64,000 nt of DNA, from positions 6,961 to 70,960 of the forward strand of contig JBKJUP010000022.1 of the NCBI GenBank assembly GCA_046590675.1. Reading direction: 5' to 3'. Within the stretch, counting starts at the first letter, position 1. The number at the start of each line of letters is the position of its first letter. Shown here piece by piece: positions 1 to 64,000 of this stretch. The notes under the pieces were generated by a model, which was not told where the DNA came from, searched no databases, and was given only the letters and a program-made list of their open reading frames with translations. The DNA is from Ferruginibacter sp. (lineage in GTDB: Bacteria; Bacteroidota; Bacteroidia; Chitinophagales; Chitinophagaceae). Both the position numbers and the translations under genes were made by a program.

Positions 1-555
1 GGTGCCGAGGATAGAATCCACTGAATTGCCAAGTTTGGGGTAACGCTGAATCTGGGACAGCAGCACGTCAATCGTAGCACTCACATCCGCTTCTGCACTA
101 TGTGCACTTATCAATTCTTTATCACAATAAAATTTATAGGCAGCCGTCAGGGTTCTTGGTTCCATGGTATAGAAAATATGCTGCACATCCACCATGCGTC
201 TTGTACTAAGATCTACAACCATACCTGCTCTCAGGAATTCTTCCATTAACATCGGTATGTCAAACCGATTGCTGTTGTACCCGCCCATATCACAGTTTTC
301 GATAAACTGTTTTAATTCATTACCGGCCTGCTTAAAAGTTGGCGCATCTTTCACCATTTCATCGGTTATACCATGAATATCGGTGGATTGTTGTGGAATG
401 CGCATGCACGGGTTAATGAGTTTTCTTTTTACCTGCCGCGTTCCATCTGGCAAAATTTTTATAAATGCTACTTCAACAATTCGATCTGTTGAGAGATTTA
501 CACCAGTAGTTTCGAGATCTAAAAACGCAATAGGGCGGGATAATTGTAAGGACAT
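1..555 (-). CDS. 3'-5' exonuclease, DnaQ/DEDDh family (partial, runs off window start)
   Basis: Manual translation from ATG at 555: MSLQLSRPIAFLDLETTGVNLSTDRIVEVAFIKILPDG... contains ExoI motif DLETTG; GYNSNRFDIP (ExoII-like) follows. Confidence 0.85.
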   Translation of the reverse strand, partial: MSLQLSRPIAFLDLETTGVNLSTDRIVEVAFIKILPDGTRQVKRKLINPCMRIPQQSTDIHGITDEMVKDAPTFKQAGNELKQFIENCDMGGYNSNRFDIPMLMEEFLRAGMVVDLSTRRMVDVQHIFYTMEPRTLTAAYKFYCDKELISAHSAEADVSATIDVLLSQIQRYPKLGNSVDSILGT

Positions 556-745
556 CGTAAGATTTTTTTTAAGGTTCAGCTTAAAGGAATAACATTTTTA
601 TTTTTGTTATACACTATTTTTCAAAAAAATGAGTTTATATAGTTGCTATCGGGAAATAAGCATCTTTTTTCTTCATATAATCGAGCGGCAAGATAACTTT
701 TAAAAATGAAAATGTTAACTTTTCGCAGCTAAAGAAAATGGTATG

Positions 746-753
746 TATCTTTG
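746..753 (+). promoter_or_regulatory. Bacteroidota sigma-A -7 element (TATCTTTG)
   Basis: Exact TAnnTTTG match 42 nt upstream of the small lipoprotein ORF. Confidence 0.6.
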
Positions 754-795
754 TGTGGCAAAAATAAAAAATTACAAAAGTTTAAACTCCAACAA

Positions 796-909
796 ATGAA
801 GAAGATTTTATTATTTGCAGTTATCATCGTTTCTGGCTTAATTATGCTGACTTCCTGCGGTGCAAGCAGAAGATCCGGTTGCCCTATGTCAGAAAATATC
901 ATCCACTAA
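796..909 (+). CDS. Small 37-aa predicted lipoprotein (not in ORF track)
   Basis: MKKILLFAVIIVSGLIMLTSCGASRRSGCPMSENIIH*: basic N-terminus, hydrophobic core, lipobox LTSC; A-rich translation initiation region; upstream promoter. Confidence 0.7.
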   Translation: MKKILLFAVIIVSGLIMLTSCGASRRSGCPMSENIIH

Positions 910-925
910 ATTTACAAGTTTAAAA

Positions 926-1258
926 ATGAATTGGATATCTCTTAACCAGGAATCACAACTTGGTGAAATTAAAGAACAGTCAAAAACAAAGCCCCAACTG
1001 ATTTTTAAACATAGTACCCGCTGCTCCATCAGCTCAGTTGCAAAAAACCGGCTTGAAAGAAGTGCGGTTCCTGACAACATCGATTTCTATTTTCTTGATC
1101 TTATTAAAGACAGGGCAATCAGTAATAAAGTAGCTGAAGAGTTTGATGTATTTCACGAATCTCCGCAGGTGCTGCTTATAAAAAATGGCGAGTGCGTGTA
1201 CGATGAAAGTCACTCAGGCATTAGCATGGATGAAATAGGTGAACAGGCTGCAGCATAA
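926..1258 (+). CDS. ytxJ: YtxJ-family thioredoxin-like (monothiol bacilliredoxin-type) protein
   Basis: IFKHSTRCSIS and HESPQVLLIKNG motifs; true start MNWISL at 926. Confidence 0.85.
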   Translation: MNWISLNQESQLGEIKEQSKTKPQLIFKHSTRCSISSVAKNRLERSAVPDNIDFYFLDLIKDRAISNKVAEEFDVFHESPQVLLIKNGECVYDESHSGISMDEIGEQAAA

Positions 1259-1301
1259 GGGCCGTTAGTCAACTATTTTTTAGCATGTGTTAAGAAATGA
1301 T

Positions 1302-1410
1302 CTTTTTGGTCGTCGGCATTGATTTCCATGGCATCCGCATCGGCAGAGTCTACACTGAGGAACGAAGTGCTCCGTTCAACTTCAACTTTTTATGGCATCA
1401 TTTTCCAACA
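1302..1410 (-). repeat. Dispersed repeat family B, copy 1 (with inserted hairpin)
   Basis: Reverse complement shares GGAAA.GATGCCAT.AAAA...TTGAACGGAG...CAATGCCG..GACC with copies at 12903, 28411, 42096. Confidence 0.65.
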
Positions 1411-1619
1411 CAATCTTTTTACAACATTCAATTTAAACAGCTTCTTCAAAATAAATTATTTTACCCGCTTTTTTAAAGGTGGGTATTTTTATATTTGAAC
1501 CAAGGTGGAAAAACGGCATATTGAATCCAATTCTGCAAGAACATTTAATGCAAAAAAAAGAGTCATTGTTGAAACAATACCTCTTTACAATATTAAGTGG
1601 CTAAGCGAATATTATTTTT

Positions 1620-2918
1620 CTACAACGATAATAGGTACGCCTTTAAAACATCGGCATCCGCTTTAATTTTACTACTCTTTTTTTCAAGCAGTAGTTGCTG
1701 TTCAATGGCAACAGGAATGGGAACCGGTTCACCTATTACCGGCTCAACTACATCGTAAAATTTTACGGGATGAGCAGTTTCCAACACAATCCCTTTTTGT
1801 CCGGGGTTGGCTGCCAGGTATCTTTCTAATGCAAGATAACCAACTGCTCCATGTGGATCCAGCAAATACTCATGCTCATCGTATACTTGTTTTAAAGTTG
1901 CTTTAGTTTCGCTGTCTGATATACTAACGCTGCTGAAAACATTTTGCAGGTCCTTAAACTTATGATGAAAAATTTCAAGTATGCGGATGAAATTACTTGG
2001 ATTACCCACATCCATGGCGTTTGACATGGTAGCAACCGCTTTGCGTGGTTCGTACTTTTCAGTAAGCATAAAATCGGGCACCACCGCATTGGCATTACAG
2101 GCCGCAATAAAATGCTTAACAGGCAACCCTGAAATGTGCGCCAGGATGCCTGCACAGATATTTCCAAAATTTCCGCTCGGAACTGATATCACCGGCAAAT
2201 TGCTTTTATCAGCCCACTTTTTATAGGCAAAGAAATAATATAATTGTTGTGGTAGCCAGCGGGCCACATTGATAGAATTAGCGGAGGTCAGGAACAGGCT
2301 TTTGGCCATTTCCTCATCTGTAAATGCATGCTTTACCATTTGCTGGCAATCATCAAAAGTACCTTCTACTTCCAATGCATGAATATTTTTGCCCAGCGTA
2401 GTTAATTGCTTTTCCTGCACAGAACTTACTTTTCCTGAAGGATACAATATCACCACTTCTACCCCATCCACATCATAAAAACCATTTGCAACTGCCCCAC
2501 CTGTATCGCCTGATGTGGCTACCAGTACGGTTACTTTCCTGTGTTCATTTTTTACAAAATAACCGAGGCATCTGCTCATAAACCTTGCACCTACATCCTT
2601 AAATGCCAATGTAGGGCCATGGTACAATTCAAGTGTATAAATATCTTCATTTACGTGTACCAGCGGGATTTCGAAATTGATCGTTTCACTTACAATTTGT
2701 CTTAACACCTCTTCAGGAATACTATCACCTACATAAGGTTTCATCACCTCGTAAGCAATTTCTTCGTTACTGTAGTCGCCAATATTTTCAATTAAATGTT
2801 TTGACACCTGTGGTATCTCTTCAGGAAAATACAAACCTTTGTCCGGCGCCTGCCCCTGGATAGTCGCTTCTTTAAAATCACATTTTGGTGACTGGTTATT
2901 GGTACTGTAGTATTGCAT
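1620..2918 (-). CDS. thrC: Threonine synthase
   Basis: ELYHGPTLAFKD PLP-lysine motif, ATSGDTG, PSGNFGN. Confidence 0.96.
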   Translation of the reverse strand: MQYYSTNNQSPKCDFKEATIQGQAPDKGLYFPEEIPQVSKHLIENIGDYSNEEIAYEVMKPYVGDSIPEEVLRQIVSETINFEIPLVHVNEDIYTLELYHGPTLAFKDVGARFMSRCLGYFVKNEHRKVTVLVATSGDTGGAVANGFYDVDGVEVVILYPSGKVSSVQEKQLTTLGKNIHALEVEGTFDDCQQMVKHAFTDEEMAKSLFLTSANSINVARWLPQQLYYFFAYKKWADKSNLPVISVPSGNFGNICAGILAHISGLPVKHFIAACNANAVVPDFMLTEKYEPRKAVATMSNAMDVGNPSNFIRILEIFHHKFKDLQNVFSSVSISDSETKATLKQVYDEHEYLLDPHGAVGYLALERYLAANPGQKGIVLETAHPVKFYDVVEPVIGEPVPIPVAIEQQLLLEKKSSKIKADADVLKAYLLSL

Positions 2919-2984
2919 TCAACTGAACAATTATAGTTTAAAATTTGATTGTGCTGTGCAGATATTGTAGCTGATTACCTGCGC

Positions 2985-3974
2985 TTATTCCTCTATTATT
3001 TTAACCCCAGTTTTGTTAATGGTAGTAACATACGTATAGTAGGCAAGCCCGATGCGATCGTATATTTCCTTCATCACATTTTCAACAACCCTTGCAGTTT
3101 TTTCGTCTTTGCTCAACATAAAAATAGAGGGGCCGGAGCCTGAAATACCGCCACCCAATGCACCAGCTTCTTTACAATTCTTTTTCACCTCATCAAAGCC
3201 AGGAATCAGCATACTTCTAACAGGTTCAATGATTACATCTTCTAAAGAACGGCCAATCAACGATAAATCGTTTTGCATAAAGCCCGCAACCAACCCGGCA
3301 ATGTTACCCCATTGTTTGATGGCATCTTTTAACAACACTTCTTTCCTTAATATCTGGCGGGCATCTTTTGTACGCACTTCTATTTGTGGATGCACAATGG
3401 TTACAAAAAGTTCGGGACTGGGAATGGGCACAATGTCCAACGGATGAATGCTGCGGATTAACGTAACGCCGCCATAAATGCATGGTGCAATATTATCGGC
3501 GTGCTTTACACCTGAAGCAACTTTTTCACCAAACATGGCAAAGCGCACCAGGTCATGGTTCGAAAAAACATTACCCAATAAGTAATTGGCTGCAACTACA
3601 GCACCAGCAGCACTTGCAGCGCTGGAACCTATACCACTGCCCGGCTTTATTTTTTTATGAATAATTACTTCAAAACCAACTTCTCCGGGTAATTCATTGA
3701 TCATTTCTACCAATGGTGCACCTGCAGTATTTTGCATCGGATCGGTTGGTAACGGGTAGCCATCAGCGCTGTGTATGATGATCTTTTTTTCTTCAAGAAT
3801 TTTCACTTCCATCAAATCATTCGGACTATCAAGGCACATTCCCAATACATCAAAACCGCACACAAGATTGGCAACGGTAGCAGGTGCAAGTACACGTACA
3901 GTTTTCTTCCTTTCCCCTGTTGCACCAACTATACCGGCTGTGCTTATTACCTCTTTTTGCTGATCGGGATTCAT
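2985..3974 (-). CDS. thrB: Homoserine kinase
   Basis: APATVANLVCGFD, GHMP motif PGSGIGSSAAS, HADN, ISGSGPS. Confidence 0.95.
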   Translation of the reverse strand: MNPDQQKEVISTAGIVGATGERKKTVRVLAPATVANLVCGFDVLGMCLDSPNDLMEVKILEEKKIIIHSADGYPLPTDPMQNTAGAPLVEMINELPGEVGFEVIIHKKIKPGSGIGSSAASAAGAVVAANYLLGNVFSNHDLVRFAMFGEKVASGVKHADNIAPCIYGGVTLIRSIHPLDIVPIPSPELFVTIVHPQIEVRTKDARQILRKEVLLKDAIKQWGNIAGLVAGFMQNDLSLIGRSLEDVIIEPVRSMLIPGFDEVKKNCKEAGALGGGISGSGPSIFMLSKDEKTARVVENVMKEIYDRIGLAYYTYVTTINKTGVKIIEE

Positions 3975-4034
3975 ATTATTATTTGTGATTTAAGCTCGCT
4001 GTTAGTATCCCTTGTTGAAAATGCCATTAATTTT

Positions 4035-6479
4035 TTAACCTCTTGCTGCCCGGATGATATCAGCAAATACACCTGAGGCCGTTACATCTGCACCGGCTCC
4101 TGCACCTTTAATTACCAATGGTTGTTCTTTATATCTATCAGTGTAAAACAGCACAATATTGTCTTTACCATACAAATGATAAAAATCGTGGGCCGGGTCA
4201 ATGTGTTGTAACCCAACGGATGCTTTTCCGTTTTCAAATTTGGCTACAAATTTTAATTTCTTTCCATCGGCAGAAGCTGCCTCATACAATTGCTTAAAAT
4301 GATCCTCATGTTTTTCCATACACTGGTAAAATTCTTCCACGGTTCCCTGCATGCATGGTGGTGGCATAAAGGAATTATTGTCAACATCCTCCATTTCAAT
4401 TTTTTCACCAGCCTCTCTTACCAATATCATTATTTTACGCATCACATCTTTACCACTTAAATCAAGTCGTGGATCCGGTTCTGTATAGCCTTCATCCTGC
4501 GCCTGCTTCACCACCGATGCAAAACTTTTTTTACCGTCGTAATTATTAAATACAAAGTTGAGTGTTCCACTTAAAACAGCTTCCATTCTATGTACGTTAT
4601 CGCCACTGCGCAACAAATCATTTAAAGAACCGATGATGGGCAAACTTGCACCCACATTGGTTTCAAATATAAAATGTGCATTGAACTCTCTTGCCAGTTT
4701 TTTTAATTTGGTATAATATTCAAAGGAGGAAGAACAGGCAATTTTGTTACAGGCTACCACAGAAATGCTTTTCTGTAACAACTGGTCGTAACAGCTTGCC
4801 ACCAATTCATTTGCGGTAACATCTGCAAATACCGAATTGCGTAAATTTTTCAATTGAATGCGATCCAGGAAATCCTGCATTTCCATTGTTTCGCCATTTT
4901 CCAGTAAGTCTTTCCACTTTGTTAAATCAATTCCATTGTCATCAAACAACATTTTTCTGCTATTCGCAATGCCAACCACATTGATTTTTAAGTTCATATT
5001 CTTTAGCAGGTATTGTTGCTGCTGTAAAATTTGTGCCATCAGTTTACCTCCTACATTACCAACGCCTGCTACAAATAAATTAAGTTCTTTATTGACTGTT
5101 TCAAAAAACTCTTCATGCAATACGTTGATGGCTTTTTTTACATCATGGGTAGATATTACTGCAGAAATATTTCTTTCAGATGAACCCTGTGCAATGGCAC
5201 GAACATTTACACCGTTGCGACCAAGGTTGCCAAACATTTTACCACTGATACCCGGGTGACTTTTCATATTATCACCCACAAGTGCCACGATGGCCAGGTC
5301 TTTCTCTACAATGATAGGAGCTACTTTTTTTGTTTCAATTTCGTAGGCAAAAGCTTCGTCGATGGCGTGTTTTGCTTGTACTGAATAAGCAGCCTCAATA
5401 CCGACACAAATAGAATGTTCAGACGAACTTTGTGTAATGAGTATTACGTTTATTTTCTTATCTGCCAGCGATTCAAATAATCTTTTAGAAAACCCCGGAA
5501 TACCTACCATGCCACTACCTTCCAGGCTTAGCAATGATATACTGTTTATACTAGAGATGCCCCTGATGGAGCTGCCGTTTTTTGCCACATCTTTCTGGAT
5601 CAGCGTTCCTGCATCTCCGGGAGCAAACGTATTTTTTATCCAGGTGGGAATACCTTTGCTGCTTACCGGCTGTATAGTTGGCGGATAGATTACTTTGGCA
5701 CCAAAATGTGAAAGTTCCATTGCCTCCTGGTAAGAAATCTGTGGGATAATTTTTCCGGTGGTCACCAGCCTTGGATCAGCAGTCATCATTCCTGAAACAT
5801 CGGTCCATATTTCTAATACTTCTGCATTTAGCGCCGCAGCCAAAATTGCTGCAGTGTAGTCGGAGCCGCCGCGACCAAGTGTAGTATTGGCACCGCTTGC
5901 AGTGGCAGCAATAAAACCGGGCATCAGGTATAAATTAGCTGGCGCTGAAGAAAAATAATCTGTCACCTTTTGATTGGTCAATGTAAAATCTACCGTGGCT
6001 GCGCCAAATTCAGCATTGGTAATAATTAAGTCACGGGAATCTTTCCATTCACAACCTTCTGTATCTGTTTGAAACGCTGCTGCAATGATTTGTGAAGACA
6101 ATATTTCACCATAACTCATTACCCTATCCTTAGTCCGGGGCGATAATTCCCTTAGCAGGAAAATACCATTGCATATATCTTCAATTTCATTACACAAAGT
6201 TTTTACCTGGCTCAATAAACTGCTCTGCATGGTTAAAGGCACCAGTTCTTTTACAGTTACCAGGTGGCGCTGTTCAGATTCCTGCAGCTTTTTTTTATAA
6301 TCTTCATTACCATCTGCTGCAAGTGTACTACACTCAATCAACAAGTCGGTAATTCCACCCAGGGCTGAAACCACCACAATTGTTTTATCAATTTTAATTT
6401 TATCCTTAACAATAGCAATGACCTTACTTATGTTTTCAGCGTTTTTTACTGAACTTCCTCCAAACTTTAAAACCTGCAT
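4035..6479 (-). CDS. thrA: Bifunctional aspartate kinase/homoserine dehydrogenase I
   Basis: KFGGSS, LGRGGSDY, two ACT domains, GVGNVG and FETNVGASLP HSDH motifs. Confidence 0.96.
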   Translation of the reverse strand: MQVLKFGGSSVKNAENISKVIAIVKDKIKIDKTIVVVSALGGITDLLIECSTLAADGNEDYKKKLQESEQRHLVTVKELVPLTMQSSLLSQVKTLCNEIEDICNGIFLLRELSPRTKDRVMSYGEILSSQIIAAAFQTDTEGCEWKDSRDLIITNAEFGAATVDFTLTNQKVTDYFSSAPANLYLMPGFIAATASGANTTLGRGGSDYTAAILAAALNAEVLEIWTDVSGMMTADPRLVTTGKIIPQISYQEAMELSHFGAKVIYPPTIQPVSSKGIPTWIKNTFAPGDAGTLIQKDVAKNGSSIRGISSINSISLLSLEGSGMVGIPGFSKRLFESLADKKINVILITQSSSEHSICVGIEAAYSVQAKHAIDEAFAYEIETKKVAPIIVEKDLAIVALVGDNMKSHPGISGKMFGNLGRNGVNVRAIAQGSSERNISAVISTHDVKKAINVLHEEFFETVNKELNLFVAGVGNVGGKLMAQILQQQQYLLKNMNLKINVVGIANSRKMLFDDNGIDLTKWKDLLENGETMEMQDFLDRIQLKNLRNSVFADVTANELVASCYDQLLQKSISVVACNKIACSSSFEYYTKLKKLAREFNAHFIFETNVGASLPIIGSLNDLLRSGDNVHRMEAVLSGTLNFVFNNYDGKKSFASVVKQAQDEGYTEPDPRLDLSGKDVMRKIMILVREAGEKIEMEDVDNNSFMPPPCMQGTVEEFYQCMEKHEDHFKQLYEAASADGKKLKFVAKFENGKASVGLQHIDPAHDFYHLYGKDNIVLFYTDRYKEQPLVIKGAGAGADVTASGVFADIIRAARG

Positions 6480-6579
6480 GACTTAGTTGATTATATGAAT
6501 TTGCAAAAATAGTAGATATTGATAGTTAATTCCTGAGAATAATGGCAGATGCCCAATGGTGATATGTAGAATGTTACCC

Positions 6580-6672
6580 TTAACGGGTAATAATAATAAC
6601 AATGATAAAGCCTATGGCTATAGTAGCGGAAGTTGTACGATATGAAATAAGATGGGATGCCACTTGTTGCAC
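6580..6672 (-). CDS. Thr/Ile-rich leader peptide of the thr operon (thrL-like)
   Basis: GTG-started MQQVASHLISYRTTSATIAIGFIIVIIITR*; 4 Thr and 8 Ile; ends 100 nt upstream of thrA; -7-like TAATTTCG at 6688-6695. Confidence 0.7.
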   Translation of the reverse strand: MQQVASHLISYRTTSATIAIGFIIVIIITR

Positions 6673-6803
6673 TTTTTTATTACGAGGCGAAATTAAGCAA
6701 ATATTTGAAAAACAGTCAAAGTATTTGAAATTTTTGAACTATTTTCATGTCTTCGTTGCATTGCCACCGGTATTATTTCTTTTTTATTAAAAATTATTGA
6801 ATT

Positions 6804-9380
6804 ATGGATCACGTGTCAACCCGGGGGTTGCAAAATTTTAAAAATCTGGTTGGAATCAAGTTTCAGTTGTACAACAGTTTATTTACGGCCCTCCCCTTTC
6901 ATCGCATCGAAAAAACAGGCATTTTACTGTCCCTTTTGCTCAACAATTGCGAAGAAGGATATAAGAAAAAACTTAGCCCCACAGAGATTATCGAAGAATT
7001 TTTTGCAAAACATACAGCATATATTAAGCCTGCAGAAAAACTGGATCTGCTGTTTAGATTTATCCAGTACATTGAAAGGCAGGTAGTGCTTTTTGATGCA
7101 CTTGAAGATGCCGCATTTACAGAAATACATGATACCAGCGGGGTTGGCACTTTAAAACACCTGGAAAGCGAGGTTTTACAAAACAATAAGGAAGAAGAAC
7201 TGAAAGAAAAGTTGAAGAAGTTTGCAGTAAGGCTTGTGTTAACTGCTCATCCTACTCAATTTTATCCCGGTCCGGTTTTAGGTATCATCAATGACTTATC
7301 TACCGCACTTGCTGAAAACAATGGTGTACGTATTAATTCATACCTGCAGCAATTAGGCAAAACGCCTTTTTTCAAAAAGGTAAAACCTACGCCTTACGAT
7401 GAAGCAATGAACCTGGTGTGGTATCTTGAAAACGTTTTTTATTCAGCATTTGGACGCATCATCTCATTTTTAAAGAACCAGTTCCCCGATGCTATTGATG
7501 ACAATAATCCAATAGTAACGATGGGATTCTGGCCTGGTGGCGACCGCGATGGCAATCCATTTGTAAAGGTTGATACCACAATAAAGGTTGCTGAAGCGTT
7601 GCGTGGTGGTATCATTAAATGTTATTACCTGGAAGTAAGGCGCATCAAACAGCGGTTAACTTTTCATGGTGTAGATGTCATTTTAAATGATCTTGAAAAA
7701 GAATTTTACGACAACATATTTATCCCAGGAAAAAGAACACATGTAAGTAAAGTAAGTATTCTACAATCGCTGAATAAAATAAAAGACATTCTTGTATATG
7801 AACATAATGGCCTTTTCCTGCACCTGGTCAATAACCTCATTAATAAGGTAAATATTTTCGGATTGCATTTTGCAACACTCGATATCAGGCAGGACAGTAC
7901 TACACACGAACAGGTAATGCAAACCATTGCCGCTAAAACTTCAGCCCTTCCTAAAAATTATAAATCATTAAAGCCGGAAGAAAAAATTGCACTGTTAACG
8001 AGCCTTTCTACTTTAAAGGAACCACTTGCGCAGGAAGAAATTGTTACCGAAACACTGGCAACGATTAAAGCTATAAAAACCATACAAGAGTACAATGGTG
8101 AATATGGTTGCAATCGCTATATCATCAGTCAATGTAACAGTGCTGTGAATGTAATGGAAGTGTACGGATTGTTTTTAATGGGTGGATGGAGCAAGAAGAA
8201 TATTACGGTAGATATTGTGCCATTGTTTGAAACAGTAGATGACCTGAAACAAGCCGCTACTATAATGGACATCCTTTATAGCAATGATATTTACGCTGCT
8301 CATCTTGCCAGGAGAAATCGTAAACAGACCATTATGCTCGGGTTTAGTGATGGCACAAAAGATGGTGGTTACCTAATGGCCAATTGGGGTATATATAAGG
8401 CTAAAGAGGAGTTAACTGCAATTTCACTGAAATATAATATTGAAGTAGTGTTCTTTGATGGCAGGGGCGGCCCTCCATCACGTGGTGGCGGTAAAACGCA
8501 TAATTTTTATGCTTCCATGGGAAAAAATATTTCCAATAATGAAATACACCTTACCGTTCAGGGACAAACGGTTAGTTCCAATTTTGGAATTGTAGATGCG
8601 GCACAATTCAATATTGAAAAATTGATACACGCCGGTATTTCAAATGACCTTTTCAACAGCCGTGAAATTACACTTGAAAAAAAGGAAGAAGATTTGCTGG
8701 AAGAACTGGCCAATTCAAGTTTTGAGAAATACAATTCATTAAAACATCACCCCTATTTTGCCGATTATCTTTCGCAGGTAAGCCCGCTAAAATTTTATGG
8801 TGGCACCAATGTTGGCAGCCGTCCATCGAAACGTTCACAAAGCAGTAAGCTTTCTTTGAAAGACCTGCGTGCCATACCTTATGTTGGTGCATGGTCGCAG
8901 ATAAAGCAAAATGTAACGGGGTATTTTGGAGTAGGTACTGCTTTGCATGAACTGGATCAACAAGGCAAATTCGGACAGGTAAAAAAGTTATACAAGAATT
9001 CTTTATTCTTTAAAACTTTGCTTGATAACTGTGAGATGTCTATGAAAAAGTCTTTCTTTCCACTGACCCAGTTTTTATCAGAAGATAAAAAATACGGAGA
9101 AATCTGGAATACAATTCTGGCAGAATACAATTTAACTGAAAAGTATATCCTCAAAATTTCGGACAAGAAGGAACTGATGAGCGATTACCCGATTGACCAG
9201 ATGTCTATCCTGATGAGAGAAAAAATTGTATTGCCATTATTGACAATACAACAATTCGCCTTAATGAATATCCGGGAAATTGAAGATGAATTGATCAAGT
9301 CGCCTCTTAAAGAAACTTATGAGAAGCTGGTAATACGCTCTTCTTTTGGAATCATAAATGCAGGTAGAAACTCCGTTTAA
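6804..9380 (+). CDS. ppc: Phosphoenolpyruvate carboxylase
   Basis: VLTAHPTQ, WPGGDRDGNP, MLGFSDGTKDGG, GRGGPPSRGGG, LRAIPYV motifs. Confidence 0.95.
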   Translation: MDHVSTRGLQNFKNLVGIKFQLYNSLFTALPFHRIEKTGILLSLLLNNCEEGYKKKLSPTEIIEEFFAKHTAYIKPAEKLDLLFRFIQYIERQVVLFDALEDAAFTEIHDTSGVGTLKHLESEVLQNNKEEELKEKLKKFAVRLVLTAHPTQFYPGPVLGIINDLSTALAENNGVRINSYLQQLGKTPFFKKVKPTPYDEAMNLVWYLENVFYSAFGRIISFLKNQFPDAIDDNNPIVTMGFWPGGDRDGNPFVKVDTTIKVAEALRGGIIKCYYLEVRRIKQRLTFHGVDVILNDLEKEFYDNIFIPGKRTHVSKVSILQSLNKIKDILVYEHNGLFLHLVNNLINKVNIFGLHFATLDIRQDSTTHEQVMQTIAAKTSALPKNYKSLKPEEKIALLTSLSTLKEPLAQEEIVTETLATIKAIKTIQEYNGEYGCNRYIISQCNSAVNVMEVYGLFLMGGWSKKNITVDIVPLFETVDDLKQAATIMDILYSNDIYAAHLARRNRKQTIMLGFSDGTKDGGYLMANWGIYKAKEELTAISLKYNIEVVFFDGRGGPPSRGGGKTHNFYASMGKNISNNEIHLTVQGQTVSSNFGIVDAAQFNIEKLIHAGISNDLFNSREITLEKKEEDLLEELANSSFEKYNSLKHHPYFADYLSQVSPLKFYGGTNVGSRPSKRSQSSKLSLKDLRAIPYVGAWSQIKQNVTGYFGVGTALHELDQQGKFGQVKKLYKNSLFFKTLLDNCEMSMKKSFFPLTQFLSEDKKYGEIWNTILAEYNLTEKYILKISDKKELMSDYPIDQMSILMREKIVLPLLTIQQFALMNIREIEDELIKSPLKETYEKLVIRSSFGIINAGRNSV

Positions 9381-9443
9381 TTTCAATCATTCGCTATTAT
9401 AGAATTTCCGCAGGTTATCCTGCACTTAAATACTAAAAATATC

Positions 9444-9469
9444 AGGCCCCCAAAAAGGGCCTTTTTTTT
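9444..9469 (+). terminator. Intrinsic terminator after ppc
   Basis: AGGCCC-CCAAAAA-GGGCCT followed by T-tract. Confidence 0.8.
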
Positions 9470-9625
9470 ATTCAATTGATGAGTTAAACCTGGATTTTAT
9501 TTGCACCCACTGCCTTTCTATTAACCTATTAAAATATTATTGCTTTATTAATGTGAAAATTATATCAACGGTCAGGTTTTGATTTCGCTTTAAAGTACGT
9601 TTGCACCTGAACTTAAACTATACAA

Positions 9626-12600
9626 ATGAAACGTAATTACTTCCTGTACATTATTTTAGTTGTGGGTACCGTTTTTAGTGGCATTACCATCCATGCACAA
9701 AGCACTTTACCAATGAATCCGAAAGTAAAAATGGGGGTGCTTGATAATGGACTTACCTACTATATACTGCCCAATAAAAAACCTGAAAATAAAGTAGAGC
9801 TGCGGCTTGCTGTAAATGCTGGTGCCATCAATGAAAACGATGATCAGCAAGGATTAGCGCACATGTCGGAGCACATGGCGTTTAACGGCACTACTCATTT
9901 TAAAAAGAATGAAATTGTTTCTTTTTTACAGGACATTGGTGTTGGCTTTGGCAATGATCTGAATGCCTATACCAGTTTTGATGAAACGGTTTATATTTTA
10001 CCCATCCCAACCAGCAAACCTGAAAACCTGGAAAAAGGATTCCAGGTATTGGAAGATTGGGCGCACAACGTAACCTATAACAATGATGACATTGACGGTG
10101 AAAGACCAATCATCCTGGAAGAAAGCAGGCTGGGTAAAGGTGCCCAGGACAGGATGTTTAGAAAAATCTATCCTAAATTATTTAAAGGTTCGCTGTATGC
10201 AGATCGTTTGCCAATTGGTAAAGACAGTATCATAAAAAACTTTGCCTATCCTGCCATCAAAAATTTTTACCATGACTGGTATCGTCCTAATTTAATGGCC
10301 GTGATTGTTGTGGGTGATATTACCGTTGCAAAGGCAGAGGAACTTATTAAAAAACATTTCAGCGGTTTAAAGAATCCTGATTCACCGAAAGAAAGGAAAT
10401 ATGCAACTGTACCGGCTTATACAAGTTCGGATGCAATTATAGTGACTGATAAAGAAGCTACCAGCTATGATGTAAGTGTGCAATATCCTGCATTTGCAAA
10501 AAAAGACCTTACCACAGATGTTGACTACAGAAATAGTGTGGTACGTTCTTTATTTTCCACCATTTTTAACCAACGTTTGCAAGAGCTTACACAAAAAGAA
10601 AATCCTCCTTTTGTTTATGCTTATAGTGGCTTTGGTTCTTACGCCAGAGGATACGATGCATTCTCACTTGATGCAGGTGCAGGTACAAACAATCCTGAAA
10701 CAGCACTTACTGCAATGATGACTGAAGTAGAAAGAGCCAAACGCTATGGCTTTACTGAAGCAGAACTTGAAAGAGCAAAAAAGAGCTACCTAAACAGGAT
10801 GGAGAAGGCTTACAATGACCGCGATAAAACAGAGTCGGGAAGGCTGGTACAGGAAGTATTGCAGAATTTTTTGGAGCATGAAGCAATGCCGGGCATTGAA
10901 GTAGAATACGATCTGGCAAAAAAGCAGGTTCCTGGCATAACCTTAGGCGACGTAAATAAAGTGCTGGACATCATTAAAAGCAATACTAATAAACTGGTAG
11001 CAATTACCGGCCCTGAAGCAAATGATAAAGTAGTGTTACCAGATAGTTTACAGGTATTGCAAACACTTGCCGCCGTTGAAAAAGCTGATGTAAAACCGTA
11101 CGAAGAAAAAGCTATTGCCACCAACCTGCTTGCAAAAGAGCCAACTGCAGGCAAAGTAATTTCAAAAAGTACCGATGCAAAACTGGGTACTACAGAATTA
11201 AAATTATCGAACGGTGTAACTGTTACGCTTAAAAAAACAGATTTTAAAAATGATGAGATTGTGTTATCTGCTTCCCGCTACGGTGGTAAGAATGAATATG
11301 GCTTAGCTGATAAATACAATGCAGAATATGCAACCGCCATCGCTGCAACCATGGGCTTCGGTGATTTTTCTCCCACTGATTTACGCAAGGCTTTGGCAGG
11401 CAAAACTGCCAACATCTCAGATGTATTCTCCGGCACAAAAGATGGTTTTAACGGAAGCAGTTCGGTGAAGGATATAGAAACAATGCTGCAGTTATTACAA
11501 CTACATGTAACGGCACCCCGAAAAGACACATCGCTTTTCAATTCGTTTATACAAAAAAACAAATCGCAGCTTGCTATGCTGGGCGCCAATCCACAGGCCG
11601 CTTTTGTTGATACATTTTATAAAGTAATGTATGCCAACAATCCTTTGGCCCCGGTTGCTGTACCACATGCAGAATACTTTGACAATGTGAACCTGGATAA
11701 ATCAATGGCGATTTACAAAGAGCATTTTGGTGACATGAGTGGGATGCAGTTTGCAATTGTTGGTAACATCGATGAGCAAAAAATTATACCATTAATTGAA
11801 AAATACATTGGCTCTTTACCAGCTACAAAAAAGAAATTTACCTATACAGATAATAAAGTAAGAAATGCAAAAGGTAAAATAGACCTGGATACCTATAAAG
11901 GTAAAGAAGAGAAGAGCCTTATATTGGTAGTGTTTTCAGGCGAAGCTCCGTACAATGAAGATGAAGCGTTGAAGGCAGAGGCGTTGACACAAGTATTAAA
12001 CATCCGCATCATTGAAGAACTGAGAGAAAAAGTACAGGGCATATATGGTGGTGGCATATTTGGCGGACTTGAGAAAGTGCCTTACAGCTCTTACGCATTC
12101 ATTGCCCAATTACCATGTGGACCGGAAAAAGCAGACACTTTAACCGAAGCATTGCAAAAGGAAATAACAAAGATTCGTACAAATGGTATTGAAGAAAGTT
12201 ACCTGACAAAAGTGAAGCAACAATGGCTGGAGTCGCACAAAGAAACCATTAAAAGTAATGGCGCCTGGGCCGGAAATATTTTAAGTAGTAAAGTAGAAGG
12301 TGAAAATATAGATCGTTTTACAAACTACGAAAAATACGTAAATGCCCTAACCGTTGCTGATATTAAGAAAGCTGCAAACCTTTACCTAAGTGGAAAAAAT
12401 TTGATGATTGCTACTTTGATGCCGGAGAAATATGATCCGTCAAAAGAAAGCAGCACAGGCGACAGGAAGAATGTAGTGCTGAAACAAATTGATATTAAAT
12501 CAGCAGACATTAAAATTGAGTTGTATGATAATGGTGAAGTAGATGGTGATGAAGTGACCATTTATTTTAATGGCAATGTGGTAAGCAACAAACAAAAGAT

Positions 12601-12796
12601 TACTGAAAAGGCCATCACGATGAATTTAAAAGCTATTCGCAATGCTACCAACGAATTGGTAATGTATGCAGATAACCAGGGGACCATCCCTCCAAATACA
12701 GCTTTGATGAAAGTTTATGTTGATGGTAAAATGTATGAAGTACGCGTTGACTCAGATGAAACTAAAAATGGAGCGATCCGTTTTAATTTGAAGTAG
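9626..12796 (+). CDS. M16 (pitrilysin/PqqL-like) zinc protease with extra C-terminal ~100-aa beta domain
   Basis: HMSEH inverted zinc motif, LNAYTSFDETVY, signal-peptide-like N-terminus, four M16 domains. Confidence 0.9.
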   Translation: MKRNYFLYIILVVGTVFSGITIHAQSTLPMNPKVKMGVLDNGLTYYILPNKKPENKVELRLAVNAGAINENDDQQGLAHMSEHMAFNGTTHFKKNEIVSFLQDIGVGFGNDLNAYTSFDETVYILPIPTSKPENLEKGFQVLEDWAHNVTYNNDDIDGERPIILEESRLGKGAQDRMFRKIYPKLFKGSLYADRLPIGKDSIIKNFAYPAIKNFYHDWYRPNLMAVIVVGDITVAKAEELIKKHFSGLKNPDSPKERKYATVPAYTSSDAIIVTDKEATSYDVSVQYPAFAKKDLTTDVDYRNSVVRSLFSTIFNQRLQELTQKENPPFVYAYSGFGSYARGYDAFSLDAGAGTNNPETALTAMMTEVERAKRYGFTEAELERAKKSYLNRMEKAYNDRDKTESGRLVQEVLQNFLEHEAMPGIEVEYDLAKKQVPGITLGDVNKVLDIIKSNTNKLVAITGPEANDKVVLPDSLQVLQTLAAVEKADVKPYEEKAIATNLLAKEPTAGKVISKSTDAKLGTTELKLSNGVTVTLKKTDFKNDEIVLSASRYGGKNEYGLADKYNAEYATAIAATMGFGDFSPTDLRKALAGKTANISDVFSGTKDGFNGSSSVKDIETMLQLLQLHVTAPRKDTSLFNSFIQKNKSQLAMLGANPQAAFVDTFYKVMYANNPLAPVAVPHAEYFDNVNLDKSMAIYKEHFGDMSGMQFAIVGNIDEQKIIPLIEKYIGSLPATKKKFTYTDNKVRNAKGKIDLDTYKGKEEKSLILVVFSGEAPYNEDEALKAEALTQVLNIRIIEELREKVQGIYGGGIFGGLEKVPYSSYAFIAQLPCGPEKADTLTEALQKEITKIRTNGIEESYLTKVKQQWLESHKETIKSNGAWAGNILSSKVEGENIDRFTNYEKYVNALTVADIKKAANLYLSGKNLMIATLMPEKYDPSKESSTGDRKNVVLKQIDIKSADIKIELYDNGEVDGDEVTIYFNGNVVSNKQKITEKAITMNLKAIRNATNELVMYADNQGTIPPNTALMKVYVDGKMYEVRVDSDETKNGAIRFNLK

Positions 12797-12815
12797 CTGA
12801 TCAATTTTCAGGAAT

Positions 12816-12851
12816 AAAAAAACACCGCAGTTGATAGCTGCGGTGTTTTTT
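12816..12851. terminator. Bidirectional intrinsic terminator between M16 protease and hisIE
   Basis: A-tract-CACCGCAG-TTGATAG-CTGCGGTG-T-tract. Confidence 0.85.
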
Positions 12852-12902
12852 ATTTTAAAGTATTAAAGCCGGTTTAAATTTAATGCTGCAAACAGATTAT
12901 GG

Positions 12903-12973
12903 TGGGAAATGGTGCCATGAAAAAATGAATTTGAATGGAGCGTCGCCACCGCAGTCGCCATGAAATTCAAAAG
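12903..12973 (+). repeat. Dispersed repeat family B, copy 2
   Basis: TGGGAAATGGTGCCATGAAAAAATGAATTTGAATGGAGCGTCGCCACC; near-identical core to 28411 copy. Confidence 0.7.
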
Positions 12974-13033
12974 TTCGTTAACAAAAAAAACAGTCCTAAA
13001 AGTGGCTTTAAATCAGATCAAAGTAATGCCTGT

Positions 13034-13630
13034 TTATTTCTTATGACGTTGTTCCAGGATGCTGGTAATATCCTGTAAAGAATATCCTTTGGCCTGTAGC
13101 AAAATGAGGTAATGAAATAGTAAATCAGCCGCTTCATTTTTAAACAAATCTGCATCATTGTCTTTGGCTTCAATTACAAGCTCAACCGCTTCTTCACCTA
13201 CCTTCTGGGCAATTTTGTTAATGCCCTTTTTAAACAATGAACTGGTATAGGAAACATCCGTTGGATTATTTTTTCTATCCGCTATTATTTCTTCTAACTT
13301 AAAAATAAAATTGGCATCCGTATTTTTTTCATCCCAGCAGGTATCTGCACCGGTGTGACAAACCGGGCCAACCGGCGCCACTTTAATCAACAAGGTATCA
13401 TTGTCGCAATCGGGCTTGATATCTTTTACAATTAAAAAATTTCCACTCTCCTCTCCTTTTGTCCAAAGCCTGTTTTTTGTTCTGCTAAAGAAAGTCACCT
13501 TCTGCAACTCCTGTGTTTTTGCCAATGCTTCTTCATTCATAAAACCAAGCATCAACACTTTGGCGGTACTATCATCCTGTATAATTGCAGGGACCAAACC
13601 ATCACTATATTTTTTAAAATCGATTGTCAT
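13034..13630 (-). CDS. hisIE: Bifunctional phosphoribosyl-AMP cyclohydrolase/phosphoribosyl-ATP pyrophosphatase
   Basis: WTKGEESGN, DCDNDTL, CHTG, KVGEEAVE. Confidence 0.95.
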   Translation of the reverse strand: MTIDFKKYSDGLVPAIIQDDSTAKVLMLGFMNEEALAKTQELQKVTFFSRTKNRLWTKGEESGNFLIVKDIKPDCDNDTLLIKVAPVGPVCHTGADTCWDEKNTDANFIFKLEEIIADRKNNPTDVSYTSSLFKKGINKIAQKVGEEAVELVIEAKDNDADLFKNEAADLLFHYLILLQAKGYSLQDITSILEQRHKK

Positions 13631-13635
13631 AATTT

Positions 13636-14457
13636 TTATATTCTAACAGGGATATGTTGGTTATGTAAATATGCTTTTAAATCAGGTATTTCTATTTCTT
13701 TGTAATGAAAAATGCTGGCGGCTAATGCAGCATCTGCATTTGCTTTTTGAAAAACATCTTTAAAATGTTCCATGTTACCGGCACCGCCGGAAGCAATAAC
13801 CGGTATGGGTAAACTGTTTGCCAATGTTGCGGTGATGTCCAACGCAAAACCGTTTTTTGTTCCATCGTTGTTCATAGACGTTAGTAGTATTTCTCCCACG
13901 CCTAAATCAACCGCCTGCCTGGCCCAATCCACCGTTTTAGTTTCAGTTTTTGTTCTGCCTCCATTTAAATAAACATACCATTCGCCATCTGCTTCTTTCT
14001 TTGTATCTATTGCCAGCACTACACATTGGCTGCCGAATTCGTTGCTTAATCTTTTTATGAGGGCAGATTCTTTATAAGCGGCTGTATTCACAGAAACTTT
14101 ATCTGCACCATTTTGTAATAAAAGCGATACATCTTCCACGGTGCTGATACCACCCCCTACCGTAAAAGGAATATTGATATGAGCAGCAATTCTTTTAACC
14201 AACTCCACCAGTGTTTTTCGCTTTTCTACTGTTGCAGTGATGTCAAGAAAAACCAATTCATCCGCACCTTTTGCGGAATATATTACAGCCAGCTCAACCG
14301 GGTCGCCGGCATCACGGATAGATTCAAAATTAATTCCCTTTACCGTTCTTCCATCCCGGATATCGAGGCATGGAATAATTCTTTTGGTAAGTGCATGTTC
14401 CACTTCAGTGGGCGCTGAGGTAGCCGATGGTTCAATATTGTTTAAATGATCATTCAT
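13636..14457 (-). CDS. hisF: Imidazole glycerol phosphate synthase cyclase subunit
   Basis: [26 protein letters not shown]; start could be a downstream GTG. Confidence 0.95.
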
Positions 14458-14487
14458 TATAAACTAAAACAGTTTTAGTAAATTAAT

Positions 14488-15222
14488 TTAGTTGAAATAC
14501 ACCTGATTTGCTTTTGCCTCAAATGGATTCAGCGGCACCTTTCCTTCGTAAATGGCTTTACCGATGATGGCGCCCTGGCAACCAATTTCTTTTAACTGCA
14601 ATACGTCATTCACATTACTTACTCCCCCACTTGCAATTAAATTTACCTCCGGATGTTCAGCCATAATTTGCTTGTACAATTCAAGCGAAGGCCCTTCCAT
14701 GGCGCCATCTTTTGAAATATCTGTACAAAAAATATTGGTAACACCCAGCCCAAGCATCTTACCAATAAAATCAAAAATGTTAATGCCGCCATCAACGAGC
14801 CAGCCACTGATTTTTATTTTACCATCGAGTACATCGGCACCCACCATAAATTTTTGTGTACCAAATTCCATCAGCCATTCTTCTAATACTTCCGGATGTT
14901 TTACAGCAAGGCTGCCAATGGTAACCATCTGTGCGCCTGCATCAAAAATATTACTCACATCTGTTATAGATTTTACACCACCACCAAAATCGATTACAAG
15001 ATTGGTTTCCGCAGCTACGGCCTCCAATGTTTTTATATTGATGATTTTGCCTGCCTTTGCGCCGTCCAGATCAACCATGTGCAAACGCTCAATGCCTGCT
15101 GCTTCAAATTGTTTTGCAACTTCAACCGGGTTATCATTGTAAACTATTTTTTGAGCATAGTCGCCCTGTTTTAACCTTACACATTTTCCATCAATAATGT
15201 CGATAGCCGGAATGATTGTCAT
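14488..15222 (-). CDS. hisA: ProFAR isomerase
   Basis: IIPAIDIIDGKCVRLKQGD, TDISKDG, IASGGV. Confidence 0.95.
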   Translation of the reverse strand: MTIIPAIDIIDGKCVRLKQGDYAQKIVYNDNPVEVAKQFEAAGIERLHMVDLDGAKAGKIINIKTLEAVAAETNLVIDFGGGVKSITDVSNIFDAGAQMVTIGSLAVKHPEVLEEWLMEFGTQKFMVGADVLDGKIKISGWLVDGGINIFDFIGKMLGLGVTNIFCTDISKDGAMEGPSLELYKQIMAEHPEVNLIASGGVSNVNDVLQLKEIGCQGAIIGKAIYEGKVPLNPFEAKANQVYFN

Positions 15223-15803
15223 GATATGTTGATAAAGTTTTTAATAATTGTTTCTCCAACCAAACCCGATTTTTCCGGGTGAAATTGTACCGCGTAAAAA
15301 TTACCCTTTCCCATAGCAGCGCTATAGGGAAGCACATAATTTGTTTTTGCAATTGTATCAGCTCCTAATGCAGCATAGTAACTATGAACTGCATATACAA
15401 AATCGTTGCCTGCCAACCCGCTAAATAAGGGCGCATTGTAATCATAAATATTGTTCCAGCCAATCTGCGGCACTTTTAAAGTGGGTGATTTAAACAATTT
15501 CACATCCTCATCAAAGATACCTAAACAGGTGGTGTCACCCTCTTCTGAATATTTGCACATTAACTGAAGCCCAAGACAGATGCCCAACACAGGCTGCTGC
15601 AATGAGGTGATTATTTTATCCAGTCCTCTTTTTCTTAAATAATCCATTGCAGGTGCCGCATGGCCTACACCCGGAAAGATCACTTTATCTGCCCCCCTGA
15701 TCAATGCTTCATCATCTGTAACAATGGATTCAACCCCCAGTCGTTGCAATGCATACTGTACACTTTGAACATTACCGGCATTGTATTTTATTATTGCTAT
15801 CAT
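15219..15803 (-). CDS. hisH: Imidazole glycerol phosphate synthase glutaminase subunit
   Basis: PGVG, LGICLGLQ, QFHPEKS. Confidence 0.95.
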   Translation of the reverse strand: MIAIIKYNAGNVQSVQYALQRLGVESIVTDDEALIRGADKVIFPGVGHAAPAMDYLRKRGLDKIITSLQQPVLGICLGLQLMCKYSEEGDTTCLGIFDEDVKLFKSPTLKVPQIGWNNIYDYNAPLFSGLAGNDFVYAVHSYYAALGADTIAKTNYVLPYSAAMGKGNFYAVQFHPEKSGLVGETIIKNFINIS

Positions 15804-15823
15804 ACATCAATGTGCTAAAGAAG

Positions 15824-16978
15824 TTAAAGAATTCCTTTTGTGCTTGGCAATGCATTGTTATGAATATCTCTTTTTACCGCCATTTTTATTGCCTTCGCAA
15901 AACCTTTAAAAATCGCCTCAACTTTATGATGCTCATTTTCGCCTTCGGCTTTAATATTCAAATTGCATTTTGCAGCATCGCTGAATGATTTAAAAAAGTG
16001 AAAGAACATTTCTGTTGGCATTTCACCAATCTTTTCTCTTGTAAATTCTGCATCCCAAACTATCCAGCTTCTTCCGCCAAAGTCGATGCCCACCTGTGCC
16101 AGGCAATCATCCATGGGCAATAAAAAACCGTACCGCTCAATGCCCCTTTTATTCCCGAGCGCTTTTGCAATGGCTTCTCCCAATGCAATACCTGTGTCTT
16201 CAATACTGTGATGTTCATCAATATGTAAGTCGCCATTGCAGGTAATTGCCAAATCAATATTACCATGCCTTGCAAGCTGATCCAGCATGTGATCAAAAAA
16301 TGCAAGCCCTGTATTCATTGATGATTTACCGTCGCCATCCAGGTTTACTTCTACCGTTATTTTTGTTTCATTGGTATTGCGCTCATGCACAATTTTTCTT
16401 GGAGGTAACTTTAAATACTCATAAATATCTTTCCAGTTGGGTGTTTCAAGAATGATCACATCTTTTTTAAGATCGGTAATGGTATCACTTATTTCTGAAG
16501 CCCCCAGCGACGGATCATTGTTTAACCAAAACCCTTTGCAACCAAGATTTTTTGCCAACTGCATATCGGTAATCCTGTCGCCGATTACAAAAGATTCAGC
16601 CAGGTTATAGGCCGGATTGTTTATATATTTTGTGAGCATTGCTGTACCCGGCTTGCGGGTAGGTGCATTGTCTTTTGGGAAAGTTCGGTCAATACAAACT
16701 TCTGCAAAATGAATGGATTCGTTTGCCAGGCTTTTCAGTACAAAATTATGCACCGGCCAAAATGTATTTTCAGGAAATGATTCAGTGCCCAGCCCATCCT
16801 GGTTTGTAACCATCACCATTTCAAAATTTAATTCAGTAGCAATTTTTCGCAGGTATTCAAACATACCCGGATAAAATTCAAGCTTGTCAAAACTATCCAA
16901 CTGGTAGGTAGGTGGCGCCTCTTTTATAAGCACGCCATCCCGATCGATGAACAATATTTTTTTAGGATTACTTTCCAT
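15824..16978 (-). CDS. hisB: Bifunctional histidinol-phosphatase/IGP dehydratase
   Basis: N-terminal HAD FIDRDG plus IGPD motifs [23 protein letters not shown]. Confidence 0.95.
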
Positions 16979-18077
16979 AGCTTTTCAATAATTTTAAGAG
17001 TTGCTTATTTTCTTCCGGCGTTCCGATGGTAATTCTCAAACAGTTTTCGCAACCTGTATCATTGCTCCTGTTGCGAACTACAATTTCGTGTTTTGTAAGA
17101 AAATTATAAACGGCAACAGCATCCAAAACTTTTACCAATAAAAAGTTAGCATCACTATTATATACTTTTTGTACAAAAGATAATTTTGAAAGCGCTAAAG
17201 CAAGTGTAGCCCTTTGACCTACCACTTCTTTGATCCAGTTATTTACCTGTTCAGTATGTGCAAGCGCTTCCAGTGCAAGCTCCTGCGATGCCTCATTGAT
17301 ATTATAAGGTGGCTTTACTTTATTAAACAAATCGATGATTGGTAAGGAAGCAAATCCAAGCCCAAGCCTTAATGCTGCAAGTCCCCAGGCTTTGGAGAGT
17401 GTTTGCATAACAATCAGATTAGGATATTCTGTAAGCTCCTGAATAAAAGTTTTTTGGCGGGAGTAATTGATATATGCTTCATCAATGATCACTATTCCCG
17501 GAAAATTATTTAACAAGGTTTCAATGTCGCTTCTGTTCATATTATTACCTGTAGGGTTATTGGGCGAACAGATAAATAATAATTTTGTATTGGCATCTAC
17601 TGCTTCAAGAATGGCATCTACATCCAATTGAAAATCGGGTGTAAGCACTACTTTCTTGATGGGAACATTGTTGATGTTAGCGCTCACCTCGTACATGCCG
17701 TAAGTTGGCGGACATACAATAACATTATCCGTTTTAGGTTCGCAGAAAATCCTAAAGGCAAGGTCTATTACTTCATCACTGCCGTTTCCAATAAAAATAT
17801 GTTCGGCGGGGACTCCTTTTATCCGGGCTATTTCAAATTTCAATTGCCATTGGTATGGATCGGGATAACGATTAAAATTGTCTTCCAGCGGGGAGCCATA
17901 GGCATTTTCATTTGCATCGAGTAATACAGAAGCTTTACCTGTAAACTCGTGCCGTGCAGATGAATATGGTTTGAGTGTTTTGATATTTTCGCGTACCAAC
18001 ACATTAATATCCCTGGCGGTACTTAGCGGTGGTTTACCTGCTCCTTCTTTATTTGAGGTGTCATTCATTGTTGACAA
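16968..18077 (-). CDS. hisC: Histidinol-phosphate aminotransferase
   Basis: [38 protein letters not shown]. Confidence 0.95.
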
Positions 18078-18124
18078 AATTTATACAACTTTAATAGAAA
18101 TATACTACGTTATCCGGATCAGTT

Positions 18125-19408
18125 TCAGCGATGCGCCAACCTTAAACTAACAGCATTTTTATGAGCATCCAACCCTTCAGCCGCAGCCATCGTTTCCACT
18201 GCCGGGCCAATTGCTTCAATCCCTTTTTTATCTACCTGCTGAAAAGTAATTTTTTTTACAAAACTATCCAGCGACACGCCGCTATAAGCCTTTGCATAGC
18301 CATTGGTTGGCAAAGTATGGTTGGTACCCGATGCATAATCACCCACACTTTCCGGCGAATAATGTCCTAAAAAAACACTTCCGGCATTCACTACTTTTTC
18401 CGAAATAACAGGTGCATTGTCTGAAGCTATGATCAAATGTTCTGCCGCGTATTCATTTAATAAATCAAAAGCTTCCTCTACATTTTCCATTACAATAAAA
18501 CGACTGTTTTGCAAGGCTGCGGCAGCAAGTTCTTTTCTTGGCAATCGTGATAATTGTTGCTCCAATTCAATTTGTACAGCTTCAATAATTTCAGCAGAAG
18601 TTGCCACCAATAATACCTGGCTATCGACGCCGTGTTCGGCCTGGCTCAACAGATCAGCAGCTACAAATGCAGGCACACAGGTAGCATCTGCATAAACCGC
18701 CACTTCGCTGGGACCTGCAGGCATATCAATCGCAATGCCTTCCTTATTTACCAGTTGCTTGGCACTGGTTACATATTGATTTCCTGGGCCAAATATTTTA
18801 TAAACCTGTGGGATAGTTTGCGTACCATAAGCCATTGCCCCAATTGCCTGCACGCCACCAATCTTAAAAATATTTTTTAAGCCGATCAACTTGGCTACAT
18901 ACAATATAACCGGATTTACCTGGCCATTTTTATCACAAGGTGTACAAACTATTATTTCTTTGCAACCAGCAATATTTGCCGGAATACCCAACATTAATAA
19001 AGTGGAAAATAAGGGGGCAGTACCACCGGGAATATATAATCCCACTTTTTGAATGGCCACTGATTTTCTCCAACATGTTACGCCAACAGTCGTTTCAATT
19101 TTTTCTATATCCTGAAATTGTGCAGCATGAAATTTTTGAATATTATTTTTTGCCAGTTGGATGGCGGCTTTAAGCTCATCGCTTACTAACTCTGCTGCTG
19201 CTATTATTTCAGCCTCTGTTACTTTCAACTCATTTAATTGCACTTTGTCGAACTGCAGTGCATACTTTTTTATGGCATCATCTCCATTCATTTTTACATC
19301 CAGCAAAATGGCCGATACGTTTACTTCCAGCGCCTTGCTATCAAAGGTGGGCCGTTTTAATATTGCCGGCCATTCAGCGTTAAGTGGATTTGTAAATATT
19401 TTATTCAT
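18125..19408 (-). CDS. hisD: Histidinol dehydrogenase
   Basis: VGLYIPGG, DMPAGPSE, DLLSQAEH, GDYASGTNHTLPT; start placed at MNKIF (19426 also possible). Confidence 0.95.
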   Translation of the reverse strand: MNKIFTNPLNAEWPAILKRPTFDSKALEVNVSAILLDVKMNGDDAIKKYALQFDKVQLNELKVTEAEIIAAAELVSDELKAAIQLAKNNIQKFHAAQFQDIEKIETTVGVTCWRKSVAIQKVGLYIPGGTAPLFSTLLMLGIPANIAGCKEIIVCTPCDKNGQVNPVILYVAKLIGLKNIFKIGGVQAIGAMAYGTQTIPQVYKIFGPGNQYVTSAKQLVNKEGIAIDMPAGPSEVAVYADATCVPAFVAADLLSQAEHGVDSQVLLVATSAEIIEAVQIELEQQLSRLPRKELAAAALQNSRFIVMENVEEAFDLLNEYAAEHLIIASDNAPVISEKVVNAGSVFLGHYSPESVGDYASGTNHTLPTNGYAKAYSGVSLDSFVKKITFQQVDKKGIEAIGPAVETMAAAEGLDAHKNAVSLRLAHR

Positions 19409-19555
19409 AATTAAATCTGTGATCAAATTTTACGGTTTCAATAACTGGCTTATTTTAATACTTATATCAATTGAATCAAAACAATCAACCTATTGGAACA
19501 AGGAATAAATTAGTGTACAATTTTTTATGAACCAAGCAGAAGTTTTCCAATTTAG

Positions 19556-19580
19556 CTTCAGTGGCGTCGCACTCTTGTGC
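19556..19580 (+). repeat. Short dispersed repeat family A, copy 1
   Basis: CTTCAGTGGCGTCGCACTCTTGTGC; 24/25 identical to 50600 copy. Confidence 0.8.
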
Positions 19581-19655
19581 ATTGTATCAACGATGAGCAA
19601 AATACCAACTCACTAATTTACCCGTGGCGAAGTATACATTGAAAGCATGCTGCTG

Positions 19656-20507
19656 TTAAACAATCATTTTTTCAATTGGCATGACTATAATTCCTTCTGC
19701 CTGGTATTGCTTCAATTTTTCAATTACTTCCCAAAAATCATTTTCATTTACAACACTCTGCACGCTGCTCCAGCCTTCTTCTGCCAATGGCACAACGGTG
19801 GGGCTTTTCATTCCCGGTAGTAAAGAGAAGATATTCTTCAACTGGGAATTGGGCGCATTTAGCAGGATGTATTTATTATTTTTTGCTGTTTTTACGGCGT
19901 TGATCCTTAACAGTAATTTTTCAAGAATGGCTTTATTTTCTTCAGACAATTCTTTATGAGCTGCCAACACCGCTTCTGACTGAAGGATTACTTCTACTTC
20001 TTTTAACCCATTTGTAAAAAGTGTACTTCCACTGCTTACCAAATCGCAAATACCTTCAGCCAGGCCGATACCGGGAGCAATCTCCACCGAACCGCTGATT
20101 TCATGTATTTCGGCATTGATCTTATTTGAAGTTAAATATCGTTGCAGAATATGCGCATAAGATGTAGCAATTTTCAATCCTTCCATATCCTGGATTGAAT
20201 TATATTCCATGGTTTTAGGAACTGCAATACTGAGTCTGCATCTGCCAAAACCCAGGCGATAAACGATGTTGACATCTTTATTTTTTTCCAGTACCACATT
20301 CTCGCCTACGATGCCGATGTCGGCAACACCATCATATACATATTGTGGAATATCATCGTCACGCAGAAAATAAACTTCCAACGGAAAATTAAAAGCAGCA
20401 GCCTTTAGTTGTTTGTTACCATTGTTTAATTCGATACCGCACTCCTTTAACAGTTTAATGGAGTCTTCATACAACCGACCTGATTTTTGAATAGCAATTT
20501 TTAACAT
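19656..20507 (-). CDS. hisG: ATP phosphoribosyltransferase (long form)
   Basis: MLKIAIQKSGRL, LRDDDIP, GSVEIAP, DLVSSGSTL; start at 20507. Confidence 0.96.
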   Translation of the reverse strand: MLKIAIQKSGRLYEDSIKLLKECGIELNNGNKQLKAAAFNFPLEVYFLRDDDIPQYVYDGVADIGIVGENVVLEKNKDVNIVYRLGFGRCRLSIAVPKTMEYNSIQDMEGLKIATSYAHILQRYLTSNKINAEIHEISGSVEIAPGIGLAEGICDLVSSGSTLFTNGLKEVEVILQSEAVLAAHKELSEENKAILEKLLLRINAVKTAKNNKYILLNAPNSQLKNIFSLLPGMKSPTVVPLAEEGWSSVQSVVNENDFWEVIEKLKQYQAEGIIVMPIEKMIV

Positions 20508-20568
20508 AGTTATTTTTTGAGACCCTGATTTAAAATTCAACCCGGCTTGTGTAGCCGTAATTTTAAAC

Positions 20569-20604
20569 AAAAAAAGGACTTACCTTTTGAGTAAGCCCTT
20601 TTTT
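20569..20604 (-). terminator. his attenuator terminator
   Basis: Minus strand GGGCTTAC-TCAAAAG-GTAAGTCC-TTTTTTT between leader ORF and hisG. Confidence 0.85.
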
Positions 20605-20641
20605 GAAAATATGTTTAATACTACATACACATCAGCATAGC

Positions 20642-20689
20642 TTACCCAATGGCAAAATGATGATGATGTATGTGATTGAATGTGTTCAT
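20642..20689 (-). CDS. his operon leader peptide (hisL-like)
   Basis: MNTFNHIHHHHFAIG* with 5 His; followed by terminator; leader end GGTAAGC can pair with the terminator 5' arm GCTTAC. Confidence 0.9.
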   Translation of the reverse strand: MNTFNHIHHHHFAIG

Positions 20690-20735
20690 TTGAATTGCAA
20701 AGTAAGGGCTGATAAATTATTTTACCAAATAAAAT

Positions 20736-21752
20736 TTAAAAAGGAGCCACTTCTATTCCCAACCCTTTTTTATCTGTGTACAGAATTTTACCAAAGTTAA
20801 AGCCTACACCTTTGGCAATGTCTTCAGCAAGCAGTAACGGACCGTCCATATCAACACAATCTAACAAAGGTGCAAGTTGTGCGATGGCGGCAGTTCCAAT
20901 GCTGCTTTCGTTCATACAGCCTACCATTATTTTTAAATCCAACTCCCTTGCTCTTTTTATCATGCGCCTGGCAGGAGTAATGCCACCACATTTTGTAAGC
21001 TTAATATTAATTCCATGAAAATGCTGATTACATTTTTCAACATCCGATTCTGCCACACAGCTTTCATCAGCAAATAAAGGCAAAGGCGATGCCTTGTATA
21101 AAGTGCTCATATCTTCCCAGTTGTCTTTTGCAAGTGGTTGCTCTATCATTTCCACGCCCAATTCTTTCAGCACAGGAATTTTTTGCAATGCCTGCTCCAG
21201 GGTCCAACCGGCATTGGCATCTACCCTAAAAATTGCATCGGTATGTTTTCGTAAAGTTTCCACCATTTCAACATCACCTGGTACCCCCACTTTTATTTTA
21301 TAAATTGGCCAGGGCAATGCTTTCATTTTTTCGACCATATTTGGTATTGTATCAATTCCAATGGTGTAATCTGTAACCGGGCTTTTTTCTATATCCAGGT
21401 TCCATAATTCATGTAATTGCTTTTGTTTTATTTTTCCGTAGATATCCCAACCCGCCATATCAAGTGCACAAACTAAAAACGGATTGGCGGGAAACAGGTG
21501 ATGCAGGTAATGCCAATATCTTTCCGGATCGGAGAAAGCAAACTTCTCTACAAACACCTTTTTACATTCCAGGTCTTCCTGCATTTTCTGGATAGGAATA
21601 TCATAATAACTGATTGCAGGTGCTTCGCCATAGCCCTTTACACCAAAATGATCTAATTCCACTACAAATGTGGGCTGGTGCGTCTTTGTGCCTTTAGAAA
21701 TCGTGAATGGATGATTGAACAATAAATTAAATTCCTTAGTTTTAAATTTCAT
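20736..21752 (-). CDS. Dipeptide (L-Ala-D/L-Glu) epimerase, enolase superfamily
   Basis: YKIK, RVDANAGW, IEQP, FADES, NIKLTKCGG, GCMNES, DMDG. Confidence 0.88.
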   Translation of the reverse strand: MKFKTKEFNLLFNHPFTISKGTKTHQPTFVVELDHFGVKGYGEAPAISYYDIPIQKMQEDLECKKVFVEKFAFSDPERYWHYLHHLFPANPFLVCALDMAGWDIYGKIKQKQLHELWNLDIEKSPVTDYTIGIDTIPNMVEKMKALPWPIYKIKVGVPGDVEMVETLRKHTDAIFRVDANAGWTLEQALQKIPVLKELGVEMIEQPLAKDNWEDMSTLYKASPLPLFADESCVAESDVEKCNQHFHGINIKLTKCGGITPARRMIKRARELDLKIMVGCMNESSIGTAAIAQLAPLLDCVDMDGPLLLAEDIAKGVGFNFGKILYTDKKGLGIEVAPF

Positions 21753-21821
21753 AATTATTTAAAGTTACATCTTAACTAAAACCAAACAATTTTAAAACCC
21801 AATTAACGTTAAACGAATAGT

Positions 21822-22808
21822 ATGAAAAAAACTTTACTCCTATTTTTAATCCTTGCCCTAAGCTTCCCTGGCTTTTCGCAGATTACGTACAGCGGTACAC
21901 TTAGCAATACGGACCCGTTCTTTAACAGGCCGGATGAAGGAACGCCTCCCACGATGCTTTCCGTAGATTTTACCCATGTGTATTACCAGGTAATTGCATT
22001 TACGGTAACTACACCAGGGTTCATAACTATTACCAGTAGCAGCACTTATGATAACTTCGGAATTTTATATGGTCCCGGAGGTTTTGATCCGAAAGCTCCA
22101 CTTACAAATGCGTTAACAGCAGTAGATGACCAAAGTGGAACGAATTTTGGTTTCACTTACCAGTTTACAACGCCCGGTACTTACTATGTAGTGTTCACTT
22201 CGTTCAAGAATAATACTACTGGCCCATTTGCTATTACCATCAACCCCGTTAATACTATCCCGGTAAAGCTTGTTTCCTTTACTGCAGAAAAAGACAAAAC
22301 TTCGGGCAACCTGATTAAATGGTCCACAGCAGAAGAAATTAATATTGAAAAATACCAGGTACTTCGCAGCACAGATGGAAAAAATTTCGATGCAGTTACC
22401 GGAGCTGAGTTGATTGCAAAAGGTTCGTCTGGAAATGCATCTTACAGCTTTACTGATGCAACACCAGTTACGGGGATTAACTTTTACAGGCTTAAAATAA
22501 CTGAGAAAGGTGGCAAAAGTTCTGTTGGCTCTATTGCTTCTGTTAATAACAGAAAAGGTGGTGGAACGATCAGGCTTTACCCAAATCCGACAATCAATTT
22601 TTTGAATGTTGATGTAAAATCTTCCAGCGTCGGTAAAGCAATGGTTACGATTGTAAATTCTGCAGGCGAAACAGTTTATACAAAACAGTACACGCTCAAT
22701 AACCAGGCAGTGCTTTCTGTAGATGTAAAACGAATTGCTCCAGGTAAATATTTTGTTAAGACAATCATCGACAACGAAGAATCTGTTGCTTCTTTTATAA
22801 AGGACTAA
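21822..22808 (+). CDS. T9SS (type A CTD) secreted protein with small N-terminal beta domain
   Basis: Signal peptide; IPVKLVSF...YRLK Ig-like linker; C-terminal LYPNP...PGKYFVK T9SS sorting domain. Confidence 0.85.
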   Translation: MKKTLLLFLILALSFPGFSQITYSGTLSNTDPFFNRPDEGTPPTMLSVDFTHVYYQVIAFTVTTPGFITITSSSTYDNFGILYGPGGFDPKAPLTNALTAVDDQSGTNFGFTYQFTTPGTYYVVFTSFKNNTTGPFAITINPVNTIPVKLVSFTAEKDKTSGNLIKWSTAEEINIEKYQVLRSTDGKNFDAVTGAELIAKGSSGNASYSFTDATPVTGINFYRLKITEKGGKSSVGSIASVNNRKGGGTIRLYPNPTINFLNVDVKSSSVGKAMVTIVNSAGETVYTKQYTLNNQAVLSVDVKRIAPGKYFVKTIIDNEESVASFIKD

Positions 22809-22825
22809 TAAACATTAAACTCATA

Positions 22826-22863
22826 AAAAAAAGGATACGATTTTTATATTGTATCCTTTTTTT
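22826..22863. terminator. Bidirectional terminator
   Basis: A-tract-GGATAC(G)A...TGTATCC-T-tract between convergent genes. Confidence 0.8.
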
Positions 22864-22883
22864 ATGTTGAATATTTCTATGTA

Positions 22884-25580
22884 TTATCTTCCGCTATCCA
22901 ATATAGATTTCTTCAAATCTTCATTGAAGGCCGTTTCGTTCACCAGCTCTTCCAGGCCAATGTGCATGCGGTATTTCCAGTAATGTTTTGGATCTGCCGG
23001 TATATTGATGCGTTCATCATTCGGGTTTTTCCTGCGAAGTTCTTCATCTGAACCCATTATATCCTGTAATTGAAAAATACTCCACATTGCAGGTGAATAT
23101 AAGTGCTGGATGACAATCTCTTTATTTAACCATGGTTCGCAAAAGACCGGCGCTTCTCCGAAGTGGCCTAATATAGATTGATAGAACCGATCTGATTTAG
23201 CCTTATCTTCTTCCCACCAGCCACGGATGGTACTCATATCATGTGTAGATGGTGTTACCACAGAAAGATAAGGGGCATCAGCAGGATGAAAAAATTCCTT
23301 TTTGGGATCTTTGGGCATGCGCTGAATTTCGAGGCTTAGAATTCCTAATTGAACCATTACATCGGGAACGCAGGCAGGCACCATTCCCAAATCTTCACCA
23401 CAAACCAGCATCTCGGTACTACGTTTTAATTCCGGCAATTTATTCATCGCTTCTTTTTTCCAAAACTCATCCTGGCGATTGTAAAAATAATTCAGGTAAA
23501 GCAGGCGAAGTTGGTTTTTTGAAAATTCATCCAGGTCTCTGTAGGATGTGCTATGATCCATATTGATTCTGAAATGAAATAATTCAGCAGGATTGGCTTC
23601 ATCTTCCAATAATATTACATTGCTGATAAGATCAAACAACGCATATTTTATGAAATGATTTCTGTTTGTTACGGGTTGTTGATTAAAGTATGCTTCTACT
23701 TTTCGTTGTGTATCAAAAGCAGGCTTCAACTTGTACAGGCCATTGTTCCAGTCTAAAAACTGTTCTTTTATCTGGATTGTTTCACTGCCAAATTTTTCGG
23801 CAAGAATATGGTCGGTAATATAAGGCTTGCAAAACCGATCGTGCTGAAACGGAATTTTATAGGCATACAATTCATCTACATGAAGCGGAATAGCCGGCAC
23901 GAATCTTCCAAGTATCCCTTCCACAGCATCTAATGGAATACTCCATATTCTAAAAAAACCGAGGATATGATCGATGCGAAAGGCATCAAAGTAGTGGCTC
24001 ATTTGCGCAAAACGTTTACGCCACCAGGCAAATCCATCTTCCTGCATCTTCTTCCAGTTGTAGGTTGGGAATCCCCAGTTTTGTCCTTTTACTGCAAAAT
24101 CATCCGGCGGAGCTCCGGCTTGTGCATCCATATTATATAAGCCAGGTTCCATCCAGGCATCGCAACCATACCTGTAAATACCAATCGGCAAATCTCCCTT
24201 CACAACAATGCCATTGCTATGTGCATACGCCGTGGCATTCTGCAACTGTAGATGTAAATGAAACTGTATAAAATAATGTAGCGCTATTTCATCATAATGC
24301 TTTTGAGTTGGGGCTGCTAAACTTTCAATTTCTGCCTCATTAAAAACGCTTTGGGTTTTCCATTTGCTATAATCAGCAGTTTTATATTTATCTCTCAGGT
24401 AACAAAATGTTGCATACGGAACCAGCCAGTGACGGTTTAATTCAAAAAATTCAAAATACTTTGCATCCTTTTTAAATTGTTCCTTTTGCTCCTGGTACAA
24501 TTGTTTGATGGTTGCAAACTTCATACGCATCACCTCTTCATAGTCAACATCTGGCAATTCATTCAGTGCTTCCCTTTTATCAGCCAGTGATTTTATAATT
24601 GGATTAGCAGCATCGCCGGCCAGTTGCTCAAGGTTAAGATAAATGGGGTGCAACGCAAATGCTGAAATGGCTGCATACGGATAAGAATCGAGGTAGGTAT
24701 GGGTTGCTGTAGTATCGTTTATGGGTAACAGTTGTATTAGTTTCAACCCGGTAATTTTTGCCCAATCCACCAATAATTTAATATCAGCAAATTCGCCTGT
24801 GCCAAAACCGTTTTTAGTACGCAAACTAAAAACAGGAATGGCCACTCCTGTTCCTTTCCAGAGTGGAAAAGGCAATTGTGCAAATCCATCATGAATAATT
24901 GTATGCCTTCCCTTTGCATTTATTGAAGGCAAGGTTCTGTTGACGCCTGTTTCAAACTGAATAAACTTTTTTTCACTTGTATTATATAGACCGTATTTGT
25001 AAGCTATTGGATAAGTTACACTATCAAGATTTATTTTAGCTGTCCACCAATTACCATCCCTTGTAAATAATATAGGTGTTTCGGTACTCCAATTCTCTAA
25101 TTCTTTACCAATACCACATAAACAAATCACCTCATCTTTTTTTAAGATAGGTGCCTTTACTTTAAAATGATGGGTATATGTTTTTACTGTTTTTGTTTTT
25201 ACAGCGGGTGCATCGAATTTCAGTAAAACATGTTTGAAAGCCTGTGTATAAAATGCGTTGGCAATTTCGCCGGCATGATTCCATGTGTCCACCAGCACAA
25301 TTTGATTTACGGCTAATTTCCCGGGCTGAATAATGCGGTCGTTGCCCCACTCTATTATCTGCGTACCATCTGCATTCCGTAAAATATACCGGTATTCTAT
25401 ATCAGGCGCATTGTAATCCGCATCAGATATTTCTATACTTCCCTGCCACAACTGGTCATTAAAATATTGGAGGGGTATGGCTTTTGAAATATCATCACTG
25501 CCAAGTGCGGTATTAGTTCCTGAAACGTATAAGGATTGGCCAAATTTGGTTGAAAACCGAACAAAAAAATTAAGTATCAT
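22884..25580 (-). CDS. malQ: 4-alpha-glucanotransferase (GH77, DPE2-like, two N-terminal CBM20)
   Basis: GVAIPVFSLR, QLLPINDT, KGDLPIG, GAPPDDF, QNWGFP, RIDHILGFFR, GEDLG. Confidence 0.92.
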   Translation of the reverse strand: MILNFFVRFSTKFGQSLYVSGTNTALGSDDISKAIPLQYFNDQLWQGSIEISDADYNAPDIEYRYILRNADGTQIIEWGNDRIIQPGKLAVNQIVLVDTWNHAGEIANAFYTQAFKHVLLKFDAPAVKTKTVKTYTHHFKVKAPILKKDEVICLCGIGKELENWSTETPILFTRDGNWWTAKINLDSVTYPIAYKYGLYNTSEKKFIQFETGVNRTLPSINAKGRHTIIHDGFAQLPFPLWKGTGVAIPVFSLRTKNGFGTGEFADIKLLVDWAKITGLKLIQLLPINDTTATHTYLDSYPYAAISAFALHPIYLNLEQLAGDAANPIIKSLADKREALNELPDVDYEEVMRMKFATIKQLYQEQKEQFKKDAKYFEFFELNRHWLVPYATFCYLRDKYKTADYSKWKTQSVFNEAEIESLAAPTQKHYDEIALHYFIQFHLHLQLQNATAYAHSNGIVVKGDLPIGIYRYGCDAWMEPGLYNMDAQAGAPPDDFAVKGQNWGFPTYNWKKMQEDGFAWWRKRFAQMSHYFDAFRIDHILGFFRIWSIPLDAVEGILGRFVPAIPLHVDELYAYKIPFQHDRFCKPYITDHILAEKFGSETIQIKEQFLDWNNGLYKLKPAFDTQRKVEAYFNQQPVTNRNHFIKYALFDLISNVILLEDEANPAELFHFRINMDHSTSYRDLDEFSKNQLRLLYLNYFYNRQDEFWKKEAMNKLPELKRSTEMLVCGEDLGMVPACVPDVMVQLGILSLEIQRMPKDPKKEFFHPADAPYLSVVTPSTHDMSTIRGWWEEDKAKSDRFYQSILGHFGEAPVFCEPWLNKEIVIQHLYSPAMWSIFQLQDIMGSDEELRRKNPNDERINIPADPKHYWKYRMHIGLEELVNETAFNEDLKKSILDSGR

Positions 25581-25770
25581 CTATTGGAATAATTAAGGAG
25601 CAGCAATATAAAAACTTTGTTGCACATTGTTATGTATGCACAATAATAAACCTTAATATAGCCAATCTGAAAACTAAAACAGATTAGAATTTAATTCGTA
25701 AAAACAGAAATAAATATCGCCTGGATTATAATTGTTTGATTTGCCCTATTTTTGTCAAAATTTTTTCAGC

Positions 25771-25926
25771 ATGGAGACAACAAAAAAATCGACGGGTTTA
25801 TATTGGATATTATTTTTTATATCAATTATTGCTTCTGTAATTGTTTATAAAATCGGTGGTGGATACAGTTCAATGGTATTGCCATTCAACGTTACCTTTT
25901 TTGCAAAAGCAATGGACCTTATGTGA
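25771..25926 (+). CDS. Small 51-aa membrane protein
   Basis: METTKKSTGLYWILFFISIIASVIVYKIGGGYSSMVLPFNVTFFAKAMDLM*; upstream TATTTTTG -7 element. Confidence 0.6.
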   Translation: METTKKSTGLYWILFFISIIASVIVYKIGGGYSSMVLPFNVTFFAKAMDLM

Positions 25927-25951
25927 TCCATTGCTTGCTGAGTTAATTCGT

Positions 25952-26713
25952 TTATTTAAGACTGCTGATAATAACTGCAAAATCTGTTGCAACCAACGAA
26001 GCACCTCCTACCAAACCTCCGTCAACATCTGGTTGACCAAATATTTCTTTTGCATTGGCAGTTTTTACGCTTCCCCCGTATAGGATTGAAATGCTATCTG
26101 CTAATTCCTGGCCATATTTATCTGCAAATACACTGCGTATGTGTGCATGCATTTCTTGTGCCTGATCGCTTGATGCAGTTTTACCTGTACCAATTGCCCA
26201 AATTGGCTCATAAGCTATTACAAATCCCATAAGACTTTCGGCCGTTAAATGAAATAAACTTTCCTTTAACTGATTTTCAACATAGCTGTTTTGTGTACCT
26301 GCCTCCCTAATCTCCAAAGCTTCACCACAACAAAAAATAGGTTTCAATCCATATTCAAAACAAAGGTTTACTTTACTGGCAAGTTCCTCGTTTGACTCAT
26401 TGAAATATTCACGACGTTCGCTATGACCCACTATTACATAGGGAATTCCAATGCTTTTCAACATCTCTACACTGGTCTCACCAGTATAAGCCCCTGACAC
26501 TTTACTGTAACAATTTTGAGCGGCAACAAACATCCTGGGTTTACCAGCTATGATATTTTCTACATTCATGATGTACGGAAATGGAACGCCAAAAACTGCC
26601 TCCTGGTTTTCTTTTAGATCAAGTGGAGACTCCATAATATCGCCGATCAATTTTTCCGCCTGTTGAAGCGTTAAATTCATTTTCCAGTTAGCCGCGGCTA
26701 TTTGCTTTCTCAT
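25952..26713 (-). CDS. tpiA: Triosephosphate isomerase
   Basis: AANWKMN, GHSERR, AYEPIWAIGTG, LYGGSV. Confidence 0.97.
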   Translation of the reverse strand: MRKQIAAANWKMNLTLQQAEKLIGDIMESPLDLKENQEAVFGVPFPYIMNVENIIAGKPRMFVAAQNCYSKVSGAYTGETSVEMLKSIGIPYVIVGHSERREYFNESNEELASKVNLCFEYGLKPIFCCGEALEIREAGTQNSYVENQLKESLFHLTAESLMGFVIAYEPIWAIGTGKTASSDQAQEMHAHIRSVFADKYGQELADSISILYGGSVKTANAKEIFGQPDVDGGLVGGASLVATDFAVIISSLK

Positions 26714-26733
26714 GTTAATTTTTATTTTTTGTT

Positions 26734-27759
26734 TTAAGATTTAAAGTTATAAAGTTGTTGCAGCATTTCTTTTTCCGTTTCAGAAATGCGTTGGTTCTTC
26801 AATTTTTTCCAGTTATCAATATCTTTCAGTGCCTTCTCAAAGATATACTTTTCCTCCCCCCATGAAAAGTTAGTCACTAATTTTGGAGGAAATCCATCTC
26901 CAAAAATATTACAGCACACACCAACTGTGGTACCTGTATTGAAAGAAGTATTGATGGCAGCCCTGCTATAATCGCCCATTAACAATCCACATTTTAATCC
27001 AACGGGGGTAAATGCTTTTATATCATTGTGCCACACTTTTACTTCTGCTGCGGTATTTAATACATTAGAGTTGGATGTGCCGGCTCCCAAATTACACCAT
27101 TCGCCCAAAACACTATCTCCCAGGTATCCATCGTGTCCTTTATTGCTGTACCCAAACATTACGGAATTTTTTATTTCACCACCGGCTGTACAATATGGGC
27201 CGATGGTAGTTGCCCCATACACTTTGGTGCCCATTTTTAAAACAGCCGCTTCGCATAATGCAAAAGGGCCACGTATGATGCACCCTTCCATTATTTCAGC
27301 ATTTTTTCCAATATAGATGGGACCGGTAGAAGCGTTTAATATACTGTGTGAAACGATGGCACCTTGTTCAATAAAAATATTTTCCGGCGATACAACATTG
27401 TTAGAGGAAGGTATTGTTGCTGATTGCCTGCCATTGGTAATTAGTTCAAAGTCTTGCCTTATGGCCCAATCATTTAGCTGAAATATTTGCCAGGGATAAT
27501 TTAAGATTTTGCAATCATCCCTTTCAGCTATTTCGCTTATGTTTCTGATGCCGGCAATAGTAGTGGCACTTTGCCTGGTGGGAATAAGATTGGCCAGTAG
27601 GATTTTGCCCGGTTGTAACTCTACAATTTTCATCTGTTGCAACAATTCCCATTTTTCCCGAAGGGTTAATATACCTACACGAATATCTGCCGCATTCCTA
27701 TTAGACGTGAAAGGATATAATTTTTCGCTTACCAGACTATCGTCGAAATTAATTGCCAT
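26734..27759 (-). CDS. GlmU-like sugar nucleotidyltransferase/hexapeptide-repeat protein
   Basis: DIRVGILTLREKW, left-handed beta-helix repeats, NKGHDGYLGDSVLGEWCNLGA. Confidence 0.8.
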   Translation of the reverse strand: MAINFDDSLVSEKLYPFTSNRNAADIRVGILTLREKWELLQQMKIVELQPGKILLANLIPTRQSATTIAGIRNISEIAERDDCKILNYPWQIFQLNDWAIRQDFELITNGRQSATIPSSNNVVSPENIFIEQGAIVSHSILNASTGPIYIGKNAEIMEGCIIRGPFALCEAAVLKMGTKVYGATTIGPYCTAGGEIKNSVMFGYSNKGHDGYLGDSVLGEWCNLGAGTSNSNVLNTAAEVKVWHNDIKAFTPVGLKCGLLMGDYSRAAINTSFNTGTTVGVCCNIFGDGFPPKLVTNFSWGEEKYIFEKALKDIDNWKKLKNQRISETEKEMLQQLYNFKS

Positions 27760-27838
27760 TGCTTCGAAATTACAAACCAAAAATTGTTATCCCAATTCTC
27801 TTTTATTGAAACCTTTAATTTATGGAGATTTTAAAAAC

Positions 27839-27867
27839 AAAAATCCCCCCGGTAAACCGGAGGGACT
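27839..27867 (-). terminator. Terminator after rpmE
   Basis: Minus strand GTCCCTCCGG-TTTA-CCGGGGGGAT-TTTT. Confidence 0.75.
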
Positions 27868-27905
27868 TAAAGTATAGCCATGAAAAACAACAATTAGTAT
27901 TACTA

Positions 27906-28160
27906 CTAGTTCGCTTTCTTTTCGTAACGTCTTTTAAACTTATCAATACGGCCCGCTGTATCTACCAACACATTTTTACCGGTATAAAACGGGTGAGATG
28001 TGTTTGAAATCTCTAATTTAATTACGGGGTATTCTTTACCATCTTCAAATTCAATTGTTTCATTAGAATTAGCAGTAGAACGACTTAAAAAAGTAGTTCC
28101 ATTACTCATATCTTTAAAAACTACAAAGCGGTAATTTTTGGGATGCAAATCTTTTTTCAT
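27906..28160 (-). CDS. rpmE: 50S ribosomal protein L31 type B (no Zn-binding Cys)
   Basis: MKKDLHP...EISNTSHPFYTG...GRIDKF; TACATTTG promoter at 28209-28216. Confidence 0.95.
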   Translation of the reverse strand: MKKDLHPKNYRFVVFKDMSNGTTFLSRSTANSNETIEFEDGKEYPVIKLEISNTSHPFYTGKNVLVDTAGRIDKFKRRYEKKAN

Positions 28161-28290
28161 AAATGTAAAATTTGTGCATGGATTTTGCCATGCGTTTTTT
28201 TAAGAGTGCAAATGTAAGGCAATTTTGTTAATATAAATCTCTCCAAACACTAAAATGGAGGCTAATTAATATTTTGACATGCTGCCTTCA

Positions 28291-28591
28291 AACCTGAAAG
28301 GTTGTCATTATTATAGTAATATGGTAAGTTGTTGTACAAAACCCCAAAGGGGTGATATAGCTAAACACAGAGATATTGTTGTTTAAATTTAATTCTGTGA
28401 TAACACAATAGTGGGAAACGATGCCATGAAAATATAAATTTGAACGGAGCGTCGCCAATGTCGATGCTATCAACCACCAATGCCGGTGACCCAAAAATTA
28501 TTTTTAAACAGTCTTTAGTTATATCACCCACTTCGGGGTTGTTATCCTATGTTAACACTTAGGCTATAATCATATCACTCCTTTGGAGTTG
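28291..28591. repeat. Cluster of four REP-like hairpins (family C) in mixed orientation
   Basis: Copies near 28291, 28339, 28517, 28572; consensus ATATCAC-CCC-TTY-GGGG-TT with compensatory variant CTCC-TTT-GGAG. Confidence 0.7.
28411..28497 (+). repeat. Dispersed repeat family B, copy 3
   Basis: GTGGGAAACGATGCCATGAAAATATAAATTTGAACGGAGCGTCGCC...CAATGCCGGTGACCCAAAAA. Confidence 0.7.
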
Positions 28592-28735
28592 TTCAGAAGC
28601 GGCACTGAAAATAATGCTTCTGTCTTCAGCACCTCAAAATATTAATTAGCCAAAATGAAACGATTTTTTAAGCAACAGCGGCTATATTTAATGCATTTTA
28701 CAAGGCCGTTCCCTTATTTTGTTTTAGCGCAACTG

Positions 28736-29227
28736 CTAACTCTTCATATTTGTTTGTTGCAATGCAATGCCAATGTTCCACTCTTTTGATGCCTGGATAA
28801 CATCTTGCAAGTCGTCGATTTTTTTACCGGTCACCCTGATGATATCGTCCATAATGGCAACCTGAACTTTTAAACCGCTGTCTTTTATAAGCTTCACTAT
28901 TTTCTTTGCATCTTCCTGTTTAATACCATTTCTTACCGGTACTTCCTGCTTCACTACTTTTCCACTTTGAAATGGTTCTTTGGACAGATCGTAAATTTCA
29001 GCAGCAAGTCCCTGTTTCATACTTCTGCTGATCAACACATCAATGATCTGCGCAATTTTCATTTCGCTGTCTGCTTCAAGGTTCACCTTAAAGTCCTTTT
29101 TATTAAGATCTATCACTACATGGCTTCCCTTAAAATCGAAACGGTTGGTAATTTCTTTACTAACGGTATTAACAGCATTGTCAAGTGTTTGAAGATCTAC
29201 TTTACTGGCAAAATCAAATGATGGCAT
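28736..29227 (-). CDS. yajQ: YajQ-family cyclic-di-GMP/nucleotide-binding protein
   Basis: MPSFDFASK, NRFDFKG, IRVTGKKIDDLQ; 163 aa from start at 29227. Confidence 0.93.
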   Translation of the reverse strand: MPSFDFASKVDLQTLDNAVNTVSKEITNRFDFKGSHVVIDLNKKDFKVNLEADSEMKIAQIIDVLISRSMKQGLAAEIYDLSKEPFQSGKVVKQEVPVRNGIKQEDAKKIVKLIKDSGLKVQVAIMDDIIRVTGKKIDDLQDVIQASKEWNIGIALQQTNMKS

Positions 29228-29312
29228 GGTACAATTGTTAAGTATGTATGAATTGCAAATATAAAAAACACAGCCCAATATTGAGCTGTGTTTGTTTGGA
29301 TCATTTAATAAA

Positions 29313-31760
29313 TTAGTTGCCTCCTTTAACCCGCTCTTGTTCAGAGCCTGCTCCCCCGGTTTTTCTTTTTTGCACACCCTTAATGGGTTTACCAAAACGG
29401 TAACTGAAACTAATGGTAGCAACCCGAGAATCTCTTAATTGATCAAAAGAAGCTTCGGTACTTTGGAAGTTGATATTTCCTTTTGGTTGCATGGTGTTGA
29501 GTATATCCCGAACATTCAATTTTAGTGTTCCTTTATTTTTTAGAATTTGCTTTTGAATCCCGGCATTTAACATCCCCATTGGTTGAATGATGATTTGCCC
29601 TTCTATTCCTTTGGTGCGGTAAAAGCCCGATATTTCAGCGCTCCATCCTTTTTTCAATTTAAATTGATTGTTGACATTTGCCACATAGGTTCCACCTTTG
29701 GCATTGATCTTTTCTGTGCTAACAAAGCCACTGAATTCCTTGTAATTATATTCGGAATATAAAATAGAAGTCCACCAATCGGTAACCTTTACCTGTGCAC
29801 TCATGGACACACTAAGCGTATTGGCCGACCCAAAATTACCTTGCTTAACAACAGTTGCATATCCGCGCTGCTCAAAAATTTCGCTGAATAAATCTTTGGT
29901 ATGAGCATAGTTTACAGATGTGGTTAAAAACTGTTTGTAAGTATGCGACATTTCAAAAGTATGTGCGTACGATGGCTTTAAAAATGGATTACCTGAACCA
30001 TAAGTATATTTATCCAGGAAAAACAAGAATGGATTCAAATCTTCATAATCCGGACGATTGATACGGCGGCCATAAGAAAATGAAAATTGATTTTTTTCAT
30101 TGGCATTATAACTCGCAAACAAAGTGGGGAACAAGCCGGTATAACTTTTTTTAAATGCACTGTCCTGCCTTTGTGGATTACCAAACTGGTGACCATTGTA
30201 ATTGGTATTCTCTAACCTTAATCCTGCCTGTAATCCCCATTTTTTTATTTCGCGGCTTGCATTTAAATAGGCAGCGTTTATATTTTCTTCGTAAATAAAG
30301 TGATTCGTTTTTTCATAGTCCGGAGTTTTAGTGGCGCCTGTAACATTGAAATAACCTGCTGTATTATCGGTCTTAACAAAACTTGTTTTTACACCGGTTT
30401 CAATTTTCACCCCGCTTTTTAATGGATGCGTATAGTCAATTTTGCCGGTATATATTTTTATTAAAGAAGGCAGCTCGCCGGAAAGCATGTCCGCATTTTT
30501 TACATACCAGTCAGGCGTGTACGATGTGTTGGTAAATAGTTGATCTTTTTGTGAATCATACGTAAGCACATCCACATCTGCTGTCAGCTCCCGTCCGCTT
30601 GAATCAAACTGGTGTCGGAAATTTACATTCACTGCGCCATTTTTCCAGCTTGATTTTTCATGCCTGTCTGCCGATACAATTGAATCAACTACACCCACAT
30701 TACTTTTAAGATAACTTAAGTTGTAACCAACCTGGCTGGAAGGTGTTGTAAAGCCTGTAAAAACAACCCCGACTGTAGTATTTTTATCGGCGTAAAAATC
30801 AATTCCAATCTTAGTGTTGTAATTATTGTTAAACCTTTTTTCGTTTGACCTTTGTTCAAAAATGGCGTTTACAGTTTTATCTGAATTTTTATAAATTCTT
30901 TTAATATTCAAATCCTGGAAATCTTCACGGTAATTGGCTCCCAAATTTGCGAATACGTTGAATTTGCCATTCCTGTAATTAAGGTTTAAGCTGTTATTGG
31001 TTTTTGCAAAAACACCTTGTCCGTAATTTAAATTCAGGCTACCGTTAAAGCCCCGCTGCTTGTTTTTCTTGGTCTTGATATTGATGATACCGGAATTTCC
31101 CGATGCATCATACTTTGCAGATGGATTGGTCATGATCTCAATTTGATCGAGTGTATTTGAAGGCATGGTCCGCAACAAGTTAGTCAGGTCTGCCCCTGTT
31201 AAATAAGATGGCTTACCATCCAACATGATTAACACTCCCTGCTTTCCTCTCAGGCTCACATTTCCGTCTTTATCTACCGTAACCCCCGGGCTTTTTTCCA
31301 ACACATCCAGTGCGGTTGAACCTTCGTTGCTAATGGCAGCATCTACATTAATGATGGTACGATCAATTTTGCGTTCTATAAATTGCTTCTTTGATATTAC
31401 TACCACTTCTTTCAAATTTTTATTAACCGGCACCAGGTGAAGCACGCCTGCGTTATAAGAATTTTGTGCAGCAGATAGTTCAAACGGTGCCCCATATACT
31501 TTACTGTGACCAATAGACGAAGCTTCCAGCAGGTAATTTCCGTCTTTTACATGTTCAAAAATAAAATTGCCTTCCTTGTCGGTTAGTGCAACTTTAACAA
31601 TACTGCTGTCTTTGGCTTTTAGCAACGATATAGTGGCAGCATCAATAATTTTTTGATTACCGCCATCCTGAACGGACCCTGTAATTTTTCCGTTATTCGT
31701 TTGAGCGAAAGATCCAACACCGGCGATTGTAGCAATTAGTGTGATAAATAAATGTTTCAT
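29313..31760 (-). CDS. TonB-dependent receptor-like outer-membrane beta-barrel protein with N-terminal carboxypeptidase-regulatory-like domain
   Basis: Signal peptide, plug (LEKSPGV, IEIMTNPSAKYDASG), barrel with YGRRINRPDYEDLNPF, GNPFLKP. Confidence 0.85.
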   Translation of the reverse strand: MKHLFITLIATIAGVGSFAQTNNGKITGSVQDGGNQKIIDAATISLLKAKDSSIVKVALTDKEGNFIFEHVKDGNYLLEASSIGHSKVYGAPFELSAAQNSYNAGVLHLVPVNKNLKEVVVISKKQFIERKIDRTIINVDAAISNEGSTALDVLEKSPGVTVDKDGNVSLRGKQGVLIMLDGKPSYLTGADLTNLLRTMPSNTLDQIEIMTNPSAKYDASGNSGIINIKTKKNKQRGFNGSLNLNYGQGVFAKTNNSLNLNYRNGKFNVFANLGANYREDFQDLNIKRIYKNSDKTVNAIFEQRSNEKRFNNNYNTKIGIDFYADKNTTVGVVFTGFTTPSSQVGYNLSYLKSNVGVVDSIVSADRHEKSSWKNGAVNVNFRHQFDSSGRELTADVDVLTYDSQKDQLFTNTSYTPDWYVKNADMLSGELPSLIKIYTGKIDYTHPLKSGVKIETGVKTSFVKTDNTAGYFNVTGATKTPDYEKTNHFIYEENINAAYLNASREIKKWGLQAGLRLENTNYNGHQFGNPQRQDSAFKKSYTGLFPTLFASYNANEKNQFSFSYGRRINRPDYEDLNPFLFFLDKYTYGSGNPFLKPSYAHTFEMSHTYKQFLTTSVNYAHTKDLFSEIFEQRGYATVVKQGNFGSANTLSVSMSAQVKVTDWWTSILYSEYNYKEFSGFVSTEKINAKGGTYVANVNNQFKLKKGWSAEISGFYRTKGIEGQIIIQPMGMLNAGIQKQILKNKGTLKLNVRDILNTMQPKGNINFQSTEASFDQLRDSRVATISFSYRFGKPIKGVQKRKTGGAGSEQERVKGGN

Positions 31761-31836
31761 GGCTATACTTTATACTTTGTTTTGAAATGTACATAACAAA
31801 AGTAGGTACTTTGTATTGCAAGGAACATGTGTTTAC

Positions 31837-31866
31837 ACAAACGGTCTGATTCCAGTGATGATTGGT
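31837..31866 (-). promoter_or_regulatory. Putative LytTR-type direct repeat operator
   Basis: Minus-strand ACCAATCAT and ACCGTTTGT with 21-bp period; second copy fits [TA][AC][CA]GTTN[AG][TG]. Confidence 0.4.
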
Positions 31867-31935
31867 AATTGACAAATATGAAAATGGGCCAGAAATCTTA
31901 TTTCCTGACCCATTGCATTAATTTTTAACTGCATA

Positions 31936-33264
31936 TCAAGTTTCTCTTCTGGCCCTAACTTGTACATAAACCATTATAAGAATACCGGTGAGTACAAGGA
32001 AAAAGGAAATTATTTCAGCCTGTGAAGGATGAATACCGAGAAAATGATATTGATTATTGACTCTTATTTTTTCTACAAAAAACCTTTCCAAACCATTCAA
32101 TATGAAATAGATTCCGGTCATTGTTCCGGCAACAGTTATGCGCTTACGCATTCCCCACATTACCAGGAAAAGCAAACTACAAGCGACGGTTTCGTAAAAA
32201 GGAGTTGGAAAAACCGGTTGAGGCAACATCCGGTTATGATCGTCTGTATTACCAGGAATTACAATTCCATCCTTATTTACATTTTGGGGATAGTTATAGG
32301 CTACCATCCAAACCGGCATAAAGGAAGGGGCCTTCAGATACCTGTGCGGCACTGTTGCCAAACTGCTGCTTTTCCGGTCGGTTATATAATTTGCCACAGT
32401 TGTACCAGAATCTGTCACCTTGCCTTCCAGGAAATAGGTGCTATTTTTTTCAAGGTTCTTCTCAAAATCTCCCGGCTTAGCTTCAACCACTTTGCCTGCC
32501 GCATCCAATACATACGCACTGTTGTAAACACCCCAGTCACCATCTCCGGCCACCTGGCAACCAATACGCCCCACCGCATAAGCAAGCATCATTGCCGGCA
32601 CGATTGCATCTACCAGGTGCACCAGCTTTATATTTTTTTTGCGGGCATACACGCAAATGGCTGTACCTGCGGCTATCAATCCTCCATAGAAAGTTAACCC
32701 GCCTGCTGAAAAAATTCTTTCAATCGGGTGTTGTACAAACTCATCCCAATTCTCCAGGTTGTCAAACAATTTGGCGCCTAAAATTCCAAAAACAAGCGAT
32801 ATTATTACGATATCTCCTACCCTGTCGTGTGGCCAGATTCTTATGGAACGTTGCTCGGGCTCTTTTAGTTTTTGTTTGTTTTTCTCCCACCATTTTAGCC
32901 CGGTTATAACCGCAGCCAGTAAAAGGCCCCCTGCTATGCTACCTTCCGAAGAAAAAATATAAGCCTGTGGAGTCATATTGTCCGGCTTGCTTAAAAACAA
33001 ACCAAAAAGCTTATAACCAAATGCAAAACCTACTATTAAGTTAACCAGCAAATCTGATATAGAAGCTGGCTTGCCTACCATTATAAACTCTTCTCTTGGC
33101 AACAGCAAACCTTGCTTTTCTTTTCGTTTAAGCTCGCTTGTTATGATGATGGCTGCAACAATAAAACCCATTGCTACCATTAAACCAAAAGTGTTTAAAA
33201 AACCAAGTGTTTTCCATTCTACACCAAACCAGTCCTTGAAAACGTAATATAAATTGGGATACAT
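31936..33264 (-). CDS. lgt: Prolipoprotein diacylglyceryl transferase (long Bacteroidota form)
   Basis: GLTFYGG, GRIGCQVAGDGDWG, PTPFYE, RFFVEKIR. Confidence 0.9.
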   Translation of the reverse strand: MYPNLYYVFKDWFGVEWKTLGFLNTFGLMVAMGFIVAAIIITSELKRKEKQGLLLPREEFIMVGKPASISDLLVNLIVGFAFGYKLFGLFLSKPDNMTPQAYIFSSEGSIAGGLLLAAVITGLKWWEKNKQKLKEPEQRSIRIWPHDRVGDIVIISLVFGILGAKLFDNLENWDEFVQHPIERIFSAGGLTFYGGLIAAGTAICVYARKKNIKLVHLVDAIVPAMMLAYAVGRIGCQVAGDGDWGVYNSAYVLDAAGKVVEAKPGDFEKNLEKNSTYFLEGKVTDSGTTVANYITDRKSSSLATVPHRYLKAPSFMPVWMVAYNYPQNVNKDGIVIPGNTDDHNRMLPQPVFPTPFYETVACSLLFLVMWGMRKRITVAGTMTGIYFILNGLERFFVEKIRVNNQYHFLGIHPSQAEIISFFLVLTGILIMVYVQVRARRET

Positions 33265-33479
33265 TATTTATTAAGATTAATTTTTTAGTGGTGCAATATA
33301 TTCAATTATCCCCATTCAAAATTTTGGGCTCACCATTGATGTGCTAACAGGTCTCACACTTCAATATTTTTAGTTGCCTTAAATGTCATTTAAAATTGCA
33401 ACCCTTATCAACAAAAAATCCTGCAGCCTAAACTGCAGGAGATACTCACTAACTAATAAAATCACAAAAATTATTAAGC

Positions 33480-33896
33480 TTAGTTACAATGCTGTTCAAA
33501 TGCACCAATCAGGTTTTGCGCTATCATTTGTGCACTTCTACCTTCAATATTATGCCTTTCGATAAAATGAACCAACTGACCATTTTTAAATAAAGCAATG
33601 GATGGTGAAGACGGAGGATAAGGCAATAAATGTTCACGGATTTTTTTCACGGCATCTACATCAAAACCGGCAAAACTGGTAGTTAACAAATCTGGTTTTT
33701 TAGTGCTATTATGAACAGCCATTAAAACACCAGGCCTTGCTGTACCTGCGCTGCAACCACAAACTGAATTTATAACTACAAGCGTAGTTCCTTCAGCGGC
33801 TAATTTATTATCTACATCGGATGCTGTTAACATTTCGGAAAAGCCATTTTCTGTTAACTCTTCCTTCATTGGTATTACAATTTCTGCTGGATACAT
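33480..33896 (-). CDS. BrxA/BrxB-family bacilliredoxin
   Basis: MYPAEIV.PM..EL, NSVCGCSAG.ARP (CGC motif), PSSPSIALFK. Confidence 0.9.
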   Translation of the reverse strand: MYPAEIVIPMKEELTENGFSEMLTASDVDNKLAAEGTTLVVINSVCGCSAGTARPGVLMAVHNSTKKPDLLTTSFAGFDVDAVKKIREHLLPYPPSSPSIALFKNGQLVHFIERHNIEGRSAQMIAQNLIGAFEQHCN

Positions 33897-34145
33897 ATTT
33901 CTTATTTTATGGACCACAAATTTACGCACTTGCTAGTAATATTCATCGAAGATTTTCAATGCATTACAAATTTTCCGTTAAAAATAAAGTGAATCGGCCA
34001 TTAAGTCATTAAAAAGTATGCAGCCATGTCATTAAGTCTCAATTTTTATAAAAAATTGACAAGTTTGCTATAAAAAATGAATGGAACAGAATTTGAAAAC
34101 CTTATGTCGAAACAATTATTTCAAAATAACAAAAAATAAAAAACA

Positions 34146-34586
34146 ATGACACTAGTAAAAGTTAACAACCCTGCAACCAAAGCCTTTGATGGTTTAATGA
34201 ATGATTTATTTAATGATTTTCCGGCAGCGTTTGGTAAATCAATCCGCCAGGATGCCTTTAGCTTTCCGCCCGTAAATATCCTGGAAAAAGGCGATAACTA
34301 CGAATTGGAAGTTGCTGCACCTGGTTTAGAAAAATCAGATTTTAACATTAAATTAGATGGCAATTTATTAATCATCAGCGCATCTAAAAAAGACGAAGTT
34401 AAAAACGAAACGGACAAAATTATCAGAAGAGAATTTAGCTCAAAAACATTTAAACGCAGTTTTACTTTAGATGAAAAAATTGATGCTTCTGCCATTGAAG
34501 CCAAGTATGAAAATGGAATACTGACTTTGCAATTGCCCAAAAAAGAAGAAGTAAAAGCTACCAGCAAAGAAATAAACATTCAATAA
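34146..34586 (+). CDS. Small heat-shock protein Hsp20/alpha-crystallin
   Basis: PPVNILE, APGLEK, RREF...FKRSFTL, AKYENGILTLQLPK. Confidence 0.92.
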   Translation: MTLVKVNNPATKAFDGLMNDLFNDFPAAFGKSIRQDAFSFPPVNILEKGDNYELEVAAPGLEKSDFNIKLDGNLLIISASKKDEVKNETDKIIRREFSSKTFKRSFTLDEKIDASAIEAKYENGILTLQLPKKEEVKATSKEINIQ

Positions 34587-34659
34587 ATTATCAATAAGAC
34601 AAACAGCTAAGCTGAAAGTGAATTGACAACTATGATTACGGCTGATTTTGGTTAATAAG

Positions 34660-34690
34660 GCCACTCTACTCATGTAGGATGGCTTTTTTT
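34660..34690 (+). terminator. Terminator after hsp20
   Basis: GCCA-CTCTAC...GTAGGA-TGGC then T-tract. Confidence 0.65.
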
Positions 34691-34733
34691 CTTTGTAAAT
34701 ACGTAATTTTAGCACTTAGACTTAACCCAAATT

Positions 34734-36041
34734 ATGATTATAAAGAAAGTAACAGTTACAGCATGGATATTAACATTAGCAATGACGGGGTTTTCCCAAA
34801 TAACAACTGATTCGTTGAGTAATATTTCAAACCTTTTCGATACGGCATTTAAACAAAAAATGGGTATCAATCCGTTTACCTCTGTCCACTCAGACTCAAT
34901 TTTAAGAATAAAAAATATTAATCCATATTTTACTTTACATGTTGATTCCACATTAAAATATGCTTTTGAAATTAATAAGGACCAGGCTCAATATTATTGG
35001 TATTTAAAAAACTCACCGGTAGGTTTAAAGATTAATAAAGACAACGGTGTACTAACTTTTAAAGCTGAAAAATCTTACTTCCTTTCCGGCAGGTTAAAAT
35101 ATGATTATGAATATAAGGTAGATATCGGCTTGCAAAACCTGGATGACCCAAAAGATAAAGTTGATACTTCGTTTATCCTGATGTTTTACAACACAGAAAT
35201 TATTGCTTCTAAAATAAAACCTTCTGTTACCAGTACAATTTACATTGACGAAGGAGATACGATCAGTTTTAAACTTCAATGCGAAAATGGTAGTTTTCCA
35301 ATAGAAGACATTACTTACTTCAGCAACTACCAGGCAAAATCACTGACGCCTGTAAATAAATGCAATGATGATTTTACCTGGTATGCACCGTTTGACTTTG
35401 TAAAAGACACTGATAAGGACAAACAAAAAATGCTGGAACTAGTTTTTGTAGGAACCAATAAATTTAGTAACAAGGATACGGCCATCATCAAAATTTATGT
35501 TAGAGAAAACATCAATTATCCGCAGCGTGTGCAGGAATTCGACAAACTAAAGAACGATGTGCAGCAATATGTACTGCAACTGAAAAGCAGTTTCAGAATA
35601 TTGGATCAAAAATTAAAGAAGACAAAAAAGACACGTACAGGTTTTGACCTTGCATCTGCAGCAACGGGCCTGGGTGGCACAGTATTTTCATCCATGTCGA
35701 ACCCCGATCAGAAAACGGTGGGTAAAATTCTGCCGAGTGTGGGTGTAGCATTGGTACCGGTGAAAGAAGCTACTGCACCAAATAACAGTTCAGATCAGAA
35801 TACCGCATCATTGGTAAGAAACAGCATTAAGCGATTAGAATACCTGCTTGCAGACAATACCCTCGTTGGCGACAGGGATCCTCAAATTCTTGCTAAAACC
35901 ACCAAACTCAAAGACGAGTTAAAGCAAATGCAGATTCAATTGATTGATATTCCTATTGCAGAAGAAAATCTTAGCAGCAAAGAATTGGATGAGTACTTTA
36001 ATAGTCCAAAAGTGAATAAGAAATATAGGGTGAAAAAGTAG
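34734..36041 (+). CDS. Secreted hypothetical protein with Ig-like (He_PIG-like) domain and C-terminal coiled coil
   Basis: Signal peptide; SPVGLKINKDNGVLTF Ig-like segment; helical C-terminus. Confidence 0.75.
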   Translation: MIIKKVTVTAWILTLAMTGFSQITTDSLSNISNLFDTAFKQKMGINPFTSVHSDSILRIKNINPYFTLHVDSTLKYAFEINKDQAQYYWYLKNSPVGLKINKDNGVLTFKAEKSYFLSGRLKYDYEYKVDIGLQNLDDPKDKVDTSFILMFYNTEIIASKIKPSVTSTIYIDEGDTISFKLQCENGSFPIEDITYFSNYQAKSLTPVNKCNDDFTWYAPFDFVKDTDKDKQKMLELVFVGTNKFSNKDTAIIKIYVRENINYPQRVQEFDKLKNDVQQYVLQLKSSFRILDQKLKKTKKTRTGFDLASAATGLGGTVFSSMSNPDQKTVGKILPSVGVALVPVKEATAPNNSSDQNTASLVRNSIKRLEYLLADNTLVGDRDPQILAKTTKLKDELKQMQIQLIDIPIAEENLSSKELDEYFNSPKVNKKYRVKK

Positions 36042-36308
36042 CAATTAGTTAGGTGTATCAAATACTCTTTACAGGATAAAATCAACAGGTTTTTACAACT
36101 GATGGTTTACTTATTTTTAATTTGCTACCTTATGATGGGTTGTTGGTACGCTCTCCCACATTTCCTGCCCTGCATACACAACAACGGCAACCAGTGGACT
36201 TCGAACTAACACCAACAACGGCGAAGATTCAGAATTTAATTTGGATAGATGAGCTTGCTTTTACTGTGGCATTTCCTTTCTTTACTTCATCGCTGCCTCC
36301 AAATTGTG

Positions 36309-36770
36309 TCAAAAGTCGTAATCAATTTCATCAATATCTTCGCTCGTAATCTTATCATTTACTACATCATCAATATAGCTTAATACTTTTATTATCCGTT
36401 TAGTTTCAAGAGGGGATATCCACTCTCGTTTGACTTCGCTAATTAATTGAAAATCATTTAGGTCATCTACAGAAATATAATCCCCCCTAGCTAAAATGAA
36501 TTCTTTAGTTCTATAGAGAATTTCACTAAATAAATTCTTTCGTTCTTGATTTATTAAAAAGTCATCTAACCCTAAATTCATAAACCCTATAAAGATACCC
36601 TGTGAGTTATCATAAATGCGTTCTCGACAGTCATTCGTTAACCAATAATTCTTGACATTAGAAGGAATTGCATCAATGACATTTGCAATTCCCCAACAAA
36701 CAACTTGCATGAGTGAATCATCGATCCAAAAACCGTGAATATTATCTTTAGTAATAAAACTTGAAGCCAT
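36309..36770 (-). CDS. Orphan hypothetical protein, immunity-protein-like
   Basis: ~153 aa acidic, visibly AT-rich ORF (MASSFITKD...); no recognised motif; start 36770 or 36779. Confidence 0.6.
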   Translation of the reverse strand: MASSFITKDNIHGFWIDDSLMQVVCWGIANVIDAIPSNVKNYWLTNDCRERIYDNSQGIFIGFMNLGLDDFLINQERKNLFSEILYRTKEFILARGDYISVDDLNDFQLISEVKREWISPLETKRIIKVLSYIDDVVNDKITSEDIDEIDYDF

Positions 36771-37021
36771 AAATCTCATTTATTCCAATCCCATTGTTGT
36801 TAATCATCGCAACTTCTGCCGCATGATTTTTTTAAAATGACCTAAAACAGCTTTTTCTCTGCCATTGAAAGATTTCAACCATCCAAAAGAACAAAATATA
36901 CTCCTCTAATATTGTGATGTATTTTTACTTGGGTTGTTAAATCCCCCAATTGGTCTAAACATACTAAGAAAAAGTTACTTCGGCGCAAGTGAATAAAAAA
37001 TACAGGATTAAAAAGTAGCAA

Positions 37022-37472
37022 TTAATTACAACCATCTTTTCTTCTCGTATCAATAATATATTGAATTTTCCAGGCGTTGGCTATTTTTACCAATTGAAAA
37101 GAGTTAACGCCACAGTGGCTGAACTTTCCTTTATAAAAAAACTTATAAGGTGTCCAAACCGCAGCCAGGTCGGCATCGATATTTACGTCGCCGATTTCAA
37201 TTTGCTCATCTGCATCTCCTTTAACAAGGGTTCCAACAAATGTTATAAAATCTGAAATGGGTTCATCTTTTTACATGCACATCGCTGCCATCACTACTAA
37301 TCGTTTGAAGTATTGCTGTAATTGACAACCCACTTTTAAGTAATACGGTATCGGCAGTTTTCATCCCGGTAAAAAAGTTTTTTATCGTGGCAATTACCGC
37401 CTCTTTTTCCGTTTGTGCTTTTACCGATGACAGACCGCTAAGGCAAACCAACATTACAATCAACTTCTTCAT
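37022..37472 (-). pseudogene. Frameshifted secreted NTF2-family protein
   Basis: N-half MKKLIV...HVKR* and C-half DEPISDF...AAVWTPYKFFYKGKFSHCGVNSFQLVK...IIDTRRKDGCN* join if one A of GTAAAAAGATGAA (~37268) is removed. Confidence 0.8.
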
Positions 37473-37572
37473 TACAATATAAATTGAGTTAGTAAATAAT
37501 TGCATTACAATTTAGTGATAAAAACAAAAAAAGTGGCCGAAGCCACTTCTATAAAATAAAATGATATGAATT

Positions 37573-38973
37573 TTAGTATCCCAAAATCTTCAGCATACTT
37601 TGAGCACTTTGCTCTTTTGCATATACCCAATCTACCAGCTTACCCGTTTTATCGTGGCCTATAATAATGTGTTTTGGAGAAGGGATAAGGCAATGTTTAA
37701 TGCCACCATAACCACTGATCTGGTCCTGGTAAGCACCGGTGTGAAAAAAGCCAACATACAATGGTTCCCCATTTGTAAGTTTTGGCAAAAACACTTCTTT
37801 TACATGCTCTTCTGAATCATAATAATCATGGCTGTCGCAGGTAATTCCGCCGAGCGTTACCCGCTGATATTCTTCCTTCCACTTATTAATAGGAAGCATC
37901 AGGAATTTTTCACCAATGCCCCATGTGTCCGGCAAAGTTGTGATGAAAGAAGAATCGATCATGTACCATATCTCCCGATCATTCTGCATTTTTTCGCCAA
38001 TTACACTGTAAATGTGCGCCATGCTCTCTCCTACTGTATAGCTACCAAATTCTGTAAAAATATTTGGCATCGGCACCTTGTTTCTTTTGCAGGCCACTTT
38101 AATATTACGGACAATCTCATTGATCATCGTTTGGTAATCATAATCAAATCCCAGCGAATGTTTGATCGGAAATCCGCCACCAATATTAATAGAATCCAAT
38201 TCCGGGCAAATTTTCTTTAACTGGCAATACAGGTTAATCACCTTGTTTAATTCACTCCAGTAATAAATATCATCTTTAATGCCCTTATTTAAAAAGATAT
38301 GCAGCATTTTCAATTGAAACTTATGCTCCATACCCTCTATCTCATCTACATAAAATTCCAGTACATCTTTAGCACGCATTCCCAGTCTCGAAGTATAAAA
38401 CGGAAAATTGGGCTCTTCCTCAGCGGCCACCCTAATACCTAATTTAAAAGGTGCTTTCACAGCTTTATAAGCTTTCAGTTCTTCCTTATTATCAAGTATC
38501 GGAATTACGTTTTTAAACCCCGTATTTAATAATCTTGAAATCCGTTGTGTATAAGGCTTTTGCTTATAGCCGTTGCAGATGATGTAAGTCTCTTTATTTA
38601 TTTTCCGGCGGGAGTATAGTTTATTGATGATATCAATATCGTAAGCGTAAGAAGTTTCGAGGTGAATGTCGTTCTTAAGCGCTTCTTCTACTATAAATGA
38701 AAAATGTGAACTTTTAGTGCAATAACAATAGTTGTATTTACCCTCATACTTATGCTTTTTAATCGCCTTGGCAAACATATCTTTTGCCTTGTTAATCTGC
38801 ATACCAATCTTTGGCAGGTAGGTAAGCTTAAGCGGCGTACCGTACTTATCAATTAAAGCTTTAATATCCTGTCCGTTATACTGCAAATACTCGTCTTTAA
38901 CCTGGAAGTCTTCCTGCGGAAAATTAAAGGTTTGATCTACAAGATCGGCGTAAGTATTATTCATATTATTCAT
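37573..38973 (-). CDS. speA: Arginine decarboxylase (PLP fold III, short Bacteroidota type)
   Basis: YCYCTKSSH PLP lysine, ICNGYK, SRLG, INIGGG, TEFGSY, ITCDSHD, TGAYQ. Confidence 0.8.
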   Translation of the reverse strand: MNNMNNTYADLVDQTFNFPQEDFQVKDEYLQYNGQDIKALIDKYGTPLKLTYLPKIGMQINKAKDMFAKAIKKHKYEGKYNYCYCTKSSHFSFIVEEALKNDIHLETSYAYDIDIINKLYSRRKINKETYIICNGYKQKPYTQRISRLLNTGFKNVIPILDNKEELKAYKAVKAPFKLGIRVAAEEEPNFPFYTSRLGMRAKDVLEFYVDEIEGMEHKFQLKMLHIFLNKGIKDDIYYWSELNKVINLYCQLKKICPELDSINIGGGFPIKHSLGFDYDYQTMINEIVRNIKVACKRNKVPMPNIFTEFGSYTVGESMAHIYSVIGEKMQNDREIWYMIDSSFITTLPDTWGIGEKFLMLPINKWKEEYQRVTLGGITCDSHDYYDSEEHVKEVFLPKLTNGEPLYVGFFHTGAYQDQISGYGGIKHCLIPSPKHIIIGHDKTGKLVDWVYAKEQSAQSMLKILGY

Positions 38974-39104
38974 GTTCTTGTATGGGTTAATTTTTAATTG
39001 TGCAAAGGTAATTCAATGATAATTGCAATTCATAAAAAAAACCGGATGCGACTGAGTCACATCCGGCTATATATTTTAACTAAAGTATTTGATTCACTGA
39101 AGGC

Positions 39105-39449
39105 TTATTTAACCTGGTCAACGAGACTTTTAAAACTTTCCGGCTCATTCATGGCCAGGTCAGCTAATACTTTACGATTGATATCAATGTTCTTCACAGC
39201 TAATTTGTGGATGAACTCGCTATAAGTAAGTCCTTCTGCTCTAACTGCTGCATTGATACGTGCAATCCATAATGTGCGGTATTCACGCTTTTTTAATTTA
39301 CGGCCAACATACGCATACGTTAAACCTTTTTCCATTACGTTTTTGGCAACGGTATATACATTTTTACGTTTACCGTAATACCCTTTGGCTGCTTTTAATA
39401 CTCTTTTTCTTCTGGCCCTTGATGCTACTGCATTTTTTGAACGTGGCAT
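39105..39449 (-). CDS. rplT: 50S ribosomal protein L20
   Basis: [32 protein letters not shown]. Confidence 0.98.
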
Positions 39450-39507
39450 ATCTTAAAATTTTGAAATTGTTAATGTTGAAATGTAAAACTGAGTGACTCC
39501 CTGAGGA

Positions 39508-39708
39508 CTATCCTTTCAGGCGTAACAAACGCAGTACGAAATCGTGGTTAGTAGAATGAACTACACCATCTTTTCTTAAATTACGCTTACGTTTCTTTGA
39601 TTTCTTTGTTAAGATGTGACGTTTGAAGGGCTTTTGGAAGGTAATTAAACCTGTTCCTGTAACTTTAAAACGCTTTTTTGCGCTTGAGTTGGTTTTAACT
39701 TTTGGCAT
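39508..39708 (-). CDS. rpmI: 50S ribosomal protein L35
   Basis: [18 protein letters not shown]...HILTKK. Confidence 0.97.
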
Positions 39709-39811
39709 TTAATAACTTATTATAGTTACTCCCTGCTGGCGCCCCGAACAGTCGGGAACTTTTAGAGCCTTGTGGGAAATGTTTCAAAAAAGAATTTTCT
39801 TTTTCGGGCGG

Positions 39812-39819
39812 CAAAGGTA
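39812..39819 (-). promoter_or_regulatory. -7 promoter element for rpmI-rplT
   Basis: TACCTTTG followed by CCGCCC. Confidence 0.7.
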
Positions 39820-39986
39820 GGGAAATAACCAATTCAAATTAACAAAATCCACATTAATGTGTTTATTAAGGCAAATCTGCGTGGCACTTGAAATTTATTA
39901 AAGGTAAACAGCAAATTTAACCGCTCTTCACAAAATTCAATAAAGCGCTTGTTTAACAATTAATTTTAGAAAAAATTTAAATTCTA

Positions 39987-42011
39987 ATGAAAAAAAGCTC
40001 CATTCTTATTTCTTTTTGCATTTTGTTGGCATTTACCACAATGGCTCAAACAAAGACTAAGGTAAAATATATAGATCCGGCTAACATGGATCAAAACATA
40101 AAACCAGGTGATGATTTTTATCTATACGCCAATGGTGCCTGGATTAAAAACAATCCCGTACCACCTTCAAAAACACGTTGGAGCACATTTGCTGTTTTAG
40201 CAGAAGAGGCATCTAACTCTCTTAAAGAGTTATTAGATGATGCTGCAAAACATCCTGAAAAGAGCAGGCTCAATCAAATGGTTGGTGGCTTTTATGCCAG
40301 TGCCATGGATAGTGCTGCTATCGAAAAATTAGGATTTACTCCCATAAAAGGCGAACTGGAACGCCTTGGAAAAATTAGCACGCTGAATGAAGTAATTGAT
40401 GAACTTGCCACGCTTCGGGTAAGAGGGGTTGCTGTGCCACTGTTTGGATTTTTTATTGGACAGGATTCAAAAAAAGTTACCGAATATATTCCCCAGTTTG
40501 GCCAGGGTGGAACCACCTTACCTGACCGTGATTATTATTTAAAAAATGATGCCCGCAGCACCAATATCAGGAAGGAATATATTTCCTACATCACTGATAT
40601 GTTTAAACTCACGGGAGTAGATGAAGCAACTGCAGCCAAAAATGCGGATGTAATACTGGCCCTCGAAACAGCGTTGGCCAATGCTCAATTGAGCCGTGTT
40701 GAAATGAGGGATCCACAGAAATTGTATAACAAGTATTTGGTGGATGATTTTACTAAAACAACCTCAACCATCAACTGGAGAGACCTGATGAGTAAAATGA
40801 AGGTCAACCACCAGGATAGTATCATTGTAAGTAACCCTACATTTTTACGATTTGCAGACAGCCTGCTGCCGGTAACGCCTGTTAGTACCTGGAAAACTTA
40901 TCTTCAATGGTATGTTATAAAAAATGCAGCTTCTTCACTCAGCAATGATTTTGTAGAAAGAAATTTTGAATTTACCAAGGTACTTTCCGGCCAGAAAGAA
41001 ATGACGCCACGCTGGCAGCGTATGAGTGGATTAACGGATAATGTACTGGGCGATTTGCTGGGTCAATTGTATGTTGCAAAATATTTTAAACCCGCCGCTA
41101 AACAACGTATGATGGACCTGGTTAGTAACCTGCAAAAAGCTTTTGAAGAAAGAATAAAAATGCTTGATTGGATGAGTGCCGAAACAAAAGAAAAAGCACT
41201 TATAAAATTAAATGCTTTTGGAAAAAAGATCGGTTACACCGACAAATGGAAAACCTATGATGGTGTTGTAATTGATAAAAATAATTTTGTTGAAAACATA
41301 AGAAATATTTCAGTTTGGGCATACAATGACCGCATACAAAAATTGGGGAAACCGGTAGATAAAACAGAATGGAACTTTACCCCTCCTACTATCAATGCAT
41401 CTTATAGCCCTGTGAGAAATGAAATTACTTTCCCGGCAGGTATTTTACAATCTCCATTCTATGATTTTAATGCAGATGATGCTGTAAACTATGGTGGAAT
41501 TGGTGCAGTTATCGGGCATGAGATGACGCATGGTTTTGATGACCAGGGCAGGCAGTTTGATGCTGATGGAAACTTAAGGGACTGGTGGACCGAAGATGAT
41601 GCGAAACAATTTAAGATGAAAACAGACAAGGTAGTTGACGAGTATAACGGCTTCACGGTGTTAGACACTTTGCACCTGAACGGAAAACTTACATTGGGCG
41701 AAAACATTGCTGACCTTGGTGGACTTAACATGGCTTATGCTGCGTTTAAGAAAACAGCGGCAGGCCAGTCAAATAAAAAGATTGACGGCTTTACACCCGA
41801 CCAACGTTTTTTCCTGGGATGGGCGCAAATATGGAGACAAAATTCTTTGCCTGAAACTTCAGCTCAGTTGGTGTTGATTGATCCACACTCACCTGGTGAA
41901 TTTAGAACCAATGGAACGGTCGTGCAACTGGATGCATTTTACAAAGCCTTTAATGTAAAAGAAGGAGATAAAATGTACCTGCCACCGGCGAAGAGAATTC
42001 ATATCTGGTAG
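39987..42011 (+). CDS. M13 family metalloendopeptidase (PepO-like)
   Basis: GHEMTHGFD (HEXXH), NASY, GENIADLGG, HSPGEFR. Confidence 0.93.
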   Translation: MKKSSILISFCILLAFTTMAQTKTKVKYIDPANMDQNIKPGDDFYLYANGAWIKNNPVPPSKTRWSTFAVLAEEASNSLKELLDDAAKHPEKSRLNQMVGGFYASAMDSAAIEKLGFTPIKGELERLGKISTLNEVIDELATLRVRGVAVPLFGFFIGQDSKKVTEYIPQFGQGGTTLPDRDYYLKNDARSTNIRKEYISYITDMFKLTGVDEATAAKNADVILALETALANAQLSRVEMRDPQKLYNKYLVDDFTKTTSTINWRDLMSKMKVNHQDSIIVSNPTFLRFADSLLPVTPVSTWKTYLQWYVIKNAASSLSNDFVERNFEFTKVLSGQKEMTPRWQRMSGLTDNVLGDLLGQLYVAKYFKPAAKQRMMDLVSNLQKAFEERIKMLDWMSAETKEKALIKLNAFGKKIGYTDKWKTYDGVVIDKNNFVENIRNISVWAYNDRIQKLGKPVDKTEWNFTPPTINASYSPVRNEITFPAGILQSPFYDFNADDAVNYGGIGAVIGHEMTHGFDDQGRQFDADGNLRDWWTEDDAKQFKMKTDKVVDEYNGFTVLDTLHLNGKLTLGENIADLGGLNMAYAAFKKTAAGQSNKKIDGFTPDQRFFLGWAQIWRQNSLPETSAQLVLIDPHSPGEFRTNGTVVQLDAFYKAFNVKEGDKMYLPPAKRIHIW

Positions 42012-42095
42012 TTGAGATAAATCAAAAGTAAAAAGTAAAAAAAAACCTATCACCGTATGCTTACTAGAAGTCCAATTCGGTTTGAGGTAGTTAAA

Positions 42096-42185
42096 GTTGC
42101 CATGAAAAACGAGAGACGAACGGAGTCCCGATTAAAATACGGGATAGACTGTCGCCACCCGATAACTATCGGATGAAACTCCATT
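42096..42185 (+). repeat. Dispersed repeat family B, copy 4 (with inserted palindromes)
   Basis: GTTGCCATGAAAA...GAACGGAG[TCCCG..CGGGA]TAGACTGTCGCCACC[CCGATAACTATCGG]ATGAAA. Confidence 0.6.
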
Positions 42186-42257
42186 AAAAAAAAATGTTGG
42201 TGAACCAATAAATATTTTAAAAGACTAATTGATAAGGGCCGCATAAACTATGCGGCC

Positions 42258-43043
42258 CTATTTTTTTGATCCGTTTGCGTAATGCTCCAACATTATTTCA
42301 TACACTTTTTCTTTTAGTGGAACTGTTTTAATCCCTTCTGAAGAAACAGGTGGTAAAAAATCCATCCTTAACCTGGTTGGTAATAAGTAAAATCCTTTTG
42401 CAATAGGAATGGCCTCTTTTGTGCCAAATATCACACAGGGCATCACCTTCTTCTTTGTGTCCACTGCAACTTTAAAAGCGCCGTCATAAAAGGGTTTCAT
42501 GGGCAGGTCTGTACGATTGCGGGCACCTTCCGGGTATATACATATATGCATATTTGCCAGCACCACTTTTTTCATATCCTCAAAACTTTTTCTTCGGCTA
42601 TTGTTATCATTTCTATCTACCAATACGGATCCTCTTTTGTAGAAATATCCAAAGATGGGAACCTTGGCAAAGGAAGCTTTAGCAATGGTTTTATTGGGAC
42701 CGGGAACAAAAGGCGCCGAAAGCGGAACATCTAATAAAGCATTGTGATTATAAACAATTACATAGGCTTCCCCGTCTTTGAAATTTTCTTTTCCGGTAAC
42801 TTTTAGCGGGCACCCAATCATATACAACCAGGTTGTCATCCACACTCTTGATACCGCAATAAAATATTTTTGTCCTTTCCATTCATCGCGGAAAAGGTAG
42901 GCGCACATTGAAGGAATGAAAATGATGAGAAAAGTAATGATGAAAGAAAGCATGCCCCATACTGCCCAAACCCTGCCAAATACATCTGTTAAAAAACCTC
43001 CGAAACTTTGTTTCTTTTTTGTTGTGCTGATAATCTCCGTCAT
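42258..43043 (-). CDS. plsC: 1-acyl-sn-glycerol-3-phosphate acyltransferase
   Basis: NHNALLD (HX4D), IYPEGARNR, FYDGAF. Confidence 0.88.
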   Translation of the reverse strand: MTEIISTTKKKQSFGGFLTDVFGRVWAVWGMLSFIITFLIIFIPSMCAYLFRDEWKGQKYFIAVSRVWMTTWLYMIGCPLKVTGKENFKDGEAYVIVYNHNALLDVPLSAPFVPGPNKTIAKASFAKVPIFGYFYKRGSVLVDRNDNNSRRKSFEDMKKVVLANMHICIYPEGARNRTDLPMKPFYDGAFKVAVDTKKKVMPCVIFGTKEAIPIAKGFYLLPTRLRMDFLPPVSSEGIKTVPLKEKVYEIMLEHYANGSKK

Positions 43044-43072
43044 AAATTATAGCGCCATTCCCGGCTATTTTT

Positions 43073-43756
43073 TTAAGGTGTAAGTAATTTCCAGTCGATG
43101 GGGTCAAGCCCTTGCCTGGTGAGTAGTTCATTGGTTTTTGAAAAGTGTTTGCAACCATAAAAACCTTTTTCAACACTAAAAGGAGAAGGGTGTGCCGCTT
43201 TTAAAACAAAATGTTTTGTTTCATCAATTAAGGCTTGCTTTTCCTGCGCAAACTTACCCCATAATAAAAAAACAACGCCGGCTTTTTGAGCAGAAATTTT
43301 TTCAATAACTGCATCCGTAAAATTCATCCATCCAATTTTAGCGTGACTGGCGGGTTCGTTAGCTCTTACCGTTAGTATGGCATTTAACAATAAAACGCCC
43401 TGCTCTGCCCAATGGGTAAGATTACCATAACCAACCGGCATAGGTATGCCAAGATCTGTTTGAATTTCTTTGTAAATATTTGCCAGCGAGGGAGGTGGCT
43501 TTATCCCTGCAGGAACTGAAAAACTTAAACCATGTGCCTGACCGGGATTGTGGTAGGGATCCTGCCCTAAAATTACCACCCGTATTTTATCAAATGGCGT
43601 TCGGTTAAAAGCATTAAAAATAAGCGGTCCCGGCGGATAAATGATCTTCTCTGCTGATTTCTCCCTTTTTAAAAATGTGACAATTTCCAGGAAATAAGGC
43701 TTTGTAAACTCATTCTTCAGCACTTCTGTCCAGGAGGCTTCCATTTGTACATCCAT
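43073..43756 (-). CDS. ung: Uracil-DNA glycosylase
   Basis: GQDPYH, GLSFS, QGVLLLN, AHPSP. Confidence 0.97.
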   Translation of the reverse strand: MDVQMEASWTEVLKNEFTKPYFLEIVTFLKREKSAEKIIYPPGPLIFNAFNRTPFDKIRVVILGQDPYHNPGQAHGLSFSVPAGIKPPPSLANIYKEIQTDLGIPMPVGYGNLTHWAEQGVLLLNAILTVRANEPASHAKIGWMNFTDAVIEKISAQKAGVVFLLWGKFAQEKQALIDETKHFVLKAAHPSPFSVEKGFYGCKHFSKTNELLTRQGLDPIDWKLLTP

Positions 43757-43887
43757 TTAAAAACATTTTAGTAAATGTACAAAAGCCCATCAAACTATTC
43801 ATGCAATAATATGCCGTGCAATATTGCAGATACCGGTCAATATTGAGTCAATAAGCAATTGGTTGTTCCAGACCTTAAAACATTTTA

Positions 43888-46809
43888 TTACTTTAATAAT
43901 CCATCTAAAGTAATGGCAACATAATAAAGGGCACCAATGGTTGGACCGCCGGCATATTGAATGTTGCGGTTGTTTAAAATATTAGTGCCACCAAATTTTA
44001 TAGTGGTTTTTGCAGCCGGCATTCTATAGGTTATTTGAGCATCTATATTATTGATGGCATCAATCCGGCCTGTAACCAATGGACTTTCCCATAAAAAGCT
44101 ATCCTGCCATTTCCACACGATGTTAAACCCAACATGCGTTGATATAGCCCTGTTTCCAAACGATAAATTGGATGTGTATTTAGGCGTATTAAACCCCGTT
44201 ATAAAAAGATCTTTTGTTGCATTTGTCTTTATGTTGTTGTAATTGAAATTACCAGATAGCGTAAAGGTTTTGTAAATATTATAGGTGATACCAGCGGAGG
44301 AACCGTAACTGGTGTATTTATTATTTGCATTTGTATAAACCCTATAACGCTCCTGTCCTTTGCTGGCAGCATTGCCTCCGGATGCTGCAGTAGCGTCCCT
44401 GTTGCGATCAATCATGGCGATGATGGCTGCATCAGACCCTATCTTTTCATCAATGGGTACATACACCTGTACTTGACCTAAAAAGCCATCATAAATATTT
44501 GTGTAAGCATCTATATCAATAAACACTTTGTTGTTGAATAAAGAACCTTTATAGCCTACTTCAAATGAGTTGATGCCTTCCGGCCTGCCATTGGGCAAGT
44601 TACCCGGTTGCAACAGATTCCTGTTTTGTAATGCTGCAGCATCCGTATTACCAGCCAGTTTAACCGCCGCATTAAATGCAGCCACACTTGATTGCGTGTA
44701 ACTGTTTTCACGATACCCAAGGCCTTCATCAATAACCGGCAAAATGCCTACCCTCTTTACCCTGCCATTGTTTACATAAGACAATGCTTCAAACAATGCC
44801 GGAAAGCGATAGCCCTGTTGAAAGGTAAAACGAAAATTATGCCGTTGCTTAACCGTATAAACTGCGGCTATCCTTGGTGTAAGTTTGGCAGAAAATTCAG
44901 GGTTGTAATCAGCCCTGAGTGATCCCCATAACTTCAGTTTTTCTTTAAAGAAAGTTTTTGTGAGTTGTGCAAATCCTCCGATTTTTTTATAATAAATATT
45001 TTCCCCGAAACTGCCATCGGTTAATGCTGTATTTCTATCTGCAACCGAACGTTTAAAGTCAACAAAATTATTTCCATCCGGAATAACCTGGTATAATCTT
45101 GCATCAGCACCTACTAACAACGTAAAATATTTAACCAGTTTGGTTAGATCCAATTGTCCTTCTACATGATATAGGTTACTCTTTTGTACAAGCGCAGCAC
45201 CACCGGTTACTGGTGCGTTGGGAATGGTGGCAGATTTAATATCCCAATTATTGATGTGAATAATAGAATCCCTTACTGTATTAAATCTTGCGGTACCTGC
45301 TTCTACCCTGCCTGCATCTGCCTGTTCTCTTGCAAACAGCGACGCCGCCGCCAGGTTGCTACTGGTTAAGGCGCCTCCATGATCCATAGCGTAATTATTT
45401 AAAGCAGCTTTGTACTTATTGCCCCATACAGATGCACTACCGCCGGTATATAGATCAAGGTTGTCTGCCAATGGTTTTACATTATACGAGTCGCCGGAAT
45501 TTTCATGGGAAGTATATGCCTTGACGGTAAAATTGCTTCCCTTCAATTCCAACTGGTGATTTTGCACAACTACATTATCCAGCTTAATTTTATTGCCCCG
45601 TTGAAATACACCATCCATTTTTCCTACCCGATAACTATAGTTTAATTGTGTACCGCCATTGAATTTATAAACAAATGCTGCATCCAGTTTTAAATTATCC
45701 ACTTTGGGATTTACCAGGTCTTTCTCCCAATAACCCGTGCGACTTACCGTTAGTGTTTTATTTGGTGATCCATCTATATTCAATCCTGTTACTGATATGG
45801 TATTACTACCCGCCAATGCATCGTCGCCATATTTGTTCCAGCCATCAAATGCAATATTGTTGGCTCCATTTAATGCGGTGTAATTTGGGTTAGCAGTATT
45901 GTGTGTATTTGGATTCTGATCAAGCCGTGAATCAGAAATCCAGTCTGTACCCTGCATATAGCCTGCATTTATTTTAAAAGCAAACTTATTATTGAAAGCC
46001 TTTGCATAGCGTATAGCAGTTTCAGTTAGCAATGCCGGGGCATGGTCAGTTCCATCTACATGATTGATACCGGTTCTATGAAAAAGACTCAATCCCTGGG
46101 AAGTAAATGGATTCTTAGTAATAAGATTCGACATGCCATTAATGGCATTCATACCATATAACGCCGAAGCTGCACCAGGCGTAACTTCTATGCTTTGAAT
46201 ATCCAGCTCCGTGGGGCCAATCGCGTTGCCTAATGGAACACCCAAGGTTGCTGCCTGCATATCGATTCCATCTACCAGTTGCATAAAACGAAAATTATTA
46301 GGAATATTAAACCCACGGGTATTGGGCACTTTAAAGGTGATAGAAGATGTGGTAAGCTGTACACCTTTTACATTCCCCAATGCATCATAGAATGAAGCAG
46401 CCGGCGTTTCCTTCAATGACCGGACATCGAGTTTTTCGATGCTTACCGGCGACTTCGATATTTTTTCTGTACCCCTGCTGGCAGTAACTACCACTTCATT
46501 TGCAAGAAAGGTTTGAGTGGTTAACTGAATGGCAAGTTTTGTGTTGATGTTTTTGATTTCAATTTCCTGAGGGGCAAATCCTACTGAACTTATAATGATG
46601 GTAAAAGGAAATTTTTGATTAATCACCAACGAAAAATTTCCGGCAGAATCGCTGATCGTTCCTTTGCTTGCGCCTTTTACAGAAATGCTTGCGGCCGATA
46701 ATGGCTCATGATTTTCGCCGATCACCTTACCACTCAAAATAACAGTTCCATTTAATTGAGCGAATGATATTGCAGGTATAAATACAAAAATGATTAGTAA
46801 ATTTTTCAT
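43888..46809 (-). CDS. TonB-dependent receptor at the distal end of the cys cluster
   Basis: Signal peptide, CarbopepD_reg-like domain, plug (NTRGFN, GAASALYG), barrel; 973 aa. Confidence 0.88.
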   Translation of the reverse strand: MKNLLIIFVFIPAISFAQLNGTVILSGKVIGENHEPLSAASISVKGASKGTISDSAGNFSLVINQKFPFTIIISSVGFAPQEIEIKNINTKLAIQLTTQTFLANEVVVTASRGTEKISKSPVSIEKLDVRSLKETPAASFYDALGNVKGVQLTTSSITFKVPNTRGFNIPNNFRFMQLVDGIDMQAATLGVPLGNAIGPTELDIQSIEVTPGAASALYGMNAINGMSNLITKNPFTSQGLSLFHRTGINHVDGTDHAPALLTETAIRYAKAFNNKFAFKINAGYMQGTDWISDSRLDQNPNTHNTANPNYTALNGANNIAFDGWNKYGDDALAGSNTISVTGLNIDGSPNKTLTVSRTGYWEKDLVNPKVDNLKLDAAFVYKFNGGTQLNYSYRVGKMDGVFQRGNKIKLDNVVVQNHQLELKGSNFTVKAYTSHENSGDSYNVKPLADNLDLYTGGSASVWGNKYKAALNNYAMDHGGALTSSNLAAASLFAREQADAGRVEAGTARFNTVRDSIIHINNWDIKSATIPNAPVTGGAALVQKSNLYHVEGQLDLTKLVKYFTLLVGADARLYQVIPDGNNFVDFKRSVADRNTALTDGSFGENIYYKKIGGFAQLTKTFFKEKLKLWGSLRADYNPEFSAKLTPRIAAVYTVKQRHNFRFTFQQGYRFPALFEALSYVNNGRVKRVGILPVIDEGLGYRENSYTQSSVAAFNAAVKLAGNTDAAALQNRNLLQPGNLPNGRPEGINSFEVGYKGSLFNNKVFIDIDAYTNIYDGFLGQVQVYVPIDEKIGSDAAIIAMIDRNRDATAASGGNAASKGQERYRVYTNANNKYTSYGSSAGITYNIYKTFTLSGNFNYNNIKTNATKDLFITGFNTPKYTSNLSFGNRAISTHVGFNIVWKWQDSFLWESPLVTGRIDAINNIDAQITYRMPAAKTTIKFGGTNILNNRNIQYAGGPTIGALYYVAITLDGLLK

Positions 46810-46915
46810 TACCGAAAAAAGTTAGATGTTAATTTAATAGCTGTTGAAAACTACGCAGCAGATTCAACTGCGAAAGATGCTGTTCAAATAAAATGAGAAC
46901 AGTTAATAAAAATAT

Positions 46916-46951
46916 TTACCGACAACATCGGTTTAGTAGCAGACGTCTCAT
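46916..46951 (-). CDS. Putative Cys-Cys leader peptide upstream of the TonB receptor
   Basis: MRRLLLNRCCR* (TGT TGT), 14 nt downstream of operator motif, 106 nt upstream of receptor ATG. Confidence 0.5.
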   Translation of the reverse strand: MRRLLLNRCCR

Positions 46952-46965
46952 AAAGAAGTTTAAAA

Positions 46966-46984
46966 GTCTATAATTTTAATGGAC
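46966..46984. promoter_or_regulatory. cys-cluster palindromic operator, copy 1
   Basis: GTCTA-TAATTTTAA-TGGAC. Confidence 0.6.
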
Positions 46985-47012
46985 TAATTAAGTAAAAAAA
47001 TAGTTAGGGTAG

Positions 47013-48566
47013 TTACATAATATGCATGATTGCTTTAAACAAAGTATTAATACTGGTTAAAATAACCAATGCACCAACAGCTATAAACATCGTTTTCATA
47101 GGTAGCTTACCAACCAGTCTTGCGGCAATGGGCGCTGCAATTAAACCTCCCAGTATCAAGCCTGCAACTTCAAGGATAGGTATGGTTTTTAACAATATAA
47201 AAAATGTGATTGAACTCGTAAGCACTACGAAAAATTCCGCCAGGCAAACTGATCCAATTACATACCGTGGACTTCTGCGCTTAGCCATTAGCGTGCTGGT
47301 TACCAGAGTACCCCAGCCACCACCGGCAAATGCATCCATAAAACCACCCACTGATGCAAGCCATCCTGCCTTCTTCACTTTATCCAGTTGATTCCTTTTG
47401 GCAAATGCTTTTCTTATTATAAAATAGCCAAGATAGAGGGTGTAAAAACATAGTGGTATGCGGATATACTCGGTAATTCTTTGTCCGAAAAAAGCACAGG
47501 CAGCACCAATGATGGCACCAATTACGCCGGGTATTACCAGTGTTTTAAATAATTTTTTATTGATGTTCCCAAAACGATGGTGGCTGTACCCGGAAACCCC
47601 ACTGGAGAATACCCTGGCCGAATGCACCTGGCTACTCACAAGCGCCGGGTTAACGCCATAAGCCAATAAGAAAGTTGTGGAAATCGTACCATAGCCCATA
47701 CCCAACGACCCGTCAGCCATCTGTGCTAAAAACCCAATGACCAGCATCAGCAAAAAAGCCTGTTTATCAAACTTAAATGGAAGCGATGAAAAACTTTCGG
47801 CCATTTGATGAAACGGTACCATCGACAATATACCATGTCCAATAATCATTAATAAAAAAGCCAGCAGGCACCACATTACAATCTTTGGCCATTTTTTTTG
47901 CTCCGGTTTATTAATCGTTTGCAAATTGGCTTGTTTGGAAACCAATACTGTTGTGAGGCTGTTTAACTGTTTTACTTTTTCATCAAAATCGCCGTTGATA
48001 TTGCCGCGGATCGCCTGGATATTGTTGAGCACATTCTCCATTTCATCCGGTATCAAATTTCCGATTACTTCTTTTAAGCGCTTGGCAATGGTGGGTGATT
48101 TACCGTTCGTAGATATCGCTATTTTAATGCTTCCTTTTTGAACAACAGAACTAAGATAAAAATCACACAGATCAGGCTTATCAGCCGCATTAATCAACTT
48201 CCCCTTTGCTTTTGCATCGATGGTTACCTGTTCGCTCACTACCCTGTCATTCACTGCTGCTATCACAAGATCAGCTCCATCAATATCGCCGGATTCATAC
48301 CGTCTTTCTATTAATTGTATCCTGGGATTAGTGGCCACGATGGCACGAATGGCATCACTTATTTCAGGTGCCACCAGTTTTACATTTGCTTCCGGAGAAT
48401 TTTGTAATACAGCCGTTAATTTTTCTAACCCAACATATCCACCGCCAACAATCAACAGTTGCAATTTATCCAACTTAAGAAATATTGGAAACAACGGATT
48501 GATAGCCGCTATGTCTTCAACAGGGTCCATACCCGACTGTTCCAAAATTGTTCTTTTAACATCCAT
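47013..48566 (-). CDS. Fusion of siroheme synthase dehydrogenase/ferrochelatase (CysG-B) domain with TauE/SafE (TSUP) transporter
   Basis: LFPIFLKL, VGGGYVG, NAADKPDLCDFY, ISTNGKSP; then ADGSLGMGYG, GGGWG TSUP motifs. Confidence 0.88.
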   Translation of the reverse strand: MDVKRTILEQSGMDPVEDIAAINPLFPIFLKLDKLQLLIVGGGYVGLEKLTAVLQNSPEANVKLVAPEISDAIRAIVATNPRIQLIERRYESGDIDGADLVIAAVNDRVVSEQVTIDAKAKGKLINAADKPDLCDFYLSSVVQKGSIKIAISTNGKSPTIAKRLKEVIGNLIPDEMENVLNNIQAIRGNINGDFDEKVKQLNSLTTVLVSKQANLQTINKPEQKKWPKIVMWCLLAFLLMIIGHGILSMVPFHQMAESFSSLPFKFDKQAFLLMLVIGFLAQMADGSLGMGYGTISTTFLLAYGVNPALVSSQVHSARVFSSGVSGYSHHRFGNINKKLFKTLVIPGVIGAIIGAACAFFGQRITEYIRIPLCFYTLYLGYFIIRKAFAKRNQLDKVKKAGWLASVGGFMDAFAGGGWGTLVTSTLMAKRRSPRYVIGSVCLAEFFVVLTSSITFFILLKTIPILEVAGLILGGLIAAPIAARLVGKLPMKTMFIAVGALVILTSINTLFKAIMHIM

Positions 48567-48629
48567 AAATTCCGAAAAAATTGCCTGAAAATATTTTAAA
48601 GTAATTAGATCTCAGCGAAGATATCTATT

Positions 48630-48648
48630 CTCTACCAAATTAATAGAC
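48630..48648. promoter_or_regulatory. cys-cluster palindromic operator, copy 2
   Basis: CTCTA-CCAAATTAA-TAGAC. Confidence 0.65.
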
Positions 48649-48712
48649 TAATCAATATTATTTTTTTATGCCACCATTTTGGCTGCCCTTTTTGATCAAT
48701 AAACAAGCGCTT

Positions 48713-50374
48713 TTAATGTTGGATATAGGTGCGATTGGTAAAGTCGCCGAATGTTTCATTGGCAGATCGATTGCTAACAAAGGATGTAAATAATGTATCT
48801 AATTCACCAAGGATGCTGTGCTCTTCCAGGTTTTCTTTGAACAAGGTATTTAATCTTTGTCCTTCATTATCGCCACCAATGTGCAGGTTGTATCTACCCG
48901 GCCCGGTACCCACCAAACCAATTTCCGCCGCATAAGGTCTGCCGCATCCATTGGGACATCCCGTCATTCGCATGATGATATTTTCCTGCTCCAGTTGGTG
49001 CTTTACAAGTAAAGGTTCTATTTTAGAAATCAGTGATGGCATGTAACGCTGTGCCTCTGCCAATGCCAGCGGGCAGGTTGGTAAGGCCACACAGGCAATC
49101 GCATTTTTACGAATTGCAGAAGCCGCCGCTGTATGTTCCAGTATATTAAACTTCGCTAAAATATCATTGATGGCATCTTTATCTTCCGGTGCCACATCGC
49201 TGATAATCATATTTTGATTGGCGGTAAACATAAAGCTTGCCTTACCGGTTTTTGCAACTTCATTCAGGGCCGTTTTCAAGGCAATCGTTTCGTCGTCCAG
49301 CACACGGCCATTTTCTATAAACAAAGTGTAATACCAACGTCCTTCATGGTTTTGTTCCCAGCCATAATTATCAACACGGCGTTTAAATTCGTAAGGCCTT
49401 GCAGGTTCCATTGCAAAACCTGTACGTTGCTCAACTTCTTCTTTATACTTATCCATTCCAAGCCTGTCCACCGTATATTTCAACCTGGCCAGTTTGCGAT
49501 CGCTCCTGTTGCCAAAGTCACGCTGAACGGTCAATATTTCATAAACTGTCTTAAGCACTTTTTCTTCTGTGTCAACAAACCCCATTACTGTAGCCAGCCT
49601 GGCGTAGGTCTCCTGGTTACCATGTGTAGTTGATAATCCACCGCCTATCGCAACGTTAAATCCTTTCAATTCATTGTCTTCAATAATAGCAATCAGGCCA
49701 ATATCATTGGCAAAAACATCTACGTCATTATTGGGCGGAATGCCAATTCCAATTTTAAATTTACGCGGCATATAACTATCCCTGTATAACGGATCTTCTT
49801 CTATTTTTTTGTCGGCCACCTTTTCTTCATCCAGCCATATTTCGTAGTATGCTTTTGTTTTGGGCATCAACATCGAACTAATCTTGTCTGCAAAAGCAAA
49901 CACCTTGGCATGCAGAGGCGATTCATTGGGGTGAGCACTGCAGGTAACGTTGCGGTTAATGTCGCCGCAGGTTGCAATACTATCCAGCTTTGCCTCATTA
50001 AAAGCCTGGATGGTTGGCTTTATTTTCGACTTAATGATACCATGCAGTTGTATTGTTTGGCGGGTGGTAATTTTAATAACGCCGGTCGAATTTTCACCAG
50101 CCACATCATTTACAGCCAGCCATTTTTCGGCTGATATAAAACCACCGGGCAGGCGTAAACGAATCATGTAGCTGTAAAGCCGGTCAAGTTTTTTTGTGGC
50201 ACGTTCTTCCCTGCGATCCCTGTTGTCCTGCTGGTACATCCCGTGAAACTTAATCAGCGCCTGGTCGTCTTCACGAATGGCGCCTGTTATTTCATCCTGC
50301 AAACTTTCCCTGATGGTGCCACGCAGTGCGTTACTCTCAACTTTAATTTTTTCTATTGCTGATAATTTTGACAT
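48713..50374 (-). CDS. cysI: Sulfite reductase hemoprotein subunit
   Basis: KFHGMYQQD, CGDINRNV, PRKFKI, CVALPTC, GCPNGC; start at MSKLSA. Confidence 0.95.
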   Translation of the reverse strand: MSKLSAIEKIKVESNALRGTIRESLQDEITGAIREDDQALIKFHGMYQQDNRDRREERATKKLDRLYSYMIRLRLPGGFISAEKWLAVNDVAGENSTGVIKITTRQTIQLHGIIKSKIKPTIQAFNEAKLDSIATCGDINRNVTCSAHPNESPLHAKVFAFADKISSMLMPKTKAYYEIWLDEEKVADKKIEEDPLYRDSYMPRKFKIGIGIPPNNDVDVFANDIGLIAIIEDNELKGFNVAIGGGLSTTHGNQETYARLATVMGFVDTEEKVLKTVYEILTVQRDFGNRSDRKLARLKYTVDRLGMDKYKEEVEQRTGFAMEPARPYEFKRRVDNYGWEQNHEGRWYYTLFIENGRVLDDETIALKTALNEVAKTGKASFMFTANQNMIISDVAPEDKDAINDILAKFNILEHTAAASAIRKNAIACVALPTCPLALAEAQRYMPSLISKIEPLLVKHQLEQENIIMRMTGCPNGCGRPYAAEIGLVGTGPGRYNLHIGGDNEGQRLNTLFKENLEEHSILGELDTLFTSFVSNRSANETFGDFTNRTYIQH

Positions 50375-50599
50375 AGTATTTTCAACCCTTTTGCCTAAGT
50401 CTCCCAAAGGAGTCCGTTCAACAGGCTGACCATTTTTGAATCATCCTGTGAGGCTTTGTTAATAATATTAATTCCAAATTTTCCCAGGCCCAAAGGGAAT
50501 CATTTAAACAGCTTTACTTTTAATTTCTGTAACCGTTAAGGCTTGCTTTATTTCAAATAATTAAAAAACCTTTTGTCCCGGCATTGCATCAATTTTCAT

Positions 50600-50624
50600 C
50601 TTCAGTGGCGTCGCACTCTTGTAC
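50600..50624 (+). repeat. Short dispersed repeat family A, copy 2
   Basis: CTTCAGTGGCGTCGCACTCTTGTAC. Confidence 0.8.
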
Positions 50625-50701
50625 AAAATATCATTACTGAACATTTTCCACCTCCCGTATAAATAACAATAACGTGGTAACAAATCCTTAAACTCCCCAT
50701 A

Positions 50702-50738
50702 GCCCTGCCCTCCTCTTCGGGGAGGATAAAGGTGGGGC
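50702..50738. repeat. REP-like hairpin (family C) just after cysJ stop
   Basis: GCCCTGCCCTCCTCTTCGGGGAGG...GGGGC. Confidence 0.55.
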
Positions 50739-50745
50739 AGCCTTT

Positions 50746-52458
50746 CTAATACACATCCTTCTCGTACCTGCCTGCGTGTTCCATTTGCTCCAGGTAATGT
50801 TTTGCTTCATCACCCGTTTTCTTTCCATGCTCCGCTATTATTCCCAACAATGTTTTTTCTACATCCACACTCATCGGATCTTTTTTACCGCACACAAAGA
50901 AAGAACCGCCGCCTTCCAGCCATTGAAACAATTCGGCACCATGCTGTTCCATTTTATGCTGCACATATAATTTCTCTTTCTGATCCCTGGAAAATGCAAG
51001 ATTCACATTTGTCAACACACCTGTTTCATACCAGTTTTGTATTTCTGTCTGGTATAAAAAGTCGGTAGCAAAATGTTGCTCCCCAAAAAACAGCCAGTTT
51101 CTACCGGTAGCGCCTGTCGCATCTCTTTCAGCAAGGAAAGAACGAAAGGCGGCAATGCCCGTACCCGGACCAACCATCACTACATCTTTCTCCGCAGCCG
51201 GTAAACGAAAGCGCTTGTTAGCCTGTACAAAAAAGTTTTGAGTACTTCCTTCTTTCAAATAACTTAAGTAGTCGGAGCAAAGCCCAAACTTCGTGTCGCC
51301 GTTAATGATATACTCGTCCTTTACCACCACAATATGTACTTCACCTTCGTGTGCAGCCGGTGAAGAGGCAATGGTGTAAAGCCTTGGCGACATAGCGTTC
51401 AGCTTAAGAATTATTTCTTCAAACTGGGCAACATCTTTTACAGGATATATTTTCAGCAGGTCGAGCAGGTTCATTTTAGTAGCAGGAATTTCCTGTTGCA
51501 CCGCATCCGCATATTGCTTTACCAACCTTTCTGTTAAATGAATGATATTGATTTTATACTTCAACAGGTCGAAAATTGTAACCTGCTCTTTTTTAAATTC
51601 TACTATTTTATTAGCATCAGCTCCGCTAACTGCAAGGATGGCTTCTACTTCCGCTGTAGGATTTTCCGGGTAAATACCGATGGAGTCACCACATATATAT
51701 TCTACTCCTTCCGCTTCAATTTCTATATGCCAGGTTTCTTTATTTGAACCATGATCGTTTAGGTTGATAGCAGAAAGCACTTTGCCGGTATATTTTTGCT
51801 TTCCGGCTTTTTTTGCAGGTACTTCAGTGGTCGGCGCTACTGCTACCGCTGCATCGGCTTGTTGTGAATGCAACAGTTGCATCACTTGCAGAAACCAGCC
51901 GTTTGCATCTTCTTCATATTCCACATCGCATTTTTGTAAAGGAGCGATTCTTTCGCCACCCAATTTCTTTAATTGCTCATCTACGTCTTCGCCGGTTTTG
52001 CAATAAAGCGGGTAAGATGTATCGCCCAATGCCAGCACACTATATTTTAATTTACTCAGCTTAAATCCATTTTGGTGAATGTGATCGTAAAATTTTTGTG
52101 CAGCAATCGGTGGTTCACCTTCACCCTGTGTGCTGATAACGGCCAATAAATATTCTTCCTTTGGTAAATCTGTTAACCGGTATTGATCCATGCCAACAAC
52201 TTTGGCGTGAATGTGATGCTGTTTTGCCTTGGTGGCAAATTCGGTTGCAAGCCTTTTGGAGTTACCTGTTTCAGTACCATATACAATGGTTATTTTATTT
52301 ACGGCCGGTGCCGCTGTAACTGTCGGCGCAATCGTGTCTGTTTTTGCAACCTGCGCCTGAACCATACCATTTAAGTACCCATTCATCCAAATCAATTCAT
52401 CCTTACTGGCTGTATTGATGAGATCAAGAAATACTTTAAATTTTGAATCTCCTAACAT
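50746..52458 (-). CDS. cysJ: Sulfite reductase flavoprotein subunit
   Basis: Flavodoxin GTETGNS, STQGEG, ALGD..Y; FNR RLYTIASS, GPGTGIAAFR, YVQH. Confidence 0.92.
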   Translation of the reverse strand: MLGDSKFKVFLDLINTASKDELIWMNGYLNGMVQAQVAKTDTIAPTVTAAPAVNKITIVYGTETGNSKRLATEFATKAKQHHIHAKVVGMDQYRLTDLPKEEYLLAVISTQGEGEPPIAAQKFYDHIHQNGFKLSKLKYSVLALGDTSYPLYCKTGEDVDEQLKKLGGERIAPLQKCDVEYEEDANGWFLQVMQLLHSQQADAAVAVAPTTEVPAKKAGKQKYTGKVLSAINLNDHGSNKETWHIEIEAEGVEYICGDSIGIYPENPTAEVEAILAVSGADANKIVEFKKEQVTIFDLLKYKINIIHLTERLVKQYADAVQQEIPATKMNLLDLLKIYPVKDVAQFEEIILKLNAMSPRLYTIASSPAAHEGEVHIVVVKDEYIINGDTKFGLCSDYLSYLKEGSTQNFFVQANKRFRLPAAEKDVVMVGPGTGIAAFRSFLAERDATGATGRNWLFFGEQHFATDFLYQTEIQNWYETGVLTNVNLAFSRDQKEKLYVQHKMEQHGAELFQWLEGGGSFFVCGKKDPMSVDVEKTLLGIIAEHGKKTGDEAKHYLEQMEHAGRYEKDVY

Positions 52459-52511
52459 TTTTGCAATTTTATTGATTTATGTTGTATGCTTTGTTCGCTT
52501 TGGTAAAGCGG

Positions 52512-53381
52512 TTATTGGTATTTATTAATTGAGTTGCTAAACTGTCCCAATTCATCACTCACTAATTTTTCAAACTGAAAATCTTCAACCGGTTTAAAAT
52601 ATTCTCCTGTTTGCATTGTATAATTTAACCAGGCAAATTTTTCATTTAAAGCCACTACCCTGCCGATGATTACCAGGGTGGGTGAAGCAAACATTCTACC
52701 TTTTAAATTTTGTTCGTATTCATATAAATTACTGGTGTGGATTTGTTGCATTGGTGTTGTAGCCTGTTCTATCACTGCCAGTAATTTATCGGCTGCAATA
52801 TTATTCTTCACCAGGTTTTCCACAACGCCATCAAGCGTTTCAGACGACATGTAAAAAACAAGGGTATCATCGGAATTAGCCAACTCTTTCCAATAAACTG
52901 CAGATACCACATCTGATTTATAAAATGTTAACAGCCTAACTGCAGTGGCGTATCCCCTTGCGGTAAGTGGCATTCCTGCGTAGGCTGCTGCACCCAATGC
53001 TGCCGTAACACCCGGAACTATTTCATAAGGAATATTGTTGGCTACAATTGCTTCCAGCTCGTCCAGTATGTTGGAGAAAATAGATACATCACCTCCTTTT
53101 AAACGCACTACCAGCTTGCCTTCCTGTGCAAACTGTACGATCAGTTCATTGATGCTTTTTTGTGGCGTGCTAAAACCCCGGCGGCATTGCTTGCCCACAT
53201 AAATAATTTCAGCCTTTTCATTGGCATAGGTTGCCAGTATTTCTTTGCTTACCAACCGATCGGTTAATATTACATCTGCCAGTTGAAGATAGCGGGCTGC
53301 CTTTACGGTTATTAATTCCGGATCGCCGCAGCCTGCACCTGCAAGTATTACTTTTCCTGTATGTAAAATATTGTTACTCAT
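52512..53381 (-). CDS. cobA: Uroporphyrinogen-III C-methyltransferase (CysG-A)
   Basis: GAGCGDPELITVKA, VRLKGGD, VPGVTAA. Confidence 0.92.
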   Translation of the reverse strand: MSNNILHTGKVILAGAGCGDPELITVKAARYLQLADVILTDRLVSKEILATYANEKAEIIYVGKQCRRGFSTPQKSINELIVQFAQEGKLVVRLKGGDVSIFSNILDELEAIVANNIPYEIVPGVTAALGAAAYAGMPLTARGYATAVRLLTFYKSDVVSAVYWKELANSDDTLVFYMSSETLDGVVENLVKNNIAADKLLAVIEQATTPMQQIHTSNLYEYEQNLKGRMFASPTLVIIGRVVALNEKFAWLNYTMQTGEYFKPVEDFQFEKLVSDELGQFSNSINKYQ

Positions 53382-53386
53382 TTTAA

Positions 53387-53405
53387 GTCTACTATTTTAG
53401 TAGAT
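53387..53405. promoter_or_regulatory. cys-cluster palindromic operator, copy 3
   Basis: GTCTA-CTATTTTAG-TAGAT, 5 nt upstream of cobA ATG and just after a cysK terminator-like hairpin (CCTGGCG/CGCCAGG). Confidence 0.65.
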
Positions 53406-53457
53406 TATATATTGATAAAAATACCTGGCGAATATTATGCAACCGCCAGGCCATTAT

Positions 53458-54369
53458 TTAAAATAATCCTTCGATGGATAAATATCTTTCACCGGTATCA
53501 TAATTGTAAGTCAACACTTTTGCTCCTGCCGGAATTTCAGCCAGCTTTTTAGCAACTGCGGCTAAAGATGCACCTGTTGAAATACCAACCAAAATACCCT
53601 CCTCTCTTGCGATGCGCTGTGCATAATCAAATGCTTCTTCCTTTGATACTGCGATGGTGCCATCTAACATGGCCGTATTAAGAATTGAAGGTACAAAGCC
53701 TGCTCCAATACCCTGTATGGGGTGAGGGCCGGGTGCACCACCAGCCAACACCGGTGACAGTTCCGGCTCTACTGCAAAAACCTTCAGGTTGGGAAAATGC
53801 TTTTTCAACACTTCTCCCACGCCGGTGATATGGCCACCGGTACCTACGCCAGTAATTAAATAATCAAGTCCGTCCGGAAAGTCATTGAGTATTTCCTGTG
53901 CTGATGTGGTGCGGTGTATTTCAGTATTTGCAGGATTGTCAAATTGCTGCGGCATCCATCCGTTTGGAATTTCTTTTTCAAGTTCACCCGCTTTTTCTAT
54001 GGCACCCTTCATACCTTTTTCACGGGGAGTTAATACAAACTCTGCTCCGTACAATGCCATTAAACGACGACGTTCAATGCTCATGCTTTCGGGCATTACC
54101 AAAATAATTTTATATCCTTTTACGGCAGCTACCATTGCCAAACCAATACCCGTGTTACCGGATGTAGGTTCAATGATAACGCTGTCTTTATGAAGTATTC
54201 CTTTTTGTTCTGCATCTTCAATCATTGCCAATGCAATCCGATCTTTGATACTGGCGCCCGGGTTTGTTTTTTCCAATTTGATCCACACTTCATTTTTATC
54301 GCCGAATAAATTATTGATCCTTACGTGTGGCGTGTTACCGATTGTTTCTAAAATATTATTTGCTTTCAT
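53458..54369 (-). CDS. cysK: Cysteine synthase A
   Basis: [34 protein letters not shown]. Confidence 0.95.
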
Positions 54370-54457
54370 CTTATGTATTTTACTCCTTATTTATTTTACC
54401 CGGAGTTCTTGATTTAGGAATGCTATTTTATTTTTTTATGTTGACAAATGGTATTCA

Positions 54458-54481
54458 GTACAAGTGTGCGACGCAACGAAG
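54458..54481 (-). repeat. Short dispersed repeat family A, copy 3
   Basis: Reverse complement CTTCGTTGCGTCGCACACTTGTAC. Confidence 0.7.
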
Positions 54482-54566
54482 CTGCTATAAAAAGCTACTG
54501 CCTGGTACCAAAATTTTTTAAACAATTATATCAATCAAACTAAATTTCTTTTTAGAAAATACCAAC

Positions 54567-55400
54567 CTAAATCACAAAATTCAATACATCCGGCAAAGGA
54601 TTTTTATCCCTGATACTTACCTCACTTTTATGATATACAATTGAGTGTGGCAACACACTATTGGTGAGCCAAACGTTTCCGCCAATTACGCTATCATGAC
54701 CAATAACCGTTTCACCACCGAGAATGGTTGCCCCGGAATATATGATCACATCGTCCTGAATTGTTGGATGCCTTTTTGTTTTGGCTTCGTCTTTATTTAC
54801 GCTCAATGCACCCAATGTAACGCCCTGGTAAATTTTTACATTGTCGCCAATCAATGCAGTTTCGCCAATTACAACACCGGTGCCATGATCAATAAAAAAT
54901 GACTCACCTATTTGAGCTCCCGGGTGAATATCAATACCCGTTTTACCGTGTGCATATTCTGCAAAAACCCTTGGCAAAATTTTCACCCCGGCCTTCCAAA
55001 GCTGGTGACTGAACCGATAAACCGCAGTAGCATAAAAGCCGGGATAAGCCACCAGCACCTCATCCAGCGATTCCGCAGCCGGATCAAATTTCATGATGGC
55101 CGCAGCATCCTTCAACAGTGCATCATAAATATTTTCGATTTCGTCAAAGAATTCGTTTGCTATTCGTTGCGTTTGATCGCCATCATTTACCACATCATAA
55201 ATTAATGTTGACAAATGACTTTTATACGATTCAAACTCCTTTGACATTTCATACGCTGATATTTTTTTTTGCTTTTCAGGTATGAATAAAAATTCAAAAA
55301 AGCCATCAATAAATTCCGTCGCCAATTCCTTGTCAGGAAAAGAACGGGCACATTGCTGGCGCTTTATATGCAGCTTATTAATAAAATTTTCGTTACTCAT
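54567..55400 (-). CDS. cysE: Serine O-acetyltransferase
   Basis: DPAA, YPGF.A, TGIDIHPGAQIG, IDHGTG, KRHPT. Confidence 0.93.
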   Translation of the reverse strand: MSNENFINKLHIKRQQCARSFPDKELATEFIDGFFEFLFIPEKQKKISAYEMSKEFESYKSHLSTLIYDVVNDGDQTQRIANEFFDEIENIYDALLKDAAAIMKFDPAAESLDEVLVAYPGFYATAVYRFSHQLWKAGVKILPRVFAEYAHGKTGIDIHPGAQIGESFFIDHGTGVVIGETALIGDNVKIYQGVTLGALSVNKDEAKTKRHPTIQDDVIIYSGATILGGETVIGHDSVIGGNVWLTNSVLPHSIVYHKSEVSIRDKNPLPDVLNFVI

Positions 55401-55451
55401 GTTGGTGGATGATTCGTTGTTAACTCAAAATAAAAAAAGATAAAATTAAAA

Positions 55452-56693
55452 CTATTGAATCATACAAGCTCCAACTGTTACATTGCTTGTTTCGTCTATT
55501 AAAATAGCTCCCCCATTTTCTCTCAATTTTTTATAAGAATCAAATGTAACAGGCGATGCCGTTTTTATTTTCACTTTTACGATATCATTCAACTGTGCCT
55601 GTTCCGGTGCCGGTTCTTTTAGCAAAGAGTTTACATCTAACTTATATTCTATTTCTTTTACAACAGCTTTTACTACCCTGCTGTTAATTTGCAACAGGTA
55701 TTTGTTTCCTTCTTTTAAAGGTTTGTTGCCCATCCAGCAAAGCAATACATCCAGTTCATTTTCTACCGAAGGCAGGTTATCGCTTTTTACAATTACATCA
55801 CCCCTGCTGATATCGATGTCGTCCTGCAGGTGAAGTACCACGCTTTGTGGCGCAAATGCTTCTGCTACTTCTTTGCCACCAATTTCTATATTACTAATTA
55901 CACTTGTTAACCCCGACGGTTGCACGACAATTGAATCGCCCTTTTTATAAATGCCACTGATTACTTTTCCGGCATAGCCGCGATAATCGTGCAATACCTC
56001 TGTTTGAGGACGGATTACATACTGAACAGGAAACCTGGCATCGGTATAATTGATGTCATTTTTAACCTCTACATTTTCCAACAGGTGCAATAAAGACTCG
56101 CCTTCGTACCACGGAAAATTAGGCGATTTTTCAACAATATTATCGCCATTGATTGCACTGATGGGAATATAGGTAATGTCTTTTAATCCCAGGGAAGTTG
56201 CCACGGCAGAATAGTCGATCACAATATTATTGAACACATCCTGCGAATTATTTACAAGATCCATTTTATTAATGGCTACTACTACATGCGGCATATCGAG
56301 CAATGAAGCAATGATTGAATGCCTTCTTGTTTGTTCTGAAACGCCATTGCGGGCATCAACCAATATTATTATAAGATCGGAGTTGGATGCGCCTGTAACC
56401 ATGTTACGTGTGTACTGCGTATGGCCTGGTGCATCTGCAATAATAAATTTGCGGCTGGGTGTAGAAAAATATTTATAGGCCACATCAATGGTGATGCCCT
56501 GCTCTCTTTCTGCACGCAATCCGTCTGTTAATAAAGCCAGGTCAATTTCGCCGTCGGTTTTATTCTTACTTTGTTTTTCGATTGCTTCCAACTGATCAAT
56601 CATGATGGATTTACTGTCGTACAATAAACGTCCGATCAAAGTGCTTTTTCCATCATCAACACTACCTGCGGTTATAAATCTTAAAATGTCCAT
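55452..56693 (-). CDS. cysN: Sulfate adenylyltransferase subunit 1 (no fused CysC)
   Basis: GSVDDGKSTLIGRLL, EREQGITIDVAY, DAPGH, NKMD. Confidence 0.95.
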   Translation of the reverse strand: MDILRFITAGSVDDGKSTLIGRLLYDSKSIMIDQLEAIEKQSKNKTDGEIDLALLTDGLRAEREQGITIDVAYKYFSTPSRKFIIADAPGHTQYTRNMVTGASNSDLIIILVDARNGVSEQTRRHSIIASLLDMPHVVVAINKMDLVNNSQDVFNNIVIDYSAVATSLGLKDITYIPISAINGDNIVEKSPNFPWYEGESLLHLLENVEVKNDINYTDARFPVQYVIRPQTEVLHDYRGYAGKVISGIYKKGDSIVVQPSGLTSVISNIEIGGKEVAEAFAPQSVVLHLQDDIDISRGDVIVKSDNLPSVENELDVLLCWMGNKPLKEGNKYLLQINSRVVKAVVKEIEYKLDVNSLLKEPAPEQAQLNDIVKVKIKTASPVTFDSYKKLRENGGAILIDETSNVTVGACMIQ

Positions 56694-56697
56694 ATTA

Positions 56698-56822
56698 GCC
56701 CCTGTCCCTTAAAGGGGAACTTAGTTTTGCACAGTATTAAATTTGTTTAAAATACTGCTGGTTAAAAATATTAATCTCGTAGTTAGCCTAAGCTTGCCTT
56801 CCCCTCTTTAGGGTTGTGGGCT
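56698..56822. repeat. Two oppositely oriented REP-like hairpins (family C) in cysD-cysN spacer
   Basis: GCCCCTGTCCCTTAAAGGGGAAC at 56698 and CCTTCCCCTCTTTAGGGTTGTGGGC at 56797. Confidence 0.55.
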
Positions 56823-56829
56823 TCCGGGC

Positions 56830-57783
56830 TTAAAAATAACCACCCTTTTTTCTATCTTCCATTGCTGCTTCACTTACACGATCATCAATTCTTGTTTCGC
56901 CGCGTTCGCTGGTTTTAGTTGCAATAATTTCCTTAATGATATCATCAATGCTATCTGCACTGGATTCTACGGCAGCAGTACAGGTCATATCGCCAACGGT
57001 TCTGTATCTTACTTTTTTAATTGATATTTTATCCGTTTCATCCAACTGAATAAATTTGGAAGTGGCCACTAATTGTCCCTGGTATTCCAGCACTTCCCTG
57101 TCGTGTGCAAAATAGATAGATGGTAACTCAATTTTATTTCTGCGGATATAATTCCAAATGTCCAGTTCTGTCCAGTTGCTGATTGGGAAAACCCGTACAT
57201 TTTCACCCTTATGAATTCTGCCATTGTAAGTGTTCCATAATTCGGGGCGTTGCAGTTTTGGATCCCACTGGCCAAACTCATCTCTTACAGAAAAAATTCT
57301 TTCCTTCGCTCTTGCCTTTTCTTCATCTCTGCGGGCACCGCCAATACATGCATCAAATTTAAATTCTTCAATGGTGTCGAGCAGGGTAAAAGTTTGCAAC
57401 GCATTGCGGCTGGCAAACTTTCCTTTTTGTTCGGTAAGGTGTTTTTCTTTGATGGTATCTTCTACGTTTCTAACAATCAGTTTTTCACCAATTTCAGCTA
57501 CAAATGAATCCCTGTAATCAAGTGCTTCCTGGAAATTATGACCGGTGTCAATATGTACCAGGGGAAAAGGAAATTTACCCGGACGAAATGCTTTCAATGC
57601 CAGGTGAACTAATACGATTGAATCTTTACCACCGGAAAACAATAAAGCCGGACGTTCAAACTGCCCCGCTACTTCCCTGAATATGTGGATCGATTCTGAT
57701 TCCAGTTGATCAAGGTAATCGAGGTAATGAACACCTACTCCGGAAACCTTGTTACCCTTATCTTCTACTCCTTCTGTTGACAT
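56830..57783 (-). CDS. cysD: Sulfate adenylyltransferase subunit 2
   Basis: LFSGGKDS, HIDTGHNF, GGARRDEEKARAKER, RYRTVGD. Confidence 0.96.
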   Translation of the reverse strand: MSTEGVEDKGNKVSGVGVHYLDYLDQLESESIHIFREVAGQFERPALLFSGGKDSIVLVHLALKAFRPGKFPFPLVHIDTGHNFQEALDYRDSFVAEIGEKLIVRNVEDTIKEKHLTEQKGKFASRNALQTFTLLDTIEEFKFDACIGGARRDEEKARAKERIFSVRDEFGQWDPKLQRPELWNTYNGRIHKGENVRVFPISNWTELDIWNYIRRNKIELPSIYFAHDREVLEYQGQLVATSKFIQLDETDKISIKKVRYRTVGDMTCTAAVESSADSIDDIIKEIIATKTSERGETRIDDRVSEAAMEDRKKGGYF

Positions 57784-57802
57784 ATAATAGTTTTAAAATA
57801 AT

Positions 57803-58543
57803 TTAAGCTTTTATGGTAAGGTTACTCTTTTCGTCATGCACATGTAAGCCGCATTCTTTTTTATCGGCATCTTCCCACCACCATCTTCCAGCCCTGAAAT
57901 CTTCGCCCGGTTGAATGGCTCTTGTACAAGGCGCACAACCAATGCTTACAAATCCACGATCGTGCAAAGGATTATAAGGCACCCTGTTTTTTTGAATATA
58001 ATTTTTCACATCCTCTGTCGTCCAGTTGATGATGGGATGATATTTTATTACCTGGTTCAACTCGTCCCATTCCAACATGGGCAGATCTTTTCTATCTGAA
58101 GAATGTTCAGCTCTTAAACCTGTTACCCAAATTGCGTTACCGGCAAGCGCCCTTTTAAGCGGTTCAACTTTGCGGATACCACAGCATGATTTCCTGTTGG
58201 CGACTGACTCATAAAATGAATTGGGACCGTTGGCCTCTACAAAATTTTGCAGTGCATCCTGGTTGGGATAGTATGCTTTAATGTTAGTTTGGTACATGGC
58301 GTTGGTGCTGCTCCAAACAGAATATGTTTCGGCAAACAGACGGCCAGTATCTAATGTAAAAATTTTTACAGGTAACTTATTGCTTAAAATCTCATGAGAG
58401 ATCACCTGGTCTTCAAAACTAAAACTGGTGGAGAATGTAACTTTTCCCGGAAATTTTTCTGTCAATACTTTTAAAAATGAAGATATGCTTAGTCCACCTG
58501 ACTGGTGGAGTAATTGAGCGATGTTTTGTTGTTGTTGATTCAT
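57803..58543 (-). CDS. cysH: APS/PAPS reductase, 4Fe-4S (APS-reductase) type
   Basis: LDTG, CCGIRKVEPL, SIGCAPCT, RAGRW, ECGLH. Confidence 0.93.
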   Translation of the reverse strand: MNQQQQNIAQLLHQSGGLSISSFLKVLTEKFPGKVTFSTSFSFEDQVISHEILSNKLPVKIFTLDTGRLFAETYSVWSSTNAMYQTNIKAYYPNQDALQNFVEANGPNSFYESVANRKSCCGIRKVEPLKRALAGNAIWVTGLRAEHSSDRKDLPMLEWDELNQVIKYHPIINWTTEDVKNYIQKNRVPYNPLHDRGFVSIGCAPCTRAIQPGEDFRAGRWWWEDADKKECGLHVHDEKSNLTIKA

Positions 58544-58604
58544 TTTTAAGTGTAAAATTGTTGGAGAAAAAATACCGGAGAAAATGATTTGACTTACTTG
58601 CTTA

Positions 58605-58667
58605 TCAGCAGCAGCGAATGGAGCTGCAACACTTGCACATATACATTATTTGAGGATTTGAAGCCAT
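58605..58667 (-). CDS. Cys-rich leader peptide of the cys operon
   Basis: MASNPQIMYMCKCCSSIRCC* (5 Cys in last 10 codons), tandem stops TGA TAA, 61 nt upstream of cysH. Confidence 0.75.
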   Translation of the reverse strand: MASNPQIMYMCKCCSSIRCC

Positions 58668-58679
58668 ATATTTATATAA

Positions 58680-58698
58680 GTCTATAGAATTAGTAGAC
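58680..58698. promoter_or_regulatory. cys-cluster palindromic operator, copy 4
   Basis: GTCTA-TAGAATTAG-TAGAC, overlapping the -7 element by 1 nt. Confidence 0.75.
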
Positions 58699-58705
58699 AA
58701 ATATA
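58698..58705 (-). promoter_or_regulatory. -7 promoter element of the cys operon
   Basis: Minus-strand TATATTTG exact TAnnTTTG match. Confidence 0.7.
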
Positions 58706-58981
58706 GTATGGAATCGTGATTTAGAAAATTATTTTATTTTATGCGGAAAAAATTAACAGGTATGCAGTGAATTGTGTGTTCAATGTCAATTAGTTAGGTT
58801 CCGGTGAGCGGATTCTGTTTATAATAATTAACGTGACCAGAACCACATCAGGCAAATTTGAAAACAGGAGACTCCTATGGAGTCTATCGCATTTTTTTGT
58901 TACTATTTTTTATAAACAGGCAGCCACTATGTGGCTAAAACCCTTAACCCTTTTACGCCATCTTATGATTTTCCAGTACAT

Positions 58982-59010
58982 AAAAAGCCACGGATCTCTC
59001 CGTGGCTTTT
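58982..59010. terminator. Terminator after lipA
   Basis: AAAAGCCACGG-ATCTCT-CCGTGGCTTTT. Confidence 0.85.
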
Positions 59011-59026
59011 ATTAAGTTTGTTATTA

Positions 59027-59962
59027 TCATAATGCTTTTTCAGCTTCCCATTTGCTTCTTCCCCATCCGGCTATTACATGTTTTTCGCTGTGGTAAGATG
59101 AACGGACCAGGGGACCGCTTTCAACATAATCAAATCCCATATTGTATCCTATTTCTCTCAATTCCTTAAACTCGTCGGGATGTACAAAACGTTGTACCTG
59201 TAAGTGCTTCTTGCTGGGTTGCAGGTATTGACCAATTGTAATAACGTCCACATGGCTGTCACGCAGGTTTTGCATGGTTTCAATAACTTCTTCTTTGGTT
59301 TCACCCAGCCCAAGCATAATGCCGCTTTTAGTACGCATACAGCCTTGCTTTAAAATACGCAGGGTTTCCATACTACGCCAGTACTTAGCTTGTATACGTA
59401 CTTCTTTGGTGAGCCGTTCCACTGTTTCAATATTGTGAGAAACTACTTCGGGAGCAGCATCAATGATGCGTTGAATGTTTTCTGCTTCAGCTTTAAAATC
59501 CGGAATCAGGGTTTCCAAAGTAGTATTTGGGTTCAACGCTTTGATGGCTTTAATGGTATTGTACCAAACGATACTGCCACCATCTTTAATTTCATCTCTG
59601 TCAACTGAAGTAACAACGGCGTGCTTTACTTTCATCAGGTGAATGGCTTCAGCTACCCGTTGTGGTTCGTCCCAATCTACCGGGTCGGGGCGGCCGGTTG
59701 CTACCGCACAAAATCCGCAACTGCGTGTGCAGATATTGCCCAAAATCATAAAGGTTGCTGTGCCCTCACCCCAACACTCGCCCATATTAGGACAATTGCC
59801 ACTTTCGCAAATGGTATGTAATTTATGCTGATCAACTAACCCTCTTACATGTTTATATTCCTCGCCTATCGGCAATTTAACGCGTAGCCAATTTGGCTTT
59901 TTTAGTGGGGAAACTTCCTGCCCTTGCTCTACAACACCATCCAATACCGATAATTCTATCAT
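59027..59962 (-). CDS. lipA: Lipoyl synthase
   Basis: [20 protein letters not shown] radical-SAM motif, RSSYH. Confidence 0.97.
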
Positions 59963-60001
59963 TGAATAAAAATTAAATTTTAAAAGAACAACTTGTTTGA
60001 T

Positions 60002-60802
60002 CTACTTACGCCTGCCGAACATGATTGTAACGTAGGCACCAAAAAAGAATTGCTTTGGATCAACGTAGGCTATCTGTGGAACCTTCTTGCTATAAAAATC
60101 TGCAGAAATACCTACTTCCAATGCATTCACCATTTCATTAAATCTACCATAGTCAAACCGAAGTGCAAGTTTAGTATATAATCCCGGAGCAACTGTCATG
60201 TTGCCCCATCCTTTACCTAAGCCTGATCCTGAAACCTGCAATGCCTGCAAGTCGCCGGGGCTGACAAATATGGAACTGTCAGAACTTTCATACCTGATAA
60301 ATTTACGGCCTCCATTGGTAACATCATTTACTTCCAGGAAATAAGGGCGCAATAAACCAAGAGAAATTCCACCACCAATATTTCCGGTAACACTCACACC
60401 ATTGCGGTTGGTTTTGTTACCCAACAAAAGTTGCTGCTGTACGCCAAGTTTTACCGGGTAAAAATAATTGATCTTCCCAAAAATAAATGGAGACGTGGGG
60501 ATGGCTAAGTTCGTTTGTTTTTCTTCTTTCGGATGTTTTCTTTCACTGATTTCCAATTGAAACAGCAATGCTTTCTGAACTGATTTTGCCCTACCAAATT
60601 CAAGGAAAGCTCCATAACCATCGGTATTTAATTTAATTCCAAATGCTGTTTGCTTACGATACGCAATTACGCCTTCTTCTTCTTGTTTAATAAGTTCATT
60701 TATTCGTTGTTTTCTCTCATCTCTTTTTTCCTTTTTTGTTTTCTGAGCAAATGAAGGCAATGCTACAATTATTGCCAGACAAATAAAAAATATTTTACGC
60801 AT
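60002..60802 (-). CDS. Hypothetical secreted/outer-membrane beta-rich protein
   Basis: Signal peptide, alternating beta-strand pattern, aromatic C-terminal strand. Confidence 0.7.
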   Translation of the reverse strand: MRKIFFICLAIIVALPSFAQKTKKEKRDERKQRINELIKQEEEGVIAYRKQTAFGIKLNTDGYGAFLEFGRAKSVQKALLFQLEISERKHPKEEKQTNLAIPTSPFIFGKINYFYPVKLGVQQQLLLGNKTNRNGVSVTGNIGGGISLGLLRPYFLEVNDVTNGGRKFIRYESSDSSIFVSPGDLQALQVSGSGLGKGWGNMTVAPGLYTKLALRFDYGRFNEMVNALEVGISADFYSKKVPQIAYVDPKQFFFGAYVTIMFGRRK

Positions 60803-60843
60803 AATAGCTTTTTACTTCAGTAAATTTATACAAAAATAGTACA

Positions 60844-61245
60844 ATGACAGCAACGATTCAATACCAGGGTAATTTAAGATGCAATGCCACCCATTTACAA
60901 AGCGGATCTATGATTGAAACTGATGCTCCAACCGACAATCGCGGTAAAGGAGAACGATTTTCACCCACCGATACTGTATGCTCTGCACTTGCAACCTGTA
61001 TGGCAACTACAATGGCAATAAAGGCTACAGATATGAATATAGAACTAAAAGGGTTATCGATTGATGTTAAAAAACACATGGCCACCGATCCAAGAAGAAT
61101 TTCTAAAATTGATGTTAAAGTTAAATTCCCCGACGACCTGGTGCTGGAAGAAAAGGATAAAATCATCTTACAGAGGATTGGTGACAATTGCCCGGTTGTA
61201 AAAAGCCTTCATCCCGATATTGAATTAGCCATTAGCTATCAATAA
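60844..61245 (+). CDS. OsmC/YhfA-family protein
   Basis: TDAPTDNRGKGERFSPTD, LATCMAT, CPVVKSLHP. Confidence 0.88.
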   Translation: MTATIQYQGNLRCNATHLQSGSMIETDAPTDNRGKGERFSPTDTVCSALATCMATTMAIKATDMNIELKGLSIDVKKHMATDPRRISKIDVKVKFPDDLVLEEKDKIILQRIGDNCPVVKSLHPDIELAISYQ

Positions 61246-61331
61246 CTCTATTTACGATTTTAATGAACCCAACGGATGTACGAAAAAATTTTAGCTAACT
61301 GATTAAATGAGTACAATAAGATATTTGTTGG

Positions 61332-62606
61332 TCAGTTAGCTTTTGAATTTACCTGCCTTAACAGTTTGTTTCCCACGGCACATTCCAGGCAACGCTTTTC
61401 ATCGCAATACCGGTGTTTTAATTGAATGAGCGCCTGGGAATCCAACGCATTTTTATTTTCAATTCCGAGCCTGGTAAACCCATGGGTGATTTTATTTTTT
61501 TCAGCGTTTAATTGTTCAAGCCAGGAAAGGGCCTTATCCTTAAACACCTGTTCTTTGTGATGCTGGCCATAAGCAAACAACAGTGGCAGCACTGTATTAA
61601 TGATGAGCGTATCTACCATTTGTGTTCCCAGGTTCTTTTCTCTTTTTTTGGTTGGCTCATCGAACCTGTAGTGGTAATGCCAATAATCATTAGCTGTTAC
61701 GGCTAATAATTTTTTTACATCTTTTAAATGCGAGGCTTCCTTTATGGTTGAAAACAAATGAATACTATTGTGGATAAGCATTGACAGTTGCGCCAGCCTA
61801 ACCGTGGGGAAATTGGATGGCCGCATTCTTAAAAAGTGTAATGGAATTTGTGCGGATTGTAGCTTATACTTTTTCTTAAAGAAAAGATATTCTTTTTTTA
61901 AAAGTATGGGATAGTCTTCCTGGAAATCATTTTCAAGTAAACCTGCCTGGCCAAATAAAATGGCCTCGGTTTGATGAATTTGATTTTTATGTTTTGCAAG
62001 AATATTCAAGGGCAATGAACGGGCAATTTTCTCAAAGGCATCGCTGTTAACCGTTACACCAAAATTGCGTGCTATCAGCCACCAGAAGGTTTCTTCCCAG
62101 TGATATTGATTTTGCGCCAGGTAACCGGCAATATTGATCGCTTTCTGCTGTAGCCTTTCAATCATCAATCTTTCCTTCCACGAAATCCATACAATGGGTT
62201 CAACCTGGTGAATCATTTTTTCGCAGGGAATAAATGATTTCGTCTCCATCAACTCCTGGTACCTGGATAATAACAAGTTGGAAATTTTTGCCTGTAGTTC
62301 CAATGCAGGAAAGGGAAGGTTTAGGGCTACATCATTCATCCAAACTACATGCAAAATTACATTCTTATAATTGGAGTCTTTGCTATGTTGATGATCGTGC
62401 CACTGCGATGAATGAACATGTAATTCAATATTGCCTACCCATATCGTATCATTTACCAATATCCGGGCATTCAAAAAATCGGGGCCCTGGTTGGTGTTTA
62501 ATGTACCCGGATTTAAAATGGATAATCGTTCTCCCTCTGAAGTTGCTAATTCATTTTTATTGAAGTACTGAAATTGCCAGATGTATTGAAGCAGTCGCTC
62601 TGTCAT
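61332..62606 (-). CDS. DUF2851-family protein
   Basis: GPDF, WVGNIELH, WHDHQH, VILHVVW, RMRPSNFPTVRLAQL, C-terminal RCLEC. Confidence 0.85.
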   Translation of the reverse strand: MTERLLQYIWQFQYFNKNELATSEGERLSILNPGTLNTNQGPDFLNARILVNDTIWVGNIELHVHSSQWHDHQHSKDSNYKNVILHVVWMNDVALNLPFPALELQAKISNLLLSRYQELMETKSFIPCEKMIHQVEPIVWISWKERLMIERLQQKAINIAGYLAQNQYHWEETFWWLIARNFGVTVNSDAFEKIARSLPLNILAKHKNQIHQTEAILFGQAGLLENDFQEDYPILLKKEYLFFKKKYKLQSAQIPLHFLRMRPSNFPTVRLAQLSMLIHNSIHLFSTIKEASHLKDVKKLLAVTANDYWHYHYRFDEPTKKREKNLGTQMVDTLIINTVLPLLFAYGQHHKEQVFKDKALSWLEQLNAEKNKITHGFTRLGIENKNALDSQALIQLKHRYCDEKRCLECAVGNKLLRQVNSKAN

Positions 62607-62713
62607 GGAAAATAGTTTTACAGTAAAGTGCGGAAATGAGTTGGCTTTTTATACAGCCTCACTAATTTAATATTTTCATTTCAACAATTCAAACTATTTA
62701 TCCATTTTAGTTG

Positions 62714-63292
62714 CTACATCGGCGTAAGTTTTTGAAGTTCCTGCACTACCCTGCTTACGGGCAATCCCATTACGTTATAAAAATCTCCGTTCACAGATTT
62801 GATGCCCACTACACCAATCCATTCCTGGATAGCGTAGGCTCCGGCTTTATCGTAGGGTTTATACTTATCAACGTAAAATATAATTTCTTCTGAACTAAGT
62901 AGATGAAATTCAACGGCGGTAGTATCTGCAAAGGCAACTTCCTGTCCATTATGCAAAATCACCACACCGGTAATTACATGGTGCTTTTCACCGGAAAGAT
63001 CTTTCAGAATTGCGATGGCATCTTCACGGTCTGTTGGCTTGCCTATTACCCTGTCGCCTAACACAACAATGGTATCTGCAGCCAGTATAGGTTTTGTATT
63101 TTGCCTACTGGCTTGTACGGCCAATGCTTTATTTCGGGCAATATGAATGGCAATATCCTGTACCGAAAGATTGGGAGGATACGACTCATCTGTTTCTTCT
63201 ATGATAATTTCAAAATTAACTTCGGCCCACTCCAGTAATTGTTTGCGGCGTGGCGATTGAGATGCCAGGATGATTGGTTGAATTGCAGCCAT
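62714..63292 (-). CDS. maf: Maf-family nucleoside triphosphate pyrophosphatase
   Basis: LASQSPRRKQLL, ADTIV, KAGAYAIQ, NVMGLP. Confidence 0.93.
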   Translation of the reverse strand: MAAIQPIILASQSPRRKQLLEWAEVNFEIIIEETDESYPPNLSVQDIAIHIARNKALAVQASRQNTKPILAADTIVVLGDRVIGKPTDREDAIAILKDLSGEKHHVITGVVILHNGQEVAFADTTAVEFHLLSSEEIIFYVDKYKPYDKAGAYAIQEWIGVVGIKSVNGDFYNVMGLPVSRVVQELQKLTPM

Positions 63293-63347
63293 CTAACGAT
63301 TGATTGATTGGTATAAAGTTGAAGAAAAAATTACGACTTCCGTAAAA

Positions 63348-64000
63348 TCACACATGTGTTTTAAATAATAACATGGATACAATGCCCGCTAACATAACAA
63401 ACTTTACCCATGTGCTGATGCGATGATATTCCGGGGCAGTTTGCGCTTTATAAAATTTTTTTAATAACCAGGTAAGCGGAACTACTACAATTAGTAAGGC
63501 ATACAATGCGCTTATCCACCAGCCCAATTGTAATACATAAATAAGCACTACCAGCAATGCACCAATTAATACTACCAGCCATACACCTACAAATACTTTT
63601 GCCGCAGGCACCCCCCAAACAATGGGCATTGTTTTACAATTGTATCGGCTATCGCCATTAATATCTTCAATATCTTTTACCACCTCCCTTATCAAAGAAA
63701 TGATAAAAGCAAAGCCGGCATATAAAACAGCATATTTATAAATAGACTGCATGCCCGAATGTAAACCGGTTCTTATAAACGGACTCAACGTTAAAGTGGT
63801 ATTGGTGGCAAAATAAAGTACCATAATTGTCCAGCCGGTTAAAGCGGAAATGATGATATTGCCTGACAGTAATTTCTTTTTAAATGTAGTAGAATATACC
63901 CATAGCAGTAATGCACAAACGCAGTTAGCTATCAAAATGATAAAACTTGTTTTTATGGAAACATACAAACTGATGAGCAGGCCGGCAAACGTAATAAACA
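63348..64000 (-). CDS. UbiA-family prenyltransferase (DGGGPS-like), partial
   Basis: Multi-TM; LIREVVKDIEDINGD second Asp-rich motif; 5' end outside window. Confidence 0.8.
   Translation of the reverse strand, partial: FITFAGLLISLYVSIKTSFIILIANCVCALLLWVYSTTFKKKLLSGNIIISALTGWTIMVLYFATNTTLTLSPFIRTGLHSGMQSIYKYAVLYAGFAFIISLIREVVKDIEDINGDSRYNCKTMPIVWGVPAAKVFVGVWLVVLIGALLVVLIYVLQLGWWISALYALLIVVVPLTWLLKKFYKAQTAPEYHRISTWVKFVMLAGIVSMLLFKTHV

Follow-up and report, generated by a model that had tools for sequence, protein, structure and literature searches.

A conserved short ORF with cysteine codons as a probable regulatory leader of a TonB-dependent receptor gene in Ferruginibacter and related Bacteroidota

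What is the role of a short open reading frame (ORF) with two consecutive cysteine codons that lies between the end of a sulfate-assimilation cluster and a TonB-dependent receptor gene in Ferruginibacter sp.? The window analyzed in this study is a stretch of 64,000 nucleotides of this organism (contig JBKJUP010000022.1), in which cysH, cysD, cysN, the serine acetyltransferase gene, cysK, cobA, cysJ, cysI, and a gene for a sirohaem-synthase/TauE fusion follow one another in that order on the minus strand. A gap of 203 nt separates the fusion gene from the receptor gene, and the features in and around this gap are listed in Table 1. The receptor encoded at 46809..43888 has no SusD partner, and its profile matches are to generic TonB-receptor models only. 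In most of the orthologous loci, the receptor gene is found next to tauE or cysI, and in several genera the leader and the receptor head a tauE-cysI operon. This orphan receptor is probably a sulfur-source importer, a role for which it is marked by the cysteine leader described below.

Read on the minus strand, the ORF consists of the codons ATG AGA CGT CTG CTA CTA AAC CGA TGT TGT CGG TAA, in which the tandem TGT TGT at 46927..46922 provides the two consecutive cysteine codons. The ORF lies upstream of the receptor gene on the same strand, and exactly 106 nt (46915..46810) separate its stop codon from the receptor ATG (46809). An earlier note on this DNA, made from the sequence alone, had described an 11-codon ORF with tandem TGT TGT near its stop codon, and all details of that description were correct at 46951..46916. 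The stems that it had reported in the 106-nt spacer, i.e., CTGTTC/GAACAG and CGCAG/CTGCG, are likewise all present, as is the CAACAG sequence.

Table 1. Positions of the leader ORF, its predicted control elements, and the flanking genes in the window
Feature	Position	Strand	Remarks
Sirohaem synthase-TauE fusion gene	47013..48566	-	Last gene of the cys cluster; stop codon 27 nt before the palindrome
Predicted Rrf2-type palindromic operator, AGTCCATTAAAATTATAGACT	46965..46985	-	11/14 positions match AGTCTAC-N7-GTAGACT; 13 nt before the leader ATG
Leader ORF, MRRLLLNRCCR (11 codons + TAA)	46916..46951	-	Read directly; orthologous leaders in 63/78 loci
Small hairpin, ACCGA-TGTTG-TCGGT, followed by AAATATTTTTATT	46918..46932	-	Encloses the Cys codons; shared only by L025 (closest relative); no covariation support
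Conserved core, CGA TGT TGT (Arg-Cys-Cys)	46922..46930	-	Starts with the 8-nt motif CGATGTTG (46930..46923)
Hairpin, CTGTTC-N11-GAACAG	46880..46902	-	Arms 46902..46897 and 46885..46880; stem identical in L025, absent in other relatives
Terminator-like hairpin, CGCAGT-N7-GCTGCG, followed by TAGTTTT	46847..46872	-	-7.4 kcal/mol
TonB-dependent receptor gene, presumed target	43888..46809	-	973 aa; CarboxypepD_reg-like and Plug domains

The leader ORF taken alone is not beyond chance. In the genome to which the window belongs, 102 of the 2745 intergenic regions (3.7%) hold an ATG-initiated short ORF with Cys-Cys, which bears out the reservation already voiced in the earlier note that a short ORF with two cysteine codons can arise by chance, and 8.7% of the intergenic regions hold a short ORF with either Cys-Cys or a terminal cysteine. 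Cys-Cys is rare in the long ORFs of the same genome, with a rate of about 1.5 per 10,000 codon pairs. What raises the leader above chance is its conservation in the orthologues of the receptor. Eighty orthologous receptor loci with 63-92% protein identity were collected from species-representative genomes; 77 of them had usable upstream sequence, and the window brought the set to 78. The genomes belong to Ferruginibacter, Hanamia, Sediminibacterium, Terrimonas, Pinibacter, Flavihumibacter, Flavitalea, Agriterribacter, and Parasediminibacterium and, in addition, to Mucilaginibacter, Arcticibacter, and Solitalea. A further 80 receptor loci were taken from metagenome contigs. The search for leaders covered the 300 nt that precede the receptor start and used dinucleotide shuffles and the opposite strand as controls.

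An ATG-initiated ORF with Cys-Cys was found in 44 of the 78 loci (shuffles, mean of 1.75 and maximum of 7; opposite strand, 0), and one with Cys-Cys or Cys-stop was found in 63 (shuffles, 6.6; opposite strand, 6), with the comparison of both counts to the shuffles not corrected for shared ancestry. Under the criteria used, 15 of the 78 loci have no leader of either kind. Cysteine is the commonest doubled residue in the upstream short ORFs of the 78 loci, and the leaders that carry CGATGTTG comprise 43 distinct peptides. The metagenome loci contain the same leaders down to a receptor identity of 51%, e.g., MLVKFKIFTLVYFERCCY. A paralogous receptor with 35% identity on the same contig (C6:95166-97886) is absent from the genome-wide Cys-leader matches. 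The check that the earlier note had suggested, i.e., whether cysteine-containing ORFs precede the orthologues of the receptor, was run on these loci and turned out in its favor, in 63 of the 78 genome loci and in many metagenome loci. The comparison thus places a conserved ORF with cysteine codons upstream of the receptor in about 100 related Bacteroidota loci. An open frame that holds two cysteine codons by chance would fit the intergenic background given above and the mere 11 codons of the ORF in the window, and it is scarcely conceivable given this recurrence in many genera and in a fixed frame.

The position of the conserved motif relative to the reading frame is highly uniform. The 8-nt motif CGATGTTG occurs in 47 genome loci, and in 47 of 47 it lies in frame 0 (Arg-Cys) of an ATG-initiated ORF, with counts of 1 and 3 for the other two frames; among the metagenome loci, it lies in the Arg-Cys frame of an ATG-initiated ORF in 27 of 28 cases. 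The codon that follows CGA TGT is either a second cysteine codon (TGT or TGC) or the stop codon TGA, which gives two types of leader, one with ...RCC..., as in the window, and one that ends in ...RC, e.g., MIRNSKRRC-stop in Sediminibacterium-like genomes, a class of leaders that has an AAAAGAC...GTCTTTT stem. Distant orthologues that lack CGATGTTG keep cysteine runs in other codons; examples are MRNAFNKYTSTLQPLHGCCCCRCCFNC, ...GCCCCRCCFNC, ...PTCCC, and ...AHCC, and a further leader of this kind, ...KRCCPCGQYL, encodes its Arg-Cys-Cys with AGA TGC TGC. Two other leaders in the same genome are also rich in cysteine. The leader of cysH, MASNPQIMYMCKCCSSIRCC followed by a stop codon, ends in IRCC, which is encoded with its stop codon by CGC TGC TGC TGA, and the leader of cysS, MLLKIHTYCFLSSCCCCTSECATIA followed by a stop codon, is located directly after a TATATTTG box; cysS was identified with the TIGR00435 model at a score above the cutoff. 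The cysteine constraint in a fixed frame, together with the use of other codons in the distant leaders, argues against a chance ORF and against a purely untranslated motif, and we consider that the constraint appears to act on cysteine, largely as Arg-Cys, in a translated frame.

Conservation of the peptide outside this unit is very low. The leader peptides vary in length between about 9 and 52 residues, and the sole feature they have in common is Arg-Cys(-Cys) near the end; in some of them, a single cysteine is the last residue. No codon intervenes between the cysteine run and the stop codon in 24 of the 63 leaders, 0 to 1 codons intervene in 33, and 8 or fewer intervene in 57. A functional micropeptide in place of a sensor, e.g., one with cysteine that partners the receptor or one that binds thiols or metals, could account for a conserved and probably translated small ORF beside a transporter gene; nevertheless, the wide range of lengths, the single terminal cysteine of some members, and the lack of a conserved signal or membrane segment make it very unlikely, and variable peptides of this kind are typical of regulatory leaders. 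The ORF is probably a conserved, translated regulatory leader based on cysteine codons, as far as comparison of the loci can indicate.

The codons used at the conserved unit are constrained as well. CGA precedes the cysteine run in 46 of the 63 leaders, i.e., in 46 of the 48 that have arginine at this position. CGA is the rarest arginine codon of the genome and makes up 6.2% of the arginine codons and 7.2% of the arginine codons before cysteine in genes. TGT accounts for 79% of the cysteine codons in the leaders versus 54% genome-wide. Of the 24 leaders in which the stop codon follows directly after cysteine, 22 end with TGA, which is the rarest stop codon, with 12% of the stop codons genome-wide. 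The tRNA-Arg set of the genome consists of ACG (two copies), CCG, CCT, and TCT without UCG, so that CGA is readable only via the wobble position of tRNA-Arg(ACG). Decoding of CGA by this tRNA would go through inosine. A "tRNA-Cys(ACA)" called by ARAGORN was considered in connection with the UGU bias and was rejected, as this sequence is a tandem copy of tRNA-Val(TAC) that has diverged, with mismatches in the acceptor end and A as the discriminator base.

This conservation of CGA, TGT, and TGA exceeds what the coding of Arg-Cys needs and indicates that another constraint also acts on the sequence. Selection on decoding kinetics, in which a slow codon in the P site lies beside the sensing codon in the A site, could explain the pattern, and an additional sequence-specific function could explain it equally well. 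We tentatively suggest, as a reading that is possible and less probable than its opposite, that the sensor is a programmed codon context composed of CGA (P site) and UGU (A site), often followed by the rare UGA. The slow and distorted pair in the P site would sensitize the ribosome, so that even a single cysteine codon, as in MIRNSKRRC-stop, could report the charging of tRNA-Cys. The same nucleotide conservation is the main point in favor of the view that CGAUGUUG is an untranslated nucleic-acid motif, e.g., a binding site for a protein or a small RNA, and that the surrounding ORF is incidental. That view is improbable in light of the confinement of the motif to the Arg-Cys frame, the retention of Cys-Cys as CGC TGC TGC or TGC TGT TGT TGC in the distant orthologues and in the cysH and cysS leaders, and the lack of an Rfam family match and of a conserved pairing partner.

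The leader is combined with a transcriptional control element. The palindrome that precedes it is also found before cysH (58679..58699) and, directly, before cobA (53386..53406), as well as in the divergent promoter of the Rrf2-family gene of the genome (C59:65810-66232). The four-cysteine protein encoded by this gene has a cysteine cluster at its C terminus; it reaches only the cutoff of the Rrf2 superfamily, with weak scores that are below the equivalog cutoffs of CymR and IscR. It is credible from this distribution that the palindrome represents an autoregulated Rrf2 operator. The comparison with the cysH leader in the earlier note is supported by these positions, since the placement of the palindrome before the leader ATG is similar to that of the cysH operator before its own leader, and the weight that the note gave to the matching position is strengthened by the orthologues, among which 54 of the 63 loci have a palindrome before the leader ATG. 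Besides the upstream palindrome, a second one is present downstream of the leader in 15 of the 63 loci.

In 43 of the 63 loci, the 90 nt before the leader ATG contain a canonical -7 box of the Bacteroidota type (TAnnTTTG); it is typically separated from the ATG by about 12-35 nt or more and often lies within or beside the palindrome. The -7 box and the palindrome before most leaders imply that the short ORF opens a repressor-controlled transcript, and the distance between the box and the ATG implies short 5' untranslated regions. In the subgroup to which the window belongs (the window, L025-L028, L073, and L092), the palindrome is located at -14 to -49 from the leader ATG, and no canonical -7 box was found upstream of the leader. 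The leader in the window may be transcribed from a weak promoter or by read-through from the cys operon.

Three hairpins can be drawn in the leader and spacer of the window (Table 1). The arms of the terminator-like hairpin are CGCAG(T) at 46872..46867 and (G)CTGCG at 46859..46854, and TAGTTTTC follows the second arm. The equivalent of this hairpin and its T-run (46872..46847) in the closest relative, L025, has two one-sided changes that preserve pairing and two extra pairs, which lends modest support to the hairpin as a real structure. The comparison of the hairpins is confined to L025 alone, as the metagenome contigs contain no relative closer than 82% protein identity and the sequences between leader and receptor can be aligned only between the window and L025. 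The 156-nt leader region folds no better than its shuffles (z = -1.08). When minimum-energy folds of the nascent transcript of the window and of L025 were constrained by a ribosome placed on the first cysteine codon, on the second, on the stop codon, or nowhere, the same three independent hairpins were obtained.

These folds bear on a transcription attenuator of the trp type, in which the position of the ribosome would pick among the CTGTTC/GAACAG, CGCAG/CTGCG, and CAACAG hairpins and would thereby decide termination at the U-run. The terminator-like hairpin with its T-run is present in the window, it is kept in L025 through the pair-preserving changes, and a hairpin with a T-run directly follows the leader in some other loci. 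Against this, the hairpin is unaffected by the placement of the ribosome, and no anti-terminator overlaps it. Alternative pairing of CTGTTC/GAACAG and CAACAG had been put forward as a switch in the earlier note, a proposal that does not hold with hairpins that are fixed in all ribosome states; the proposed partner, CAACAG at 46846..46841, fares no better, because it reads CAACAT in L025 and the hairpins are gone from more distant relatives. Intrinsic terminators after the leader were found only in a minority of the orthologous loci, so most leaders are without one, and many of the T-runs after leaders are located at a fixed short distance before the second palindrome, to which they belong, and do not close a hairpin. 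A trp-type attenuator is therefore unlikely, although somewhat less so than the untranslated motif.

The search for a conserved structure in the wider family gave no positive result. The cysteine region has no conserved pairing partner across the loci: the best duplex partners are scattered, and that in the window lies at -75 from the ATG. About a third of the partners are near the receptor start, which matches the expectation from the search space and indicates no preference. The z-scores of local folding around the cysteine codons spread about zero, and small hairpins at the motif recur without a common register. No match to the covariance models of Rfam 15 was found at E values of 1 or lower in the window from 40000 to 64000. 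The spacers have a mild excess of C, with a median C/G ratio of 1.54 across the family versus 1.07 genome-wide; the spacer in the window contains 18 C and 13 G.

Returning to the reading that we prefer, the 11-codon ORF is probably a translated regulatory leader on which the ribosome gauges charged tRNA-Cys for control of the receptor. Cysteine sensing is inferred here from conservation and context, and so are translation of the leader, stalling at its cysteine codons, expression in the ON state at low cysteine, and the output step. The conserved unit is Arg(CGA)-Cys(UGU)-Cys or stop(UGN), which closes or nearly closes a short ORF of otherwise variable sequence. When cysteine is scarce, the ribosome would have CGA in its P site and pause at the UGU in its A site. 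As the cysteine codons are 0 to 8 codons from the stop codon in most leaders, the stalled ribosome would cover the end of the leader and about 12-15 nt past it. The stall may then preserve a translatable receptor transcript by hindering its premature termination or decay; the termination in question could be factor dependent or, in the window, could take place at the hairpin and U-run at 46872..46847. When cysteine is ample, the ribosome would complete the leader and depart, and expression of the receptor would be attenuated. This control would add to repression by the four-cysteine Rrf2-family protein through the palindrome upstream. Shielding of this kind is favored because the one geometric regularity of the family is that the cysteine codons are the last codons of the ORF or lie close to its end; we have little confidence in any one output mechanism.

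The first prediction of leaders with cysteine codons, by Seliverstov et al. in 2005, was for Actinobacteria (PMC1262725); these authors proposed a termination factor and invoked a tnaC-like mechanism for the cys leaders of that phylum (PMC1262725). In mycobacteria, polycysteine short ORFs that are leaderless, such as Ms5788A, have been described together with a "Cys ribulon" (Canestrari et al., bioRxiv 10.1101/834739). The cysteine leaders of Mycobacterium smegmatis have been demonstrated experimentally to be cysteine-responsive attenuators, for which two consecutive cysteine codons are enough, and the mechanism of Ms5788A is translational, with the cysteine tract pairing with the start region of the downstream gene (bioRxiv 10.1101/834739). 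The leaders described here resemble the mycobacterial ones in that a short ORF precedes genes with an established or probable role in sulfur or cysteine metabolism, a run of cysteine codons lies close to the stop codon, the rest of the peptide varies, one genome has several such loci, and no classical pair of terminator and anti-terminator is evident. On the other hand, they belong to Bacteroidota (Chitinophagaceae and Sphingobacteriales), they are probably not leaderless in most orthologues, as judged by a -7 box 12-35 nt or more before the ATG, and they have the near-invariant rare CGA before cysteine, with a single cysteine codon and UGA in many members. Moreover, the target here is an outer-membrane receptor and the leader is combined with an Rrf2 operator. 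Pairing between the cysteine tract and the downstream start region, as in Ms5788A, was not found in our loci, and sequestration of the start site is not supported.

The uORFC-8-2 motif precedes cysS in Rhodobacterales and contains tandem conserved cysteine codons, which have been read as attenuation by tRNA-Cys; it consists of two conserved stems and a terminal U-run, with the cysteine codons (14-15) inside the first stem (PMC8632094). The present leaders share with it an upstream ORF in which two adjacent cysteine codons are highly conserved and differ in having no family-wide structure, in the dominance of UGU instead of UGC, and in the receptor as the target. In tnaC of the tryptophanase operon of E. 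coli, free tryptophan is sensed via the nascent peptide and not via tRNA charging. A ribosome held at the end of our leaders would, as in tnaC, lie over the sequence after the stop codon and might keep a termination factor away, and this geometry fits because the cysteine codons adjoin the stop codon. The cue proposed here is instead tRNA charging, and the spacer has only the mild C excess given above, which does not demonstrate a Rho site. The pairing of the leader with a palindrome common to cysH, cobA, and the Rrf2 gene is reminiscent of control by CymR-type (Rrf2) repressors, a likeness that concerns the operator and not the leader ORF and is qualified by the scores of the Rrf2 protein below the equivalog cutoffs. 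Transcriptome papers on Flavobacterium psychrophilum and Bacteroides thetaiotaomicron treat leader-peptide-like short ORFs in general terms only, and the literature that we searched contains no description of cysteine leaders in Bacteroidota or before TonB-dependent receptors, which is not proof of novelty. The element probably works like the known cysteine leaders and differs from them by its phylum, its receptor target, its CGA-UGU-UGN context, including the members with a single cysteine codon, and its pairing with an Rrf2 operator.

If the codon-context reading is true, the family would represent a minimal amino-acid sensor made of a codon pair without conserved RNA structure, by which many Chitinophagaceae and Sphingobacteriales would switch an outer-membrane importer of a sulfur source. 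The rare CGA before cysteine and the rare UGA after it would offer a handle on the tuning of ribosome-based sensing by codon context, and the approximately 100 natural variants of the leader form a ready mutational series. As a regulatory leader, the ORF would extend the device of cysteine-codon leaders to Bacteroidota, a phylum with translation initiation and promoters unlike those of model organisms, and would add a new kind of target, i.e., an outer-membrane TonB-dependent receptor, with one gene under the double control of an Rrf2 repressor and a leader read by the ribosome.

The cysH leader, like the receptor leader, carries its cysteine codons close to the C-terminal end. As listed in the table, it lies on the minus strand of the window, and its final codons, CGC TGC TGC, encode Arg-Cys-Cys immediately before a TGA stop; the Arg-Cys-Cys-stop pattern therefore recurs, with the wobble bases differing. 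The cysteinyl-tRNA synthetase gene, cysS, of the same genome has a leader of its own, MLLKIHTYCFLSSCCCCTSECATIA, which contains six Cys residues, including a run of four, and is preceded by the -7 box (the Bacteroidota promoter element TAnnTTTG) TATATTTG approximately 11 nt before its start. The 5' arm of a hairpin, GTTGCAC...GTGCAAC, is made of these Cys codons.

Coordinates of leaders, palindromes, and associated features (C12, C59, and C102 are contigs of the same genome outside the window)
Feature	Location	Strand
cysH leader, MASNPQIMYMCKCCSSIRCC-stop	window 58605-58667	-
Sirohaem-synthase/TauE fusion, single 517-aa ORF	window 47013-48566	-
Strong palindrome copy, AATCTACTAAAATAGTAGACT, between cysK and cobA	window 53386-53406	-
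Near-perfect palindrome copy, 13/14 consensus positions	C59:65758-65778	
Rrf2-family regulator gene	C59:65810-66232	
cysS (cysteinyl-tRNA synthetase)	C12:119401-120892	
cysS upstream region with leader	C12:119100-119400	
tRNA copies of the tandem repeat	C102:205-280 and 553-628	

Among the orthologous receptor loci of related Bacteroidota genomes (L-numbers), L046, L048, L050, L051, L053, L055, L061, L067, and others form a leader class with the sequence MIRNSKRRC-stop. The class shares a conserved stem, AAAAGAC(G)...(C)GTCTTTT, with the Cys codon and UGA stop inside it, and a second conserved hairpin, GTTGC...GCGAC, further downstream. The receptor is upstream of tauE and cysI in these genomes, and the subclass looks suited to a covariance model. 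The fusion of the window, in which a sirohaem-synthase N-terminal part (NAD_binding_7 and Sirohm_synth_M) is joined to a TauE/SafE sulfite-exporter-type membrane domain, is kept in many related receptor loci.

A separate candidate was the diverged copy in a tandem repeat of ~350 bp with tRNA-Val(TAC) on C102, which ARAGORN called tRNA-Cys(ACA). This assignment was rejected, as the first acceptor pair is mismatched, the discriminator base is A, and the anticodon stem is remodelled; this is probably a tRNA-Val copy that has degenerated or been repurposed.

The 7-nt spacer of the Rrf2-type palindrome often contains a perfect -7 box, e.g., AGTCTA-TAATTTTG-GTAGACT. At the loci with this arrangement (L029, L032, L034, L035, L037, L041, L042, L049, L058, and L100), the promoter core and the operator are a single sequence, and at many of them another palindrome follows in the leader-receptor interval. 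In the window, the cysK terminator hairpin is located just before the palindrome that precedes cobA, and the cobA ATG is 5 nt past it. No leader ORF is present between this palindrome and cobA; thus, a transcript initiating within the palindrome would be nearly leaderless.

The C59 palindrome is placed between a peroxiredoxin-like gene and the divergent Rrf2-family gene, the product of which has a C-terminal Cys cluster, PCVSLNFYEKCADCDEATC. This protein is likely an autoregulated repressor of the cys regulon.

Follow-up and report, generated by a model that had tools for sequence, protein, structure and literature searches.

A palindromic promoter site at sulfur-assimilation genes of Ferruginibacter and its probable Rrf2-family regulator

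Gene units and palindromes in the window

The window, i.e. the whole 64-kb stretch of Ferruginibacter sp. DNA that was analysed, contains four units on the minus strand with a palindrome in front of each. Unit 1 (53458–58543) carries, according to NCBIfam matches, cysH of the APS reductase type (57803–58543), cysD (56830–57783), cysN (55452–56693), cysE (54567–55400) and cysK (53458–54369); their order and spacing suggest that these genes form an operon, cysHDNEK. Directly after the cysK stop codon the sequence reads as a hairpin followed by a T run (53417–53450, minus strand; 7-bp G+C stem CCTGGCG/CGCCAGG, 13-nt loop), which is likely a terminator that parts unit 1 from the cobA unit; it is absent from the terminator-scan list because its loop exceeds 8 nt. 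Unit 2 (48713–53381), assigned from profile matches, consists of cobA, the uroporphyrinogen-III C-methyltransferase gene (52512–53381), cysJ (50746–52458) and cysI (48713–50407), and no operator was present in the 339-bp gap between cysJ and cysI. Unit 3 (47013–48566), sirC-tauE, is a siroheme synthase N-terminal domain (SirC-like) fused to a TauE/SafE anion permease (TIGR01470, PF01925 and PF13241). Unit 4 (43888–46809) is a TonB-dependent receptor with CarboxypepD_reg and Plug domains and an N-terminus of the SusC-like kind; we saw no SusD partner.

The motif GTCTA-N9-TAGAC has exactly four matches in the window when at most one mismatch is allowed, all of them intergenic and in the promoter regions of the four units. 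This bears out an earlier note, made from the letters of this DNA, which had counted four copies and no more and had read each of them correctly on the minus strand. Putative operator 1 (58680–58698) is a perfect palindrome (minus strand GTCTACTAATTCTATAGAC) in the cysH promoter, and operator 2 (53387–53405, minus strand ATCTACTAAAATAGTAGAC) lies 5 nt ahead of the cobA start codon. Operators 3 (48630–48648, minus strand GTCTATTAATTTGGTAGAG) and 4 (46966–46984, minus strand GTCCATTAAAATTATAGAC) lie upstream of sirC-tauE and of the TonB-dependent receptor, respectively. The established -7 consensus of Bacteroidota promoters is TAnnTTTG, and an element of this type, TATATTTG, can be read in front of the cysHDNEK unit (58698–58705, minus strand). 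Operator 1 begins on the last base (G) of this -7 box and spans the expected start site, which is where the earlier note had placed it. A scan for sigma-70-type promoters, which is uninformative for Bacteroidota, gave 36 sites compared to 45 expected.

From 39 non-redundant sites of the same genus we derived a 27-bp consensus, flanks included (ATTAGTCTACtAAaTTaGTAGACTAAT). The palindrome thus measures 19–27 bp, with the full 27-bp site being ATTAGTCTAC-N7-GTAGACTAAT and each half-site consisting of GTCTAY and an AT-rich flank. The YTAA described earlier as common to the spacers is indeed there, but it is only a partial view of the tAAaTTa spacer that the consensus of the 39 sites displays. Inverted repeats of ~19–29 bp placed on core promoter elements are typical of Rrf2-type operators, and the palindromes have both this size and this placement.

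Distribution of the site in the genome and in related bacteria

Could an AT-rich palindrome like this one turn up four times by chance where intergenic DNA is itself rich in AT? The genome has a G+C content of 38.6%, its intergenic DNA is AT-rich and weaker matches occur throughout, all of which would make such clustering easier. However, 100 shuffles of the window contained 0.56 copies on average and none of them reached four. The 6.2-Mb genome holds only 26 matches with at most one mismatch, and in a matrix scan of it five sites scored 18.8–25.5, the next one 15.3, and the remainder were mostly within ORFs. A matrix that drew on 12 sites, all from genomes other than this one, returned the same top five, i.e. 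the four window sites and one site on contig C59. The earlier note had suggested a matrix scan as a check, on the grounds that a genome-wide spread away from sulfur genes would speak against the idea; the scan did not refute the idea: the top sites lie at sulfur genes and at prx/rrf2. The conserved position of the site before orthologous genes in many species (see below) effectively refutes chance, to which we assign a negligible probability.

The fifth site, also a perfect palindrome, lies within the 93 bp that separate a peroxiredoxin gene (prx) from a divergent gene of the Rrf2 family. Ranked next among the intergenic matches is a site 28 bp upstream of the start of a gene for an OAH/OAS sulfhydrylase (TIGR01326, 649 bits). 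Other matches were set aside: those with at most one mismatch at C8:14375, C24:72491, C27:2368 and on C63 and C82 have matrix scores of 15 or less and either fall within ORFs or at ORF ends or precede unrelated genes. The weaker intergenic matches at C24:47789, C58:45824, C9:11064, C40:46832 and C78:154132 were regarded as noise, the translations of the adjoining ORFs not being sulfur-like by eye.

In the same genus, the site recurs, with a varying spacer, before cysH, cobA, sirC/tauE, the receptor and prx/rrf2 (genomes G005, G007, G010, G011, G014, G019, G021, G022 and G024). In G005, G011, G014, G021 and G024 the palindrome follows TAnnTTTG in the same position as operator 1. G021 and G014 have a site at the cysK-to-cobA or cysN-to-cobA junction, like operator 2, and G005, G011, G014 and G021 have one upstream of sirC/tauE. 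The orthologous receptor (77–80% identity) in G014, G021 and G024 is preceded by one or two sites, and in G005 a site precedes a receptor that is less closely related (33% identity). No recognisable operator was seen at cysH of G022 or in front of the Rrf2 gene of G014. In three loci from other genera (L069, L076 and L091) a receptor gene comes after cysD or sirC-tauE; in the first two of these loci it is immediately preceded by a site.

Alternatively, the palindromes may act as hairpins, either in RNA (a 5'-end stem-loop or a processing or termination signal) or as DNA cruciforms. A stem of 5–6 bp with a 7-nt loop is possible at each site, and in the cysH transcript the stem-loop would come right at the 5' end. 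Nevertheless, among the 39 sites the Watson–Crick complementarity at variable positions was not above that of shuffles, and the full 6-bp arm pairs in only one of them. This lack of co-variation leads us to reject the hairpin reading, and it is consistent with the operator reading since it fits protein half-sites that degenerate independently. Moreover, both at prx and in the rrf2-to-prx arrangement the site precedes the -7 box and would be left out of the transcript. An Rfam search of 43–61 kb (E ≤ 1) gave zero matches, so no riboswitch or known RNA accounts for the leaders or the palindromes, and no Rfam family covers the proposed stem-loops. We therefore consider a hairpin function very improbable.

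The Rrf2-family protein encoded next to the fifth site

The earlier note had put forward an Rrf2/CymR-like regulator encoded outside the window. The genome contains three Rrf2 genes and all of them are on contigs other than that of the window, as anticipated. The one next to the fifth site (G000:C59:65819-66232) encodes a protein of 137 aa. In the promoter of this gene, the perfect palindrome falls between what are likely the -33 and -7 elements. The other two paralogues are of the C-X6-C-X5-C-X2-H type (IscR/NsrR-type) and have no such palindrome. The C59 protein matches PF02082 with 106.4 bits (cut-off 30, residues 2–135) and TIGR00738 with 97.7 bits (cut-off 73.3) and is thus a bona fide member of the Rrf2 family.

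We examined the linkage of its orthologues in 80 loci from other genera (Chitinophagaceae, Chryseobacterium and Saprospiraceae). The orthologue adjoins prx, cysH, cysD, cysN or sirC-tauE in 51 loci, and CYAY-N7-RTRG is present in the intergenic region of 48 of these linked loci, compared to 1.5 expected. From this linkage, the sites that accompany it and the site at the regulator's own promoter, we infer that the palindrome is bound by an Rrf2 dimer. The suggestion of an Rrf2/CymR-like regulator has thus gained a definite candidate, with the palindrome at its gene, orthologues linked to cys genes and B. subtilis CymR as its nearest solved fold.

It could still be argued that another factor binds the palindrome, e.g. 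a LysR-type protein like CysB or CysL, and that the Rrf2 gene is merely one more target. LysR-type proteins control sulfate assimilation in Proteobacteria (CysB) and, in part, that of Bacillus (CysL), CTA-N9-TAG formally contains a T-N11-A box, and the site beside rrf2 also faces prx and might belong to a prx regulator. On the other hand, in Chryseobacterium loci with rrf2-to-cysH or rrf2-to-sirC-tauE arrangement, where prx is absent, the palindrome stays beside the Rrf2 gene, and it does so across nearly all of the linked intergenic regions. In addition, a symmetric site of 27 bp has the usual size of an Rrf2 operator, and in the loci compared the gene seen beside the sites is of the Rrf2 and not of the LysR family. 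On the strength of these loci we regard a different binding factor as quite improbable.

In 201 Chitinophagaceae genomes rrf2 and the sulfite reductase gene cysI were both present in 93, rrf2 alone in 51, cysI alone in 6 and neither in 51. Thus, 93 of the 99 cysI-positive genomes carry rrf2 (odds ratio 15.5, p = 8e-13, uncorrected for phylogeny). The occurrence of the Rrf2 gene in 51 of the 102 genomes without sulfite reductase means that the role of the regulator is wider than sulfate reduction.

An AlphaFold2 model of the regulator has a mean pLDDT of 83, and Rrf2 proteins (CymR, NsrR, IscR and RsrR) make up all of its 38 best PDB matches. The modelled protein has the architecture of the family, with an N-terminal winged helix-turn-helix and a long C-terminal dimerisation helix. 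Four cysteines, C91-X8-C100-X2-C103-X4-C108, are all invariant in 81 orthologues, and the C-X8-C-X2-C-X4-C spacing is present in 79 of 79; a tyrosine at residue 8 is invariant as well, there is no conserved histidine and the C-terminus is variable. Confidence in the modelled cysteine loop is low (pLDDT 52–70) and therefore the geometry of a metal site draws no support from the model.

Predicted mode of regulation and known systems

The four palindromes are probably the operators of one homodimeric Rrf2-family repressor that would shut off the sulfur-assimilation units. Each GTCTAY half-site with its AT-rich flank would be contacted by one winged-helix domain, and the repressor, bound on core promoter elements, would exclude RNA polymerase. 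In the window this would shut off cysHDNEK, cobA-cysJ(I), sirC-tauE and the TonB-dependent receptor; beyond it, the predicted targets are the 1-Cys peroxiredoxin, the regulator's own gene and, probably, the O-acetylhomoserine sulfhydrylase. This putative four-cysteine repressor appears to be the one that governs sulfur assimilation in many Bacteroidota.

Both the sign of regulation and the signal we likewise infer from the DNA and protein sequences. Repression is indicated by operators that lie over the -7 box and start site or over the -33 region, and these positions fit the dimeric repressor site that had been proposed from the window. The same Rrf2 protein could instead be an activator or a dual regulator that switches the sulfur genes on, either in the manner of apo-IscR or from a class II position near -35. 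IscR, a dual-function Rrf2 protein, provides a precedent (PMC11672702). In the rrf2-to-prx/cysH arrangement of other genera, a gap of 16–18 nt separates the site from the -7 box, and the site, centred near -35, lies over the -33 region, where class II activators can sit. However, a site on the -7 box and start site, as at cysH, or 5 nt from an ATG, as at cobA, is hard to square with activation, and the position of the site in the regulator's own promoter also argues against it. Activation thus appears unlikely and we favour repression.

What might the repressor sense? Our tentative proposal concerns the invariant four-cysteine loop, which occupies the place of the cluster in other Rrf2 proteins: it may bind an Fe-S cluster or some other cofactor that depends on thiols. 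When sulfur is sufficient, the holo-protein would sit on DNA; a shortage of cysteine or sulfide, or oxidants, would release it and thereby induce sulfur assimilation and the peroxiredoxin. In Fe-S Rrf2 regulators it is the holo-form that binds DNA and represses (PMC11672702). The regulator shares the family fold with IscR, NsrR, RirA and RsrR, which hold their cluster-ligand cysteines in the same linker from the winged helix to the dimerisation helix (~residues 90–110) and whose operators resemble the palindromes in size and symmetry. Nevertheless, the ligands in those proteins are three cysteines plus histidine, aspartate or glutamate (C-X5-C-X5-C-X2-H in IscR), whereas the regulator has four cysteines with different spacing, and its Tyr8 takes the position of an aspartate that is the fourth ligand in NsrR and of a glutamate in RsrR. 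It also fails the models for IscR (TIGR02010, 57.6 versus 207.55 bits; NF008110, 38.2 versus 275), of which it lacks the ligand set, as well as those for NsrR (NF008240, 35.3 versus 182) and RirA (48.2 versus 193). Its predicted targets are those of sulfur assimilation, in contrast to isc/suf, NO detoxification and iron uptake.

The closest known counterpart is CymR, which in Bacillus subtilis and Staphylococcus aureus serves as the Rrf2-family master repressor of cysteine metabolism and with which the regulator shares the family, the class of pathway, a palindromic promoter operator and predicted repression. CymR structures are also the best matches of the model (2Y75, TM 0.81–0.87 and 28% identity; 3T8R) and among its best PDB sequence matches. 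The regulator nevertheless fails the CymR equivalog NF047409 (55.8 bits versus a cut-off of 195), and in the alignment CymR has a deletion and no cysteine where the invariant C-X8-C-X2-C-X4-C loop lies. Repression by CymR needs CysK and is relieved by O-acetylserine; nothing indicates this dependence here: the C-terminus is variable and the sequence offered no definable feature for docking of CysK. The cysK gene itself is within the predicted regulon. The present operator also differs in sequence from the CymR box, which is longer, AT-rich and less symmetric. Unlike that of CymR, the predicted regulon, in the phylum Bacteroidota, takes in all of the sulfate-reduction pathway together with siroheme synthesis, a TonB-dependent receptor and a peroxiredoxin.

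A functional analogue is CysB of Proteobacteria, one regulator for cysDN, cysH, cysJI, cysK and sulfur-source uptake. CysB, however, is an activator from an unrelated protein family (LysR); its inducer is N-acetylserine and its promoters carry multiple sites that are not palindromic, and nothing here points to such a system. We know of no CysB in Bacteroidota, and our literature search found nothing on the control of sulfate assimilation in this phylum and no published description of this regulon or regulator. More speculatively, the four-cysteine (C-X8-C-X2-C-X4/5-C) Rrf2 clade might be the missing master regulator of Bacteroidota sulfur assimilation, in which a new all-cysteine Fe-S (or thiol/persulfide) module would sense sulfur or Fe-S sufficiency and sulfate reduction, siroheme synthesis, outer-membrane uptake of sulfur sources and peroxide defence would be joined in one regulon. 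Leader peptides rich in Cys codons might then add a second layer at cysH, and possibly at the receptor, by attenuation of transcription or translation.

With the candidate regulator, its 27-bp operator and a compact regulon now named, the prediction is directly testable in cultivable Chryseobacterium or Chitinophaga, and the operator model can be used for better annotation of sulfur regulons in metagenomes of soil and freshwater Bacteroidota. The invariant four-cysteine loop would be a sensor module outside the Fe-S and single-thiol types reviewed for the Rrf2 family (PMC11672702). A further question is raised by the coupling between a 1-Cys peroxiredoxin and APS reductase, which is conserved, and the TonB-dependent receptor and the TauE permease are candidate importers of sulfur sources.

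Palindromes in the cys cluster and across the genome

A pattern search of the window for GTCTA-N9-TAGAC, allowing one mismatch, gave exactly four matches (46966-46984, 48630-48648, 53387-53405 and 58680-58698), compared with a mean of 0.56 expected by chance; none of 100 dinucleotide-preserving shuffles reached four. The search bore out the four minus-strand palindromes of the earlier note, which had proposed them as operators of a dimeric repressor. The genes downstream of the sites are cysH, cobA, sirC-tauE and a TonB-dependent receptor gene. The cluster reads, on the minus strand, cysH of the APS-reductase type (57803-58543), cysD (56830-57783), cysN (55452-56693), cysE (54567-55400), cysK (53458-54369), cobA (52512-53381), cysJ (50746-52458), cysI (48713-50407), the SirC-TauE fusion (47013-48566) and the receptor (43888-46809). 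No operator was found in the 339-bp cysJ-cysI gap. The opening 50 nt of the cysH coding sequence include a weak plus-strand match (GTCCACCTGACTGGTGGAG, 58492-58510, score 14.6-16.2), which may serve as an auxiliary site or be a chance match.

The 6.2-Mb assembly contains only 26 matches with one mismatch or less, two of them perfect. In a scan of the whole genome, a symmetrised weight matrix gave scores of 18.8-25.5 to five sites and 15.3 to the next, the lower scores lying mostly within ORFs; a matrix made from 12 sites of other genomes alone left these top five unchanged. The fifth site (GTCTATCAAATAAGTAGAC, C59:65759) lies between two divergent genes: prx, for a 1-Cys peroxiredoxin, and rrf2, for a 137-aa Rrf2-family protein (C59:65819-66232; PF02082, 106 bits). 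The best intergenic match past the top five is a weaker sixth site (GTACATTAAATTTATAGAC, C29:13428-13446, score 14.5-15.3); a gene for O-acetylhomoserine/O-acetylserine sulfhydrylase (TIGR01326, 649 bits), probably an additional regulon member, starts 28 bp downstream of it. The earlier note would have abandoned the operator if matches were not enriched at sulfur genes; the genome-wide scan therefore does not refute the idea.

From 39 non-redundant sites we derived the 27-bp consensus ATTAGTCTACtAAaTTaGTAGACTAAT of the putative operator; 27 bp is a typical size for operators of Rrf2 dimers. The two arms depart from the consensus independently, as expected of protein half-sites and not of a hairpin. 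Complementarity at the variable positions does not exceed that of shuffles, and the arms are perfectly complementary in only one of the 39 sites. An Rfam search of 43-61 kb of the window gave no family match.

The four-cysteine Rrf2 protein

The earlier note had also stated that the regulator is not encoded in the window, and indeed the three Rrf2 genes of the genome are all off its contig. Two, on C87, encode proteins with the IscR/NsrR-type C-X6-C-X5-C-X2-H pattern, and neither has the palindrome upstream. The C59 protein, probably the one that binds the palindromes, has four cysteines, at positions 91, 100, 103 and 108. It passes the cut-off of the Rrf2 superfamily model only, scoring below those for CymR (55.8 versus 195), IscR (57.6 versus 207.6), RirA (48.2 versus 193) and NsrR (35.3 versus 182). 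Its nearest solved relatives by sequence are a T. potens IscR-like protein and CymR proteins, and the top fold match of its predicted structure is B. subtilis CymR (TM 0.81-0.87, 28% identity). The candidate regulator resembles CymR as a predicted Rrf2 repressor of sulfur metabolism but differs from it in subfamily, phylum, operator, sensor motif and regulon.

The motif C-X8-C-X2-C-X4-C was present in 79 of 79 orthologues from named genomes, with C91, C100, C103, E105 and C108 as invariant potential ligands; position 8 has a Tyr, and the C-terminus varies. Characterised Rrf2 proteins either bind an Fe-S cluster through three Cys and a His, Asp or Glu or carry one or two reactive thiols, and a four-Cys loop with this spacing is absent among the reviewed types (PMC11672702). 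As the loop falls outside these types, we propose that the regulator may sense sulfur or redox status through a cluster or through thiols, and a peroxiredoxin as predicted regulon member fits this logic. Full-text literature searches turned up no account of this regulator or its operator.

Conservation and linkage to sulfur genes

Within the genus, the palindrome also occurs in the prx/rrf2 divergent region of G005, G007, G010, G011, G021 and G022, and immediately 3' of the cysH -7 box in G005, G011, G014, G021 and G024; among the latter five genomes the sites before cobA, sirC/tauE and the orthologous receptor recur as well. Spacer letters vary between species while the sites are kept, as in a phylogenetic footprint. 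Exceptions to the pattern include cysH in G022 and rrf2 in G014, where no site was found. The rrf2 gene adjoins cysH in G018 and G001, and in G019 the two are divergent. Some genes of relatives are candidate regulon members that may take up sulfur sources: an L-type amino-acid permease and a divergent TonB-dependent receptor, with a strong site between them (G004:C305:5252, L153), and an ExtI-like porin with three clustered sites upstream (G022:C21, L143 and L144).

We collected 80 loci with regulator orthologues (60-89% identity) from Chitinophagaceae, Chryseobacterium, Saprospiraceae and others. In 38, prx, cysH or sirC-tauE comes next after rrf2 on the same strand, usually in the order prx-cysH-cysD-cysN; rrf2 is divergent from prx in 11 and from cys genes in two. 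A CYAY-N7-RTRG palindrome was found in 48 of the 51 such intergenic regions (1.5 expected from shuffles). Among 201 Chitinophagaceae genomes, an orthologue was present in 93 of 99 with CysI (sulfite reductase) versus 51 of 102 without it (odds ratio 15.5, Fisher's p 8e-13, without phylogenetic correction).

In many Chitinophagaceae prx heads an rrf2-prx-cysH-cysD-(cysN) string (L069, L073, L076, L083, L086, L088, L089, L091, L093-L095, L097, L100, L109, L113, L114), which suggests a functional coupling of the 1-Cys Prx-like protein to APS reductase or sulfite handling, beyond peroxide defence. Other Chitinophagaceae have a second four-Cys Rrf2 class (~50% identity, C-X8-C-X2-C-X5-C) ~2 kb from a divergent-type cysI (46-48% identity; G055:C14:607622-611848, G056:C15:20735-25144, G186:C12:149193-153308, G187:C4:451069-455431). 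The four-Cys clade as a whole may have a link to sulfite reduction.

Positions of the predicted operators, leaders and repeats

The last G of the cysH -7 element (TATATTTG, 58698-58705) belongs to the operator too, which therefore covers the expected start site. In the rrf2-to-prx architecture of other genera, the operator overlies the -33 region and ends 16-18 nt upstream of the -7 box. Both positions favour repression as the predicted mode of action, and the palindrome in the regulator's own promoter region points to autoregulation. The cysK stop is followed by a hairpin rich in G+C and a T run (53417-53450), then by the cobA operator, which ends 5 nt upstream of the ATG; this suggests that cysHDNEK and cobA-cysJ(I) are separate units. 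ATTA precedes both the sirC-tauE and the receptor operator.

A short minus-strand ORF (58605-58667) separates the cysH operator from cysH and has a series of Cys codons at its end (MASNPQIMYMCKCCSSIRCC, then stop). Similar Cys-rich leader ORFs (L025-L029) are present in G005 (MTYTPCNINMHRIHCFTRKQCCC), G021 (MPQYLFIKCRCCCCCNRTE), G022 (MLFTASIMGMCNCCSIKVYCC), G011 and G024; in G022 the leader is kept and the operator absent. The cysH leader looks like a second layer of control, by cysteine-sensing attenuation. Directly 3' of the receptor operator is an 11-codon ORF, MRRLLLNRCCR-stop (46916-46951, minus strand). Its Cys codons form part of a terminator-like hairpin (46932-46918), which has a T run after it; a second hairpin is at 46872-46854.

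Palindromic elements rich in G+C, such as GGCCCCTAAAGGGGAG / CCCCTTTAAGGG, lie in the cysD-cysN gap (at 56700-56830) and the cysJ-cysI gap (at 50700-50745) and are also found 3' of rrf2 (C59, about 66240-66430). With tens of copies genome-wide (CCCCTAAAGGGGA has 36 matches at one mismatch or less), they resemble REP-like intergenic repeats. Two similar minus-strand hairpins with 7-bp stems, each followed by CCTGTTT, lie upstream of the cysH promoter (58937-58921 and 58885-58869); farther upstream is a strong bidirectional terminator past lipA (58983-59010).

Follow-up and report, generated by a model that had tools for sequence, protein, structure and literature searches.

A putative cysteine-sensing leader peptide under an Rrf2-type operator ahead of the sulfate-assimilation operon of a Ferruginibacter genome

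The sulfate-assimilation operon cysHDNEK of Ferruginibacter sp. is preceded, in the 64,000-nt stretch of DNA analyzed here (the window), by a short open reading frame (sORF) rich in Cys codons (58667-58605, minus strand), which very probably serves as a leader peptide that senses cysteine and adds a second layer to control by an Rrf2-type operator. The full model, in which this sORF controls the operon under the operator and signals to it without a terminator and without unmasking of the cysH start, is assigned a probability of about 0.7. The putative leader is one of a few Cys-codon sORFs that the genome carries. From the sequence we infer translation of the sORF, ribosome stalling within it, the direction of regulation, a role for Rho and the identity of the repressor, which would combine as follows. 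An Rrf2-family repressor would bind a palindromic operator covering the start site of a Bacteroidota-type promoter, and the transcript would open with an untranslated region (UTR) of ~20-25 nt followed by the 20-codon sORF. With ample Cys-tRNA, ribosomes would translate all five Cys codons and be released at the stop, and cysH and the genes after it would be weakly expressed; when Cys-tRNA is scarce, a ribosome would park on the Cys codons, chiefly the last ones before the stop, and downstream expression would rise. The relay would be similar to that of the E. coli tna operon, with the parked ribosome at the 5' edge of a C-rich unstructured stretch keeping Rho off, so that RNA polymerase would read into cysH.

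Layout and conservation of the cysH leader

The leader and the operon that it precedes comprise the following features:

58705-58698, minus strand: -7 promoter box TATATTTG (TAnnTTTG, Bacteroidota type), read from the sequence
58698-58680, strandless: operator palindrome GTCTACTAATTCTATAGAC, that is GTCTAC-N7-ATAGAC, read from the sequence
58667-58605, minus strand: leader sORF MASNPQIMYMCKCCSSIRCC followed by a stop (ATG to TGA, 20 codons plus TGA), read from the sequence
58611-58627, minus strand: weak stem GCAGC-N7-GCUGC within the sORF, from folding
58604-58544, minus strand: spacer between sORF and cysH, 61 nt, unstructured, U/C-rich and G-poor, from sequence and folding
58503-58580, minus strand: C>G bubble of 78 nt, candidate Rho loading site, from a composition scan
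57803-58543, minus strand: cysH (phosphoadenylyl-sulfate/APS reductase), ATG at 58543, 246 aa, heading the operon (NF002537, 2.4e-80)
53458-57783, minus strand: cysD, cysN, cysE and cysK
53450-53424, minus strand: G+C-rich terminator CCTGGCG..CGCCAGG plus T-run, after cysK, read from the sequence

The positions that had been given for the -7 box, the operator and the sORF in an earlier reading of the window from its letters alone (the sequence-only reading), as well as the count of five Cys and three Met and the 61-nt gap to cysH, were correct to the base, and its description of the spacer as pyrimidine-rich was borne out by the tract at 58584-58563 (TTTTCTCCGGTATTTTTTCTCC / UUUUCUCCGGUAUUUUUUCUCC). 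The sORF reads ATG GCT TCA AAT CCT CAA ATA ATG TAT ATG TGC AAG TGT TGC AGC TCC ATT CGC TGC TGC TGA, with Cys at codons 11, 13, 14, 19 and 20 (five Cys in the last 10 codons, along with three Met in total) and consecutive Cys codons (CC) at 13-14 and 19-20. The weak stem pairs the codon 18-19 region (CGC-UGC, the latter being the penultimate Cys codon) with the Cys14-Ser15 codons. The end of the operator is separated from the sORF ATG by 12 nt, and the UTR ahead of the sORF is predicted to be roughly 20-25 nt long from the position of the -7 box, which ends ~30 nt before the ATG. The gene order on the minus strand is cysH, cysD, cysN, cysE, cysK, cobA, cysJ and cysI. The gene upstream of the leader, lipA, ends at 59027 and is followed by two terminator-like hairpins, which argues that the cys leader has its own promoter.

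The conservation analysis covered 80 cysH loci of Chitinophagaceae, Ferruginibacter among them, 78 of which were counted for sORFs within 200 nt upstream. An sORF with at least three Cys in its last 10 codons was present at 59% of these 78 orthologous loci, compared with 1.3% in the reverse complement, 0.4% in shuffles and 2.6% in the region 300-500 nt upstream, although these counts overstate the independent support since the orthologous loci belong to related species. By this comparison, a Cys-rich sORF before cysH is beyond chance, as the sequence-only reading had expected from the His and Thr/Ile leaders of the window. The orthologous sORFs were mostly ~21 codons long, ended in Cys-Cys or Arg-Cys and lay ~60 nt ahead of cysH; the commonest length was exactly 21 codons (37/67) and the commonest distance from sORF stop to cysH 61-64 nt. 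Cys accounted for 18% and Met for 10% of their residues, and the final residue was Cys in all 34 of the 34 sORFs of 21 codons, with the other positions varying. Cys-codon enrichment in orthologous leaders, the check proposed in the sequence-only reading, proved to be conserved and frame-specific: TGY triplets in the orthologous sORFs numbered 227 in frame (phase 0), 98 in phase 1 and 14 in phase 2, the phase-1 excess coming mainly from ATG-TGY codon pairs. A comparison of the window with its closest relative showed one synonymous change in a Cys codon and the replacement of two Ser codons. The frame, start, length, stop and Cys codons being kept while the peptide drifts, these sORFs have the character of a leader and not of a functional peptide. 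Upstream of the sORF, a TAnnTTTG box was found in 59 of the 61 unique orthologous leaders, ending ~30 nt before the ATG, and the operator was present in all 61 (56 by the strict pattern) compared with 3 of 1220 control 80-mers, its spacing of 12 nt to the sORF ATG being fixed among the 61 leaders.

The operator, its candidate repressor and further leader sORFs

A search of the window with the pattern GYCYAY-N7-RTAGAC, one mismatch allowed, gave 8 matches (four sites, both strands) compared with 1.5 expected. In addition to the copy at cysH, the pattern search returned:

53387-53405, strandless: operator copy 2, directly ahead of cobA-cysJ-cysI (cobA ATG at 53381)
48630-48648, strandless: operator copy 3, ahead of a siroheme-synthase(N)/TauE fusion gene (48566-47013)
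46966-46984, strandless: operator copy 4, ahead of the TonB-receptor leader

At cysH, the last base of the -7 box is also part of the operator, which should therefore cover the transcription start. The only perfect operator palindrome of the same genome outside the window was located between a peroxiredoxin gene and an Rrf2-family gene, 60 nt upstream of the latter. The encoded regulator (137 aa; TIGR00738, 4.7e-28) contains four clustered Cys residues and does not reach the cut-off of either the CymR or the IscR model (55.8 and 57.6 bits); the genome has three Rrf2 genes, including this one. Since autoregulation is common in the Rrf2 family, the gene behind this operator is a likely repressor gene, and the Rrf2-family protein encoded there, elsewhere in the genome, is the likely repressor at the cys operator. 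The proposal that the Cys leader is layered on repressor-type control gained support in this way from the presence of the operator in 61/61 leaders, at four sulfur loci and ahead of an Rrf2 gene.

Across the whole genome (6.2 Mb), 51 intergenic ATG-initiated sORFs contained at least four Cys in 10 residues; 17 of these had a gene start no more than 300 nt downstream, with cysH and cysS among the genes concerned. The cysS sORF (MLLKIHTYCFLSSCCCCTSECATIA followed by a stop) lies 160 nt ahead of cysS and has its own -7 box without an operator. A cysS leader, defined by at least three Cys in 8 residues, was found at 38/76 related loci compared with 2/76 in the reverse complement, with the consensus ..YYFxSCCCCPCGIA followed by a stop. 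Within the window, a TonB-dependent receptor is also preceded by an sORF of this kind:

46951-46916, minus strand: second Cys-codon sORF, MRRLLLNRCCR followed by a stop, 106 nt before the TonB-dependent receptor gene (46809-43888), read from the sequence

A CC-containing sORF (motif ..RCC..) occurred at 41/76 orthologous receptor loci compared with 1/76 in the reverse-complement control. The suggestion that the arrangement is repeated at the TonB receptor was therefore upheld: an operator (46966-46984) and an sORF (46951-46916) are present there, the sORF being conserved in 41/76 relatives. The conserved Cys-codon sORFs at cysH, cysS and the TonB receptor mean that three unrelated transcription units tied to cysteine carry them.

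The phylum sample comprised 301 Bacteroidota genomes, 127 of them with cysH, and the upstream regions of 60 were taken. Cys-rich sORFs preceded cysH in five of the ten sampled Chitinophagaceae genera and also in other Bacteroidota families, as shown for MIFAISCCCCCCSKSLCSLM, ..SSRMTCCC, ..AACCCPAFCC and ..CMMMMCCM.. sequences. Two of the distant sORFs were joined to strong classical terminators, ACCCGC..GCGGGT plus T7 in the first case and AAGCCTCTTG..CAAGAGGCTT plus T7 in the second, where the ORF contains a matching antiterminator segment; this ties Cys-codon runs to attenuation in Bacteroidota. No terminator was found after the cysH-leader sORF in any of the six examples from the same family (Chitinophagaceae) in the phylum sample. 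Cys-codon leaders seem to be widespread in Bacteroidota, and the Chitinophagaceae version seems to be a terminator-less variant combined with an operator.

The window contains two other amino-acid leaders, which the sequence-only reading had placed at the matching operons:

20689-20642, minus strand: His leader MNTFNHIHHHHFAIG followed by a stop, read from the sequence
6663-6580, minus strand: Thr/Ile leader (M)ASHLISYRTTSATIAIGFIIVIIITR followed by a stop, GTG start, 100 nt ahead of a thrA-like gene, read from the sequence

Both leaders are real, the Thr/Ile leader beginning with GTG. The His leader is followed by a classical terminator (GGGCUUAC-N7-GUAAGUCC plus U7), and classical terminators are used by this organism after cysK and after the His leader. 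At the Thr/Ile leader of the window no terminator was found and, as in the Cys leader, the regulatory codons adjoin the stop; this combination hints at a design common to the two leaders.

The relay to cysH and alternative explanations

No terminator-like hairpin was found between the sORF and cysH in the window, confirming the absence of a hairpin terminator from the spacer noted at the outset, and terminator-like sites were detected in 4 of 60 unique orthologous leaders using criteria that also detect the his terminator. A competing antiterminator overlapping the Cys codons was likewise not found, the fold of the cysH leader giving a z of -0.49 against shuffles. In the consensus fold of 24 aligned leaders, the sole stem consisted of five pairs within the sORF (-2.5 kcal/mol, one compensated pair), a stem of doubtful significance given a mean z of -0.5, and no Rfam family reached its gathering score anywhere in the 64-kb window. 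A classical terminator/antiterminator was rejected because the window has no terminator, the fold is about that of shuffles and the only consensus stem has 5 bp; as far as sequence can tell, classical attenuation at cysH is excluded. Three further candidates were set aside. The sORF hairpin as the true cause of the UGC/UGU triplets was rejected since the stem is weak and leaves unexplained both the frame bias and the conservation of start, length and stop. Termination-reinitiation was rejected because gaps in the literature are ~10-14 nt, not 61 nt (PMC4833913), and the sign of the regulation would be wrong. A candidate second operator in the spacer, GGCTAA-N7-GCAGAC in operator geometry, is present in most Ferruginibacter species and absent from the window and its closest relative, and hence cannot be the general relay. 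Most Ferruginibacter species have a nearly invariant spacer sequence of ~35 nt that is missing from the window, so that the relay may differ among species.

The proven mechanism of the closest known system is translational attenuation (mycobacterial/ermC type), in which the initiation region of cysH would be hidden by RNA pairing until the parked ribosome melts it, so that translation of cysH and, via polarity, the mRNA level would rise. This explanation is considered unlikely for the cysH leader. Some sub-clades do pair the Cys-codon region GUGUAUGUG with cysH codons 3-5 (CAUACAC), and another sub-clade shows complementarity between the start of the sORF (CAAUCAUG) and that of cysH (CAUGAUUG); sORF-cysH pairing has a z below -2 in 10% of the leaders, and the mean cost of opening the start region decreases from 5.07 to 4.36 kcal/mol with a parked ribosome. 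The relay may not be uniform in view of the pairings in these sub-clades. The alignment of leaders, however, shows no conserved pairing, and the strongest duplex that the sORF of the window can form with the cysH start reaches a z of only -0.19 (family mean -0.34), which led to rejection of sORF pairing with the cysH start as not significant. The cysH start of the window costs 3.9 kcal/mol to open, an ordinary value for the genome, and a parked ribosome shifts this cost by 0.65 kcal/mol, which does not exceed the shift produced by blocking the sORF start as a control (p=0.44). The idea that a parked ribosome unmasks the cysH start was rejected on this basis.

The preferred relay, with Rho being blocked by a ribosome that waits at the last Cys codon and transcription thus reading through into cysH, is given about one chance in three. 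A rho gene is present in the genome (574-aa frame), and the C>G bubble takes in the spacer except for its 5' third and the beginning of cysH (~40 nt). In the finer scan, the bubble contained C=22 and G=4 in 78 nt, from 24 nt after the stop to ~40 nt into cysH, and in the coarser scan C=20 and G=4, a ratio of 5.0 that corresponds to the 97.7th percentile of 998 5' regions in the genome. This was also apparent in the 61 leaders: their median maximum C/G was 3.6, that of three internal controls 1.7, 1.5 and 1.3. The 90th percentile of the genome was exceeded by 61% of the leaders and by 0-3% of the controls, and the stretch of maximum C/G started at a median of 21 nt after the sORF stop. The invariably terminal Cys codon together with the conserved bubble fits a tna-like scheme in which the parked ribosome would hinder Rho, and the conserved bubble lends indirect support to the tentative Rho idea of the sequence-only reading. 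Physical masking would be partial since the bubble begins ~10 nt past the expected edge of the parked ribosome. In the coarser scan, the C/G of the his, thr and TonB leaders ranked at the 12th, 74th and 64th percentiles of the genome, respectively, the ratios being ordinary for the two other terminator-less leaders (thr and TonB). G-poor sequence near start codons is common in Bacteroidota. By a simple C-minus-G measure, 16% of the 5' regions in the genome equal or exceed the spacer of the window, the excess being only mildly unusual by this measure and clearer with the 78-nt window.

Ribosomes parked near the 5' end could instead stabilize the mRNA: they would shield the A/U-rich leader against decay, whether 5'-end-dependent or endonucleolytic, in the way that stalled ribosomes protect erm leader mRNAs, and operon mRNA would accumulate when cysteine is short. 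With the sORF only ~20-25 nt from the predicted 5' end in a fixed geometry, an unstructured, A/U-rich leader and no other relay element found, such shielding needs nothing beyond what is seen, but it leaves the always-Cys last codon, the constrained spacer length and the conserved C>G bubble unexplained and is regarded as improbable. Still less probable is the absence of any sensing role, the Rrf2-type repressor acting alone and the Cys frame being either untranslated 5' UTR or a small functional Cys-rich peptide. The operator is as conserved as the sORF (61/61) and could by itself give sulfur-responsive control, and cobA-cysJI and the siroheme/TauE gene carry it without an sORF. Control by the repressor alone would, however, account neither for the concentration of TGY in frame nor for a start, length and stop that are kept while the peptide drifts; cysS has a conserved poly-Cys sORF without any operator, and other Cys-run sORFs of Bacteroidota are joined to classical terminators. 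Extending the cysteine-sensing reading beyond cysH, Chitinophagaceae may, tentatively, run a ribosome-read cysteine regulon of three or more transcription units (cysHDNEK, cysS and the TonB importer) with a terminator-less parked-ribosome relay, common with the Thr/Ile leader, that would block Rho or another factor acting on naked RNA.

Comparison with known leaders and repressors

In mycobacteria, polycysteine sORFs have been proven to act as attenuators that respond to cysteine (Canestrari et al., bioRxiv 10.1101/834739); there the stalled ribosome melts a duplex hiding the next start (bioRxiv 10.1101/834739). Actinobacterial Cys-codon leaders were predicted earlier (Seliverstov et al. 2005, PMC1262725), Rho having already been suggested for the terminator-less actinobacterial cys leaders in 2005 (PMC1262725), and a Cys-codon leader, the uORFC-8-2 motif, was predicted before cysS in Rhodobacterales (PMC8632094). 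The Bacteroidota transcriptome papers in the literature covered name leader-peptide-like sORFs only generally, and a literature search with incomplete coverage of journals turned up no Cys leader described for Bacteroidota, in agreement with the sequence-only reading, which knew of no characterized equivalent in this phylum. Nothing on the regulation of sulfate assimilation in Bacteroidota was found in the searched literature.

The cysH leader shares with the mycobacterial polycysteine sORFs (Ms5788A, "Cys ribulon") consecutive Cys codons near the stop, a location ahead of cysteine-metabolism genes, the lack of an intrinsic terminator and an occurrence at several loci in one genome (here cysH, cysS and the TonB receptor). 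The mycobacterial sORFs are leaderless; for the cysH leader a short UTR is predicted, the -7 box ending ~30 nt before the ATG in most loci. The cysH leader differs in that the mycobacterial system has a duplex hiding the downstream start and none was found at cysH, and in being combined with a repressor operator. Also in contrast to the mycobacterial system, Bacteroidota are, to our knowledge, largely without Shine-Dalgarno-led initiation. With trpL, hisL and thrL of E. coli/Salmonella and the his leader of the window, the cysH leader has in common a short ORF rich in codons for the end product, located 5' of a biosynthetic operon. The classical attenuators, however, possess a terminator and a competing antiterminator, neither of which is present at cysH, and their regulatory codons lie several codons before the stop, whereas those of the cysH leader abut it. 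In what it would sense, the cysH leader resembles the mycobacterial and classical systems, but it lacks the defining structural features of both.

Rho-dependent attenuation in the E. coli tnaC-tnaA system is relieved by a ribosome stalled where the leader ORF ends. The relay proposed here for cysH likewise places the stall on the last codons of the sORF, adjoining an unstructured stretch rich in C and poor in G, with no hairpin terminator. Yet the tnaC stall occurs at the stop codon and depends on free tryptophan sensed through the nascent peptide; at cysH, the signal would be uncharged tRNA-Cys at sense codons. The tna spacer is also longer (~220 nt, compared with 61 nt at cysH). The uORFC-8-2 motif of Rhodobacterales is a predicted attenuator with a Cys-codon uORF at cysS, and the genome studied here also has a poly-Cys sORF before cysS; the motif differs in having two stems and a U-run terminator, in belonging to another phylum and in being found at cysS only. 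As for the repressor layer, a palindromic operator overlapping the promoters of cysteine/sulfur genes is reminiscent of CymR of Bacillus and of IscR, and the candidate regulator, of the Rrf2 family, has the same operator before its own gene. This candidate differs from CymR and IscR in falling below both model cut-offs and in its four clustered Cys residues.

The cys locus provides a concrete two-layer model in which an Rrf2-type repressor would be combined with a leader sensing Cys-tRNA. The model would link cysS and the TonB-dependent receptor to the cysteine supply and offers a hint at the substrate imported by the receptor. With both classical (his) and terminator-less (cys, thr) leaders in one genome, this organism is a good place to learn how stalled ribosomes signal without a hairpin, a question that dates from the 2005 prediction of actinobacterial cys leaders. 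If true, the parked-ribosome relay would represent a general type of attenuation for a phylum whose translation initiation does not depend on Shine-Dalgarno pairing. The Cys-codon sORFs of the genome are seemingly unannotated.

Operator copies and the sulfur regulon

The operator (the palindrome GTCTAC-N7-ATAGAC at the promoter of the cys leader, a candidate Rrf2-family repressor site) recurred elsewhere in the window and, as a perfect palindrome, on another contig of the same genome:

46916-46984, minus strand: operator copy with sORF MRRLLLNRCCR*, ahead of a TonB-dependent receptor gene (46809-43888)
48630-48648: operator copy without sORF, 5' of a siroheme synthase/TauE-SafE fusion gene
53387-53405: operator copy without sORF, directly 5' of cobA-cysJ-cysI
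Contig C59, 65087-66232 (locus, outside the window): perfect operator palindrome GTCTATCAAATAAGTAGAC, between peroxiredoxin and Rrf2-family regulator genes

The ..RCC.. sORF ahead of the receptor was conserved in 41 of 76 relatives, and this receptor probably imports a sulfur source as part of the same regulon. The fusion gene (48566-47013) joins siroheme synthase N-terminal domains to a TauE/SafE sulfite-exporter-like domain. Since a G+C-rich terminator was found at the end of cysK (53450-53424), the gene cluster comprises at least three transcription units.

On contig C59 the peroxiredoxin gene is divergent from the regulator gene, whose 137-aa product contains four clustered Cys residues and is a candidate repressor of the sulfur regulon; the operator at this locus ties that regulon to a thiol peroxidase.

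Leader regions of cysH in related genomes

Most Ferruginibacter species (L003, L005-L013, L019, L024 and L029 among other cysH loci) shared a nearly invariant spacer element of about 35 nt, TTTTGGCTAAATTTTTTGCAGACTTTTTTACCCA, between the sORF and cysH, which was more conserved than the sORF itself and from which the spacers of the window and its closest relative (L001) have diverged. This element has operator-like geometry (GGCTAA-N7-GCAGAC) and may represent a second protein-binding site.

In one sub-clade (L021, L031, L033, L034, L040, L063), the final Cys codon lies within the loop of a hairpin, GGUUUA-CCGUUGU-UAAACC, whose 3' arm contains the stop codon and whose outer stem pairs show compensatory changes. 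Among more distant Chitinophagaceae (L051, L054, L058, L059, L062, L067), the cysH start region CAUGAUUG was exactly complementary to the sORF start region CAAUCAUG, and in the MFE fold the resulting 8-bp helix closes the entire leader; this pairing suggests that a different relay, via translational coupling, may operate in this clade.

In the wider Bacteroidota sample, two loci from other families (L128 and L140; families coded f27 and f5) carried Cys (CCCCCC) and Cys/Met (CMMMMCCM) leaders 5' of cysH, followed by strong classical terminators, and in L140 an antiterminator segment matching the terminator lay inside the leader ORF. As Met codons were also enriched about twofold in Ferruginibacter sORFs (consensus IMCMCKCC), leaders upstream of cysH may sense both Cys and Met.

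Cys-containing frames elsewhere in the genome

Contig C12, 119164-119241, plus strand (outside the window): poly-Cys sORF MLLKIHTYCFLSSCCCCTSECATIA*, 160 nt upstream of cysS

This sORF lacks the operator and has its own TATATTTG box, located just 9 nt upstream of the ATG, so that the sORF is nearly leaderless; it was kept in 38 of 76 related loci (consensus ..YYFxSCCCCPCGIA*).

Separately, a short frame starting MEHFVPQCKLC[RQ]C[GR]C was present in at least four intergenic copies at unrelated places (C78:113939, C87:15874, C90:19704, C91:69927) and is probably a small repeated element, not a leader.

His and Thr/Ile leaders in the window

20569-20689, minus strand: His leader MNTFNHIHHHHFAIG* with classical terminator, upstream of hisG (ATG at 20507)
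6580-6663, minus strand: Thr/Ile-rich leader (M)ASHLISYRTTSATIAIGFIIVIIITR*, GTG start, 100 nt upstream of a thrA-like gene (ATG at 6479)

The His terminator, GGGCUUAC-N7-GUAAGUCC followed by U7 5' of hisG, was recovered by our own script and was unlisted by a separate terminator scan with the same stated criteria. At the Thr/Ile leader (6580-6663), neither a terminator-like site nor a significant fold was found; its stop codon is enclosed by a small hairpin (UUACCC-GUUAA-GGGUAA) and, as in the cys leader, the regulatory codons adjoin the stop.
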